A stretch of DNA of 62,960 bases, filler included, from Licmophora abbreviata (taxonomy: Eukaryota): NCBI GenBank assembly GCA_900291995.1. It is 11 parts of 11 records of this genome, joined end to end, with 100 filler letters (N's around TTAATTAATTAA, not from the genome) between each part and the next. Parts side by side here need not be neighbours in the genome. Positions count along the whole stretch, not along the records: positions 42,483 to 54,937 come from OLMU01004596.1; 10 more parts are not named here. One strand, written 5' to 3'. Position 1 is the stretch's first letter, and every line of letters begins with the position of its first letter. The translations under genes and the position numbers were made by a program. The notes beneath the pieces are model-generated. The model saw only the letters and a program-made list of their open reading frames with translations. It ran no database searches and had not been told where the DNA came from. This document shows positions 1 through 62,960 of the stretch, piece by piece.

Positions 1-538
1 CCATGTCCTCTGATATAGTAGACATGGCCTCTTCGTTTTCCCTTCGTTGCTCAGCTATTCAACGCTTACGAAAGACACCCCGACTTTTTGAAGGAGCAGC
101 GGAAGCCGATCACGGATTGCGAATGAATCACTCGGTCAGTCCCCAAAGAACATGAGACACAACGTTGTGAAACGAGTGGACCGGAGGAATTTGAAACTCG
201 AACGGCCGGCCACGCGTGCGTCAGACCTCGATACCTCGTAAATCTCGTGATGTCACCAGGGTCATTCGTTCAAAAATGTCATAAATGGTTTTCAATAAAT
301 CCCAAGCGAATGTATACATGACCAAATGTCGTAGGGACAGTTTTGATGCTATCACAGGACCCAAACGAGAAGCGCGTTGCTAGATCTACTTCCGCGTTGT
401 CCCTCTGCCGTCTTCAATCTGCCCTTGCCGCTGTCGCTGAGCCGTCTTATTTGCTCGCACTTCCAAGCTTCCAACCGGGGTCTCGTGCCTTCCGTACCAC
501 CTCGACTGGAAGGAGTCAGCGTGAAGGAGGTTTGGAGC

Positions 539-1739
539 ATGGCGCATCAGTTGAAAGACATCGAGGAGCCAAACGAACACGACGTACTGTCGGGCCGCGG
601 AAACTACGTGAATTTCCACCCCGGGAACGAACAGTTTCGTGAGCTAGTACGCTTCCACAAGGTTGCCTACGTCGCAGCTCCCAAATCTCAGAAGCCCAAC
701 TTTGCTAGACTCATCGTGGACGAAATTCGGCGTTTGGGAGGTCGCTTCCTCAAGCAAGATCCTAATTCGAAACTTTGGAATGACATTGGAGACAAGAAGA
801 GTCTTGACAAGACTCGGCAAGCCTTGCGCGAAGGAGCTCCCGATCTGGAAAAAGCTCTGAAGCACGAGGATCCCAAAGCACCAGCAGCGACGGTACGTAC
901 AGTTGCTAATGAAAACCCTTCTTGCTGGGTGCGATTGCTAGTACCCTTGAAAATTTCAAAATGCTAACTCTGTCGCTGTTGCTCCAAAATCAGCCTAAAT
1001 CTCAGTTTGCATCGTATGGTGGGATGGGAACTCACGTCACGGCCCCTTTTCCGAGTCATCCAGCCGTACTCCAGCCTGATGCCATGTCACACCTATCGGG
1101 TGGTATGCACGAACAGTCATCGCTGGCAATGGATCCGGTACTGAAGACACAATTGGAAATGGAGGCCCTGCAAGCAAGACTGAGCGCCCTGTATCCGAAC
1201 GTTCCTGTTCAGCAACGTACAGGATACGCTCTAGCAGCTCAGAATGAAATCGAGCAGCAACAGCGTCAAAACGAGCCTGCAGCAGTGCAAACTTTCTATG
1301 CACCTCGGAAGGATACTTCTGAGACTGACGACGACCAGGAGGAGGAACACTCTGACGACGACTCGAACATTTCGTTGGAGCTACTGCTCGAGGAGGCAAA
1401 GAATCGATCTTGGAGGAAATCGTCCCGAGGCATGTCGCTAGGAGAAATCACAGAAGAGGTAACCTGAGTGCCATGTTTGACGACTCTATGCGCTTCTCCG
1501 AAGACGGTCTGGCCAAGGAAGCGACGAAAGTACCATCGTTGAAGCCAGGGTCGAAGCCTATTGACAAGAGTGACACCAGCGCGTCTATCATGGGGTTTGA
1601 TATGAGCGTGGCTACGATTGGCGATGTTCCCACTGGATATGAAGGCAGCTCCATGAACATGTCGTTCACAAATGTATTTGATGAGTCTGACGCAATGCTC
1701 ACGTCGATGGCTCCTGAGAAGCACGCGAAAACGAGTTAA
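539..1739 (+). CDS. DUF6824-domain protein (diatom-expanded family); intron 893-993; apparent 1-nt frameshift near 1458
   Basis: HDVLSGRG..N.HPGN..FR.LV ... GGRFLK ... K..QALRE motif. GTACGT...CTAAC...CAG intron keeps frame. C-terminal ORF 1410-1739 joins if one G is restored at GAGGT. Confidence 0.75.
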
Positions 1740-1826
1740 TTTCCAATGGGGGCTTTTAGCTTATACCGTGTGCCTGCTTTCGAGTGGCTTTTTCATACTC
1801 CATCTACATAAGACTTGTTAACTTTC

Positions 1827-3164
1827 CTACTCCTCTGCTTCACATGTTGTTTCCAATGGAGGCTCAATTTCTGCTCCATTCAGTTTAGCAAAGCGACCTT
1901 TGCCCCTGGGAAACACCATGTCGTCGCGGGGCCACGACCACCCACCAAACTGCGTTCTCTGATAGTCCATGAAGGCCTGCTGAATCTCGGCCTCTGTATT
2001 CATCACAAATGGCCCGTACTTGGCTACTGGCTCATCTATGGGCCTGCCCTGAAGCAAGAGAAACTCGCTGGCGGTCGTACTCGAGTCTGAGAGTTCCATC
2101 TCAACGTCCTTTGTTGGATCTACGGTCAAGACGACGTGCGAGTCAATCGTTTGCCCATCGACTGTCACTCCATCTAAACCTTCGACCAAAAAGAGAGCAC
2201 GATTGACACCTGGGTCATTCGCTTTGGGTAGCACCAGCTTTCCACCTGGCCGAACTGTGATATGAATCACTGCCACATCATTGCTAGGATCATTTGCCCA
2301 ACTGTTCGGCGGCGGTTCGTTCTGTTCCTCTGCAAAATTCACCGAGGAAAATACCAACCTGAGCAACTGATCTCGTCTGATGAAATGTGAATCCGTACCA
2401 CCTCACTCACCTTTGACACCGAAATAGTGTCCTGCCCATACCGTGGCGGAAGCTTTGCCATCTTCAGTTGTATACTTGGGCACTTGGCTATTCCAAAACA
2501 TGGAAAAACTGGGCGGAACCATTTTGCTGCGTTGCGGCAGATTGAGCCAAATCTGAAAGAATCTGGTGGGATTGTCGCGGCTGGTCGAAAGGAGGGGGAA
2601 CATTTCAGAATGCACCACGCCCTTCCCGGCCGTCATCCACTGGACATCTCCCTGACCATAACGGCCCGCATTACCAACACTATCGGCGTGATCAATGATG
2701 CCGTCCATGGTGGCTGTAATCGTTTCAAATCCACGGTGGGGGTGTTGTGGGAAACTGAGATATTTTTTAAGAATAGCAATGGGGACAGAAAAGTGGTGAG
2801 ACAAACTTAGATATAGAATTCAAAGGGAAGAAAGTATGATCCTTACCCTGGAATTGTTTCTCCGTGGTACATACGATATGGCTGTTTCGAAATTCGAAAC
2901 GGACAATCAAACTGGTTAGGCAGTCGCTCGGACAAAAGAGTAGAGAGTAGACTAAGCACCGTATCTACTACTCACCGCAGAAGGGTCGAAATCCTGTCCG
3001 TTTCCTATGCGAGGAGCCTCCATTCTTTCATTGACACCGGGAGGATACTGATCTTTGTGGTAGACACAGAATAAGAAAGGATCGGCCGTAGGATACGGGC
3101 CTGACACGGGCAAGGCGCGGGATGAGAGTATCGAAGCCATGGCAGACAAGGATCTATGGGTCAT
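1827..3164 (-). CDS. Pirin family (bicupin) protein, 4 exons
   Basis: [52 protein letters not shown] and EPV..YGPFVMN motifs. Small exon [12 protein letters not shown] near 2846-2882 is flanked by AG/GT. Confidence 0.9.
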
Positions 3165-3814
3165 TCAGTAGCAGTCTTCGAAAACCGAACAAGGGACGAG
3201 AGGTGTAGTATCATCCCCATCGCCACGATGGTGAAGATTCGATTCAAAAGATTGCTTTTCCCGCCATCAGCGTCCGTCCATCTACCATGACACGGGCTCC
3301 AATCCATTGAATCAATCAATCCATAATCCATTGAAAAAGAGCGCGAATCTCGACAAGCTGGTCGGAGATCGCGGATGCGAGAATGGATGGATCTGATTGG
3401 CGCATTTAGTGTCATTCTTTCGTCACATGTTCAGTTTGCTATCAGCCCTTTATCTAAACATCTCGTACATACTGAGATTTGCGTAGAATCTACACTGTTC
3501 TTTGCATTCTTGCACTTCCATCATCCTGTCAGCTGCAGGTAGAATCCTACGTCTCTTCAGTACTGCTCCTTCGTGTTCGCTCTTTCCAATTTTATGCGAA
3601 CCAGACCATCAAACATCTGCCAAGGAACAGTTTGGACCGCTGTCTTTCGTCTTTCGTCTGCTCGTTTCATTCATTTCGATTCGCGTGCCAACTGCTGTGT
3701 CATTTTGCTCCGTGTGTCGGTTGCTCTGGACTACACAGTGCTTCTTACAAGACTCTTACCGCTCAGACTAGTCATAGAAGCATTCAAAACCACCCACAAA
3801 ACTTTGAAATCATC

Positions 3815-5456
3815 ATGCAACGCGTATCTAGCCGCCAACGATTGGTTTCTTGGGATGCCTTTGATGCCACTGTTCACTCCGACGAGGACAGCGGTGACGA
3901 CACTCAGACTTGCTCCACTTCTTCTCGTTCTTATTCTCTTCGAACGGAAGAAGAGGAGATTCCTTTGGTGGGTCGCAAGCGCGAGCGTCCTCTTTTCTCC
4001 AAGAAAGGACGAAAGAGCAGTACAACCAAGACTGCCACCGCGTCGCCCTGCTTTGCCTTGATGAAGCGCGATGTCTCTCTTGCCAACCTCGTCGAAACTC
4101 CCGTGACGATTCCGGCGCAAGATTGGGAAGTCGGATTGGCGAGTAGCGAGGAGGAGGTTCACTTCAGCGATCTAAACCAGGATGTCCAGCTGCACGCACT
4201 GTCCTTCTTGACGGCCGCGGACGCGAGGGACTTTTCGGTGGTCAATCGCACGTCGCGCAAGCTGGTCTTGAGCCCCGAAGCGAGGTTCCTATGGCGCAAC
4301 TGGTTGGCTCGGCAGTGGCCTTTGCTCCAGTCTATGCACAGCCTCACGCTTGTGGATTCATCTCGACTTCCCACTCCCGGCAAGACTTGCTTCCCCGACA
4401 AACTGAACCTTTCGGGACTTCTTGCGATGGCAGCCAAGTATCAGCCACAGTGTGTCGACAAGGCCACCATGGTACCACAGACCCTAGTGTCGCTCCGAAG
4501 GTTCCGTCCGGAACCGAAGCAAACCATCTTTCGAACGTTGGAGAAGCCTGATGGAACCAAGGCGCTTCAGTTTTTGGGTAAGGTCGGAACTGGCGATCGT
4601 TGCATCCGTTCCGATCAGCCTCTGTCGCGTCCGCTGTACAATAGTGCGATCGGAGACAAGGTGAGCTCAAGTCACAATGGGATAGCGGTCATAGGGCGAT
4701 GTAGTAGGTACCTGGTACGCGCGGAAACTGACAAGCCCTTGACCTCTTCTTGTTTGATAGGCTTCGCTGCTCAAGAAAATTCTGTGCCGCACTGCCCCCA
4801 ACCAAGTCGCGCGCCTTCCTCCCTGGCGCCCGTTTGTTGCCCCGTTTGTCACTGCATCTTCGAATGGAACGGCACGAAGCGTTAATTTAACCCCACGCTT
4901 GGTTTCCTACTACGAAGTGTCCATCCTGGAACGACCCACACGAAGTGACAGTGACGACGAAGACTCCGTTTCGACGGACCCCATTGCCCGACGCCATCCC
5001 GGCGCCTCGGACTGTGTGGCGGTTGGCGTTGCCCCGCGTCACTTTCATGTGCACACCCGCATGCCCGGCTGGGATAACATCTCATATGGCTACCACGGAG
5101 ACGACGGCGGCATCTTTCATGGTGCTGGCGAGATGGAACGCCGCTTTGGCCCGGCGTTTGGCGCAGGCGATACCGTGGGATGCGGTGTGGACTATACCAA
5201 CGGCGGCATCTTTTTCACGCTGAATGGAAGGTTTCTGGGATATGGCTGGAGTCATCTCAATATCGAGTATCTTCAGCAAGACTTGTATCCGACCGTTGGC
5301 GTCGACACCAACTGGCCTGTCCAGTGCAACTACGGCGAACATCCCTTTCAGTTTAATCTTTCAGGCATGGTGAATGGCCAAGAGGGAATGGTGCGTGAGT
5401 GCACGGCTGCGGCCCGTTATCCGGGTAAGGCATATCGAAGGAATCACTCTCTCTAG
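3815..5456 (+). CDS. F-box-like + SPRY (RanBP9/10-type) domain protein; intron 4661-4760
   Basis: FSDLNQDVQLHALSFL F-box-like segment; SPRY motifs YYEV, MPGW...SYGYHGDDG, FG.GDTVGCG, IFFTLNG, LYPTVG. Confidence 0.85.
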
Positions 5457-5533
5457 ATACGATTGCGAAGCAATCTTTGCGTCCACAAGTTGTATAAAAG
5501 TAGTAGCAAAGAGTCATGACATTACACGAGAGC

Positions 5534-7450
5534 TTAGCTGGTTTGCATTTCCACATCGCCATCCTCCTCTAGTAGGTTGTCAGAAGCTAATTTGAGATTG
5601 AATGATTCAGCTTTTCCGCTTGCCACAGATAAGACCTGGTCCCAGAAGTGTGCTACTCCCTTGGCCGCGAGCACCTTGCGAGCGACATCGGATGTTTCAC
5701 AAGACTGAAACACGAAACCCTTGAACAAACGCTTGGCGCCCATGCCCGTCCACACCAGTTCACACTTGTTGTCTGCGTTGAACTGCAAAAGAGACAATGT
5801 GAGTTAATGGCGCCAAGCAGTTGACCTGATTATCAGCGAGCCTTTGCGTACCTTGTGTGCCACAGCTTCTCCGTCGCCATCTTCCCCCTCGTCACTCCCT
5901 GCATCATCTGTACCGCCCCATTTCATTCGCACTGTCATTAGACGCGTATACCGCTTGATGGCTTTCGGTCCTCCCTCGCAAATGACACACGCTAGCGGGG
6001 GATGGTGACATTCCAACACTCCTCCAGTCAAATTGTTCTGCTGAGCATTCAAATCGACCTTGGTACGGTGATATGGGTGACTCATGTCTTTCACCCAAAA
6101 CAGGGCGACCGACACGCCCTGCGAAGTATCCTCTGTTAGCTTCTTTTTTCTTTTCTCACTCCTCTGTTCCTTCGTGAGTCGGTTCGCTTCATTGCGCTCC
6201 AAGTGTGCACGCTGTCGTACCTGCATCTGTTCCACCACCTTTTGTTCCATCTGCGAGGGATCCAAAAAGGCTTGATCTCCCAAGACTTGAATGAAGTTCT
6301 TGAGCGTCAATCGAGGTTCCGGAGGAGCAATTAATCCCGCAGCTTGCATATCTTGGAGTTCCCGTTGTCTTTCGGCACGACGCAGTTTTCGCTGCCTCTT
6401 GCGCTCCGTTTTTGTCAGATGCAGAGTCGGTTGTGCCGGCGGCCCAGTAGGGCCTGTCTTGACGGGTACAATATGCTGCACCAACTCAGCCGTCTTGCTG
6501 TACGACAACGAGGCCTGGTCAAAACAGAGCTTCTGAAGCTCTTCACTATCCACTGTTTCGTTGTCCGCTTCTGGTTTTGACTCCTCTCCTGCGTTACTCG
6601 CAGAAGGACCCTTCAGTTGTTGCAGCTGAGCTTGAGACTGTTTGGACAGGGCCTTTCCTTCTTGACTTGCCACTTGTTTTTTCAATTTCGACGGCAATAA
6701 CTCTACATCCCACCATTCTAATACTTGTGGCATGCTAGTTTTGGAATCCATGTCGGCTCGCGGCATGAGCTCGCTACCATCTTCGTCTCCCGCAGCAGCA
6801 GCACCACCGCCGTAGACACTGGCCATGTCGCTGGCATGAACAAACTTGCCTGCCTTGCGCCCGCTGACAAAGCCGCTTTCCAAGGCATTCGCCGCCTTTT
6901 GACGCTTGCGCTCGGCAACTTCAACAAACGTGCCCGGTTCAATAAAAGAAAACGACTTGTGTTTGGAACGGGTCTTGGAAGTGCGAGAGGCGAGTCGCTC
7001 GTCTTGAGCGTCGTCTTGCGGCTGCGTGTCAGCTCCAACAGTTTCATCCTCCAGTTCGTCCTTTTCGCGATGTGCTAGATAGGGGTTCACTTTTTTCTTG
7101 GGAGCAGAGGCATGTGCAGGTTGTTGCTGGTCGCCACGAAAGGTGGGTGCCGTCGTGGACAAGTCAAGCTCGTAATGCTTGGCCTTCTTGACAGGTCGTG
7201 CCTCCTGTGGCGTCGGATTTGCTTCGGCCGGCCGCTTCAGTGTTGCAGGCTGCTTGAGGGCAGCAAGTCTCTGGCGAATACTCTCTTGCAATGCCAATGC
7301 CTTGGCTTTCGCATCGTCGGGTGCAGTCTTTTTTTCAGCGTCAGACGGATGGGTATCCTGAGCAGCGTCGCCCCATCGCTTTCGTCGACGCTTGCGGGAA
7401 GGCTCCGTTGGAGCGGCAATGTGTACGGGTGTTTTGCTTTCTCCTGGCAT
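5534..7450 (-). CDS. PRP3: U4/U6 snRNP protein Prp3; intron 5783-5851
   Basis: LEWWD, LVQHIVP, LHLTKTERKRQRKLRR, PPEPRLTLKNF..VLG, KVDLNAQQ..LTG, EGGPKAIKRY.RLM, NKCELVW.G. Confidence 0.93.
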
Positions 7451-7735
7451 AATGATGATGCCAGCGCGCTCTTAAATTAAGACAGGTGATCCAAACGGAA
7501 AAAGAGAGCACAGGAGAGTGACGATTGTTGCAGCGACGGCGTCGACAAAGAAACGAAATCTCATGGTCACGGTGAGCCTTGGTCTCGCGATGATCTTGCG
7601 AAACGGATGCACGGCTGGACGTTGGCGAGGTCTGCGGTCTGGAAAGTTCTGGAGATGAACCATGTTTCATTTTAGTCCGCATGATGGCGACGATGGCGAA
7701 GAACGGCGATACATCAACGAGGCGACGATGCATGG

Positions 7736-9772
7736 ATGCTTATCTTAGTTTCCCATCTACACATGTCCTCCGATACAAGTAGTACTGCTGCTAGCCAGCC
7801 TTGGGCTTCTGCTGTGCTGTTCGTTGGAACTGTCCTGGCGTCACAAGCCCTCCAATATGCATTGGTGGGTTCACGAAGAGACAAACAGAAATCCCGTTCA
7901 TCAGCGGAAGAGGATCGATGGCGAACTGACGACTTTCCTCGGACGAAACGAATAGAAAGAAGCAATGGCCGACAATCAGGTCCGTCGCAGCGGATGATGA
8001 CCCGTGAGAGAATACCGGTAGGTTCCATTTTCAACTTCGTCGAAGTGTATCCTCCCCTGACTTATGTTCTGACTCGCCTCTTTTAATACTTTCTCCGTCA
8101 TGAATTTTCCACTGTAGTCTGATGCCAGTCCATATGACTTTCTCCCGAAGAACCGAAACTGGGCTCATTTTGACCTTTCAAAGTGGAACACTGCTGATTC
8201 TTTCAAGCCGAAACGAAAGACGTCCTTGGATGAGTCGCGCTTAGGCGAACCACCAGACGAGAACGACGAGACCTCCAACAGTAATAGTGATAATGCCGAA
8301 TCCTCCGACCAAGAGGAATCCTTTCTCTGGACGAGTGCCAGCAGCACAAAGCTCCATCACTGCGATGATGAGAATTCAAAATCCCAATTGTCTCGAGGTG
8401 TTTCGCCCCCGGAGGCGGCTGTCGCACCGGTCGACACGCATGGCAACCGCAGCGCTTTCGAACAGCCCTCTCGTCTGCCCTCTTGGCTTGCCGCCATGAG
8501 AAGAAGCGAGGGAGAAGCGAGAAGTCCCTGTGAGGTGCGGCAGACGTCATTTGACGGAGACTACGAATCCAACGCTGTGCTTGCATCAGAACGCTCGTTG
8601 GAGGAGCACGCTCAAGATATTCTCGACCGCCCCCCGGACAGATCCCCCGAGACGCACATGGCTGCTTCGTCGATACACATCAAATCTAGAGCGATATCCA
8701 CACTCTCGTAGCATGATTAGCACCGAGGATGGGGACGAAGAAATGGAGATTCAGTGGCACAATCGCAACGCGAGAGCACAGTACAATGCGCAAATTATGC
8801 CCAACAAAGTTGTCATGGTGCGCCATGGGGAATCGATGGGAAATATCGATGAAGAGCTGTACTCGACGACTCCCGACAATGCCATGCCGCTCACAAAGTA
8901 CGTTTGTAGCTCGATTGCAGTGCTATCCGGCAAGCTTTCGCTCACACTCGCCTGTCTCTTGTCCCTCGCAGACTCGGTTGGGAAGAAGCGCGCAAGGCAG
9001 GAAGCGTGCTCAAGAGGAAGGTTCTGACGAGCGGGGAGACAGTCCATTTCATCGTCAGCCCGTATGTGCGCACGGTCGAGACGTTCCACGGCTTGGTATC
9101 GGCGTGGTGTGATCCCTCCGAGTTCAGTCACATTTCGGATCGTGAGGAGCGACTGAAGGCGTGGTATGGAAGACTCCTGGAGCTGGGACTGACATGGCAC
9201 GAAGATCCGAGGATACGAGAGCAAGATTTTGGCAACTACCAGGTACTTGCATGTGATACCTTAGTCCGGTTGCCAGACAAGGCTCGCGCTGACTCGTCCT
9301 CATACTTCAACTCATTCCACAGGACCCCAAATCTATGAAAGCACACAAGCGCGAGCGTTCTCGATTCGGCACTTTCTTCTATCGGTTTCCTCACGGCGAA
9401 TCTGCATCAGATGTGTTTGATCGAGTCTCGACATTTCTTGATTCCTTGTGGCGCAGCTTTGATCTGAATCGATCGCGGAACTATGTATTGGTGACACACG
9501 GCATCAGCATTCGAGTACTCCTGGCGCGATACTTTCGCTACTCAATTGATCAGTTCAATGTTCTGTCGAATCCAAAAAATTGTGAGATGATCATTTTGGG
9601 CCACGATGGCGAAGGGCGACTCCAGCTAAATGGACGATGCGAAGTGATACACAAAGAGACGGCGTCTGGAGAAGTGATTGCAGGGCACGCTTTTCACAAA
9701 CGGCTCCGCGTTCAACCGCAGCAATCGGTCAAGAAAGCTAAGATTCGGATCTCATATGATGATAGCGACTGA
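7736..9772 (+). CDS. Histidine phosphatase / phosphoglycerate mutase-like protein with long N-terminal extension; introns ~8018-8117, 8898-8971, 9243-9322; apparent frameshift at C6 run 8630-8635
   Basis: VMVRHGES catalytic motif, VSPY.RT, EDPRIREQDFGNYQ, FFYRFP.GES.SDVFDR, LVTHG; N-terminal hydrophobic helix. Confidence 0.85.
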
Positions 9773-10205
9773 GTCCATCTGCGCTGTCTGCAGCAGAGAA
9801 CGCTGTCTTCTGAGAGCATGACGATGATCGGTGATCGCACCTGAACAGAGTCGTGTCAAGAGCCTGATTTTGGTGAAATAGAAATGGCCAATGCAAAAGC
9901 AGCGATTCAGACCCCCACGTCTGCCAGAGACCTGATTCAGCAGTTGACTAGCTTTGCTACGAGCTGCTCTCCTTCTTACGTCGTCGCGGCGACACAACCC
10001 TTCGGCATTAGTTCAAACTGAAACCGGTGAGATGCCTGCCAGGTAACAAGTCGAACGAGTCGAGTCGTTGGGCTCGTGCGCGCGCGGGTATCTTTGTGGA
10101 GAGTCTATTTCAACATTGAACATTCAAAATGGAGAGTGCCACAGTGCCACTCTTCTGGGTAAGAATCTGCATGCTGTTGTCCCTCCGAAGACCCCCTATA
10201 GAGTT

Positions 10206-10867
10206 ATGTTGAGCTTTCGCCTTCTCTCGGCTTTCGCGGGCGTTGCTCTGATGACGAGTTCGTCCAGTGGATTCATGGTCCAGACCTCCGGTCAGAGGCC
10301 AAGGACGGCACTGCATATGGCTCCCAAAACAGATGACACCATTGTGAAGGACCTGGTCAATGCGTTTGGTATTGTCGCCTTGGCATCGGCATTGGTGTTT
10401 AACGCGCCTGCGGAAGTATCTGCGGCGACTACGGAACATACCAACTCCATGGGTAAGCAAGAAGACTGGTCAGGGCTGGAATTTCTATTCTCTTCTTGAA
10501 CTTGTGCACTTATCGATCTTTCCCCTTCACATACGAAGTGGTATACTCTTCGTCGATCCAAGTGTCCGACGCTATCAGAACAATGGACATGAGCCTTCCG
10601 ACCTACGATAAGATCTCGGATGCTCAGACGGGCGCCGAGGAGCTAAAGTCGCTCTCGAAAGAAGCCGTCAAGGAGGCTGAAGGCGGCAGTTTGGGAATTT
10701 CGCTCCCGAAAAGCAAGAATTCGCCTTCAACAAAGCAAGTTACGAGGCAGAAAGCAGAGGTGGAGAAGGAAGACAAGCCGAACCCAAAAATAAAGATTGT
10801 CGAAATGGATTTGCCGTCTTACTCGGAAAACACGGCGACCAAGGAAAGGGGAGCTTTTTCTCTCTAG
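10206..10867 (+). CDS. Predicted plastid (possibly thylakoid lumen) protein of unknown function; intron 10453-10538
   Basis: Signal peptide ending SSSG|F, transit region ending TALHM, second hydrophobic stretch ending AEVSA; repeated MD(MS)LP(T/S)Y motif. Confidence 0.65.
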
Positions 10868-11113
10868 AACTAGGCTAGAGCCCTCTGCGTGACTTTTATG
10901 GGAGTATAGTAGAATAAACCGATGTTCGTTTGTTTTAGAACCTTCTACCAAAAGTAGACTATGACTACTTGTACATCAGTGCCATGTTAGCAGTCGCAGC
11001 CTTCCACCCCCATAACCTGGGGTCTGGCGCCCTCCCGTGTCCGCTCAAAACATCTTGAGAAATCCTGTCGCGCGCACATTCATCACATTCATCTTCTGCG
11101 TCAACAGCTCTCC

Positions 11114-12160
11114 ATGAAGGTCAAGACGATGTTTACGAGCGCTCTCTTTGCAGCCTCCTCTTCCACCGCGGCAGCATTTGCCCCGAAGAGCAAGTTGGCT
11201 TTCTCCCATGTCACGAAACGGGCTTTCTCTCGCTCTACTATGACCATGATGGCCAACCCGAAAGGTGACTGATGTCATTCATTGGTACTGAAAACGCGTA
11301 CGAGTCTACGTCTCACATTTTCGTCGTCCACTGAACTCTATCGTTGAAGTGTACTTTGATATGGAAGTCGGAGGCGAAGACGCGGGTCGTATCACCTTTG
11401 AGTTGCGAGCTGATGTTGCCCCGAAGACTGCTGGTAAGCAGAAATGTGTGTTGGTGATCTGTCCGTCCGTCGCTCGGTCGTCCGACTGCTATATCAACCC
11501 AGAATGATACCGGTGGCCATGATAGATCTACTCGATACTCACTCTATTGCTCTTTCTCTTGAATACTCTATTCGTTAGAAAACTTCCGAGCTCTTTGCAG
11601 CGGCGAGAACGGCTTCGGATACGCTGGCTCCTCGTTCCACCGAGTGATCCCTCAGTTCATGTGCCAAGGTGGCGATTTCACCAATCACAATGTACGATAC
11701 AAGTAGTGCTCTGTCTGCGTTGTGTGCTTGTTTGGATCCTTCTCACCTGGATTTCGATCTTTTAATCATTAATTACACAGGGTACCGGCGGCAAGTCGAT
11801 CTACGGAAACAAGTTTGAGGACGAAAACTTTGAGCTCAAGCACGAGGGCAGGGGCATTCTGTCGGTAAGTTACAAACGACCAAAAGGCAAGCATTGACCA
11901 CAACGAGGCTTTGCACGCCATCTAATAACTTGCGATCTACTTATCTCTGCTACGGTACTCAGATGGCGAACGCTGGACCTGACACTAATGGAAGCCAGTT
12001 CTTCATCTGCACGGTCGATACCCCCTGGTTGGATGGAAAACACGTTGTGTTCGGCAAGGTTGTGGACGGATTGGACGTGGTCGACGCGATTGAGGAGGTC
12101 GGATCGCAAAGTGGAGCGACGTCAAAGTCGGTCAAGATCAAGGAATGTGGCGAGCTCTAA
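11114..12160 (+). CDS. Cyclophilin-type peptidyl-prolyl isomerase with plastid-type presequence; introns 11265-11349, 11434-11578, 11692-11780, 11865-11962
   Basis: Reassembled exons give NPKVYFDM...PKTAENFRALC...[32 protein letters not shown]...[25 protein letters not shown]-terminal AAAFAP. Confidence 0.95.
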
Positions 12161-12294
12161 AGGGAGCAAGGTATAGCTTTGGCGGACTTTTAAAATAGCG
12201 GTTAGGCCTGCTGGCGACAAACACTTTTTCCTGGTGCAATTTTTGTCCACACGCCTCTTGTTCGACCGCCCCTGAGCATTCTGAGCTAGAGAAA

Positions 12295-13175
12295 CTACGC
12301 CATCACACCATCTCTCCCCGGATCGGAAATCGCAACAAGCACGTCCTTCGAAGCGGGATGAGACGAGCTACAGACTTCGACACCATCAACGTTGTCAAGG
12401 CATTGCCAGCGCGATTTTCTGCGCTCCTCTCTTCGATTGGACCCTACATAGACGCCGCTACCATCGGCCTCGTCAATTGGTTCCGAAAGATCGCTCATTT
12501 TGGACGCCAAACGCATGGTACGAAGTGATGAAAGCTGAATCGATATTCGTCGACGACTACTGTCCTTCCCTCGAATCCATCGGACAAAGTTCACCGAAGG
12601 ATCTGGAACGCAGTTTTCTTTGACTTCCTCCCTGTGATAAAAAGCAATACCGATAGTGTTAGAACCATGGAAGCAGAGACTATCAGAGACAGTTGCTTTC
12701 GTTTGCCGTGACACTCAGTATGTCAGAGCAATTCGCATCCATCCCTCCATACGTACCACGAAGAATAGGTCGATTCATCAGACGTAGTTTCTTCAACACC
12801 ATTTTCTTCGGCCCGGATCAATTTTAAATATACTTGTCTTGCCTTTCGTTTCGTCCAATACCACCAAGCCACCGCCACCATAGGGAACAACAGGCAATTG
12901 TATGAGATGACTGGTTTACCGGTGTCCACAAAGGTCGCGATTGCGGGTGGACTGTTATCTTTCGTATCGATATCTACGACGAGAGGCATGGCCACCGGAT
13001 GCCCTCTAGTAATTTCTTGAGTCTTCAGCATGGACTTTGCTTCAATCGTTGCGACCGGAGACAGCTCACCGTGCTGTGGCTGCTGCTGGCGGTCCTCCCA
13101 AGGCGCCTCATAACGGTGCTGTGCCTGAAATTCACTTTCATTGGCTCTCTTCAATCTCCTGTTTCGTCTTCTCAT
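12295..13175 (-). CDS. Hypothetical single-pass membrane protein; intron ~12633-12756
   Basis: ORF with TM helix (CLLFPMVAVAWWYW) followed by basic residues; GTACGT...CTAAC...CACAG intron links the two ORFs. Confidence 0.5.
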
Positions 13176-13373
13176 TCTATTCTATTCAAGAAACTTCTTG
13201 ATGTTCCTCGTTGCTCTCTTGTGCTCTTGGACTGTCAGAAAAGGGTACGAGCCGCGGAATGTTTCACCATGAGTTGGCGTGTGTGTGTGTCGTTCCTTTT
13301 CGGTAGTTTTTCGTTCCGTTGTTTTACGGAAAGAGTGGCGGGAGCGCGCGCACTACATACACTCTACAACGCA

Positions 13374-13473
13374 NNNNNNNNNNNNNNNNNNNNNNNNNNN
13401 NNNNNNNNNNNNNNNNNTTAATTAATTAANNNNNNNNNNNNNNNNNNNNNNNNNNNNNNNNNNNNNNNNNNNN
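13374..13473. other. Assembly spacer 44N-TTAATTAATTAA-44N (also at 17268, 22921, 28694, 34383, 38748, 42383, 54938, 60433, 61600; 100 bp each)
   Basis: Identical 100-bp structure ten times; the 12-mer has stops in all six frames. Confidence 0.98.
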
Positions 13474-13830
13474 AGGGCTGTCATCCAGCATCCCTTTCTG
13501 TTTGGTGTCTTGTGTATGGCAGCTATTGTGTACTATTTCTTGGACAGATTTATTTTGGGGGCTGCTCAAAGGTACTGGGTGCACATGGAACGCCATCGCA
13601 TGACGCTTCGAGAGGCGTACGTGTACAGCATTAGCGATTCCATTGCCGACCATCAGCGTCTCGACAAGCTCATTGAATCGAGAAAGAAGGAAAACCCCGA
13701 AATGTCGATTTTGACCCGCAAGTTTCACTACAGCACGCACTGCCAGCACATGCTCGTTCACAAGAAGGCGTACTGCTTGCTCTTGGACGAAATGCTGAAA
13801 AAGGTAGAGGACGAGGGTGCTGCCAAGTGA
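13474..13830 (+). CDS. 3' part of a DUF829/TMEM53 family alpha/beta-hydrolase-fold protein (5' end in gap)
   Basis: YVYSISDSI.DH..L.KLIE.RK ... KF..STHCQH...H.K.Y parallels the C-terminus of the next gene (FIYSPNDDITDH..L..LIE.RK ... KF..SRHVQH). Confidence 0.7.
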   Translation, partial: RAVIQHPFLFGVLCMAAIVYYFLDRFILGAAQRYWVHMERHRMTLREAYVYSISDSIADHQRLDKLIESRKKENPEMSILTRKFHYSTHCQHMLVHKKAYCLLLDEMLKKVEDEGAAK

Positions 13831-14116
13831 GTCAAAGCTAACAGATGACGTGACAAATGAAAATTTCAGCAATGTGACATACGACGTAGACTTACTTCTG
13901 ATCCCAGCAGGTCGTCACAGTATGAAATACTTCTTGCCCACATCCCCCAACGGTACGAGTTCATGAAACGGGAGATAGGGTTAAAAATAACGTCCTTCCA
14001 TTGTCCGATCCCGCTTCACGTTTCGAACTAGAAACTTCACCTCATCTTCACTGCTCAGAACGCGTTGTCCCGTTTCTGCTTCACATGGGTCACCCTGGCT
14101 GCGTCTCATCTCGTCA

Positions 14117-15034
14117 ATGCTTAGGGCATCCCTATCAGCGTGGTTACTTCTGTCAGAGAGGGTGAGTCTACGAGAAGTCAGTCGGTGCCGCTTCATCGCC
14201 ATGATGTCGAGTTCGTCGAACAATGACGTGAAGACCCATGAGTTTCAGGTTGTCCGCGAAAACAGAAGCAAGGCAGTCGTTGTGTTGTTCGGGTGGCTAG
14301 GCGCCGAGACACGCCATGTTGGCACATACGCTCAGATATATAACCACAAAGGATGTTCAACCGTCTCGGGTGTCGCGGACACCATGTCCCTCTTGACGTC
14401 AAAAACGACTGCTTTGCGAGATTTTGCGTTGGAAGCAGCCCGTCATGCTGCTGATCTTCTACGAAAAGAGCAAAACAAGAAGATTCCATTGTACGTTCAC
14501 GTATTTAGCAACGGAGGAGCCTTTGTTTTGGAACAACTGGAGCTTGCCATTCAGGAAGAGGCCAATGACGACGTCACTCTCTGTGGACAGCATCTCCTAC
14601 TGGGAGCTGAGGTGTTCGACAGTGCACCCGCCTATGTAACTCCTGGTTCAGCATTGAAGGCATTGAGCGCAGCAGTCCCTAATCTGCCCGCTCGTTTTAT
14701 GGTGAGCTCCACTGTTCTCGCGTACATGGCAATCCACTCGATTGGGGCCGCTTTGCGACTGCAACCGAATCGCGCAGAGGAATTCTGGTCGCACGTGAGG
14801 GACACGAGGGGAATAGCATCGCACCAAGTTTTTATTTACAGCCCCAATGACGACATCACTGACCATGCAAAGCTAGAGGAGCTGATCGAGCATCGTAAAC
14901 AGATGGAGGTCAAGATAACAGTCAAAAAGTTTGCAAAGAGTCGACACGTTCAACACTTCTGGACGTACCCAAAGGAATACGATCTAGTGATCGATCGACT
15001 ACTGGAAGGGAGAAAGAAAGATGTGAAGTTCTGA
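14117..15034 (+). CDS. DUF829/TMEM53 family protein
   Basis: VVVLFGWLGA, HVFSNGG, FDSAP, FIYS..D, SRHVQH motifs. Confidence 0.85.
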   Translation: MLRASLSAWLLLSERVSLREVSRCRFIAMMSSSSNNDVKTHEFQVVRENRSKAVVVLFGWLGAETRHVGTYAQIYNHKGCSTVSGVADTMSLLTSKTTALRDFALEAARHAADLLRKEQNKKIPLYVHVFSNGGAFVLEQLELAIQEEANDDVTLCGQHLLLGAEVFDSAPAYVTPGSALKALSAAVPNLPARFMVSSTVLAYMAIHSIGAALRLQPNRAEEFWSHVRDTRGIASHQVFIYSPNDDITDHAKLEELIEHRKQMEVKITVKKFAKSRHVQHFWTYPKEYDLVIDRLLEGRKKDVKF

Positions 15035-15277
15035 CCTTACTGCCTTAAGACCCTTGCGCCAGCTTTTGGTGATGCTACGATAGCTCTGCCTGCAGGTTTG
15101 TGATGCTAAGATTGTGCTCTACTATGTTTCGACCCATTTGACTCGTCCGGCCTTCGACCGATTGAAGGCGGCGACGAGCGGCGAGAGTTGCGGCGTCGCA
15201 TCGTCATCGACGAAAAGTTCTGCGCCGTGGGCCATGGCGAGCACCATGTCACGATTCCAATCGCTCAGTCACTCGTC

Positions 15278-16699
15278 ATGTCGAAGCTTTTCAGCCTTCT
15301 AATGTATTTTTATGCTATCAGACTCTCCAGGGCCTTGATTCCGCAGAAAATAGCTTTGAATCGTCGAATTACGACTTCTTGGGGCCCGCTCCGAAATGCG
15401 CTGATTCCAGCGTCTCGCAGTACTCCGTTTCGGATCTACTTGACGACGGATGCTTCCTCAGCCCCGTATGTCAGCGGCGCGGATACCTCGTTCGGTTGGG
15501 AAGAAAGAGAGGGCCTTGGGAACGACGACAGAGAAGAGACAGAAGACGAATCTTGCTTGGAGGATTCGGACGACGAGCAGGATCGCGAAGACTCGTCATC
15601 CGATGAAGGAGATTTTCTTGTGCAGGAACACGCACGGTGGCTTGATGCTGTGCGAAAGGCGATGGTAGCCTTGGAAAAGAAGGAAGCATCACTGCAATCA
15701 GAGCGGGGAAAAGCCCAGAACGTCGAAGAGACGGTTGCTAGAGCCCAGCTGATTGTTTCGAATCTGTACCTATTTCCAAACCCTAGCACGAGGAGCGCGA
15801 CAGTGCAAGACTGGGAGAATGACGGAGAAACAGTCGAGCTTACCTTGGACCCAAAGTATGAATCTGCATCAGATGAAGCCAATACTCTTTTTGCCCAGGC
15901 CCGAAAACTGAAACGAGGCAGTCTGGTGGTCCAAGAACTCTTGGAAGCAACCGAGCAGGCAATGGAGACTCTGCAAGATGCTGTGCTTGACTTGGAATCA
16001 GCTGTATCGCCAGATAATTCCGTGGAGGAAGGTCGTCTGCGACTGATCCAGGATCGTTTGAAGCGCTCCTCAAAACAGACGAACTTTCGAATACCCAGTG
16101 AGAAGTCATCATCACCGCCGCCACGATCCACTGCAAGCCGCCCGAAGAAGCGATCCGACAATATCCGCAAGCTTCAGTCTCCAGCCGGTTGTCTGCTCTT
16201 AGTAGGCCGAAACCGTCGCGGAAACGAATATCTCTCATTTCAGGTGGCTCGCGGAAAAGATATCTGGATGCACGCGCGGGGGTGCCCAGGTGCACATGTA
16301 CTGATTCAGCACCGTCGCGGGTCACCGACTCCGACCGACGCCTGCCTCCAGATGGCAGCCAACCTGGCAATATTCTATAGTGATGCGCGAACCGAACGAA
16401 AAGCAGCAGTGACGGCGGCTGAACCAAAGCACCTCCTAAAGCCTCGCGGTGCCCCGTTGGGCGCTGTCAAACTGCGAGAGGAGCTGCAAGTTTTGACGGG
16501 ACGACCGGACGATGTGCCAGAGACGCTGAAGCTGGCGAGGGAGGATTCCGGATTGTCAGACGAGTATCGATCAACTGACAAGGCCAAGCATCGGAGGCGT
16601 ACAGACCAGGTAGCCAAACAAAGCCAAGCTCGGAAGCGAACAGAACAACGCGCTAAGAGAAAGCGAAAGGGCTCTCGCTCATCCGAAACGGAACGGTGA
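15278..16699 (+). CDS. NFACT-R (DUF814) domain protein, FbpA/RqcH-related, with signal peptide and putative plastid transit region
   Basis: Coiled-coil region with LDP....EAN.LF..ARKLKRG, then LVGRN.RGNE.L ...DIWMHARGCPGAHV ... AANLA.FYS..R ... KP.GAP.G.V; N-terminal MSKLFSLLMYFYAIRLSRAL. Confidence 0.8.
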   Translation: MSKLFSLLMYFYAIRLSRALIPQKIALNRRITTSWGPLRNALIPASRSTPFRIYLTTDASSAPYVSGADTSFGWEEREGLGNDDREETEDESCLEDSDDEQDREDSSSDEGDFLVQEHARWLDAVRKAMVALEKKEASLQSERGKAQNVEETVARAQLIVSNLYLFPNPSTRSATVQDWENDGETVELTLDPKYESASDEANTLFAQARKLKRGSLVVQELLEATEQAMETLQDAVLDLESAVSPDNSVEEGRLRLIQDRLKRSSKQTNFRIPSEKSSSPPPRSTASRPKKRSDNIRKLQSPAGCLLLVGRNRRGNEYLSFQVARGKDIWMHARGCPGAHVLIQHRRGSPTPTDACLQMAANLAIFYSDARTERKAAVTAAEPKHLLKPRGAPLGAVKLREELQVLTGRPDDVPETLKLAREDSGLSDEYRSTDKAKHRRRTDQVAKQSQARKRTEQRAKRKRKGSRSSETER

Positions 16700-16756
16700 C
16701 AACCTCTAACAGAACATTATAACCGGTTGTTTGTTAACTTATTGATCGTGCTCATG

Positions 16757-19482
16757 TTAGGAAATTGGCGCTCCTACGAGACTTGAAGCAGAACACGGCC
16801 CTGCAGACGTCTGAATTACCTTTCCGTTCCATGTAGCAACGCCTCCTTCTCCGGTTTTCAAATCCTTTGAGACAGCCTCCCAAGCCTTTCGCTTCTTCAC
16901 CTGTGCCGGGGAAAAGGGATCCCCCTGAAGCCCTTCGACGAAAACACGCTCTCCAACCTTGGCATTCTCCGGTGGAGCGACCAGCTCCACTGTGGCACCG
17001 TCTTCCGACTGTAGCATGAAATCATGTGACATTAGTTGTCGCCCTCGTCGCGGGCATTCAAAAAAATACCAAGAATTACGTACCTTTGCAGCAAGAACCA
17101 TGCCACTGCTCGCGAATCCCACAATCTTGGACGCCTTGAGGTTGCATACAACAAGCACTTTGCGATCCTGCATCTGTTCCAGCTCATAGTGCCCTCTTAG
17201 GCCGGAAGCGATCTGCCGTGGTCCACTTTCCTCGCCAATATCAATCTCCCCACAGAAAAGCTTGTCTNNNNNNNNNNNNNNNNNNNNNNNNNNNNNNNNN
17301 NNNNNNNNNNNTTAATTAATTAANNNNNNNNNNNNNNNNNNNNNNNNNNNNNNNNNNNNNNNNNNNNACCTTCACGATCTGTCCGACACGGATATCCATC
17401 TTTGTGAATGCAGGCTGGTCGCTAGTTGCCGCCTGCTGACCTGCCTTGCTCGCCGCAATGGCCTTGGCCTGCTTTTCTTTCTTCCGCCGTTGTGCCTCCG
17501 CATGCGACTCCGCCTTCTTCCTTGCGGCCTCCTCTGCGTCCAGTAGCTCTTCCTCGGACAGTATCTAGACGAGAAACATAGAAGCTCGTGAGTGATTGAT
17601 GTAGTCGCATACGCATACAAACCGGTTTCCCCCTTTCGATCGCATACCTTCGAGTACAGCACGTCACCCACTTCGATTTTTGTCCCGACCGAGAGATTAC
17701 GACTGTCTCGATTCAAAGTTGCCAGCGACTTCGGTTCTGTGTTTAGTTTGCGAAAGATCTTACAAGCACCCACGGGCAAGAACGGAGAAAGAAGGTGCGC
17801 CAATGCGTAGATAGCTTCCAGTGTAGCGCGAATTGTCATCTGACGCGCCTCGGCATGTTCGTCTCCCTTTTTCAGCCATGGCGCTTCTTCTGTCAAAAAC
17901 CGATTGGTTTCACGGAAGCAGTGAATCGCCACTGATGCACCACCCTGAAGTTCAAAGTCCTCCATCTTCGTACAAAACTCCTCACATACTTTCGCCAAGT
18001 CAAATGGTAGGTTGGATGAAGGAGGAACGTCCGGTACCACTCCTTCACAGTACTTATGAGCAAGATTTGTGGCACGATGAACGAGGTTCCCAATAGTATC
18101 CGAGAGATCAGAATTGTGCATGTCACGAAGCGAGTCTTCGCTGAACGAAAGCTCCCCGCCGTACGGTGCCTCTTTGCAGAGGTACCTTTCGAAAAGAGAG
18201 CGAACGAACCATGAGCTCTTCTTAGTCATGAAACCCCACCAGCACAACGGACAGTACAGACTTACCATCGAAAAGTATCAACAGGATACTTATCCAGCAT
18301 ATCGTGAGGATCCACAACATTTCCAAGACTCTTGGACATTTTCTTGCCTGCCTTGTCATTGACGAATCCATGGGCAAACACCGTCTTGGGCAGCGGCACT
18401 CCTGCCGACATCAATAAACACGGCCAAATGACGGTATGAAACCACAGAATATCCTTGCCAATGATGTGCACATTTGCGGGCCAAAACTTGTCCAGATTCT
18501 CCATATCATTCTCATGGTTCACACCCAGCCCGTTCACGCCCGTCAGATAGTTGCTGAGCGCATCGACCCACACATACATAACATGCTGCGCATGAAATCC
18601 TTCCGGAACAGGAATACCCCACTCGAAGGTAGTGCGTGAGATGCTCAAGTCACGCAGCTCATCACTGCGCAGGCGCTGCAGGATGAAGTTGCGATGTTGC
18701 TCGGGACGAATAAAGTCCGGATTCTCTTCAATATGGGCTAGCAGCTGGTCGTGATAGCGAGACATGCGAAAGAAATAACTCTCTTCTTCGACCTGTTTGA
18801 GTGGCTGACCACTCGTGGGATCCATAAAGTCCGATAGCTGCGCATCTGACTCAGTGACAAAGGTCTCCTCGCGAATATTGTACCATCCCTGGTATGTATC
18901 GAGGTAGACGTCGTCATTCGCGGCGCATTTCTTCCAGACCTCTTGAGCAGTACGCTTGTGACGGGCCGAAGTAGTGCGAACGTAGTCGTCGTTGCTTATC
19001 AAGATTCGCTGATTGAGAACTTTGAAGCCGGTAACATACTGTCAGAAAAGAAACATAGAAGGACAGATTGAGTAGCTGTACGAGGTACATATCACCACTG
19101 CCGTCGTCATGACAGGTGACATCTTTCCCTGTACGTATGGAGCACGACTCACCTTATCACAGATCTCCAAAGGCTCTTTTCCATCCGCAGCAGCCGTATT
19201 GGCGATCTTCTGCCCGTGTTCGTCAGCACCCGTCACGAAGTAGGCCGCTCGAGTGCCTTGCAGTCGAGCGAACCGCGCCAGGGCATCCGCTGTCGCTGCC
19301 TCGTAGGCATGGCCCATATGGGCAGGTCCATTCGTGTAATTGATCGCCGTTGTAATATAGTATCCCCCGCTTGAAGGGTCTAGCTGGTTCCGGGGTGTCT
19401 GACCAAAGTAGCCATAGTCCAAGCTAGATTCGTCCTGGATCGTCCAGCGATCATAGAGCAGTTTCGAATCCTCTTCGCTCAT
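16757..19482 (-). CDS. MetRS: Methionyl-tRNA synthetase with C-terminal EMAP-II/Trbp111-like OB tRNA-binding domain; several introns, spans gap 17268-17367
   Basis: YITTAINY.NG.AHMGHAYE, TGADEHGQK, YVWVDAL.NY, GKDILWFH, KMSKSLGN; C-terminal DIRVG.I, RQIASGL, CNLK.....S.GMVLAA. Confidence 0.95.
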
Positions 19483-20135
19483 TGCTCTTTCGTGAAATGT
19501 ACTCCGCCAAAAAACAAATTATGATTTCCTTGAAAGCTAGAAGCTTAGGTTCAATCGAGATGGCTCAAACGTGCTTCTGAAGCTCCTCGTTGGGCACTCT
19601 GTGGTGACACAGTGGGTTGCGACGCGACGACCTGATGTCTGTCGTTGTTTCAATCCGCCTGCGCCTCTCGTTTCACGTCGCGCAATCTGATTCGGGTCCG
19701 TCCGTCCGGCCTCCGTGTCCTCAGGATGAGAGTTACCGTTTACTTGGACTCCTTCAGTACTTCATCTACGTATAACTTCTACTGCAACCTTCTAGCCGCA
19801 CACTACTTTTTGAGTCTCGAAGGTGTGTGCACCATGGGCGTCGTTTGTGACGGCGTGTTTGACGGTCAAGAGCGAATTCGGAGAGTAGGATAGAGCCAGA
19901 TAGATGAGAAGACTGCGAGAAAGCAATTCTGTTCACCGAAAGAGTTCAATAGGCTCAAGAGGCGAGCAGGAAGCGACGACGTGTTGCTGCATGCTTCCTC
20001 GTGATGATTTGCGACAGACAGACGGCACTTTCGAACACAGATGGACCGCGCAATGCCAATGGCGATCGAGACGTAGATCTTCTTCTCACCATCTCCTCTC
20101 TTGTCTGTTTTCCTTCCAGAACTAATTTTGCGATC

Positions 20136-20501
20136 ATGGTCAAGGCATACGATTTGCGAGGCAGCTCCAAGGAGGACCTGCTCAAGCAGCTGAGCGACGC
20201 TCGCAAGGAACTGGCGGAACTGCACGTGGCCAAGGTTACCGGAGGAGCCGCTTCCAAGATTGCCAAAATCAAGAGTGTCCGCAAGACGATTGCTCGTATT
20301 TTGACTGTTCACAATCAGCAACAAAAGGAGGGACTGCGAAAGGCTTCCTCGGGCGCCAAGTATGTGCCGAAGGACCTGCGAGTCAAGCAAACACGGGCTA
20401 TGCGTCGCGCTTTGACCAAGGCGGAGCGATCCCAAAAGACGGCACGACAGCGCAAGATTGAAGCTTCGAACCCAGCGCTCAAGTACGCGGTCAAGGCATA
20501 A
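20136..20501 (+). CDS. RPL35: 60S ribosomal protein L35 (uL29)
   Basis: [17 protein letters not shown]...[30 protein letters not shown] ... [16 protein letters not shown]. Confidence 0.97.
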
Positions 20502-20782
20502 AGTAAAGTTCTAAAGTCGTACTGTACGAAGAATCGTTCCGATCCCTGGATGTTGAGCATTTCCACGGCAGTCTTTCTCTGTAGGACAAAAAGAGGAAGG
20601 ACGTATCGATATCGTGCGCCAAAATATGGCGGAGACTGTTTCGGCGAGGGACCCGACCCGTGGACCCCGCCATTCCCAATGGGGGGCCCACCCTTATGCG
20701 GTTCGTCTCGTGACAAGCGTTGGAGAAGCTTTTCTGCATCACTTCTTCTACCACACGCAACAGCCATCACATGTAATCGGCG

Positions 20783-22285
20783 TCATCGAAGGTTTCTCTT
20801 GCTCTTTCTTGTTGATGGCATCGTTTTCTTGACCGTGGCCTTCTTCTTCGTCTTCTTGGATTCGCCCTCCTTCTTGACAACTATTTCCTCCGCCTTACTG
20901 ACACACTCACCGACATTGGCCATCTTTGTGCGCCGTGGGGCCACCTTCCCCCTCACAGTGGCACGCTTTTTGGAAGGACGACCAGCGGGCTTCTTGTCGG
21001 CACCGTCCGCAATCCTGGGAGCTATTGTACCATAAGCAATGGCCAGCTCATCCTCCGAGGCCTTGGCCGCAAGGGAGTTTCCGCCATAACCGGCGGAGAA
21101 GCCCACGATGGCTGCCGCGGGAGCGTCCTCGAGGAGACTGCCGCGCAAGACGTCCGTGGCGAGGTCTCGGAGACTAATCAGGTGGCACTTTTCTCGTTCA
21201 CGGGCCTTGGAGACCTTGGAGAATCCAGGTTCCTTACCCACGATTAGAATGTCCGTGCGACCCGAGATGGACCCTGTCACTTTTCCCCCGAACGACTGAA
21301 TCATGGCCTTGACACGATCCTTGCCTAGGCTGAGTCCAATGCCACCGCCCACTTCAGGGAAAGTCCCGGTCAGAACCACCGTCTTGCCTTGAAGCACATT
21401 CGCGACGGCACCATCGCGTCCCGGAACAGGAATACGAAAGAGTTCACGAGAAGAAGAACCGTTTGATGGCACAAGGCCGCGCTCCGACTCAAGACTCGAT
21501 GTTGTTGCCATGGTGCCATCCGACGCAGTCGCAGCTGGACCGCCCCGGAGCGCTTCACGCTTTCTCTTGGTCTTCCGCGCCCAGTGTGTCTTGTCCTTAA
21601 CGTAGTCCACGACCTCGTCTTGCTGCTCCTCAGGGAGCTCACTGAATCCACACAACACCACCTCATTCATTCCCCGCAAAGCCTTCGCGAAGACTTCCCG
21701 ATCACAAACCTCCGGATCTGAGGGCAACCCTTCCCAAACACGGTTCGGTACCCGCCAGCACTCCAGGTGAACAAACCGTGTGTAGGTTCCTGTCTCTTGG
21801 AGGATCGATCCGATACGCACTGCGCCCGCGTCAATGTAAGACGGCTGGTCGGGGCTCGCCGTACACGTACGCCCCGGCCCGACGGCCTGGCACCGACTCC
21901 GACCCGACTTTGCCCGTTCGATGCGGTATATAGGAATAATCTCATACGCAGCGGCATAGTAGAACTCCCAAGACGGCGTCGGCATGTCTGCAAAGTCAGC
22001 AAAGGTGGCATCGTAGGAGTCCGCCCGCTGCTGTTGCACCGCGATTCCTCGAAAGGACTGGACCTTCTTGTTGTCGTATAGTTCGCGCAAGACCTCAAAG
22101 GACGTACGGACGCGACGGAATTCAGCAGCGTCGCCGCCCTTGTCGGGGTGAGTCTCGAGGAAGCGTTCGTGCGACTTGCGCTTGATGACTCGAAACTCTT
22201 CTTGGATATCATCACAGTCCGAAAAGTCGTCGTCGGAGACGATCGCGATGCTCTGGAGGCATTCGCGGATCGTGTGTTTTGACAT
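20783..22285 (-). CDS. Multidomain protein: J-domain + PARP-type zinc finger-like + BRCT + basic tail
   Basis: ETHPDKGGDAAEF (HPD); YRIERAKSGRSRC...C...I....RIG...FVHLECW; GKTVVLTGTF...KAMIQSFGGKVTGSISGRTDILIVGKEPG.SK..KA. Confidence 0.8.
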   Translation of the reverse strand: MSKHTIRECLQSIAIVSDDDFSDCDDIQEEFRVIKRKSHERFLETHPDKGGDAAEFRRVRTSFEVLRELYDNKKVQSFRGIAVQQQRADSYDATFADFADMPTPSWEFYYAAAYEIIPIYRIERAKSGRSRCQAVGPGRTCTASPDQPSYIDAGAVRIGSILQETGTYTRFVHLECWRVPNRVWEGLPSDPEVCDREVFAKALRGMNEVVLCGFSELPEEQQDEVVDYVKDKTHWARKTKRKREALRGGPAATASDGTMATTSSLESERGLVPSNGSSSRELFRIPVPGRDGAVANVLQGKTVVLTGTFPEVGGGIGLSLGKDRVKAMIQSFGGKVTGSISGRTDILIVGKEPGFSKVSKAREREKCHLISLRDLATDVLRGSLLEDAPAAAIVGFSAGYGGNSLAAKASEDELAIAYGTIAPRIADGADKKPAGRPSKKRATVRGKVAPRRTKMANVGECVSKAEEIVVKKEGESKKTKKKATVKKTMPSTRKSKRNLR

Positions 22286-22466
22286 TACTACTTTACTTTC
22301 CTGTTAATCAGGATCACAACAGAGCAGCAAGATGACTCATCGATCGGTGGGGAAAGGTACACAGGGGCAACGAGGGTCTCAGATGGAAGATGCCCTCCAC
22401 CCTCCTCCGCCATTGTCATCTCTCATGTCTCGCGTCTTGAAATCATCGCGGATCGCGGCGCCGTCG

Positions 22467-22474
22467 TTTGGCGC
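22467..22474 (+). promoter_or_regulatory. E2F-type element TTTGGCGC in the divergent promoter of the J/zf-PARP/BRCT gene and IWS1
   Basis: Exact match to TTTSSCGC about 180 nt upstream of the ATG at 22285. Confidence 0.3.
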
Positions 22475-22746
22475 GCGGCGAGAGACCATGAGAGTCTACT
22501 CCTCCGCGTTTTGATTCTATTTATGTCGAACACATCATAAAACAAATCTCGAGAGAAGCTGGATATTAGAGCTCACACACACACAGCACAGCCACGCGCC
22601 ACACGCACACACTGACAAACAACTGGAGTACTCGAGTAGAAGGCAGCACCCAACACGATCGCGATCAGTTGTACTTCTGGTTGTGAGGGTCACTTTGCGT
22701 CTCCCTCTCTCTCTGTTCCGCAGTACTGTCCATTCTTTCGTTCATC

Positions 22747-24384
22747 ATGTCCGACGACGACGACGACTTGTTTGGAGGCTCCTCGGGCGACGATACGGAC
22801 GATTTGATCGCCGAAAGCAAGAGTGCACCGCCCGTGGCCACGAAAAAGAAACGTCTCCAAAAGAAGAGCAGTTCTCCTACTAAAACGACAACTAACAGTA
22901 TTCCAGGTACGCGAAAAAGGNNNNNNNNNNNNNNNNNNNNNNNNNNNNNNNNNNNNNNNNNNNNTTAATTAATTAANNNNNNNNNNNNNNNNNNNNNNNN
23001 NNNNNNNNNNNNNNNNNNNNCATGTCTTTCTTCTTAATTTGTAAATTGCGACACAGACGCCGATCAAGACGATGACTCGGACGACGACGATGGGGGAGGC
23101 CTGTTTGATGACTCGGACGATGAGGAGGCCCCGAAAAAACCCAAGGCCCTCTCGAAACGTCAACGCATGGAAGCGCTGCGAGCCAAGAAGCGGAGCGAAA
23201 CTCGAAGTAGTAAAGCGGCGGCAGGTGGTACGTTGGATACGACCACGGCGACGAACCATGACGCTGGATATGACAGTGGAGGTTCCTATAGTTCGAACGA
23301 GTACGTGCGGACCAAGGAAGATAACGATTTTATCGATGTGGAGGGGGATGATGATGACGCCATTAAGGAACTCTACGCCGAACAGCATTTCGATGATCAA
23401 CGGGGAGAAGCGGAAGAAGATGGAAAGAAGAAAAAGAAGGGACGCAAGAGGCGCGGTGGAGACTACAGTGACGACGATGACGAGGAAAAGGGCGAAGATG
23501 AACCGGACAATCCCATCATGGCGGCAGTGCATCGTATGAAGAAGAAGAAGCGCGTCGGCAAAAAGCTGAGTGAATTGGAGGAAGAGGCCAAGCAATTTAT
23601 GCAAAAGATGGAATTAGCTGCCGAAGAGGACGAATTGGCCGTTCGCGAACGGCGTCCTGCGACCAAGAAACTGACCATGCTGCCCGAAGTTTCGGACATG
23701 CTTGCTCGCCGAGACATGATGCGGCTCTTGCTGGACTTTGACGTGCTCTCGCTGTGTCGTCGTTGGATCCAGCCTCTCCCCGGTGGCTCGTTGGGCAACG
23801 TGACAGTTCGACAGCGCATGATTGAATCCATTAGCTGCATGACGGGAGAACAGGGCATTACCGCGATGGACTTGAAACGATCCGACCTCGGCAAGGTCAT
23901 CATGTCGCTGTACATGCATCCTTCCGAGACGCCTGCCCTCAAGAAGAAACACAGGAAGCTGATTGAGCAGTGGAGTCGCCCGATCTTTAGCAAATCTGGA
24001 AACATGAAGGACTTGGAACATGCACAGGCATCTCGTGCTCGCGATACGGGCATGTCGTCGCCGGCAGCGAAAGCCGCTCCCGTCATGCAGCATGGAAAGA
24101 ATGAACATGACCTGAAGAACATCATCGCAACCGGCTCTTCGGGCAGTGCCAAGGACGGTTTGAATCGAGTGCGAGTACCCTTTAGCAAAGGCTTCCAGTT
24201 TACGGTTCGACCGCAAAACAAGATTGGACACGGCGTGGCGGACAAGCATATGGCACGAGGTGGGGGCACTGACAAGAATGATACACGCGGAAATTTGAGC
24301 AGACGCATGCTGGAAAAGGGGCGGGCTGCAACGAAGAACCAGCGCAGCGCCAACATTAGTGTCGAAGGTCGACCCACCAAATAG
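22747..24384 (+). CDS. IWS1: Transcription elongation factor IWS1/Spn1; spans gap 22921-23020
   Basis: Acidic N-terminus; ME.AAEED......RPATKKL.ML, WIQPLPGGSL.N..VR, LKRSDLGK..M.L..HP.ET, LIEQWSRPI. Confidence 0.9.
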
Positions 24385-24476
24385 GCCAAGAAATTAGGCA
24401 TTGTCGGAAATGCAGAGACGGTCTATCAGTGCGCATAGATGATACATTGAGCTATCCCTTTATCGCTGCGTTAGAT

Positions 24477-25597
24477 CTACTTGTATTCAATCGCGGGGGC
24501 GATTGAAATAGCCGCCTTGACGCTGTCGGCGACGTCAGCGTGCATCGTTGCAAGGGCCCTCCAGAAAGTCTTGGCATCGTCTCCGACCCAGTAGCTCGAC
24601 TTGGGCATTGGTATATCGAGAATCTCCTTGAGTTTGTGAACCACCACGTCCGACTTGGTCATCTCATTCCCACTGGTCGATTCGAAAATGCCAGTAGCCT
24701 TTTGCCGATACAAGTCGCCCCCGTACAGTTTCTTCGCAAACTCAGGCGCACCATCGTAGCGTTTGAGAAAGTTGGCAACCCACTCCTCTTGAATTTGTGT
24801 CTGAATCTGACCGGGCCGAACCTTGACAACAGATACACCGAATGGCTTCAGTTCCAGGCGGAGCGAATCGGACCAAGCTTCGACGGCAAACTTGGATGCA
24901 CTGTACGCCGAATTGCCGGGTGACGCGGACGTACCACAAACTGAACTCATATTGATGATGCGGGGTTTGTTCCCACCCTTGTTACTGTTTCGACTCAGCT
25001 TGGTGAGCATGAATGGCAGCAATGCCCGCGTGACTCGAAGCTGCCCAAAAAAGTTGACATTCATGATGTGTTGGTAAGATTCAATGTCCTCGTACCACAG
25101 AAAGTCTCCAGGATCTACCGTTCCGGCATTGTTGACAATGGCGTGAAGCTGCATATCGCCGTTGTCCTGCAAAAGCTTATCCACATACTGCTTCATACTG
25201 CTCACATCTATATCGCTGGATACATCGCATTTCCTCCCCACGAGCCGTGGTGGATCGAACGGTTCTTTTGACTTACAGATTCGATTCAAGGCAGATGCTG
25301 CTTGTGTCGTCAGCGTCAGTGCCAGGACATATATCTTTTCGTCGCCCCCTTCGAACAAGTCTTCTGCTAGTTCCCGTCCAAACCCTCGATCAGCACCAGT
25401 AATGACAATCAGCTTCTTGGTACTCGTTTTCTCCTGTTCGGCACCTCCTCGTCAGCGTCAGTAGTAGGACGGCCCCGCCGTATCAGTCTGGTTGCCATTG
25501 CCAGATACAGAAAATGGAGATATGAAATCACCAGAACGACGATAAAAATGCCGTATTTGACGAGAGACGATCCTGTCGCTCTCAAAAAGCCAGCCAT
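24477..25597 (-). CDS. Short-chain dehydrogenase/reductase (RDH/17beta-HSD-like) with N-terminal membrane anchor; apparent 1-nt frameshift near 25444
   Basis: VITGADRGFG, IVNNAG, VNFFG, NMSS, YSASK catalytic motif; the upstream TM-encoding ORF is out of frame by one base. Confidence 0.88.
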
Positions 25598-26092
25598 CGT
25601 AACGTGTCTCAAAGTGTATTTATAAAAAGGTGTAATCGAGACGGATCAATCAACTAAGGCAGTGAAATGACAACAAACCCACAGCACAGAAAAAGACGGA
25701 CTGAATCATCATCTTTCTCGCGTGTGAGCACAACTCGTCGAAATTCGGAGGGAAACCCGGAGAACGAAACCGTCACCCGACATCACTATTTGTCTGTGTG
25801 TAAGTTTGCGTTTTGGGGCAGATCTTGCCCAGCAGCTGCTCCGTGGCAACCCATTGAAAACCGCCTGTGCACGGAAAAAAAGCTTCTGATGCCGGCGACT
25901 AGTCACACACAAAGAAGTCGTGTGCCGTTGTTGGTCGTGTATTTTTCTGTCCACAAGGCGCTTCCAATAACGGACTTAGTGGCCCCCCAAGGGCAATCTG
26001 TAGCTGCCATTGTCATCTGAGAACTAGAGAGAGAAAAGGAACGAAAACCGAAAAACTCAAGAAGAACAATCAGCACCGTCGAATCGATCACA

Positions 26093-26809
26093 ATGCGTGT
26101 CATCCCGCGTCCCCAATACTACTGCAGCATTCTTCGTATCTGGGATACTTTTTGCTTCCGCGCTCACACAGAATGATACCTCTGCTCCAACAACAAACGC
26201 TCCCTCAGCAGCGACTGTCCCAGGCAGTGCTTCCCCCTCAAAAACCCCGCAAGACACGACACCAGCCCCGACTACAATTACGACGGCTCAACCATCAACG
26301 GCTGCACCTACAGCATTCTCTGCACCGACAGCCCGTCCCTCGCACCACTACGTCCCTCCCATCCCTGATACCGATGCACCGAGTATGGCTCCCGTACAAC
26401 CATCCGACGAAAATAACAAAGGTTCCTCCTCGCTACTGCGCATGGCTGGCAAGGCATTTGGATGGCTGTTGCTTATAGCGCTCTCCGTATTACTCTTTGG
26501 TGCCGTCATGAGCAATCGGTATCGTATCTTTTACGTGCTGCGAGGGGTAAGTTTTGAAATGAGCGGCAAGAGAGTGAACCCTGCTACCGTCCACACTCAT
26601 CACGGCCCATTGTGGGTCTCTCTCGCGCGCATATCACGAACACACAGGTTTGGTATACGATTTTGCGACTTGGATGCACTCGATGGATCATACGCAAGTA
26701 TCGCGAGGTGCGAGGTGGTTCTCCATCGACTGCATCACTGAATGAAATCATTTTTGATCATGGAGACATGTCGGAGGGTCTAATGATGCGAGATAATGAA
26801 GGAGCGTGA
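26093..26809 (+). CDS. Secreted-type single-pass membrane protein with S/T/P-rich (T-x-A-P) stalk; intron ~26547-26648; apparent frameshift at C4 run 26111-26114
   Basis: Signal-like FFVSGILFASALT, repeated TSAPT/TNAPS/TAAPT, TM helix FGWLLLIALSVLLFGAVM; GTAAGT donor and ACACAG acceptor. Confidence 0.65.
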
Positions 26810-26993
26810 GTAGTAAGAGCACGACAGAAAGATGGAGTATAGTTTTAGCACCACCACAGTAGTATGTAGCATATGCGTGTCATCAGTACATTGCGGTGGT
26901 TCTACGATGAGTCATTCTCCTTCGCACACTTTGCGTAAAGCACTCAGTCGGAAAAAATGACTTAGATTTTACTATGTCCCCAGTTTACTAGTT

Positions 26994-28228
<1,235 letters not shown>

Positions 28229-28572
28229 GGTGGCGTCGGTAGTTCGGATGTGTGAGAAGACGTCGGGAGAGAAACTTTGGATTTCCAACTTCAACTTTTA
28301 CGACAGTTCTGTACCAGGAACCCCGTGGGATCCAACCTCAACTTGGATTTGTATCTCCGGGTGCTTCTTGGTTCCACGCGGCGCGTGGCTTCCGTGTGGC
28401 ATGAAACTTCAAACTGTCGCAAAAAATGGCGCGCCAGAATGACAGACCGCTGCCGACGATGGCATGATCGCGATCGCAGCGTTTTACGTAGGGCTCGAAA
28501 GAATGTGCAGTGTCTTGTCGTTTTGACCGGAGCAGTCCAAGGCATTGGAGGGGTCGAGATAAGATAACGAGC

Positions 28573-28693
28573 ATGAAATGGACAAATCCCCTTCTCCTGT
28601 GCTACTTGAGCTTGGTTCATGTCGATGCCTGGTCGACGTCGTCATGTGCTTCTATCTGTTCTTTTACTCGACCTACCTCACGCCTATATGATC
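28573..28693 (+). CDS. 5' fragment of a gene with signal peptide / plastid-type presequence, truncated by gap
   Basis: MKWTNPLLLCYLSLVHVDA|W followed by S/T/R-rich sequence running into the N gap; divergent from hemC. Confidence 0.45.
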
Positions 28694-28900
28694 NNNNNNN
28701 NNNNNNNNNNNNNNNNNNNNNNNNNNNNNNNNNNNNNTTAATTAATTAANNNNNNNNNNNNNNNNNNNNNNNNNNNNNNNNNNNNNNNNNNNNCTGAAGT
28801 TTGATGAAGCTTTCCTTTGTTTTCATACACCCAGCAGCAACCCGCGACTGAAGCATCGCTGTACCAGGGCACCCGTGATACACGAAACTTCAGACGCACC

Positions 28901-31639
28901 ATGGCAGGTCGAGGCGGTACCCTTCAGCCTCAACGCCACGGCGAGCGACGCCTGCCATTACCGGAAAGTCTTTCGTACAATGAATTGGTCGTGTCGCCAG
29001 ATGGTTCAGTTCTTACGCGCGAGCAGATCAAGGATAAACGAAGGCGACAGGGATACTGCGTTGAATGCGAGGGGGAGCCGATTCGGCTTCACGAAATTAC
29101 TAGGTGCAGATTCAACCCACTCGCGAAAAACAAGAAACTCTTGACTAAGGAAGGCGAAAGCCTGGAAGGAGTCTGCCTCCACTGTCACCCAGAACGAGAT
29201 CCGGCTCGTCTGCGCCGATCGAATCGAACACGGCACGCGAGACGGCGATCCGACGGGGGCCCGGGTCAAACCACTGCTCACACTATGACGTCCCCAGTGG
29301 CGGAGCAGGCGATAAATCAGCGAAATATACGGGTAACAGCGTCGCCAGCATCGGGGCAATCGCGGACTTCTCGCTGGACTCCTCATTCGAGCGAACCAAA
29401 TGTTGCCTCCTCTATCACTAGAGGCGTACCGGCATGGCGACAGACCGTGAAAGCCTCGGTTCCAAGGCCCCCTCTAGATGCTCCGAAATCTAGCGAACTA
29501 GAGGGAACTGGAAGCCCTGCTTTGCATGATTCTATGCCGCATATGGCGACTTCTACTAGCGTGCGAGATTTGGCACGCAGACGCGCGGACTTTAGCAGCT
29601 CCGCACCCACCGTTTACGTCCCTAGCAGAGTGGAGGCAAATGCATCTCGAAAAGATCTGCATCATGAAACAAGAGAAAACGCACATCTAGATATCTACGG
29701 AGCGCGGGCGAATGCGGGGAACAACCTATCTGGATCCATGGATTCTGAACTGTCGAGCGACTCCTTCTTGAACAAACTTCTTGAAAACGTTGGTGCTGAA
29801 GAGCGGGCTTCAGTCGAAAGTGCCTCTTTGGAGCACATGTATGAACGATCACGAGCTCGCCCATCACTGGGTGCCTTGCGAACCTCTAGTCTTCAGAGAG
29901 ATCAAACAAACGAATCTCCGCCCGCGTCTCAGCCGGCGTCAGATGCCGGAGGACATGAAAGCACAAGACGGCTGACTCCGCCGCTTCCCAGTTTTCGGTT
30001 CTCTCGTCACGGGGACGCTGAGGCAAGCCTTGAACAGGAAGATCCCAATAGGACTGGTCTCCGGACGACAGAGAGCGTATCGCGTCGACGCGAGGACGAC
30101 CTCGATCCCGACCAGACGGCCCCGCCGTCACGGCCAGTTGCGTCACTGCGAAATACGAATACGCGACAGACCTCTTCGTCAACAACTGCCCTGGAAGAAA
30201 GTTTTGGAGCGCTTGACTTGGTCGAGGAAGAAAGAGGTCTGTCAAGCTCCCAGGCCGACCAATTAATTACGGACTTCAAAACTTTCATCAGGACCCTCTG
30301 CGACGCGGGAATCCCCCCAGAAGACGTTGCTGACCATGTTTATGATACGATGAAGAGGCATCCTCAAGAAGAACGCATTCTGGCATACTGCCTCAAGACC
30401 ATCGCGGATCTTTGCAGCAAGAACGACAGCTACCGCGCCAGCTTCATGTCCCAGGATGCCCAGGAGATCCTCGAGGCAATGAAGACCCACATGAACTCTA
30501 GGGACGTGCAACGAGAAGGAATCATCTCTTTATGGGTACTTGCCGAAAACTCAGCAAGCTGCCTTTTGCTAGGTCGTGCAATGGCGCCTGCTCGCATCCT
30601 TCGGGCCATGATGGACCACGAAAGCGACGAGGATCTCGTAGAGTCCGCATTTGGGGCACTTCGTACCATGTCCACGGATTCCGAGGTACAGGACGCGCTC
30701 GCCCCCCTGAAAGTAAAAGAGCACGCGTGTCGCCTGATGACCAGATATCGATCTTCGGCTATTATACAACGGGACGGGTGCGCCTTGTTGTCAAACGCCT
30801 CTGTTGACCTGAAAAATCAGTTGGTCGCCGTGGCGAGTCGAGAAGAAATCGATGCCATTGTTGAAGCGATGCGAGCTCACGAAGCCGATCCATCCGTTGT
30901 AGCTGAAGCATGCTTTGCTCTGAAGAACCTCACGTTTGAAGAACAAAATTTACGCATACTGCGGCAGATTGATGGAGCGACTCGTCTGCTTGAGCAGGCT
31001 AGACTCCATTGCATAGAAGAAGCAGCTCGTGCGAACGCGAGTGAGAGTATTGGCCGGCTCGAGCTCATTCGCGAAGAGGATTCTCATCTTGAACAGATGA
31101 CGTGCGACTCGCTGATGGAGTTTTCTGAACACAGTCTTACTGTTTACGCCGTATTGGACGTCATGAGACAGAACGACTGGTCAGCGAGAATCTCCGCCAC
31201 CGCGCTCCAGTGTCTGGAGAGGGCCGCACGTCAGTCTGCCGCGGAGCGCGCGGAAATCGGATTGAGGGAGGTTGAGATTGTTGTTGCCAAAATGGAATGC
31301 TTTTCACGAAACCGAGCAGTGCAGCTGAGTGCATGCGACCTCCTCGAGTACTTGGCGGCAACAGACATTGGAAGTCGCCGTAACATCCTGCGATCTCACG
31401 GTGAGGGTGCTATTATTCGAACTATTCAAGAGAATGACAGAGACGAGGAATTGATGGTCGCCGCTTACGGAGCTCTTCGTATACTCTCTGAAGAGTCCGA
31501 GTGCTTCTTTAAGCTTGAACCTCATATGACCACCGTCCAGGAATCTGCGCTTAGGTTCCCTGGCAACGCTCTCCTCGAGCAACACGCGGGGGTCGTCCTG
31601 TCGAATTTTTGTTCACATGCAGCTCATATTTCCTCATAG
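28901..31639 (+). CDS. Armadillo-repeat protein with N-terminal CxxC...CxxC module and long disordered linker
   Basis: Repeated I..AM..H....VQ..G...L..L units in the C-terminal half; CVEC and CLHC pairs near the N-terminus. Confidence 0.75.
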   Translation: MAGRGGTLQPQRHGERRLPLPESLSYNELVVSPDGSVLTREQIKDKRRRQGYCVECEGEPIRLHEITRCRFNPLAKNKKLLTKEGESLEGVCLHCHPERDPARLRRSNRTRHARRRSDGGPGQTTAHTMTSPVAEQAINQRNIRVTASPASGQSRTSRWTPHSSEPNVASSITRGVPAWRQTVKASVPRPPLDAPKSSELEGTGSPALHDSMPHMATSTSVRDLARRRADFSSSAPTVYVPSRVEANASRKDLHHETRENAHLDIYGARANAGNNLSGSMDSELSSDSFLNKLLENVGAEERASVESASLEHMYERSRARPSLGALRTSSLQRDQTNESPPASQPASDAGGHESTRRLTPPLPSFRFSRHGDAEASLEQEDPNRTGLRTTESVSRRREDDLDPDQTAPPSRPVASLRNTNTRQTSSSTTALEESFGALDLVEEERGLSSSQADQLITDFKTFIRTLCDAGIPPEDVADHVYDTMKRHPQEERILAYCLKTIADLCSKNDSYRASFMSQDAQEILEAMKTHMNSRDVQREGIISLWVLAENSASCLLLGRAMAPARILRAMMDHESDEDLVESAFGALRTMSTDSEVQDALAPLKVKEHACRLMTRYRSSAIIQRDGCALLSNASVDLKNQLVAVASREEIDAIVEAMRAHEADPSVVAEACFALKNLTFEEQNLRILRQIDGATRLLEQARLHCIEEAARANASESIGRLELIREEDSHLEQMTCDSLMEFSEHSLTVYAVLDVMRQNDWSARISATALQCLERAARQSAAERAEIGLREVEIVVAKMECFSRNRAVQLSACDLLEYLAATDIGSRRNILRSHGEGAIIRTIQENDRDEELMVAAYGALRILSEESECFFKLEPHMTTVQESALRFPGNALLEQHAGVVLSNFCSHAAHISS

Positions 31640-31704
31640 GGGGGATGCGTGTTACGTTTTACCGTTAGAAAAGGCTTTCGTTTTCATTCAAACTCTACGA
31701 AAAA

Positions 31705-31777
31705 GTTTTCGAGTTAGAATGTATCACAAACTAGAGAAAACGTTTTCGAGTTAGAATGTATCACAAACTAGAGAAAA
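31705..31777. repeat. Exact tandem duplication of 36 bp (period 37) between convergent 3' ends
   Basis: GTTTTCGAGTTAGAATGTATCACAAACTAGAGAAAA at 31705-31740 and 31742-31777. Confidence 0.95.
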
Positions 31778-31834
31778 GGGACATTCTGTGTACTTTGTAT
31801 GCGACAGCTAGGCTAGGTCGGATTGCCATCCGTG

Positions 31835-34093
31835 CTACTTCTGCATCGAGGCAAGCTTCGACCCAAAAGGAGTCAATCTCATCTGACCAACAAACCCAGT
31901 TCCTTCTGGGATCTCGTGAAAGAAAGGTGTGGTACACATCTCAGTTTCTTCTGGATCAGATTGGTAGAAAAGCGGCCGGAGAGAGTACGGCAATGGCAGG
32001 TGAACCATCGTGACGCGTTTCTCACCGACTGCATGGTGCTGCGTGCAGCATCGGCAGCGACCAGGTTTCCAGCAATACAGGCGGTCCGTCGAAGAATCGC
32101 CAGCCAGTCGGCTTGCGAACATTACGCCGAGTTCGAAGTTCGAGTACGTCCGTTCACCAGAGTCGGAGAAATGCTGCGTGAAGGGTTTGCCCTGTGCGCC
32201 ACGTGAGAGGCATGCGCTGCTCAGCACAAGGTACGGAAATATCTCTTCAGCTTTTCCTGCACCGTAATCCTCTCGCAACCGAAATTCGTTCCCATCAAAG
32301 AGTCGCGTGTAACTCTTTATATGAGGCGCTAGCTGCAGAGGCAGCTGCATCGGAATGCTCGACTCATACATGGCCATTCGAGATACGCAAGAGAGGTCAA
32401 TCGTGTTGAATGAAGTAGAGGACAGGAAAACGAAAGACGAAGGACTGCTTAGTTCTCCCGCGGTTGTGGTGCCCGAGCGAGCCTCAGCTACAACGGAATC
32501 TGGCGAGGGAACTCGATTACCTGTCTTGGCCGAGTGAATAGTCTTCATAAAGTCCTGAGTGGGCCACAAAATATCCGTTCTGTCGAGCAGGTCCGAATTC
32601 CTGAACAAGGTCGAGCGCTTCTCCTTCGTATCGATGCCAAAATACAGTCGTCCCAACTCGGCCAAGAGTTCGCTTGTCAGAAATCCACCAAAGCTAGTTG
32701 GCTGAACAATGAGACGATCCTTGTCAGACAGTAGTGCAGGTGGGAGCCATGTTGTGGATTGTTTTGCGATGGACTTTCCTGGTCGAGAGAGCCGAGAGAC
32801 GATATCGGCAACACGCTGAGGTCCGTACAACAAGGAAAAATCTGTCTTTCGATTAAGATGAGTTGCCCCATGACGACCTTGATACTCTCCGGGGACCGTG
32901 GCGATCAAATGGACGTTTGACTGCTCAAAACGAAAGCTTCTTCGAAACACATCCAGTGACTCATAGCCGAGATAGGTCTTCAGGAACTCCTGCGGCAGCG
33001 TCTGCCCTTTTTGTGCCGCATGTGATTGACACTCAAGGAAATGAGAAAGCACATGTCCGAAATCAGATCCGTCGCGACGCATGTCATCAGTTATCGTCTC
33101 CTTTGTAGAGGGTGTGGATGCTGGCGGAAACCGTTGCACCCAGGAAGCATCGACAGACGTCTGCCTTGTAAGGTTGGATGTAGAGACGACAACGACAATA
33201 GAGCCATTCGTTTCGAACAGTATCATATACTTCGGGTGGTGTACCCCTCTCTTCGAAACACGATGTTTCACAATGGCTGGGGAAACACCGACCGTATCGT
33301 CCGATTCCATTTCGTGGTCGGAATCCAACGTCACAACATCAGTCTTGGAGCCCGTATTGGTTGGCGGCGGCTTTGATATTCGCCTCTTCACACTAGGAGG
33401 TAGCCAAGCTGGTAGAATTTCTGTCAATCGAACGTGCGCTCCCAGAGTGAAGTCGTTGTCTACTAGCAGAGAGGAATGTTCCATTTGGAGCCAAGCTTCT
33501 TCCGGTGGCTCTTCCTCCTTTTTTACCTGGACCGGTGCATCCTTCGAAGCAGTCGCTACATTTTTCAAAGTCGAGGTACCCGCTCCAATGGAATCGCAGC
33601 CGCTTCGTTCTGGTTTCATTGTCGCCACGATCGCTTGTTTCTTCAAGTTATCGTCGTTCGTCTTTCCAACTCTGTGCCTCCGGTCTCCATGCAAGACAAG
33701 CGTCGGCACGGTCGCATTGGATCCAAAGAGAGTCGGCATTTCTCTCGCCATGGCCACAGGGTCGAAAGCATAGGTAGCTAAAATCGCAGCCTTAAGCGAC
33801 AACGACTCCACCATGGAAGCTCGATCCAACAGCGGCGGAGGCCCACGGGCCCCGCAGCTACATGGCGTGGCCCCCGCATACGGGGCTACAGCGCCTTGAT
33901 AGTTGCTGTCCTCGTTTGCCAGTGCACCCTCAGGCCTGTTCAAGTAAAAGCGGTCACTGTAAAAATGGATTCCGTCAATCTGTACAGAAGAAACGGCGGC
34001 CGCACGTTTGGACGACGAAGGACTGTCGTCCTTGAACATGGTGGAAGCAATGCCGACACGGCGCTCCCATGGACGCAAGGGTCGTTTAGGCAT
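31835..34093 (-). CDS. TDP1: Tyrosyl-DNA phosphodiesterase 1 (phospholipase D family)
   Basis: GVHHPKYMIL...VVVSTSNL (HKN1), LIATVPG, DILWPT, PHIKSY...LSSACLSRGAQG (HKN2), NFELGV, LPLPY. Confidence 0.88.
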   Translation of the reverse strand: MPKRPLRPWERRVGIASTMFKDDSPSSSKRAAAVSSVQIDGIHFYSDRFYLNRPEGALANEDSNYQGAVAPYAGATPCSCGARGPPPLLDRASMVESLSLKAAILATYAFDPVAMAREMPTLFGSNATVPTLVLHGDRRHRVGKTNDDNLKKQAIVATMKPERSGCDSIGAGTSTLKNVATASKDAPVQVKKEEEPPEEAWLQMEHSSLLVDNDFTLGAHVRLTEILPAWLPPSVKRRISKPPPTNTGSKTDVVTLDSDHEMESDDTVGVSPAIVKHRVSKRGVHHPKYMILFETNGSIVVVVSTSNLTRQTSVDASWVQRFPPASTPSTKETITDDMRRDGSDFGHVLSHFLECQSHAAQKGQTLPQEFLKTYLGYESLDVFRRSFRFEQSNVHLIATVPGEYQGRHGATHLNRKTDFSLLYGPQRVADIVSRLSRPGKSIAKQSTTWLPPALLSDKDRLIVQPTSFGGFLTSELLAELGRLYFGIDTKEKRSTLFRNSDLLDRTDILWPTQDFMKTIHSAKTGNRVPSPDSVVAEARSGTTTAGELSSPSSFVFLSSTSFNTIDLSCVSRMAMYESSIPMQLPLQLAPHIKSYTRLFDGNEFRLREDYGAGKAEEIFPYLVLSSACLSRGAQGKPFTQHFSDSGERTYSNFELGVMFASRLAGDSSTDRLYCWKPGRCRCCTQHHAVGEKRVTMVHLPLPYSLRPLFYQSDPEETEMCTTPFFHEIPEGTGFVGQMRLTPFGSKLASMQK

Positions 34094-35258
34094 CTTCGAA
34101 GGTTCCTTTCGCGTCGTATTTCAAGTATACTAGTCTTTCTTATGGTGACCTTAATAATGGCGAGGAGAGCGTTGTAGTCATGACATGGATCAATGCATAG
34201 CGTGTCCGGGTGTTCAGGATCAATGCAGCAAGCAGCACCACATTTTTTTCCGTCGTACTCGTAGACCGCGAGAGTGTCCACGACATCTAGGGTTAGAGGT
34301 AATGACGAGAGTTTTGCACACCGTTTGATGTCGTCGGGAGTGAGTCGGAGCAAAGACAAACTTCACTTTCTCTAAGTCTACTNNNNNNNNNNNNNNNNNN
34401 NNNNNNNNNNNNNNNNNNNNNNNNNNTTAATTAATTAANNNNNNNNNNNNNNNNNNNNNNNNNNNNNNNNNNNNNNNNNNNNCGGCATGAGGCGCAAGCG
34501 CCATCACACCTTGTCAAAAATTATTCCAAGACTTAGCGCTGAGCACTAAGTGATGTGGGATCACGTACAGTCTGGAGTATTTCATCCGTGTATGGACCAG
34601 CTCCTCCACATGCGCACAGGCCTTCATGATCGCCCGCAATCGCTTGGAAAGGTAAGTATGCGTTGGGACAAAGTGGTAATTGCTGGACTTGACATCCATG
34701 GACAAAATTCCAGAGAGCAACAAGTTTAAAAAAGTTCTACGAGGTCCAGATACCCCTCCCCGAAACCTCAAACGTGTCTTTGTATTTGTTTTGTATCCCA
34801 AGAGTTCGACTCAACCATTATAATTAATTATTTACTTATCTCTCTTCGCCTTTTGGCTTTGATCTTGTGTAGTAACTGTTCTAAAACCTTTAACAAGGTT
34901 TTTCTGGTCATTGACCAGAACTTGTTAAACTATTTTTTGTATTCCAGGAGGTTCCCTTGAGCTTGCTCAACATCCTCCAAGCATGGTCTTGGCATTTCAC
35001 GCACCGCCTTGACTCGTGCACACCCCCCTTTCCATCAAACAACCCCTTCGACCTCCCCACCCGTTTTATACGTTTCCTCGGGGAAGAGTCGTGTCTGAAA
35101 AAGGGAAATCTCAAATGCGGAGATTTCATATTTGAGAGCACGATTTGCCTAGAGCAGCGACCTCTTTCCCTGCGGTACCGCCACGACGACAGCATAGGAT
35201 ATACTGGTCAACTGACAAGGTCGCGTTCACCACCTTTAGTGACCTCCGTTTTATCACA

Positions 35259-36619
35259 ATGGATCCTTCGTCATCAGAGGACCAAAGTCTGAGGCCCAGC
35301 GGTATGGAGGAAGGGTCCTTTCTCGGCTTGGGGTACGGGTCACATGACGCGGCACCGACGACAACACCACGGACGTCGGCTTTGGATACCGCTGACAATC
35401 TCATGAAGAATTACTTGCAGCAATGCTTGGACTATCATGAAGAGCAAGTGCGAAGTTCTCAGCAACAGGAAGTCCATCTGGTAGCGACCAAGACAGTAGC
35501 GGATCGTGCCGAAGCTCCCGCGTTCGTAGCTGGCGCCGTGCAACGTGAGCTGGAACATGTGGCGCCGCCGTCAACCAATCCAGCTTCCTGTCATCAGATC
35601 CCGTCAGTCGATCCCTTGATTGCAGCTGCGGCACAGGAAGCGGCGGCGAAGGCGAGATCCATTGTTGCAAAATTTCAGCAGCAACAAAGCCATGACCACC
35701 TGCCACTCGTAACCGGGACTAGCTTGCTACTTGCCCCCTCGGAGTATGCAAGGCGACGACATGGCCAGCTAGAAAAGGAACAAGCTCGCCTTGATGCGGC
35801 CATGCGCAAAAACTTTGAGTACGTATCACGCAAAGAACAAGAACGGTACCAAAAACAGCTCCTGCAGCTGCAGCAGACACGTCAAATGGAAATAGAATTG
35901 CAACAGGTACAGGCTCAACAGCTACTCGAACGCCAGAAGCAGCAACAAGAGTTCAAGAAGAATCAGTCTCTTTCCGGTATTGGAACGGCACAGAGAAGGC
36001 GCATGGAAGAGCGGAAAGGGCAGAAAAAGCGACGCCCTTCCGAAGATGACGATTCATCCGCGTCGATTTACGTGAGCGGAATGCCGATCGACGGCTCCGT
36101 GACCGAGGATACACTTCGCCAACTGTTTGGCTCGTACGGAATACTGCGTCGAATACACCTCTACCGAAACAAGCGCACGACCGAGCTGAAGGGCGACGGG
36201 CTGTTGGTCTACGATGGGCAGGACGCAAAACATACGCTACTTGATACCGTGTGCTCACAGGTGAGTAGGCATGTCGTTTCCTTGTCGCGGGACATGACAT
36301 TGTTGTGACACCTTATCGGCATGTCGCTAGATAGAGGTTGAATGTCTAACCAGCCTTTGTCTAGATGAATGGAGCGGAACTATCCTGCGGCAGCATTCTC
36401 CAAGTGGAACCTGCCACATCGAAGTACGGCAAGAAGGAAGGCCGTCATTATGGGCCCGGGACAGTTGACACCACAGAAGCGCAACGCACGAAGTGTGATT
36501 CTGATGCAATGCCGCGGAAGCCAGAAAGGTCGATCCAATCAACAGCTACAGGGGATACGGAATCGAAAGAAGGGGATCACGGGGAAAACCTAGACGACTT
36601 CTTTGCCTCGCTGCAATGA
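35259..36619 (+). CDS. RRM protein, Tat-SF1/Cus2-like RRM preceded by Q-rich coiled coil; intron 36261-36364
   Basis: SIYVSGMP...TE..L..LF..YG...RIHLYR......KGDGL.VY; C-terminal LDDFFASL. Confidence 0.75.
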
Positions 36620-36741
36620 CGAGCGTTCTTTTCTAGTACGTTGATGTTCATGGAGTACTCTTTTTGTACAGTTCTACTACTACAGGGGAATTTTAACATA
36701 CTTTCAAAGTCGTGTGTGCATACTGCACACGGACGTCTCTG

Positions 36742-37325
36742 TCATGAGCTCATCACCTCTAGTAGAAGATCCCAGTGAACGTAATCGAACGTCAGAACGG
36801 CAAGGCCGTACACAAAGTAGCAGATCACAAGCGCTTGCGTCTCTCCGTCAGGTCGATACGTAAACTCTGGTACACTCGGAAGAAATACGTATCCAAACAA
36901 AGCCACGAGGGCCCAGTAGCTGTGAAGGCTTGCCGACGCCGTCGTACAAATCAAGGACCAGCGTTGCTTTCGAAACAAACCATAGGCCGATGTCATCAAC
37001 AACGGAAGGTACAATATGCTATCTGCGGCCGCAATGGACTTATTGACACGCACCATGGTGGGACCCACGGACGTTTCGCTCTCTTGTAAGCCCAGCGTGG
37101 TCGTCCATTTGTACGCTACAAGTGACACTGTCTGACCCGTCAAGATGAAACATATGGAAACGATCTGTAGGAACGCGATAGCGTAGTAGCCTAGGCGAAA
37201 CTCGCGGCTTGTCTCAGAGAAGCGCTTCTTGAAGCTCTGCAAAGCCACTAGCTGCGAAGCAAGTCCAAAAGGAGGAAACACGTGAAACATATATTCCGTG
37301 ATCCATTCGGTTATGCAATTACCAT
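36742..37325 (-). CDS. Small multi-pass membrane protein of unknown function (start uncertain; ATG may be followed directly by an intron)
   Basis: About four hydrophobic helices in ORF 36742-37290; ATG|GTAATT donor and TTCGCAG/TTGCAG acceptors. Confidence 0.55.
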
Positions 37326-37491
37326 GCGTTATACTGCTTCACGTCATCTTTACTCACAACTAACTACAAGCATAGCAACTGAGCACTCGACAATCTTGTT
37401 CGTACCTGGGTTGTTTCCTCTACCATTGTTCTTTGCCGTTTCAATGGCTTGCAACTTTTCGTTGTGTCCTGTCTAGTGGGCAGGGACCTCT

Positions 37492-37516
37492 GTTGTTGTT
37501 GTTGTTGTTGTTGTTG
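37492..37516. repeat. (GTT)8 microsatellite
   Basis: Direct reading of sequence. Confidence 0.9.
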
Positions 37517-37947
37517 CAGGTCTATGGCTTACGAACAGTCGCATCCTATTTTGCTCCGTGACACGGCCTTGCGAGAGAGAGTTCGCATCATTTGAAAATG
37601 GGAATCCGGCGCCGTTGCCGATGAGAAATTTTGTCGTTCAGTCGTGTGGGAAAGGATGACGTCACGAGTTCCTGAGTCACGACTCGGAAATTCTGCTCTG
37701 TCGTCGCCTTTTTCTGATGTGGAACACAACACATATGCCACATGCTCCTCCTATACACATCACTCTTTCTCCTCCAAGTCACGACAAAGGACAACCTTCA
37801 AGCCATATTTGAGCAGATTGCAAGTAGAGAAGATCACACTACCACTCTAAGACCATGTTGTACCCCAGAAGAGAGCCATCTGAAAAGTGCACGAGCTCTG
37901 AATTCATGTTTCCAATGACACGCCGCCGACCAACGACACATTGGCAA

Positions 37948-38747
37948 ATGCCGAGAACAGTCGTGCTACCTGTGCTGGTGATTCTGGGTCTCATAGCGAC
38001 CAGAATAGATGCGTTCGCACCTCGTGTGCCCTTTCAGACAAGTCCGACAACGAATGTCTTCTCGGAGGTTCTGCAGTCTACAAACTACAATCGCCGAAAC
38101 ATTGACCGCCCAACACACTCCTCTCGGCCGACGACATCTCGTCGCTACTCAGACAGTACTCTGGACCAGCCACCGCTATCGAATTTTGAACACCGTATGC
38201 GCAAACTTGCTAATCCCATGCACAAGAAGAACCACGAGTCCCCAACCGCATCGAAACTCTCAAGAAACGTTCAAGAGGTACATACGTTGCAGGACTACAA
38301 GCGAGTGGTGATGGACGAATCAGACAAGCTCGTTGTGGTGCGATTCTACGCACCCTGGTGCAAGGTAGGTTCCGATTCTCTTTCTGTGCAGGGCAGAGCG
38401 AGATTTGGTCGCTCTATGGCGCGGTCGAAAGTATTATTTCAGGTGGCAACTTCCCCCGTGGCCGGACCTGGTTGGCACCTCTCGCACGACTCTGTACCTT
38501 GTTGGTTTCATTTGCAAACTCTCGGAATCTAAATCACCTCCTTCTTCTTTATTTTACTCAAACCACAGGCCTGTCGTGCCGTAGCACCGCTGTTTTACCG
38601 CATGGCACGTGACAATCCAAACGTCAAATTTGTCGAGGTCCCGGTATCGGAAGAGAGCGCCGCCATCCACCAAGGGCTTGGAGTACCAAGCTTGCCGTTC
38701 CTTCACATATACCATCCTGAAGCTGGACTGGTGGAGGAACTTCGCAT
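37948..38747 (+). CDS. Plastid-targeted thioredoxin-like protein (WCKAC); intron 38365-38568; 3' end in gap
   Basis: Signal peptide + IDA|FAP; LVVVRFYAPWCK|ACRAV.P.F ... NVKFVEV ... LGVPSLP. Confidence 0.85.
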
Positions 38748-38847
38748 NNNNNNNNNNNNNNNNNNNNNNNNNNNNNNNNNNNNNNNNNNNNTTAATTAAT
38801 TAANNNNNNNNNNNNNNNNNNNNNNNNNNNNNNNNNNNNNNNNNNNN

Positions 38848-40071
38848 GGGACTAGTCAAAGTTCTGCCCGGCAGCGCTCGACTGATTCCGTCTCTTTGCC
38901 TCTTGAGTCGTTAGGACTCGTCCTCACCGCAAAAATTCGCTCCACGCGCCGCTTTTATCGTCGCGCCATCATCACTCTCATCATCATTGGCTGCAAACGC
39001 CTCGTTGCCAGTCGTGCCTTTTCACTGCCAGCGGTCCGCCCAATCACTCGACTTGGGCGTACACTACCGGTGATCATAGATGCACGAAAGACACGGAGAG
39101 AAATGAGCAACGCCCCGAAAAAGAGAGCTGCAACGCCCGACGACGATAGTCATGTGGACTTGACGGGAGACAGCAGCAACGACGAAAAGTCACCTTCCGT
39201 CTCAGCTAGAAAGCCGGCCAAACAGGCGAAACGCGCCCCTCTGCGTTCTGTAGAGTGCGGTATTGTCTCATACAATATATGGTTTGATCAGCGGCACCAG
39301 GCGAGACGTATGGAGGCTGTAGGCCAAGCTATCCTGACGGATCCGCCTCACCTTGTCGGCCTGCAAGAAGTCACTGCGCCGCTGGCAATCACGCTGTTCC
39401 CCATCTTGGAGTCGGTGGGATACCAGATTATACAGCAAGACGAAATTCAGGGATTTTATGGGTGTGCCATGGCGATGAATGTAGACACTGTCAAGTCGTC
39501 TGGCTTCCAAGCGTTTCCGAACTCCATGCAAGCCAGGGGTCTTCTGTGGGCCGTGGTTGAGATCGATGGTCTCGAACTCCTGTTTGCGACCACCCACCTC
39601 GAGTCGTTTGTACCAGGTAACCCTGGAGCTTCGCAACGAGAGGAGCAGGCCGTTTTCTGGACATCGTTTGCTGAACAGAAGTTTAGAAGCTTGCCGAATC
39701 TCTCTGGAGCGGTTTTAGTTGGTGATCTGAACTGGGATGACGAGCGACCGCGGTCCAAAGGGCAAAATCGGCCACTGTTATCGCTCATCGGAGAGGACAA
39801 GTGGACGGATGCATGGAAAGACCACAATCCTCACGATGAAGGCTACACCTATGACGGAAGACTCAATCCTATGATAGGAGGCATACGTCGCAGACTTGAT
39901 CGGTGCCTCATTCGTGCCAACACTCCTGTCACTGTGGAAGAAGCGGAGCTCATCGGCAGGGGAGTCATTCCAGGTCTCGAGTACAATGGAAAGCCTGTGC
40001 TCCCAAGTGATCACTTCGGCCTACGAGTTCAATTGCGATTTCGAACGTCAAATGATGTGATAAAACGCTAG
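38848..40071 (+). CDS. TDP2: Tyrosyl-DNA phosphodiesterase 2-like EEP family protein (first ATG at 39103; frame open back to the gap)
   Basis: SYNIW, GLQEV, F.NS.Q.R.L, ATTHLES, GDLNW, GYTYD...N.M, RLDR, PSDHFGL. Confidence 0.85.
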   Translation, partial: GTSQSSARQRSTDSVSLPLESLGLVLTAKIRSTRRFYRRAIITLIIIGCKRLVASRAFSLPAVRPITRLGRTLPVIIDARKTRREMSNAPKKRAATPDDDSHVDLTGDSSNDEKSPSVSARKPAKQAKRAPLRSVECGIVSYNIWFDQRHQARRMEAVGQAILTDPPHLVGLQEVTAPLAITLFPILESVGYQIIQQDEIQGFYGCAMAMNVDTVKSSGFQAFPNSMQARGLLWAVVEIDGLELLFATTHLESFVPGNPGASQREEQAVFWTSFAEQKFRSLPNLSGAVLVGDLNWDDERPRSKGQNRPLLSLIGEDKWTDAWKDHNPHDEGYTYDGRLNPMIGGIRRRLDRCLIRANTPVTVEEAELIGRGVIPGLEYNGKPVLPSDHFGLRVQLRFRTSNDVIKR

Positions 40072-40115
40072 ACTAGACACGTATTTCGTAACGACCAGGT
40101 ACTATCTGTTGAGAT

Positions 40116-42843
40116 CTACTGAATCAGCTGATGGAGAGCTTGAAGCTTTTCCTCTGGCGACTGCAACGTGTTGAATGGGAGCCGACGAAACTTGCCTATG
40201 AACTCCGAGTCTTCGGAAGTCCCATCATCTCCGACTCGCTTCTTCTTTCTATAGTCAAAGTTCTCAAGGTGCTTCGCCTTTCGTTTCGCGTCGTCAATTA
40301 CCGTCTTTGGAACGTTGGCCATCTCTGCGACCTGGATGCCGAAGCTCTCCAAGCATGGACCGGGACGGACCTCGTACATGAAAGTTAATCCATTCACTCC
40401 GTCTGAGGCGGCAGTGACATGGCAGTTCTTGACAACGGCTTCCTCTTCTTCCAAAACTGTCAACTCATGGAAATGCGTGGCAAAGACTGTCATGCAACCA
40501 ATGCGCTGAATGATGTACTCAGAGATGGCGGTGGCCAGTCCAAAACCGTCGAACGTTGATGTACCGCGTCCGAGTTCATCGATAATGATGAGGCTGCGCT
40601 TCGTCGCCGTGCGAAGAATGGACGACGCTTCCAACATCTCGGCCATGAACGTAGAAATACCGCGATCTTGAGCGTCGCCAGCCCCCACGCGAGCGAGAAT
40701 GTGGTGGACAATGTTGATCTTGGCGGACGTACAGGGGACGTAGGAGCCAATCTGCGCAAGTGTGACAATGGCTCCAAGAGCCCGAATGTATGTAGACTTG
40801 CCGCCCATGTTAGGACCTGTGACGAGCAAGAAGGAGGATTCACCGAAGACGAGCCGAACATCGTTAGGGATGTACTCGATAGAATCTTGAAGCTCTACGC
40901 AGGGATGACGGGCATCCTTGAGCTGCGACGCAAGGTCAGAAACAAGACAGAGCTGTGTGAAAAAATCTGGGACTGGCGTTGCGGTTACAATCCCACAGCA
41001 CGACTTACCTCAATGCCCATGCCGTCATCCTCGCTATCAGTTAGTTCCGGGCGGCAGTAGCCGGTAGAACTATAGGCTGCCATGTGAGCCAATGCGCAGA
41101 TAACGTCCAATTCGGAAACAAGCGATGCACAGCGTTCAAGTACCGGCACATATGTTGATGCCACGTTCATGGCGTCGGATACAATGTTGCGCTGATGTTT
41201 GTCGTACTCGTCCATCAAGTCTTGTTTCCTGCTGCCAAGCTGGCGGAGCTCCTTCGTCGAGAAATAGACTCCGTTCTTGAGAATGCGATGCATCTTGACG
41301 TGCCCAAAATTGGACTGAAGGAGTTTAGAGTCGTTTGTACTAGGCAAACGGAACTGTAAAGTGTCGTCACTAGACTCCTCCAATCGCACTTGTCCAACGG
41401 GCTGTCCGCTCGCGTCCGCCCACTGCTGATTCATTTCATCGTGGCACTCTTGTAGATCTTGTTCGACCACGGCAAGCTCTCTCTTGACTTCCTCCATTTC
41501 GGGGCTAAAACTTGCTTTCACCATGAACTGACGAGGCGCCTCCTCCATGTCTAACACAGCTTCAACCAACTGTATAGAGCCGTTGAGCTCGCTCAGCGAT
41601 TTCTGAAGACCTTGCTTGAAGGAGAGCAACAGAGAGTTGTCGCTCTGATCCTTTGGGTCCTCCACGTCGTTCAGCGCCTCGAATAACACAGGCACCTGCT
41701 GATGTGCTAGCAGGTACAACTTGTATAAGGAAGAAAGAGCCTTGCTGGTTGGGCCCACAACTTCTGTCGCGTAGGATGCCAAATGTCCCCCGAGCGCGTC
41801 AATATCCACGCCCGCCAGTCCGGCTAGACCTTCGTCGCGCAATCGATCACGACCCAGCCCTTGTCCCACCAGAGTGGCAACGGCATTTTGACGCTGCAGA
41901 ATCTTGTCGAGCTCTACCAGTGGCTGTCGCAGCCAGACCAAGAGCGTGCGAGCCCCCATCTTGGTGACACAGTGAGGCTTCAGAATACCATACAGACTGT
42001 TATTTTCCGGGCGTCCTCCCACGACACTGGTCATGCCGGCATTGGGCGGTGGCAAGAGATGAATCGCCTCGCTAGCCGTACGATCCAAGACCAAATGGGA
42101 GGATAAAACGCCCCCGAGAAAGTCGCAGGTGTTTTGAGTTGCATCCGTTCGTCCCGATGCACCTTGACCGTAGAGCAAGAGCGCCAGTGATTTCTGAACA
42201 ATTTCGTCCAATACACTGCCACGGTACGAGAGAAAGGCCGTCTCGCCCAGGACATGTTGAAGAGTATCTTCGAGCTCATTGTGAGCCGGAAGCTGAGCAT
42301 GAACGTGGACCAGCGTTTCGTTGGTGGCTGAATCATCGAGCGTGATCGTAGAGGTAAGGTCGGTGCGAGAGGAAATGACGTTNNNNNNNNNNNNNNNNNN
42401 NNNNNNNNNNNNNNNNNNNNNNNNNNTTAATTAATTAANNNNNNNNNNNNNNNNNNNNNNNNNNNNNNNNNNNNNNNNNNNNAAAGAAAGAAGAGTAGTG
42501 AGTATCTGCGGTTCCACGGCGTGTCTGAATCGAGACCTTGTGTCTCTCTCACCTGTGCCCGCTCGGTACAGCCGAGGTGCACCACCGAGAGGGGCGCCAG
42601 ACGTGTGAGAAGTGCGTCAAGGTGGGTATACTGTCGTCGGTCGTCCCAGAAATTCCAGTGCTGGACCGTCCACTGAAGCGTGTCGTCCGGACCGGTACGC
42701 GAACGAGGAATCTGCGCAGCAACAGCAATGCGGACTTGAGGCGAATGCTGAGAAGATTTCAAAGCTAAATTCGCAGTGTTGGCCTTGAGATCCACAACGA
42801 CCGACACGGCCGTCGTTCGCAACACGGAATTTTCCTCCGACAT
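40116..42843 (-). CDS. MSH2: DNA mismatch repair protein MSH2; intron 40923-41008; spans gap 42383-42482
   Basis: [25 protein letters not shown]...[71 protein letters not shown]. Confidence 0.93.
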
Positions 42844-42998
42844 CACAAAAGGCGCAGAAAGGAAGCAGAAATGAGTATCCACAATGGCGGCGAGGAGGTG
42901 TGTGTGTGTTGTGCAAATTTTGAAGCGACCATGTTTGACGAGACGCGCGTTCTTCTTCGATCTTCAATCTGTCAGGATGCGCGTGCGAGCTCGAAAAA

Positions 42999-43006
42999 TT
43001 TGGCGC
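42999..43006 (+). promoter_or_regulatory. E2F-type element TTTGGCGC upstream of MSH2
   Basis: Exact TTTSSCGC match about 155 nt upstream of the MSH2 ATG in a short divergent promoter. Confidence 0.35.
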
Positions 43007-43171
43007 GGCCCGCCCGTCGCGGATGATTTTTTGCGTGACAAGAAGGTCTCACAAAAATGGCGAAGCCGGCGCGCACGTCTCGATTCCAGAAAATTGAACG
43101 GCGACAAAATGGTTCATCGCTGCTGCTGAACCCACCAGGAACGTGAAACATGGTTAAATGATCCTGGTCAA

Positions 43172-44185
43172 ATGAGGCAGGATGCAGTCTACTGGGTCTT
43201 CGGGTGTGTATTTCTCATCTTTCTGTTCAGTGGTCTTGCAACGACGAATCGCATCGTCTCAAACCCTGTTACGATTACCTACGGCACACACCAGGCCGGA
43301 AGTCTCCTGAGCACTACCACGATTGCAAGAGCGCTACCACCCCAGAGTCGGTTCTTTGACTGCTCTCACCCTGATGCTGCCTGTCATTGGCTCCGTCCAT
43401 CCGAGATTCACCTGAATGATAGTCGTCTGTGTACGAATCTCGCGTATCCACGCTATCACACTTTGTCATGGGACAGTGGCTGCTCGAACGAAAATGTGTC
43501 ACCGCTCACCAGCATGACCTACTTTAAAGTATTGAAAGCCGGATCGACAACTATGACGCACACATTGCATACCCTGGAAACCACTTTGGAACAGGAGGGG
43601 TGTCAAGTCTCTGTTGACACTCGACCCTTACGAGATCGCTCGGGCAAAGTGACAAACGCTCATTTAGAGGCCATTGCGCGTGATCAGAAAGACAACCCAC
43701 AGAATCATGTCATTCTTGCAGTACTGAGAGATCCTGTAGAACGCTTTCTGTCTGCCCTGGGACAGGCTATGCTTATGAAGGATAGCGCAGAGCGGTTGCA
43801 TTCTCAGTGCGGGAAACATTTGTCGGACAAGTCACGTCTTGTCCAATGTGCCCTAAATCTACTCTCTACGGCGACACGCTCGTATGCGGAGGTAGAAGCT
43901 CATCTATGTCCCCAGGCAGCACAGCTCCTGACGAATGTTCCTGTACACGTGGCTGCCTGGGACATGTCTGATTTGCCTTTGATACTCCAGCACCTGGCGC
44001 CCGCGTACTCAACCCATCACGCGAGGGATCGATCCCAAGAAACCTACAGTCACAGTCAGACATTAGCTACTCTGAGAGCTAAGGACTTGTCACGAGAGGC
44101 TGTCGACACGATTTGCGAATTGTATCAGGTCGACGTCGCATTGCGGCACAGTATTGGCATGACAAATGGTTGGTGTGACGTATGA
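43172..44185 (+). CDS. Golgi-type (type II membrane) sulfotransferase, Sulfotransfer_2-like
   Basis: N-terminal TM; 5'-PAPS motif YFKVLKAGSTT; 3'-PAPS motif LRDPVERFLSA; H..PQ; C-terminal LY..D. Confidence 0.8.
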   Translation: MRQDAVYWVFGCVFLIFLFSGLATTNRIVSNPVTITYGTHQAGSLLSTTTIARALPPQSRFFDCSHPDAACHWLRPSEIHLNDSRLCTNLAYPRYHTLSWDSGCSNENVSPLTSMTYFKVLKAGSTTMTHTLHTLETTLEQEGCQVSVDTRPLRDRSGKVTNAHLEAIARDQKDNPQNHVILAVLRDPVERFLSALGQAMLMKDSAERLHSQCGKHLSDKSRLVQCALNLLSTATRSYAEVEAHLCPQAAQLLTNVPVHVAAWDMSDLPLILQHLAPAYSTHHARDRSQETYSHSQTLATLRAKDLSREAVDTICELYQVDVALRHSIGMTNGWCDV

Positions 44186-44673
44186 ACGACTGATGAGAGG
44201 TCTGCATATTGGATAGCAAGCGTTTATAGATTGCCTGCACCCACCGGGAAGAAGAGTAGAGACAGTTTCAGCAGCAGTGGTCTAGAATTTATATTTTTGG
44301 ACGCCTGGCTCAGCAGTTCAGCCTACCTGGTACCGATATCGTCATACTTACACAACGATCGGCTAACCCGGCAAACGGAAGCTCGACGTGTCTGTCCGTG
44401 TTGTATTACAATGATATTAGAATTTGTATATTGGATATGAGAATTGTCAGTTCAATCGAAGCCTCGTGGATCTATAAAACAGTAAAATCTGAGTACCGCT
44501 CCACTGACACCCGGCCGGGTGTGATCTTCCCCGCGTTCTAAACTCTCCCGTGATGAGGCCGAGTGACTCTTATGAAGGTCACACCTTCCTCTGCTCATGA
44601 GCCGACAAAGAATGACAATGGGTGTCGTCGCCGTTGCAAGTTAATGTTGATAGGCCAAGAAGGAAAAGACACC

Positions 44674-46448
44674 ATGGACGAAACGAGGAACATCAATGTC
44701 GAAGACAATTCGATCCATCCAATCAAAGCCTCGTCATCTCCTAGTAGGGCGGAACGCCTGCAAGAGATCATAAACAAGAATACGCGATCGCCTCTGCCGG
44801 ATGCCACGAAAGCTAAGGCAGGACTTGCGAGCCCCAGGAGTGACCGCGATTTCTCCGATGCCATCGCTTCTCACTTTTCAATGGCCTTCGATGCACTGGG
44901 TGGACTCACGGACAGCCTGTTCCCGTCTGAAGAGAGCACCGTCAAGGAGGTGAACAAAGACTCTGTGTTGAACACTACCACCTCCACGGTCAACACTGAA
45001 CACGACGTGGATCGATTACTCCAGGATGAGACTTTCGAGTCAGCTGGGAGCAGTATCCCGACGCTGCCAGACAGTAGCACCGAGATGTCTTCCCTGATCT
45101 CCACCGATGTTCACCGCCCCGTCCCGACTCCTACCTCTTCGATAAACGCGAGCTCGCCTGCTTATTCTGATGATGAAGAAGGAACGAAACGATCAGTTCC
45201 CATGGCTCGTATGAGGAAAGAGGAAAAGACTGATCGATCAGGCGTCACAAAAAATACTGGCGTGTCAATGACGAACATTCCCACTGCAAATACTGTTAGC
45301 CCAGCAGCCGAGGAGCTCATTGGTGACGAAGTCGTCGCAGAGAAACACCGCAAGTGGCGGCGCCAGATCCGGGAACGCCGCCGTCGACAACAGGCGCGAC
45401 GGGGTCTCTTGCTGTGTGGTGCAGCTCCTCCTTCGCAGGGACCAGCAGATGTCATCAATAGCTTGATTGGCGAACCGGGGCGAACTTGCTGTTCTGTAGC
45501 CGATGTCCTCTACGACTCTTCATCATCAGGTGAATCGGACTACACACGGGAGTCGTCCTGTACGGACGAATCGAGTGAGACGGAAGACAGCGAAGCGGAT
45601 TCGGTGCCAACGCCACGAAAGCCTTCAGAAGATAGGCAATCATCGGCTGTGAGGGCGCAAGTGATTGCACCTGACGAAATACCGACTCTCGAGAATGAAG
45701 GGCAGCGCAACCCACTGAGAAAACCTGCCCCCGAGAAGGGAGCGCTGCGCAAGCCATTTGTGATAACAGACAGGAACTTCATCAAGGAGTTCATTGTGGT
45801 AAGTTTGCGCCTTGACTCATCTGTGTTTTGCACGGCATGATTGTGACTCGAAACTCACTTTTCACTGATTGGCCCACGTCTACCACAAAGCAAACCTCCT
45901 CAAAGGGCATTTCACTTATTTGGCATCAGCCTGAATCGACCTCGCACGCAGCATCTACCAGTGTCAATGCGAAGCTGAAATTGGGAGCGTCTCGGCCTGA
46001 CGGGGGCTTCGACGGTCCTCATTTCGTGTGGTATCCCGAAGGAACCGCCGGAAGCAGAGGAGGCAGCATTGATCTTTTTGACATTCAGTCCCTTGAAAAG
46101 GTATCCCCCCTTGAACTAGAGGCATATCCGTTCGCCATACCTGGCAACAGCTTCGTCATCTCGTTGAGTAGCAGCGCGAGCTTTGTTTTCGAAGCCAACA
46201 GCGACTCGGAAGCTCGTCGCATTATTCACGGTCTGCGATGGGTCGTTGCGAGACTTGCTTTCAATCTTGTTATTGGGAACCAGGACGTTAGCTGCGAATT
46301 GTTGTCGGTTCCCATTGAAACTCGTAAACGTGGAGGACGCCGTGAATCGCCCCAGAGTCTACTCGAAGAAATCGCGTCGTCTCGAGCCATGGACGAAGTT
46401 ACCAACCTGCTAGTGGACAAATCAGTCATTGTTGCTAGCGACGATTGA
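44674..46448 (+). CDS. Hypothetical protein, disordered N-terminus plus C-terminal PH-like domain; intron 45799-45890
   Basis: Phase-0 GTAAGT...AAAG intron joins the ORFs; IDL.DI..L ... SFVI ... FVFEA.S..EA...I.GLR pattern is PH-like. Confidence 0.6.
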
Positions 46449-46475
46449 GCCGACGATAAACATTTGGATTTTCCA

Positions 46476-47831
46476 TTACGCTATACCTGATTTGTATTCC
46501 GTGAAGCGCCTTGGATTCTGGGCCACCTTGCCAAGGTCTAACTGTTCACCATTTTCTAGCTTCTTCTCCAGCTCAATCAGCGTGGCAACGCCATGTATCA
46601 TGATGTTAATGAGCTGCACCTCACTTTTTCCAAGCCGCTCTGCATTGGCAATGTCAAAGATGCCCGTATACCGATCATCACTGCTCCCATAACTATTGCG
46701 AATATCCAGACGAAGTCGTTTTACAAGATCCGAAAAGCCTGGCTGTCGTCCGAGGCGCACCAACTTGACGTAGACACTGGCTCTCAGTGCTGTACCCAGG
46801 TTTGTCGGACAAGTATTGACAAAGCCTAGACGCTTGTTGTAAGCAAACTCATGTCCTCGCTTGCGCAATGAAACTTCGAGGGCGCGCGATGTTTTGGAAA
46901 GATCGGTGAATATATTGTGAAGATCACCACCCTTCCGTGTGACAAGAATCCTCATATGATCTTCATCGTTGCACCAGATCATGACAGTGGGTGTCTTTTT
47001 CCACTCGTTGCAATAGACCCCACGTCCATCCGGCCAATCCCGGCCGATGCCAGCATAAATTTTCCACTCGCTGGGATCGTAGAATAGCAAGTGTCGTCGT
47101 ACCAAATCATTGTGCGTGTCGTTGGTCATGTCATACATGGACACATACTTGCCATCTCCACCGAGTAATTCGTCATCCTTCCAGTCATCCACGCAGTCCT
47201 TCATAAGCTCTTCCAAATAGCGACGATCGGCCCGAGAAATGGCGGGTGCGAAGGGAAACCCTTCGATCGACCTTGCTACGCGCATGCGTGTCAAGAGAAT
47301 GTAGTCTCCCGTCGGGTCGGGACGTTGCGACAACACAAATTCAGGATTCAGATTGGTTGAATGTCTACGCAGCGCAGTAGGAACTCGCTTGATCCCGGCC
47401 TTCTTGGGTCCATGATCACGTTCGGTTCCATGGTACTCAGCAATCATCGGATCCAACAGGGGAGCAAAGACCTGGTAGGATTCCGCGTCGCCGACATAGA
47501 CTCCGATCCCTCTTGGTGGATCTGCCCCAAGAGGTAAGGAAACACCACATTGAATGATATCCTCTAAAGTGACTCCATTTGAGGTTTGATTCTTGTACAG
47601 CAGCTCGTATATTTCAGGCGTCAGATGTTGTTTCAGGAGAGACTTGTTGCCATGACGTGTGAAGTTTGGATACGAATTTTGTTTGCTCCGTGTCTTGCGC
47701 AAGCTGCTGGAAGGTTCGCATTGTGTTTTGGCTTCCGATTGTTCTTCCCTTAGTAGTAGAGATTGTATGGATAGCAATGAAGCAGCGCCCAGAACGCCCT
47801 GAGATACACGCCGAACGCTGGTTGACGCCAT
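46476..47831 (-). CDS. Phosphagen (ATP:guanidino) kinase, arginine/creatine kinase family
   Basis: GDAESY.VF..L.DP.I..YH, TRMRVARS, RDWPDGRG, WCNDEDHMR, LGF..TCPTNLGTALRASV, DIAN.ERLGKSE. Confidence 0.93.
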   Translation of the reverse strand: MASTSVRRVSQGVLGAASLLSIQSLLLREEQSEAKTQCEPSSSLRKTRSKQNSYPNFTRHGNKSLLKQHLTPEIYELLYKNQTSNGVTLEDIIQCGVSLPLGADPPRGIGVYVGDAESYQVFAPLLDPMIAEYHGTERDHGPKKAGIKRVPTALRRHSTNLNPEFVLSQRPDPTGDYILLTRMRVARSIEGFPFAPAISRADRRYLEELMKDCVDDWKDDELLGGDGKYVSMYDMTNDTHNDLVRRHLLFYDPSEWKIYAGIGRDWPDGRGVYCNEWKKTPTVMIWCNDEDHMRILVTRKGGDLHNIFTDLSKTSRALEVSLRKRGHEFAYNKRLGFVNTCPTNLGTALRASVYVKLVRLGRQPGFSDLVKRLRLDIRNSYGSSDDRYTGIFDIANAERLGKSEVQLINIMIHGVATLIELEKKLENGEQLDLGKVAQNPRRFTEYKSGIA

Positions 47832-48178
47832 CGTCGAGTCTAGAGTCGGAAGATTTGAAGATGTTGAACGCTTTTTCGCCAGAAACGGGCAACATCCGGG
47901 TTGTGCGATATAACCCGGAGAAGTTCAAGAAGCTGTTTTGGCCAATGCTTATGCCATAAATAGAAATGTCGCACTTTCGAATCACGTGGTCACATCGACA
48001 GACATCGAACCAACCTGTCCACGTATGTCTTAGTATTACTTCTACGACGTTCACTCAGCTTTCCTTTTTCCCTGTGGAGAGTATACCAGAGCCTACGGAA
48101 GCAGCGACAGGAACACGCTGACAGCAAAACCCTCAAGCATTTCCTCCGACTTCACTTCCCGCAGCGTCATCGTCGACC

Positions 48179-48829
48179 ATGAGGATGATGACTGTAGCGG
48201 CGGAGCACGCCGCCAAGCACAACCCACAGCACCGACGGAAGGTATCTGATGAACAACAGATTCGATCGAGACTTTTAAATCGACTAGGAATTTACGATGC
48301 GCCCCGAGGAGCGCTCATCAGCGAAGCCACGACCGCTGCTCAGACACGTCGCCTACGTATTCTGCGAGGCATGGGGGTCGGCTATCATTTGCGCCCCACG
48401 GCTCCCCCAGACGGCTGTGCATCGCGTCCTCCACTAGGAGGTGTGACTCCGTATCCAGAGAAATTGAAATTTGGAGCGGAAACACTGGCGGCGTCAAAGA
48501 AGAAGAAGAAGACTTCGTCGACTCGCATAGCCTTTGACGACGAAGTTTCGGTGATTCCAATTCCTATGCGCACGGAGTATTCGGATCGTATTCGGTCTCG
48601 CATCTGGAGCAATCGTTATGAGCTCCACGAGAATGCACAAAGAAATGCTATGGAGTTCGCGGCAGAAGGCTGGGACTGGCGCAAAGTGACGGAGGACGAC
48701 GGCATGTATATTTGCTCCGTCTCGGGAGAGCTCGTCCATCCTGTCCACTGCCAACACCTTGTCGCAGAATCTGATGACGATGAAGGAATCGGCGTGTCAC
48801 TGGAGCGAGGGAAGCCTGCTCATGAATAA
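48179..48829 (+). CDS. Conserved-looking hypothetical protein with RVxF-like motif
   Basis: [17 protein letters not shown]...IWS...NA.RN..EF..EGWDWR.V.ED..M pattern in a clean ORF with ATG. Confidence 0.65.
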
Positions 48830-49474
48830 ATTGGATGTAAACTGTGCTATCTGGAGAAACTGTAGAAAGGACGTGCCCCGCAAAGATGAGTCGAGTCATG
48901 TACATAACTGATGCGGGGCTCGAAAGAACAAGAATTCTTGCAAGTGGAGATGCTGATGTATAAAGGCTAAATAGCATGTGAAACAAGCCCTAATAGCTAC
49001 TGAACTTTATTATTGAAAGTGAACTCGAGGGCATGATTAGAGAATGATTGCTAGTCAAGAGGGGGGGGGGCGGCAAGGAGCCGTCTTTGCTGATCGGCCC
49101 ACGGTCACATCCTGCGGGAACACACTTGAAGTACATCCTCCACGTAGACTCGTGTATGCATCGTACGAACTTTTGAGGTCTTAACTGATGCGCGATCTTC
49201 CATATGTAAAATTTGACGTCACATGAGGTTCGTCGTAATGTATCATAGAGTGGTCGTGCGTCAGTCTGACTTTCCAAGCTAGCGATTTCGATAGTACTGA
49301 AACAGATTCATTCTCCCCAAAAAAGATGTTTTGGACTCAAATGTTAAAATTTGGCGGGAAACTTCATCGCTTGACGCGGAAGATGTCAATCTCAGGCTCA
49401 CTGCAGCCCACAACGCGATATTGAATCCTGCTGTCGAGGGTTTGTAAGAACAGAATTAAAAGGATACATCGGCC

Positions 49475-50707
49475 ATGGCATCGAAGCTCCCTCCTCCCTC
49501 ACCTGGTACGCCGAACTCGTTCGGAACGCCAATGCTCAGCGAGCGTATGGTCCTCACAATTGAGCGGCGCGCCATGATGACGGCGGAGGACCACAGCCGC
49601 TCGGTGGGCGGTCGTTTGGGAGGTCACTTCGAATCGATTCGTTCGGTCGCGACTTTGTTAGACGACGAAGAGGAGGGCACGCCTGGAGAGTCCACACGAC
49701 TCTTGTTGACGCCTGAGGAAAAGCATTTACTAGAGCAAGGAATCACTCCGCCTCTCATTGTGTGGGTGCCCACGGCGCTTGCGTGCGCTGCGGCATTTGC
49801 TCTTTACAATGTATTCATCAAGAAAGGATCATTCACAGTAACGCCGATGCTGGGCGCGGTGGTACTTCAAATCGTTGCTGCGTTGCTGGGTACGATGCTA
49901 CTGGGTTTCGTGGTGTTGCAGTCTGGCGGCACGCAAGACATATACTACGATCGAAATGGTATTAAGTGGTCGGTCTGGGCAGGTATCACCGTTGGAATGG
50001 CGGAGATGTTGAGTTTCGCTGTATCGGGAATGGGCGTTCAGGCCACACAGTTTATTCCTATCATCATTGGAGGATCGGTAGGATTTGGCAGTATTCTGGG
50101 ACTAGTGCTGCTGGGCGAGAAGCTAATGCTTCATGGATGGTTCGGCGTGTTCATGCTAATAAGTGGCATCGCAATGGTTGCAACAGATCCAGGTGACAAG
50201 GTTGAGGAGGGAGGAGGCGAAGACGGCGATGGAGCTCCTCCTCTATACGTCTGGATTGGCCCCGCTTTGTTGTGCGCACTTGCGTACGCCATGTACAACA
50301 TCAATATCAAACGAGGTAGTGCGTCTATCAACCCACTACTCGGTGGAGTTGTTTTGCAGCTTGTAGCAGCGATGCTAGGATCGATATTGTTGATAGGCTT
50401 AATCATCAAGGACGGAGGGACTGGTGAACTGCGGTACGACACCATGGGACTTTTCTGGGCAGTCTGTGCTGGTCTTTCCGTTGGCACAGCCGAGATTTTA
50501 AGTTTCTGTGTAAGCGGCCTCGGAACTCCAGCAACGCAGTCAATACCTGTCATCATTGGAGGCAGCGTTGGTTTTGGTGCCGTGATCGGTGTGTCTCCAA
50601 TCTTAGGAGAAACATTGCTGTATCAGGGATGGTCGGGCGTGGCTCTTTTAATGGCCGGGATTGGGTTTGTGGCGACCGACCCTGGCGAAAAAGTAGCTGG
50701 TCACTGA
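49475..50707 (+). CDS. EamA/DMT superfamily transporter, two internal 5-TM repeats
   Basis: Duplicated WxxxALxCAxAxAxYN..IK.GS...P.LG.VVLQ ... ATQ.IP.IIGGSVGFG ... ATDPG.KV halves. Confidence 0.85.
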   Translation: MASKLPPPSPGTPNSFGTPMLSERMVLTIERRAMMTAEDHSRSVGGRLGGHFESIRSVATLLDDEEEGTPGESTRLLLTPEEKHLLEQGITPPLIVWVPTALACAAAFALYNVFIKKGSFTVTPMLGAVVLQIVAALLGTMLLGFVVLQSGGTQDIYYDRNGIKWSVWAGITVGMAEMLSFAVSGMGVQATQFIPIIIGGSVGFGSILGLVLLGEKLMLHGWFGVFMLISGIAMVATDPGDKVEEGGGEDGDGAPPLYVWIGPALLCALAYAMYNINIKRGSASINPLLGGVVLQLVAAMLGSILLIGLIIKDGGTGELRYDTMGLFWAVCAGLSVGTAEILSFCVSGLGTPATQSIPVIIGGSVGFGAVIGVSPILGETLLYQGWSGVALLMAGIGFVATDPGEKVAGH

Positions 50708-50852
50708 GGCACTCTCACTCATTGCATGTGATGCTCTCCTGTCTATACACTGCTTGCAATCAAGCTAGCCTATAAACTACGTAGCGATTTTGTGTTTTGT
50801 TTGCTTGTGACTCTCTTACCTATACAACAAGAAGTACCAGGTAACGCCAGCG

Positions 50853-52882
50853 CTACACCCCGTACGTGGTTCTGTAGCTAGTCACACTCGCAAGCACGCT
50901 CTCGTCGTACTCGGAACTTTTCTCAATGAAAGCCTGTAGCTGAGGAAGATCTACAATCGATACAACCGGTATCGACAGGTCCCTCGCTACGGCTTGTACT
51001 GCAGAGACAGGGTCCTCGAAGGACCGCTTCTCTGCCCGATCAAGAGCAATCACTACACCGACAGGCTTTGCGCCAATGTTATTCAACATGGTATACGATT
51101 CTCGAACGGCAGTGCCAGCGGTGATGACATCATCGACAACCAAAACTTGCTTGCCTTTCATCGGAGCACCAACAAGAACGCCGCCTTCCCCGTGATCTTT
51201 CGCCTCCTTTCGATTGTATGAAAAGCCGACGCTCACTCCATAGTCGCTGTACAATGCCGCGCATACAACTGCTCCTAGCGAAATGCCCTTGTAGGCAGGA
51301 CCAAATACAACGTCGAAGTTCACGGTTCCTCTTTCGGCCCTGTATTCAGTGGAGCAAAGACATCAACACTTAGGTCAGTAAACGCAAGTTGAGAGCCTAG
51401 AATTCCCTGATCGATCGAGCTGCTCCCAGTGGAACCGTCTTGTCTCAGAGTATATTGAATCAGCGAATTAGGCTTTGACCGGCATCTTCCCGATTGGGAA
51501 TAAGGTGAAAGAAGACCTATGTGGATCCTCACTGACAAGACGAATCCAATGGAAAAAACTACTCCTCGATACAGATCTTGTTGTCCCGTTCTCAGGTTGG
51601 GTCGGTGCACTTGCAAATAAATTTATTTCATCGCCACTCACGTGGGGGCGGATCGATAACACGGACCAAGTGGTACTCTCGTCATTCCCATCCGCTTGAG
51701 AGAAACAACAGGATCGACTGGGCAACTTACAGTTCACTCGAGTTCATGATTGCTGAAGCGTACGATTTCCCAAGCTTGAAGAGGGCGGCCCCTGACGCAA
51801 ACAGGCCTGCATTAAAAAAGTAGGGTGAGGTTCGCCCACTTTTGAGTACGAAGGAGCCAAACTTCAGCACCCCCTCAGCCAGACTGAATTCCAAGAACTC
51901 GGTCTGATACTTTTGAATATCAGTAGTTCTGCTGGCGTTGGAATCCTCCAAAACGTGTTTTCGCGCTTCCTGTATCTGCTCCTTTAGTGCCTTTGCCGCG
52001 GCACCTGGATCATTAGCTCGGCTAATGCCTCTCGACACAGGAAGCAGCAACCCAGAACCTTGCTGGTTCAAGCCAGCGGCAACAGTATCTTCCAGACTTC
52101 CGCCTTGTGCCCCGATTCCTGGTGCTAGAATCCATACAGCCGATCCTGCCGCCTGCCGAGCCCGGCGCATTGCCACAGGATCGGTTGCACCCACAACCAA
52201 GCCAAGCTGCGCGTTGTCGTTCTGAGAAGACCACTGTCCAGCCAGATGCGCGATGCGTTCGTAGAGAGTCTCACTCGATCGCAGTTCCAATGCAAGCAGA
52301 TCATTGGAGCCAGGATTTGAAGTCTTGCACAAAAGAAAAGCTCCTTTATCTGCGTATATTCCAGTGACGAAGGGACTCACCGAGTCCCATCCCATAAGCG
52401 GACTCAGCGTGACAGCATCAGCACCTACGTCGTACGCGGCTGTAGCGTATGCAGCTGCTGTAGAGCCAATGTCACCGCGCTTGACGTCCAACAGAATGGG
52501 TATGCTGGAAGGAATCTGTTTCAAGACACGCCTTAACGTCTCAGCACCATGTCTGCTTCCAAGAGCTTCAAAGAATGCAGCGTTGGGCTTGTAACAGGCT
52601 GCATGCGGTGCTACAGAATCAAGGAAGGAACAAGCATTAGGCATGAGCGCAGCAGACTAAGAGAGACAAACGGCAGTAGATCCCGTCCCCTAACGACATC
52701 TTACCGGTGGCATCGATAAGCGTCTTGCAGAAAGTGTAAGCGGCATCGGACTGGTCCTCTTGTGAGACTCCATCTAGTCCATCGGGAAACAGTTCCGAAG
52801 CATGCGGGTCAAGGCCGACACAAAGGAGCGAGTCAATTTCCTCGACTCGCTTCTCCAGCTTTGCGAAAAATGAGGTGCTCAT
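50853..52882 (-). CDS. UMPS: Bifunctional UMP synthase, OMP decarboxylase-orotate phosphoribosyltransferase order; short intron 1 and 391-nt intron 2 (51340-51730)
   Basis: [35 protein letters not shown] (OMPDC); [47 protein letters not shown] (OPRT). Confidence 0.95.
51436..51542 (-). ncRNA. Intronic box C/D snoRNA candidate with two LSU-rRNA antisense elements
   Basis: Perfect 9-bp terminal stem CGTCTTGTC/GACAAGACG flanking box C GTGAGGA (51532-51526) and box D CTGA (51448-51445); internal TTCCC/GGGAA hairpin; elements GGTCTTCTTTC and CGCTGATTC. Confidence 0.8.
51587..51690 (-). ncRNA. Intronic box C/D snoRNA, U18/SNORD18 counterpart
   Basis: Box C ATGACGA (51685-51679); 13-nt guide CTTGGTCCGTGTT (51670-51658) before D' TCGA; C' GCGATGA; box D CTGA (51595-51592); outer stem GATCCTGTTGT/ACAACAAGATC. 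Confidence 0.82.
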
Positions 52883-53209
52883 GTTTTCTATACACTTCAA
52901 TGAATATAACGAGGGATGTAGGGACACACAGAAGAAAGAACAGAAGCACAGCAGCAAACCAAAGACGCAATCAAAGGAGTGCTGCTGCTGTGTTTGTTTG
53001 GGTCAGGTCGAAATATGCGACGCGCTCGGATTTCAGTTTGTACGACGTCTCTCGTACTAACCCTCGTAGAAGTTGAATGGCTCTCGGAGGAGCAAAGCTG
53101 GAGCACGGACGACGAACGGGTCAAGTGGTTCTACATCAATAGGAACGACGTTGGTTGGGAAGGCCTGATGATTGTAGATTTTCGACTACCGGTAGCCTGC
53201 TCGGTCATC

Positions 53210-54272
53210 CTACTTCTGTACAAAGTGCAGCTCGATAGAGTTGGCGACATCTAGATCGTCTCGCCCAATCCAGGCATCTCTCCGGTGCTGACACGAGTCG
53301 GATGCAAACAACACTAGGCGATCCCTCTTGGCCGTAACATGTTCATTGGTGTCTTCAAATGTCACACCCCCTTCAAGCGCGCTTACATCCCATTCAGAAG
53401 AAATAGGGTAGTAAATCAGAGATAGTTTCCGCTTGTCGTCCGACTCTGTTGCCACAGCTCCGAATGGTCTAGGTGGCGACCGTTCGACTCTATCACTTGC
53501 CTGAGACTGTGCACTCCCTCGCGCAAGCTCTAGAGAGGCAAGCCATGACTTTCGACTATACGTCCGCAAAGTCGCCATACAAGCTGATGAATCCAGCTCG
53601 GCGTAATCAGTGACCATTGCTGGCAAGTGCTTCGTCACACTCACAACGAGCTCGACTATGCGAGGGCACTGTGCATACTGCTCTTCTCCTCCCTTGATGG
53701 AAACTGTATATTCACCAAAACCTAGATTTTCTAAATCCATGTCCATTTGATCCTGCTCCAGCATAGACGCCCCTTCCTCTTGAAGTTCCGAAATAAGATC
53801 GTCGTTCCCTTCAAGAAACTTGTCGTGAACATAGTACCCCTTTTTCGACAGTGACTCTTGCAGTTCCTGTTTTGGAAGTGCTTCCACACACTTTCGAACA
53901 CACGTGAGCATATCCACACTCTTCCGCTGTGCGTCGATCATTTCCTTGGCTCGCCGTTGTTGTGGTGGCTCTGCTTCGGACTCCCCTTCTTTCGGCGTAG
54001 GAGGTTCGGCTCGGATGGCTGCAGGGGTAGATTCTTCAAAGTCAACTGGCTTCCCAGTCACTGAGCGCGGAGGCATGCGTTTAGCTCGGCGCTTTCTCTT
54101 TTCTGCCATGGAAAGTTTTTGACTTTTTGGCAAACAAGGCTGACGATATAACATGGCAACAGGCCGGCGGCGTCAGAGGTATAGCACTGGGTGCCCATCC
54201 AGAGACGAACGTCGTCTCGTAACACAGTAGCGACAGCGCTATTGCTGACAACAGAAAGCGGCATGGACTCAT
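53210..54272 (-). CDS. Plastid-targeted degenerate 2OG-Fe(II) oxygenase-fold (prolyl hydroxylase-like) protein; apparent frameshift at T5 run 54116-54120
   Basis: Presequence MSPCRFLLSAIALSLL..VSG|WAP..SALFAKK; GYYVHDKFL, RKLSLIYY...W....GG, V.AKRDRLVLF.SD..H. Confidence 0.6.
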
Positions 54273-55037
54273 GTTGAATCCCACCGGAAAACTTTGTTTG
54301 GGTTTCAGACACAACTGTTTCTTCCTCCATCAAACCATCAGCGCAGTGATGAAGCTTGAAAAGAAGTGTCAGTTGTCAGTTCGATGATGTCGAGCCCAAA
54401 ACTCGTAACGACGCGATATCATAAAGCTTGACGTGAAAGTGTTTTCGCCCGAGGGCCAGACGTCCATGGAGCTCTGTGACGCAAACACGTTTCAAAACTA
54501 GTAACTCAGACATTCCCGTTTCCAGTCGTGTTTATACCAACGCATGAAACAGCTCAGGCAAAATGACTCATTTCGAACACTTTTGATTACAGAGAGGAGC
54601 ATCCACGAACCTCACGTGTTTGGAGAAAGTGACGCACACGCTACGTACTTGAGCTACCAATCTCCACGTAGAACTGTCTACGTTGAATCTTCATACAGAA
54701 TCTACGCGAGGTCGAGTTTGTCGAGGTCGCAAACAGAGCTCAGAATTCTGTTCGCCATCTCACATTTTGATACGAATCAGCACGTAGAGTCTCTACCAGT
54801 TTGTACGGTCGGCTTCCTGAGTCATAAAATACTCCTCACTTTTTCAGCTTTCGTGCACAATCCAACTAAGTATCACAACTTTACCCATCAATCATCTTTT
54901 TGCCAACAACAACAAGAAAAAACCACCATGTGTCCCCNNNNNNNNNNNNNNNNNNNNNNNNNNNNNNNNNNNNNNNNNNNNTTAATTAATTAANNNNNNN
55001 NNNNNNNNNNNNNNNNNNNNNNNNNNNNNNNNNNNNN

Positions 55038-56342
55038 CTTGTGAACGCCGAGCTCACTGCTGCCTCACGTGTTTACTCGGCGGGGTCCGCAGCCAAGTAT
55101 CCGAGTGCCGTAACAGGCCATGCTCATGTGGCAGGAGAGGGCACCGTTGACGGTGCTTTGGCCGGTCGTCTGGTTTCACTGCACATGGCTCGAGATTATC
55201 ACGGAAGGCATCCGGGAAACAAAACATTAGACGAAGACGTTCCTTCGTTTGCGGCTAAATCAGTTTCCGTGTGGCGCTCCGACGTGTGTACATATTTGCC
55301 AGGGGAAGTGGCGCAGCAGAAATCCCTTGGGAACATTGGTGTACACGCTCTTTGTATTGGGAGCTGTGATCCTGAGCGACTAACTACGCACGGCTACTGG
55401 TGGACCAACCGACGGCTCCTCGAGCAGACTGTGGATGGAAGTTCTATCAACTCAAGACGGCTCACCCGCCGACGTATGACTCGATCATCGTCAAAGATGT
55501 TGCCTGTATTTGGAACTGGTGCCGTCTTTTATGTTGACAAAGTTGGCCGGATCCGGGGAGTAATGACTTGGGGACTACCATTCGCATCAACGACGAAGGG
55601 CAATAGCAATGCGGAGCTTAATCAAGAGCTTGTTGAGAGAATGAAGGCACTCCTCGGAACGAGTGCTGGTGTTTCGCCCTGGGAGCATGAACCCGATGCT
55701 GTCTTGCAACGAAGCAACCTAATGGCCGAGAGTAAAGCCCTTGTTGGCATAGCTCTATCGAGAAAGATGACTCGGCGGGACACGACGCGAAACATTCAGA
55801 AGTTGAAAGTCTCAATAGAGGACATGGGCATACCACTGTATCGTTTTACGGCAGCAAAGCCTCCAAAGATACGGAACATCGGCGTTCTCCGACAAAAGGA
55901 TCACTCTCGGTACTCGCATTTGATGGGCGAAGACTTGTTCGTAAAGAACGAGTACGACGACCGCGAATACTTTCACCTGCCAGCATTGACGCAAGCGCAG
56001 CAAAAGGACCCTTTGATTAACGCTAGAATCCAGCAGATTCGTGAAGAGCTGCTTGATCAACAACTAAATGAAAACGAAATTCTTGCTCGGCCGCCAAAGG
56101 AAGAGCCACTGTGGCTTCGAAGAGGTGAAGCCCACAAAGGAATAAGCATGCGCGAAAGAATGGCAGACAACATTTTCAGAAATGTGCGAAAGGGGCGGTT
56201 TGCTGATGGAACTGACTCTGTGAAGCAGGCTCCTGTACCGCAATCACTCCGAAATGCAACGGATAGTATGCGCAGCTGGATAAATCCATCTAATGCGAAC
56301 GACGACCAGAACTGGGACGATGACGATGTGGAGGAAGAATGA
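55038..56342 (+). CDS. 3' part of an FAD-dependent pyridine-nucleotide oxidoreductase (AIF-like); 5' part in or before gap
   Basis: VNAEL....VYSAG.AA.YP....G, G.LAG...M, WRSD, G.G.VFY....RI.GV..W resemble the AIF C-terminal region. Confidence 0.55.
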   Translation, partial: LVNAELTAASRVYSAGSAAKYPSAVTGHAHVAGEGTVDGALAGRLVSLHMARDYHGRHPGNKTLDEDVPSFAAKSVSVWRSDVCTYLPGEVAQQKSLGNIGVHALCIGSCDPERLTTHGYWWTNRRLLEQTVDGSSINSRRLTRRRMTRSSSKMLPVFGTGAVFYVDKVGRIRGVMTWGLPFASTTKGNSNAELNQELVERMKALLGTSAGVSPWEHEPDAVLQRSNLMAESKALVGIALSRKMTRRDTTRNIQKLKVSIEDMGIPLYRFTAAKPPKIRNIGVLRQKDHSRYSHLMGEDLFVKNEYDDREYFHLPALTQAQQKDPLINARIQQIREELLDQQLNENEILARPPKEEPLWLRRGEAHKGISMRERMADNIFRNVRKGRFADGTDSVKQAPVPQSLRNATDSMRSWINPSNANDDQNWDDDDVEEE

Positions 56343-56375
56343 GATCCGTTATGTGAGCCTCTCGCGAGACCAAGT

Positions 56376-57500
56376 TTACTTGCGTGCATCCGCTTTTACA
56401 AATTCAAATAAACCTTCGTACGAGTCAGAAAAGCGTTCATTGCCTGTTGGTTGGTCGAACGATGACTGAAGTGGAAATGCTGTCCCTCTTCGAAATACCT
56501 CGACAGTTATCCCTCTCTTCCCGCTAGTCAGCGCACCAACAATGACACCTCCTAGCTCATCGACGGTCAGTCCACCTCCACTCGTATCCCCCTGGTTGAG
56601 TTCTATATCGATGGCGCCATTCTTCGTCGTTCCCTTCATGAACGACCCAGGTCGTATGATAATATAGTTTTTCTTGGATTTGAGTATATCTCGTACGCTC
56701 TTCTCGCCTTCCAATTTGGCATCCATCATGCCAAATAAGTTCCCTTCCAATGCATTCGTAACTTGATATGCTTTGGACTTGGGTCTCTCTACTGCCAGCA
56801 CCGAAACGTCGACCAGCAACGCATTCAACTCGCGTGCAGCCTGAGCGGCAACGGCCAGTCCATCGCAGTCCACTTCCTGAGCCGTACCGCCTTGTGGACT
56901 GGCGGACGCACAATATACAATCGCCGACGTTTGCGTAGTGAGTAGCGCACGTTTGAACTCCTCTTTGTTTCGGACATCGACTGGATCAGCATAATGAAAC
57001 AGGTACCCTTTCGAGCCAGGGGGAAGTTTGTCTTTGACCGGAGGCTCTTTGCCGGTTCGTGTGATGGTGACTGCATAGAGACCTTCCTTCGCCAACGTCT
57101 GAGCCACCGCCATTCCTGTTCTCCCCCCAGCACCAATAACCGCCACTGGGTGCTCCGACGATCCAACGGGCCTACTCCCAGCGAGTGCAAGTCGAGGAAA
57201 TCTTGCCCAAACGGCGCTACCGCCAGCGACGGCCGAGACTCGTTGGAAAACGTTCCGTCGCGAGACGTCCCGGATCTTTGAAAAATAAGGGCCACTAGAA
57301 TCTTCATTAGCATCATTATCGTTTGGCATCATCTGTCTAGAGGAGGAGTGCCGTGATCTGTGACGGGCGATGGGTGACACGGATGATGGGACGGCGAGGC
57401 GCTGTCGATGATGGGTTTGCCTTTTCGTTTCGACTTGAAGCGCCTCTGTTTCATGCCGCAACAACAAGATACATAGTAAGAAAGAGCAGATAGAAGACAT
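56376..57500 (-). CDS. NAD(P)-binding atypical SDR (NmrA/Tic62-like) with tripartite plastid/lumen presequence
   Basis: VAVIGAGGRTG, VD..G....A.AA, K..GE..VR, YIIIRPG, QGD..GG; signal peptide plus twin-arginine VSRRNVF...ALA. Confidence 0.8.
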   Translation of the reverse strand: MSSICSFLLCILLLRHETEALQVETKRQTHHRQRLAVPSSVSPIARHRSRHSSSRQMMPNDNDANEDSSGPYFSKIRDVSRRNVFQRVSAVAGGSAVWARFPRLALAGSRPVGSSEHPVAVIGAGGRTGMAVAQTLAKEGLYAVTITRTGKEPPVKDKLPPGSKGYLFHYADPVDVRNKEEFKRALLTTQTSAIVYCASASPQGGTAQEVDCDGLAVAAQAARELNALLVDVSVLAVERPKSKAYQVTNALEGNLFGMMDAKLEGEKSVRDILKSKKNYIIIRPGSFMKGTTKNGAIDIELNQGDTSGGGLTVDELGGVIVGALTSGKRGITVEVFRRGTAFPLQSSFDQPTGNERFSDSYEGLFEFVKADARK

Positions 57501-57761
57501 TGAGTTTATAGTCACGTAGGAGCAAGACCGTAACAAGAACCGCGTGAGTATTAGAGGATATATTGGCCACAGCCCGCCCCACACATAGGTGATGTGTTTG
57601 AGTGGTGCAAAGCAAAGCATCGCCGCGGCGCGCGCGTCGTTGCTCGGTGCGGCGGCTCCCTCACCCGCGTCACTTTCATCAGAGGTCCCTCTATTGTACC
57701 TTCCTACGATTCTAACGACGTAGTACGTATGATAGTCAATTTCTTTAGATGTCTGTATCTC

Positions 57762-59065
57762 TTAGGCTGTAGGTTCCATACTTCCCTCCAGAATGCGCCC
57801 AACTCGAGATCCGCTGGGCCGCGTGACGGGCAGAACGACGCCTGACGGTGCCGCTGCCCCCTCTGTATCACGCCGCCCGAGAGGGACTTTGAGCCCTGTT
57901 GCCGGGGCATCCCATCCCGACCCCCAATACGAGAACTCCCCTAACTTGACGAGGGAAGCACGAACCGCCAGGGCTTTTTTATCGTTCATGGCCGCCACCG
58001 CCGCGCCTTCATCTGGAGCTGATGCCGGAACGACCTCGGATGGTGGTGATGCCGAGTCGTCCAAATCCACAATGTCGCGCCGCCCCATGGAAATGGACAT
58101 TGGAAAGGGTGGCATGAAGGAAGGGATGTAGGAAGGACGAGTCAGATCGGATGAACCTTGAGATGTCACCGACGCTTTCACGCCATCCAGTCTAGGACGT
58201 TTCTTGGGCGGTTCTCCCTTCTCTGCTGTTTCATCCATTGCCGCCTGTTTCTCATCTTGGTCACCCTTTTGCGCCACTCCACCCATCACACTCCCCCATT
58301 CGATCTGAAACACACCATCGGGCATATCTCCCACTGGGTTATCTGCCATCGCTACCACGGACGTATCCTTTGGAGCTTCGTACATATGGAGCGATCGCGA
58401 CACAGATTCAGAAAGCGTGTGTGGATTCGCGCACTTCTCCGACGCGAGCGGAAACGACGGAACTTCATTCAAATACGGAGCCTCCCAGCCCACTCGACGC
58501 GAGGCGTTGCTTCCTCCTGGTCCTACCTTGCCAGTTCCCAGAGGCACGTCGGCACCATCATCATCCGTGATACTGGCTATCCTTTCACCATGACGACGAT
58601 CCCATTGGGGTCCAAACAGAAACTGTGCCAGGTCCTGCCACGCAGTCGTGTCGGTCATAGAATTCGTGGTCGTCGACTCTGCCGCGACATCTGCATCTTG
58701 TGCCTCCTCGTTTTCCAGATTGAGTCGATGAACGGCTGGAGAGGAGCACATGGCAATTGCGTCCAAGGCATCCAGCACATTGACATGGGCGGACGTGCGC
58801 CGCGAGCTTTCCACATTGGACGACAGGACCTTTCCAATCTACGAACAAAGAGTACATCGTCATTAGAGACTTCACACACCAAAATCGATCCAAGCCAACA
58901 CGCGCCAAAGCAACAACGTACTTTTTGAAGGTAGGACAAAAGCACATCTGCCAGCACGTCCAGTGCTTCTTGACTCATGGATTCAAGACCCAAGTGCAAG
59001 GCAGCTCGTGCCACCGCCCTCCTGGCGACTTCGTGGCAGTATATATCATCGTCCTGGGCGTTCAT
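57762..59065 (-). CDS. TAF8-like protein (bromodomain-associated histone fold); intron 58839-58921
   Basis: ARRAVARAALHLG.ES....ALDVL.DVL..YL..IG......E.S.RT..HVN.LD; PSYIPSFMPPFP motif. Confidence 0.75.
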
Positions 59066-59403
59066 TTCGATGTACTCTAATTTAGAACGGGGAATGTGGG
59101 CGGCAACGTGTTGGAAGCGTCACACTACTCTCTGTCTCCGTTGCGGATGTTGTCGTGTGTGCCGTCACAATAGACGAGGCTTTTGGTTGCTCGTACTGTG
59201 ATGCGCGGACAGACCGCATTCACCCTTTTATAGAAGCATAGGGTTAGCGATAATAACCGTGACGCCGGCGGCGATGAAGACGAGATCCGCGGCGTGTCTC
59301 ATGTGCGATGACGACGACGATGATGGTTGTGAGGCCCTCATCATCATCATCATCATCCATGCAACGAGCGAGGCGCTACGTATGATACTTTGCAGTCGCC
59401 ATC

Positions 59404-60186
59404 ATGGCAGCGCTCGTCACTACGATACGCCCAAATCTCAATTTGGCTCTCCTTGGAGCCCCGGGAAGCGGAAAGGGCTCATACGGAAAGTTGCTCTCGA
59501 AAACCCTGCGACTCCCTCTGGTCACCGTGAGCAATGTCCTCCGACAACAACAACAACAACAGTATTGTGCCGACGAAGCTCGGGCTCACATGTCCTCAGG
59601 AAAGTTACTAAGGGACGAAACTGTTTGTCAAATACTCCAAAACTACCTGATGGATATTACGACGGCACATGTTACCAATGGCGGCTACATTCTGGACGGG
59701 TTTCCAAGAACGTTACGGCAGATCCATCTCATGCAAGACTCGTGGCCTCGTGAGATTCAGGTAGAGGGTGCAATTGCGCTTAATGTTCCGAACCAGGTAT
59801 GCAAGGAGAAGATCATGGGTCGACGGTACTGTTCGAAATGTGGAAATCACTTCAACACCGCCGACGTCCTACATGGAGATTTTGATCTACCGGCCCAACT
59901 TCCTACCCATCCGAACTGTATTGTTTTCGAGGAGGCGGGAGGCAGTCGGACTAGTAGAATTCATTTGACCTGTGAGAAAGAGCATTGGACGACGCGACCC
60001 GATGATGCCTGTCCCAATATTGTCCAAGAGCGACTGGAGATCCACGAGGATAATACCACTCCCATTTTGGAATATTTTGCGAAACATCGACATCTGCTGA
60101 CGTTTATTCCTAACAAAGGCTACGATGACATGCCCCGTTTCGAGCGAGTCATTGATGAGTGGCTTAAAGGGATGGAAAGCCCGTGA
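59404..60186 (+). CDS. Adenylate kinase family protein
   Basis: LLGAPGSGKGS P-loop, M.SGKL..D, ILDGFPRT..Q, GRR.C.KCG LID, R.DD......RL. Confidence 0.9.
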   Translation: MAALVTTIRPNLNLALLGAPGSGKGSYGKLLSKTLRLPLVTVSNVLRQQQQQQYCADEARAHMSSGKLLRDETVCQILQNYLMDITTAHVTNGGYILDGFPRTLRQIHLMQDSWPREIQVEGAIALNVPNQVCKEKIMGRRYCSKCGNHFNTADVLHGDFDLPAQLPTHPNCIVFEEAGGSRTSRIHLTCEKEHWTTRPDDACPNIVQERLEIHEDNTTPILEYFAKHRHLLTFIPNKGYDDMPRFERVIDEWLKGMESP

Positions 60187-60593
60187 TGTGAGACGAGAGA
60201 GGTCGAAATCCTGAACTGATTTTTTGAATGTTTGTTTGCTTCCGACTTTCACCCCACAACTTTTATTCTTTGTCACTCCGCGATGAGGGTAATTGTCTGC
60301 CATCACTGACAAAGGCCACCAATGGAGAAGGAATGCCAGATAAATTTGCAGTGGAATAATGCGAGCAGGAACAAAATGCTGCCATGGCTGCTGCGATCTA
60401 CCCATAATACAAGAAGACCTCACACTGTTATANNNNNNNNNNNNNNNNNNNNNNNNNNNNNNNNNNNNNNNNNNNNTTAATTAATTAANNNNNNNNNNNN
60501 NNNNNNNNNNNNNNNNNNNNNNNNNNNNNNNNTAGACTACTCTGAGTACGTTTTATTGCGCAAGCGCCATCAATTCATGTACACATATTACAT

Positions 60594-62576
60594 TCACTCG
60601 TCAATTTGGTAAATTTGCACGTACCCGCCATTCTCCGGAGAGCCTGCAGCTACGACTTTACCATCCGCCGATATCGCCACAGTCTGACCAAACTCGCCTC
60701 CTTCAGCACTGCCATCAATGGGATAACCGACCGGTGACCAAACTTCATTGAGAAATCGGTAGATACGCACATGTCCCGTATTGGTGATGTTGTTGGCATC
60801 ATTCTCTGTCGCACCTACTGCCAAGACAGTGCCATCACCAGACAAGGAGACCGCATAACCAAAACGATCACCACCATTCACTCCACGTATGTCTGTTCCT
60901 AGCTGAGTCCAGATTGAGTTTCTTTCAAGGCGATATACAGCTGCAAAGTTTTGGCGATAGTCACCAACAGCGACAGTCATGCCGTCAGATGATAGCGACG
61001 ATGCTCTACCGAAATCCCGAGTGGTACTGCTACTTCTGATCGGGCTACCAATCATTGCCCATGTTAAGTTCACCAATCGAAAGACACGCACTTCATCTTC
61101 ATTGTCATCGCCAATAGCTACAACGGTGCCATTCTGTGATAATGAAACGGACTCAGCGTCCCCAGGAATATCCTCGCCGATCTGGACCCAATCTTGATCC
61201 TGGTACCCGTAAACAGAAACATATTTGCCACCATTTGACCCTAACGCCAAGATCATCCCATCAGCCGATAAGGACACTGCTCTACCAATGCGATCTTTCT
61301 CACCTCTACCATTGATTGTTGTGCCATGCGGCACCCAATCTTCGTCCAAAAGTCGGAAGACCCGTACTTGGCCAGCCTGAGACGCATTGGTACTATCCTG
61401 GCGGGCACCCACGGCCAAAATACTACCATCATTTGAGAACGCAACCGCTGACCCGAATTTTGCACCAAGAGTGCCCCCTGTGAGAGTTGTTCCAAGCTGA
61501 TTCCATGTGTCTTCGGTATTTCGAAACACGTAAACGGTGCCGTTTGTAGAATCTCTTCCACTCACTACCACCAGGCTGGCGTTTCCTGAAAAGGCAACCN
61601 NNNNNNNNNNNNNNNNNNNNNNNNNNNNNNNNNNNNNNNNNNNTTAATTAATTAANNNNNNNNNNNNNNNNNNNNNNNNNNNNNNNNNNNNNNNNNNNNC
61701 AGAGGGAGATATCGTTGGCATTGACGTCACCAGTTCGGGTGGTGGTGCTGGGGCCCGAAGACCAACCACAAGACCAGTGACGAGACCCGCAAGCAAAAGA
61801 AGTATGATTCCAATGAGGAAGATACGGCACTTGAGGGGAAGCGCGGCGAAGCCACGTCTCGGTTTTTCTTCAATCTCCTGGGCTTCGACGACTTCGCCTG
61901 GCTCAACAAGTTTTGCACGGACAGGAAGGCCGTCGATTGGAGCGTCGGGTGTGTTTTCAGGGCTGCTGAAGGTTGTACTGGTTCCAAGAGTGGTTTCGGC
62001 AGCGGTCGTGGCCCCATCATCAGAGGATCCATCGATTCCGATGACCCTATGAGCCCCGGGAATAAGACCCAAAGACTGCTTCGAGCCCTCTCCCTGACAA
62101 GACTCTGCGGGAAGAAAGTCCTTGTTGCCTGGCTCAGTAGTAGCCTCGAGTGAAGCAAAGGCCTCGCCCTTCCCACCAACATGACCTTCTGGACCATGTT
62201 TGCTGGTTGAACTGTCCACAGGATAGTGTGTCAACTTCTGTCCAGTTTCAGGATATTGAACCTTGCTAGACTTCGCAGCATCCGACGTGAATCGCTCTCG
62301 CCTGATGCTATGTTCTTCGTCGGAGTATTGCAGGTCGTCTTTCAACTGACCAGTCTTCTTGCGCTTTTGTGGATTGATTCGTCCTTCTTCTAAATCCTCC
62401 TGTTGATCATGAGGCGCCATGGCGCGCAGCGTGTTGATGCTACTTTGCATGGGCGCTAGGCCGGTACTACTACTACGAGTAGGACCCCTAGATAAAGCAG
62501 AAGGTCGAGGCTCAGTCGTCGGCGTGATCCTGTCCTCCTCCTCTGGTGCGTTCTTGTTGGGAACTCTCTCATTCAT
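60594..62576 (-). CDS. Single-pass membrane protein with extracellular FG-GAP-like beta-propeller repeats; spans gap 61600-61699
   Basis: Disordered N-terminus with PGA..V.G motif, TM helix, PT.SPS stalk; repeats W.Q.G..I.G.....FG.AV.LS.DG..LAVGA......G.V.VY. Confidence 0.75.
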
Positions 62577-62960
62577 GCTTGCTTGATTACTTTGGTGCAG
62601 AAGGTTGGATCAACAATCGACTGTCTTCGTATGTGGTGTTCTTGTGAGTTTGGTCTTGTAGATTGATAAGAAATGAGGTCCTTTGAGTAAGATCCAAGAA
62701 GCCAACCGTAGACAGTTACTACGAAGATCTTGGTTTGGCAAAAAAAATTCAAGACTTCCGTTGTGGTTTCGGAAAAAAAAGATAGCAAGACTACCAGGTT
62801 CCATCATAGACGTATTCCGTCGTGCATATTAACATTACTCCCAAAAGAAGTGGCAGCGACGGGAAGTTGTGCAACTTACTTCGGTCTACGTATCACCATA
62901 CGCATCGTAGATGCAAGTACATCGAACACACAACCGCCTGCATTTCGGCGTCGCATTAAG

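What the first reader, a model, noticed from the sequence alone, without database searches (positions are those of the whole stretch)
51436..51542. Box C/D RNA with a split guide that tiles a contiguous ~22-nt stretch of LSU rRNA
Seen in sequence (minus strand): a perfect 9-bp terminal stem, boxes C (GTGAGGA) and D (CTGA), and two antisense elements about 40 nt apart, GGTCTTCTTTC (51517-51507) and (TT)CGCTGATTC (51467-51457). Recalled knowledge: conserved eukaryotic LSU rRNA reads GAAUCAGCGGGGAAAGAAGACC, the region targeted by yeast snR190 and human SNORD12. One element pairs GAAAGAAGACC and the other pairs the adjacent GAAUCAGCG, leaving two central Gs unpaired or in G-U wobbles. The second element is not directly next to box D, so it does not follow the D+5 methylation rule. 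Inference: this may be a non-canonical bipartite guide or rRNA-folding chaperone, architecturally like snR4/snR45/SNORD13, and possibly undescribed in diatoms.
Basis: partly seen in the sequence, partly recalled or inferred. Interest (0 to 1): 0.8.

Follow-up and report, generated by a model that had tools for sequence, protein, structure and literature searches.

The report
Diatom intron guide RNA, split antisense
An intron of a diatom pyrimidine-synthesis gene holds a conserved small guide RNA that grips one stretch of ribosomal RNA with two separate arms, a known design, but probably at a ribosomal position not recorded as modified in yeast, humans or plants.

Summary
A box C/D snoRNA (51542-51436, minus strand) in UMPS intron 2 has two antisense elements that tile host LSU 2279-2300 (yeast 2385-2406) without a gap, starting at the first pair of helix H73. 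They reveal a D′ box (CUNA; CUGA in 2 of 8) always 2 nt after element 1, and a divergent C′. So element 1 is an ordinary D′ guide pointing at yeast-A2398, and element 2 is 'extra base-pairing', already described for many yeast and human snoRNAs. It is not the snR190/SNORD12 orthologue: a canonical one aimed at G2395 lies elsewhere in the same genome. It is not an acetylation guide either: no cytidine lies between the arms. Best reading: methylation guide with a long H73-opening accessory arm (0.55). Main rival: non-methylating H73 placeholder (0.3), since C′ lacks its first GA in 8 of 8. A third conserved block is unexplained. No Rfam match; no expression data obtained.

The parts
51436..51542 (-). 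Box C/D snoRNA, whole, with terminal stem (51542-51534 pairs with 51444-51436)
   Evidence: stem covaries in orthologues
51526..51532 (-). Box C (GUGAGGA; RUGAKGA in 8 of 8)
51507..51517 (-). Element 1, D′ guide: 11 WC pairs to host LSU 2290-2300 (yeast G2396-C2406); D′+5 = host A2292 (yeast A2398)
51501..51506 (-). Invariant AC plus box D′ CUUA (51504-51501); D′ is CUGA in 2, CUUA in 4 and CUAA in 2 of 8
51486..51500 (-). Internal hairpin (3-5 bp, 4-6 nt loop in 8 of 8) between D′ and C′
51479..51485 (-). Divergent box C′ (AUGCCGG); first GA replaced by GC in 8 of 8; closes an invariant stem with ACC
51467..51478 (-). Third conserved block (consensus UCAACACCAAU), target unresolved
51457..51467 (-). 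Element 2, accessory antisense: 9 WC + 1-2 G-U pairs to host LSU 2279-2289 (yeast G2385-G2395), the 5′ strand of H73 from its first pair
51445..51448 (-). Box D (CUGA); the adjacent 8-10 nt are not conserved
51599..51689 (-). U18/SNORD18-like box C/D snoRNA: C 51685-51679, guide 51670-51658 (13 WC pairs to host LSU 581-593), D CCGA 51605-51602
   Evidence: Rfam SNORD18 below cut-off (E 0.69 here, 0.014 in L225)
51340..51730 (-). UMPS intron 2 (391 nt, GT-AG), host of both snoRNAs
50853..52882 (-). UMPS gene (exons 52882-52705, 52610-51731, 51339-50853; OMP decarboxylase then phosphoribosyltransferase)

Best explanation
An intron-processed box C/D snoRNP of pennate diatoms that binds pre-LSU rRNA with two arms before helix H73 closes. 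Element 1 is the D′ guide and sets fibrillarin on yeast-A2398 (host A2292), or on A2399 if the invariant C before D′ lengthens the box by one. Element 2 is an accessory arm that pairs directly upstream, holds the H73 5′ strand open and raises the efficiency. Shown here: the sequence, the pairing potential with the host rRNA, conservation, the fixed D′ register and the intron location. Inferred: expression, snoRNP assembly, the methylation itself and its site.
For: D′ lies exactly 2 nt after the 11-nt guide in 8 of 8 and is canonical CUGA in 2. In fungal snR190, which does not methylate in S. cerevisiae, this spacing varies among species. A hairpin and a C′ in kink-turn geometry follow in 8 of 8. 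Divergent D′ boxes can be active: S. pombe snR107 has CCUA and methylates G2483 (PMC11971394). Accessory arms of 4-11 bp in the unused second guide region, not next to box D, are common and stimulate methylation up to five-fold (PMC3116282). The arms pair at -17.7 and about -16 kcal/mol against -12.8 for the two H73 strands. The Rfam SNORD12 consensus also has a non-pairing A two places before D′.
Against: C′ lacks its first GA in 8 of 8 and D′ keeps its G in only 2 of 8; mutating that GA cut methylation five-fold in a reporter. A C just before D′, invariant here, is under-represented in active yeast guides (PMC5389607). The comparative table I read lists no Nm between At Gm2396 and Gm2410 in any column. 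The orthologues were found by a pattern that demanded both arms and box D, so copies lacking element 2 could not be seen. The third block is not explained. There is no expression or modification data.
Confidence: 0.55

Rival explanations
1. A non-methylating placeholder or chaperone. The C/D motif stabilises the RNA, the C′/D′ motif is structural only, and the two arms shield the whole H73 5′ strand and its link to the peptidyl-transferase loop until domain V is transcribed, as proposed for yeast snR190. The third block may tether a second rRNA domain.
For: The arms cover H73's 5′ strand from its first pair through to the start of H74. C′/D′ has lost one of its two sheared GA pairs in 8 of 8. 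The predicted site is not modified in the species tabulated. There is precedent on the same helix (PMC8536666). The third block can pair 7 + 4 bp with the domain I site that matches snR190 box B (-15.5 kcal/mol for the consensus form, 0 of 2000 shuffles).
Against: The guide-to-D′ register is fixed in 8 of 8. The genome already has an snR190-type RNA for this helix. The window's own third block pairs only weakly with domain I (-10.1, p 0.027) and better with two other sites.
Confidence: 0.3
2. A diverged paralogue of the snR190/snR107/SNORD12 family whose D′ slipped by three positions and whose second antisense element was extended. This is a claim about origin and is compatible with either function above.
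For: It shares the layout box C, short spacer, UCUUCUUUC guide, D′. A CCAR-type core lies about 25 nt after D′, as in human HBII-99 (27 nt) and, further away, in fungi.
Against: No snR107 or SNORD12 match at E<=10 for the window RNA or 4 of the 7 orthologue loci, whereas the true orthologue hits both. Model R1 does not match the true orthologue's locus at E<=5. The UCGAC loop motif is absent. The shared guide is forced by the shared target.
Confidence: 0.2
3. An acetylation guide of the snR4/snR45/SNORD13 type.
For: Two separated antisense arms on one target.
Against: Those RNAs pair upstream and downstream of the cytidine to be modified (PMC12848939). Here the arms meet at G2395/G2396 with nothing looped out, and the target has no CCG (CCG consensus recalled).
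Confidence: 0.02
4. A chance arrangement in an intron.
For: None beyond the shortness of the motifs; 112 of the 119 readable pattern hits in metagenomes lacked a box C.
Against: 7 hits have box C, all 7 lie in the same UMPS intron, 36 invariant columns were not demanded by the pattern, and the stem covaries.
Confidence: 0.01

Closest known systems
Box C/D snoRNAs with 'extra base-pairing' (snR75, snR76, snR70, U16 and others; van Nues et al. 2011, PMC3116282)
   Same: One D′ guide plus a conserved accessory complement to the rRNA right beside the target, in the unused second guide region and not next to box D.
   Different: The accessory arm is at the top of the reported range (10-11 bp against 4-11) and abuts the guide duplex with no gap. 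The predicted site (yeast A2398) is not in the yeast, human or plant lists that I read.
snR190 / snR107 (RF04328) / SNORD12 (RF00581)
   Same: Guide just behind box C that pairs with the H73 to PTC-loop strand; a further antisense element between C′ and D; degenerate C′/D′.
   Different: D′+5 is A2398, not G2395. The accessory arm covers 2385-2395, not 2376-2383. There is no UCGAC loop. The neighbour is U18, not U14. A canonical family member exists separately at G000:C1405 (L267/L288).
snR4 / snR45 / SNORD13 acetylation guides
   Same: Two separated guide sequences on one rRNA stretch.
   Different: No target cytidine between the arms; the target is LSU, not 18S; a D′ guide register is present.

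Membership tests
Box C/D snoRNA | Terminal boxes C and D with both sheared GA pairs and a closing stem | tested here: met
   8 of 8
Box C/D snoRNA | Conserved rRNA complement of 10 nt or more upstream of D or D′ | tested here: met
   11 WC pairs, 2 nt before CUNA in 8 of 8
Box C/D snoRNA | Consensus-like C′/D′ motif | tested here: inconclusive
   geometry kept, but first GA of C′ is GC in 8 of 8 and D′ is CUGA in 2 of 8
Box C/D snoRNA | Stable RNA bound by fibrillarin, Nop56, Nop58 and Snu13; guides 2′-O-methylation | not testable with these tools
   needs northern blot, RIP and RiboMeth-seq
Extra-base-pairing snoRNAs | Conserved complement next to the guide's target, not adjacent to D or D′ | tested here: met
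   element 2; (its conservation was demanded by the search pattern)
Extra-base-pairing snoRNAs | The accessory arm stimulates methylation | not testable with these tools
   needs a mutant
snR190/snR107/SNORD12 | D′+5 falls on yeast G2395 | tested here: not met
   falls on A2398; the guide has A opposite G2395; met by L267/L288
snR190/snR107/SNORD12 | Conserved loop motif (UCGAC) between D′ and C′ | tested here: not met
   variable hairpin instead; UCGAU in L267
snR190/snR107/SNORD12 | ASE2/box B complementary to LSU domain I | tested here: inconclusive
   third block pairs -10.1 to -15.5 kcal/mol there but as well or better elsewhere
snR190/snR107/SNORD12 | Rfam model match | tested here: not met
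   none at E<=10
snR190/snR107/SNORD12 | Synteny with U14 (fungal members) | tested here: not met
   the neighbour is U18-like; the U14-like gene is on another contig
snR4/snR45/SNORD13 | Two guides flanking a looped-out target cytidine | tested here: not met

The most novel reading that the evidence does not exclude
Diatoms use a second, previously unknown H73 snoRNA beside their snR190/SNORD12 orthologue. It has three antisense elements: two clamp the entire H73 5′ strand and a third tethers LSU domain I or H66. It acts as a folding chaperone for the root of the peptidyl-transferase domain, and may also place a lineage-specific methyl on A2398/A2399 at the edge of the PTC loop.
Probability: 0.2. 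Interest if true: 0.65.

Novelty: new member of a known kind. Interest (0 to 1): 0.4.

Why it matters
My searches found no map of diatom rRNA methylation and no description of this RNA. It predicts either a methyl not in the yeast, human or plant lists, beside the peptidyl-transferase loop, or a second H73 placeholder. Both can be tested in P. tricornutum. It also shows that UMPS, a standard knockout and selection locus in that species, appears to host two snoRNAs: large deletions across intron 2 would remove them, and cDNA complementation would not bring them back (inference).

Tried and rejected
Sequencing runs: no RNA holder was listed, which is no evidence either way. Prokaryote genomes: the two-arm pattern gave 44 stretches, all in prokaryotic records, taken as background and not read further. 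Viral contigs: 17 stretches, none with box C. The UMPS protein scan of genome contigs returned only prokaryotic records among the 80 kept. D-guided methylation by element 2: rejected, since the spacing is 8-10 nt and the sequence varies. The window's D-adjacent 9-bp match to the ITS2 3′ end, and a box-B reading of the same bases: rejected, not conserved in orthologues. Element 2 against 5.8S: no run of 9 WC pairs in the host. Element 1's 9-bp second match at LSU 17-25: about chance level, not pursued. D′ = CCAA followed by UCG (snR190-like register): rejected, orthologues show CUNA at the earlier place. One search used a mis-registered structure and is void; it was redone. Model R1 could be run only over held sequences (window, L287, L288): one real hit, so single copy rests on the DNA search. 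Exact look-up of two L163 ORFs found neither. Earlier scan findings: none in three look-ups. The supplement of PMC7431573 could not be read; it may show which PtUMPS deletions span intron 2.

Full report
Observation. The RNA lies in intron 2 (51730-51340) of a UMPS gene. The host rDNA contig was fetched and has the target unchanged. Element 1 makes 11 WC pairs with LSU 2290-2300, element 2 makes 9 WC + 2 G-U pairs with 2279-2289, so 22 nt are tiled without a gap. On the Rfam LSU structure the target begins at the first pair of the helix that closes domain V and ends at the first pair of the next helix (the names H73 and H74 follow PMC8536666 and recall). Yeast numbers are anchored on C2392 and G2395. 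An element like element 2 arose in 1068 of 200,000 spacer shuffles. Rfam has no family for it, at cut-off or at E<=10. One copy was found in the genome by DNA search.

Orthologues. The pattern was found again in 119 of these; 7 have a box C upstream. All 7 sit before the same UMPS exon, and all 6 that reach far enough upstream also carry the U18-like guide and the same splice donor. Exon-3 proteins are 70-92% identical to each other. L163 is 97-98% identical to P. tricornutum UMPS XP_002179434.1, and the other homologues that name an organism are pennate diatoms ('pennate' recalled). The caveat is that the arms are conserved by construction. The independent evidence is box C, the intron position, the U18 neighbour, 36 invariant columns that the pattern did not ask for (of 57), and both-side changes in the terminal stem (0 of 500 shuffles reached the covariation score, which is not a probability).

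Anatomy. In 8 of 8 the order is C, 7-8 nt, element 1, AC, CUNA, a 3-5 bp hairpin, NUGCHGG, a third block, element 2, 8-10 variable nt, D. CUNA is CUGA in two, so it is D′. The bases AC before it pair with GU at the end of C′ in all eight, which explains the A opposite G2395. D′+5 is host A2292 (yeast A2398), with a possible shift to A2399 because a C before D′ can lengthen the box (PMC5389607 discussion). C′ keeps its kink-turn position but has GC for its first GA in all eight. The D-adjacent stretch is not conserved, so there is no D guide.

Not the snR190 orthologue. A search of the own genome for a guide in the G2395 register gave 33 sites. I fetched 20 of them, chosen by fit to that register, and 1 of the 20 had boxes C and D. 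That locus (L267/L288) has D′ CUGA with +5 on G2395, a UCGAU loop and an AAGCCAGU element. Its best Rfam match is snR107 (E 0.17) and its third is SNORD12 (E 0.49), both below cut-off. The window RNA and 4 of the 7 orthologue loci hit neither family, and a model of the eight sequences does not match L288. This genome therefore has two box C/D RNAs for the same helix.

Third block. The consensus form pairs 10 bp with LSU 2056-2081 (H66 by recall; -17.3 kcal/mol; 8 of 300 shuffles do as well somewhere in the rRNA), 7 + 4 bp with the domain I site that corresponds to snR190 box B and snR107 ASE2 (-15.5), and with a variable D2 stretch that is the best site for the window's own copy (-15.4). The window's copy is weak at the first two (-10). 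Only the host's rRNA was available, so covariation could not be tested. This block is unresolved.

Mechanism. Most likely it is a D′ methylation guide whose second arm opens the H73 strand (0.55). That is the 'extra base-pairing' design: 4-11 bp, often in the unused second guide region, not next to D, up to five-fold stimulation, and listed for snR190, U18 and HBII-99 among others (PMC3116282). The rival is a non-methylating placeholder like S. cerevisiae snR190 (0.3), favoured by the degenerate C′/D′ and by the absence of this site from the table I read. The two can coexist, as in S. pombe snR107. An acetylation guide is excluded by geometry. Expression and modification were not tested.

Literature seen. 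PMC3116282: main text parts 1-3 of 6, passages, supplement parts 20 and 25 and search passages. PMC8536666: passages and Discussion. PMC5389607: passages and Discussion. PMC11971394, PMC11879421, PMC8583080, PMC11542601, PMC12848939, PMC4247016, PMC7431573: passages only. PMC6156588: supplement passages only. Not in print as far as these searches go: snoRNA + diatom + Phaeodactylum (35 papers, 20 listed, none a snoRNA catalogue by title), snoRNA + stramenopile and related terms, RiboMethSeq + diatom + rRNA (0), snoRNA + UMP synthase + intron + diatom (0), Am2398 (no occurrence among the 30 of 84 listed). The library lacks most subscription papers, and genome annotation supplements could list the locus.

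Verdict. A real, conserved, apparently unlisted diatom snoRNA family of a known design, with a testable new site and one unexplained conserved block. Novelty: new member of a known kind. Interest 0.4.

Noticed in passing
window 51689-51599 (-): U18/SNORD18-like snoRNA in the same intron, conserved in 6 of 6 informative orthologues; D′+5 gives host LSU A584, the yeast A649 register; it has a conserved hairpin between D′ and C′.
   Followed up: partly
L267 / L288 (G000:C1405 about 2575-2465, -): Canonical snR190/snR107/SNORD12-type snoRNA aimed at G2395, in what looks like the first intron of a sulfite-reductase-like gene (gene name from recall, not tested).
   Followed up: partly
L287:1501-1593 (-): U14/SNORD14-like snoRNA (39.6 bits, below the cut-off of 64), apparently intronic, with no snR190-like neighbour within 900 nt.
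   Followed up: partly
window 34836-35026 (+): U2 snRNA (122.5 bits) with UUUGAUCUUG where the Rfam consensus has UAAGAUCAAG, in the stretch that pairs with U6 just before the branch-site region (function recalled); U6 was not checked for matching changes.
   Followed up: no
L163 (P. tricornutum-like UMPS locus): The intron that carries both snoRNAs is in the gene used as a 5-FOA marker; genomic and cDNA complementation plasmids already exist (PMC7431573).
   Followed up: partly
window 51611-51598 (-): 14 nt identical in sense to a stretch of the host LSU, overlapping the U18 box D; not conserved in orthologues, probably chance.
   Followed up: no
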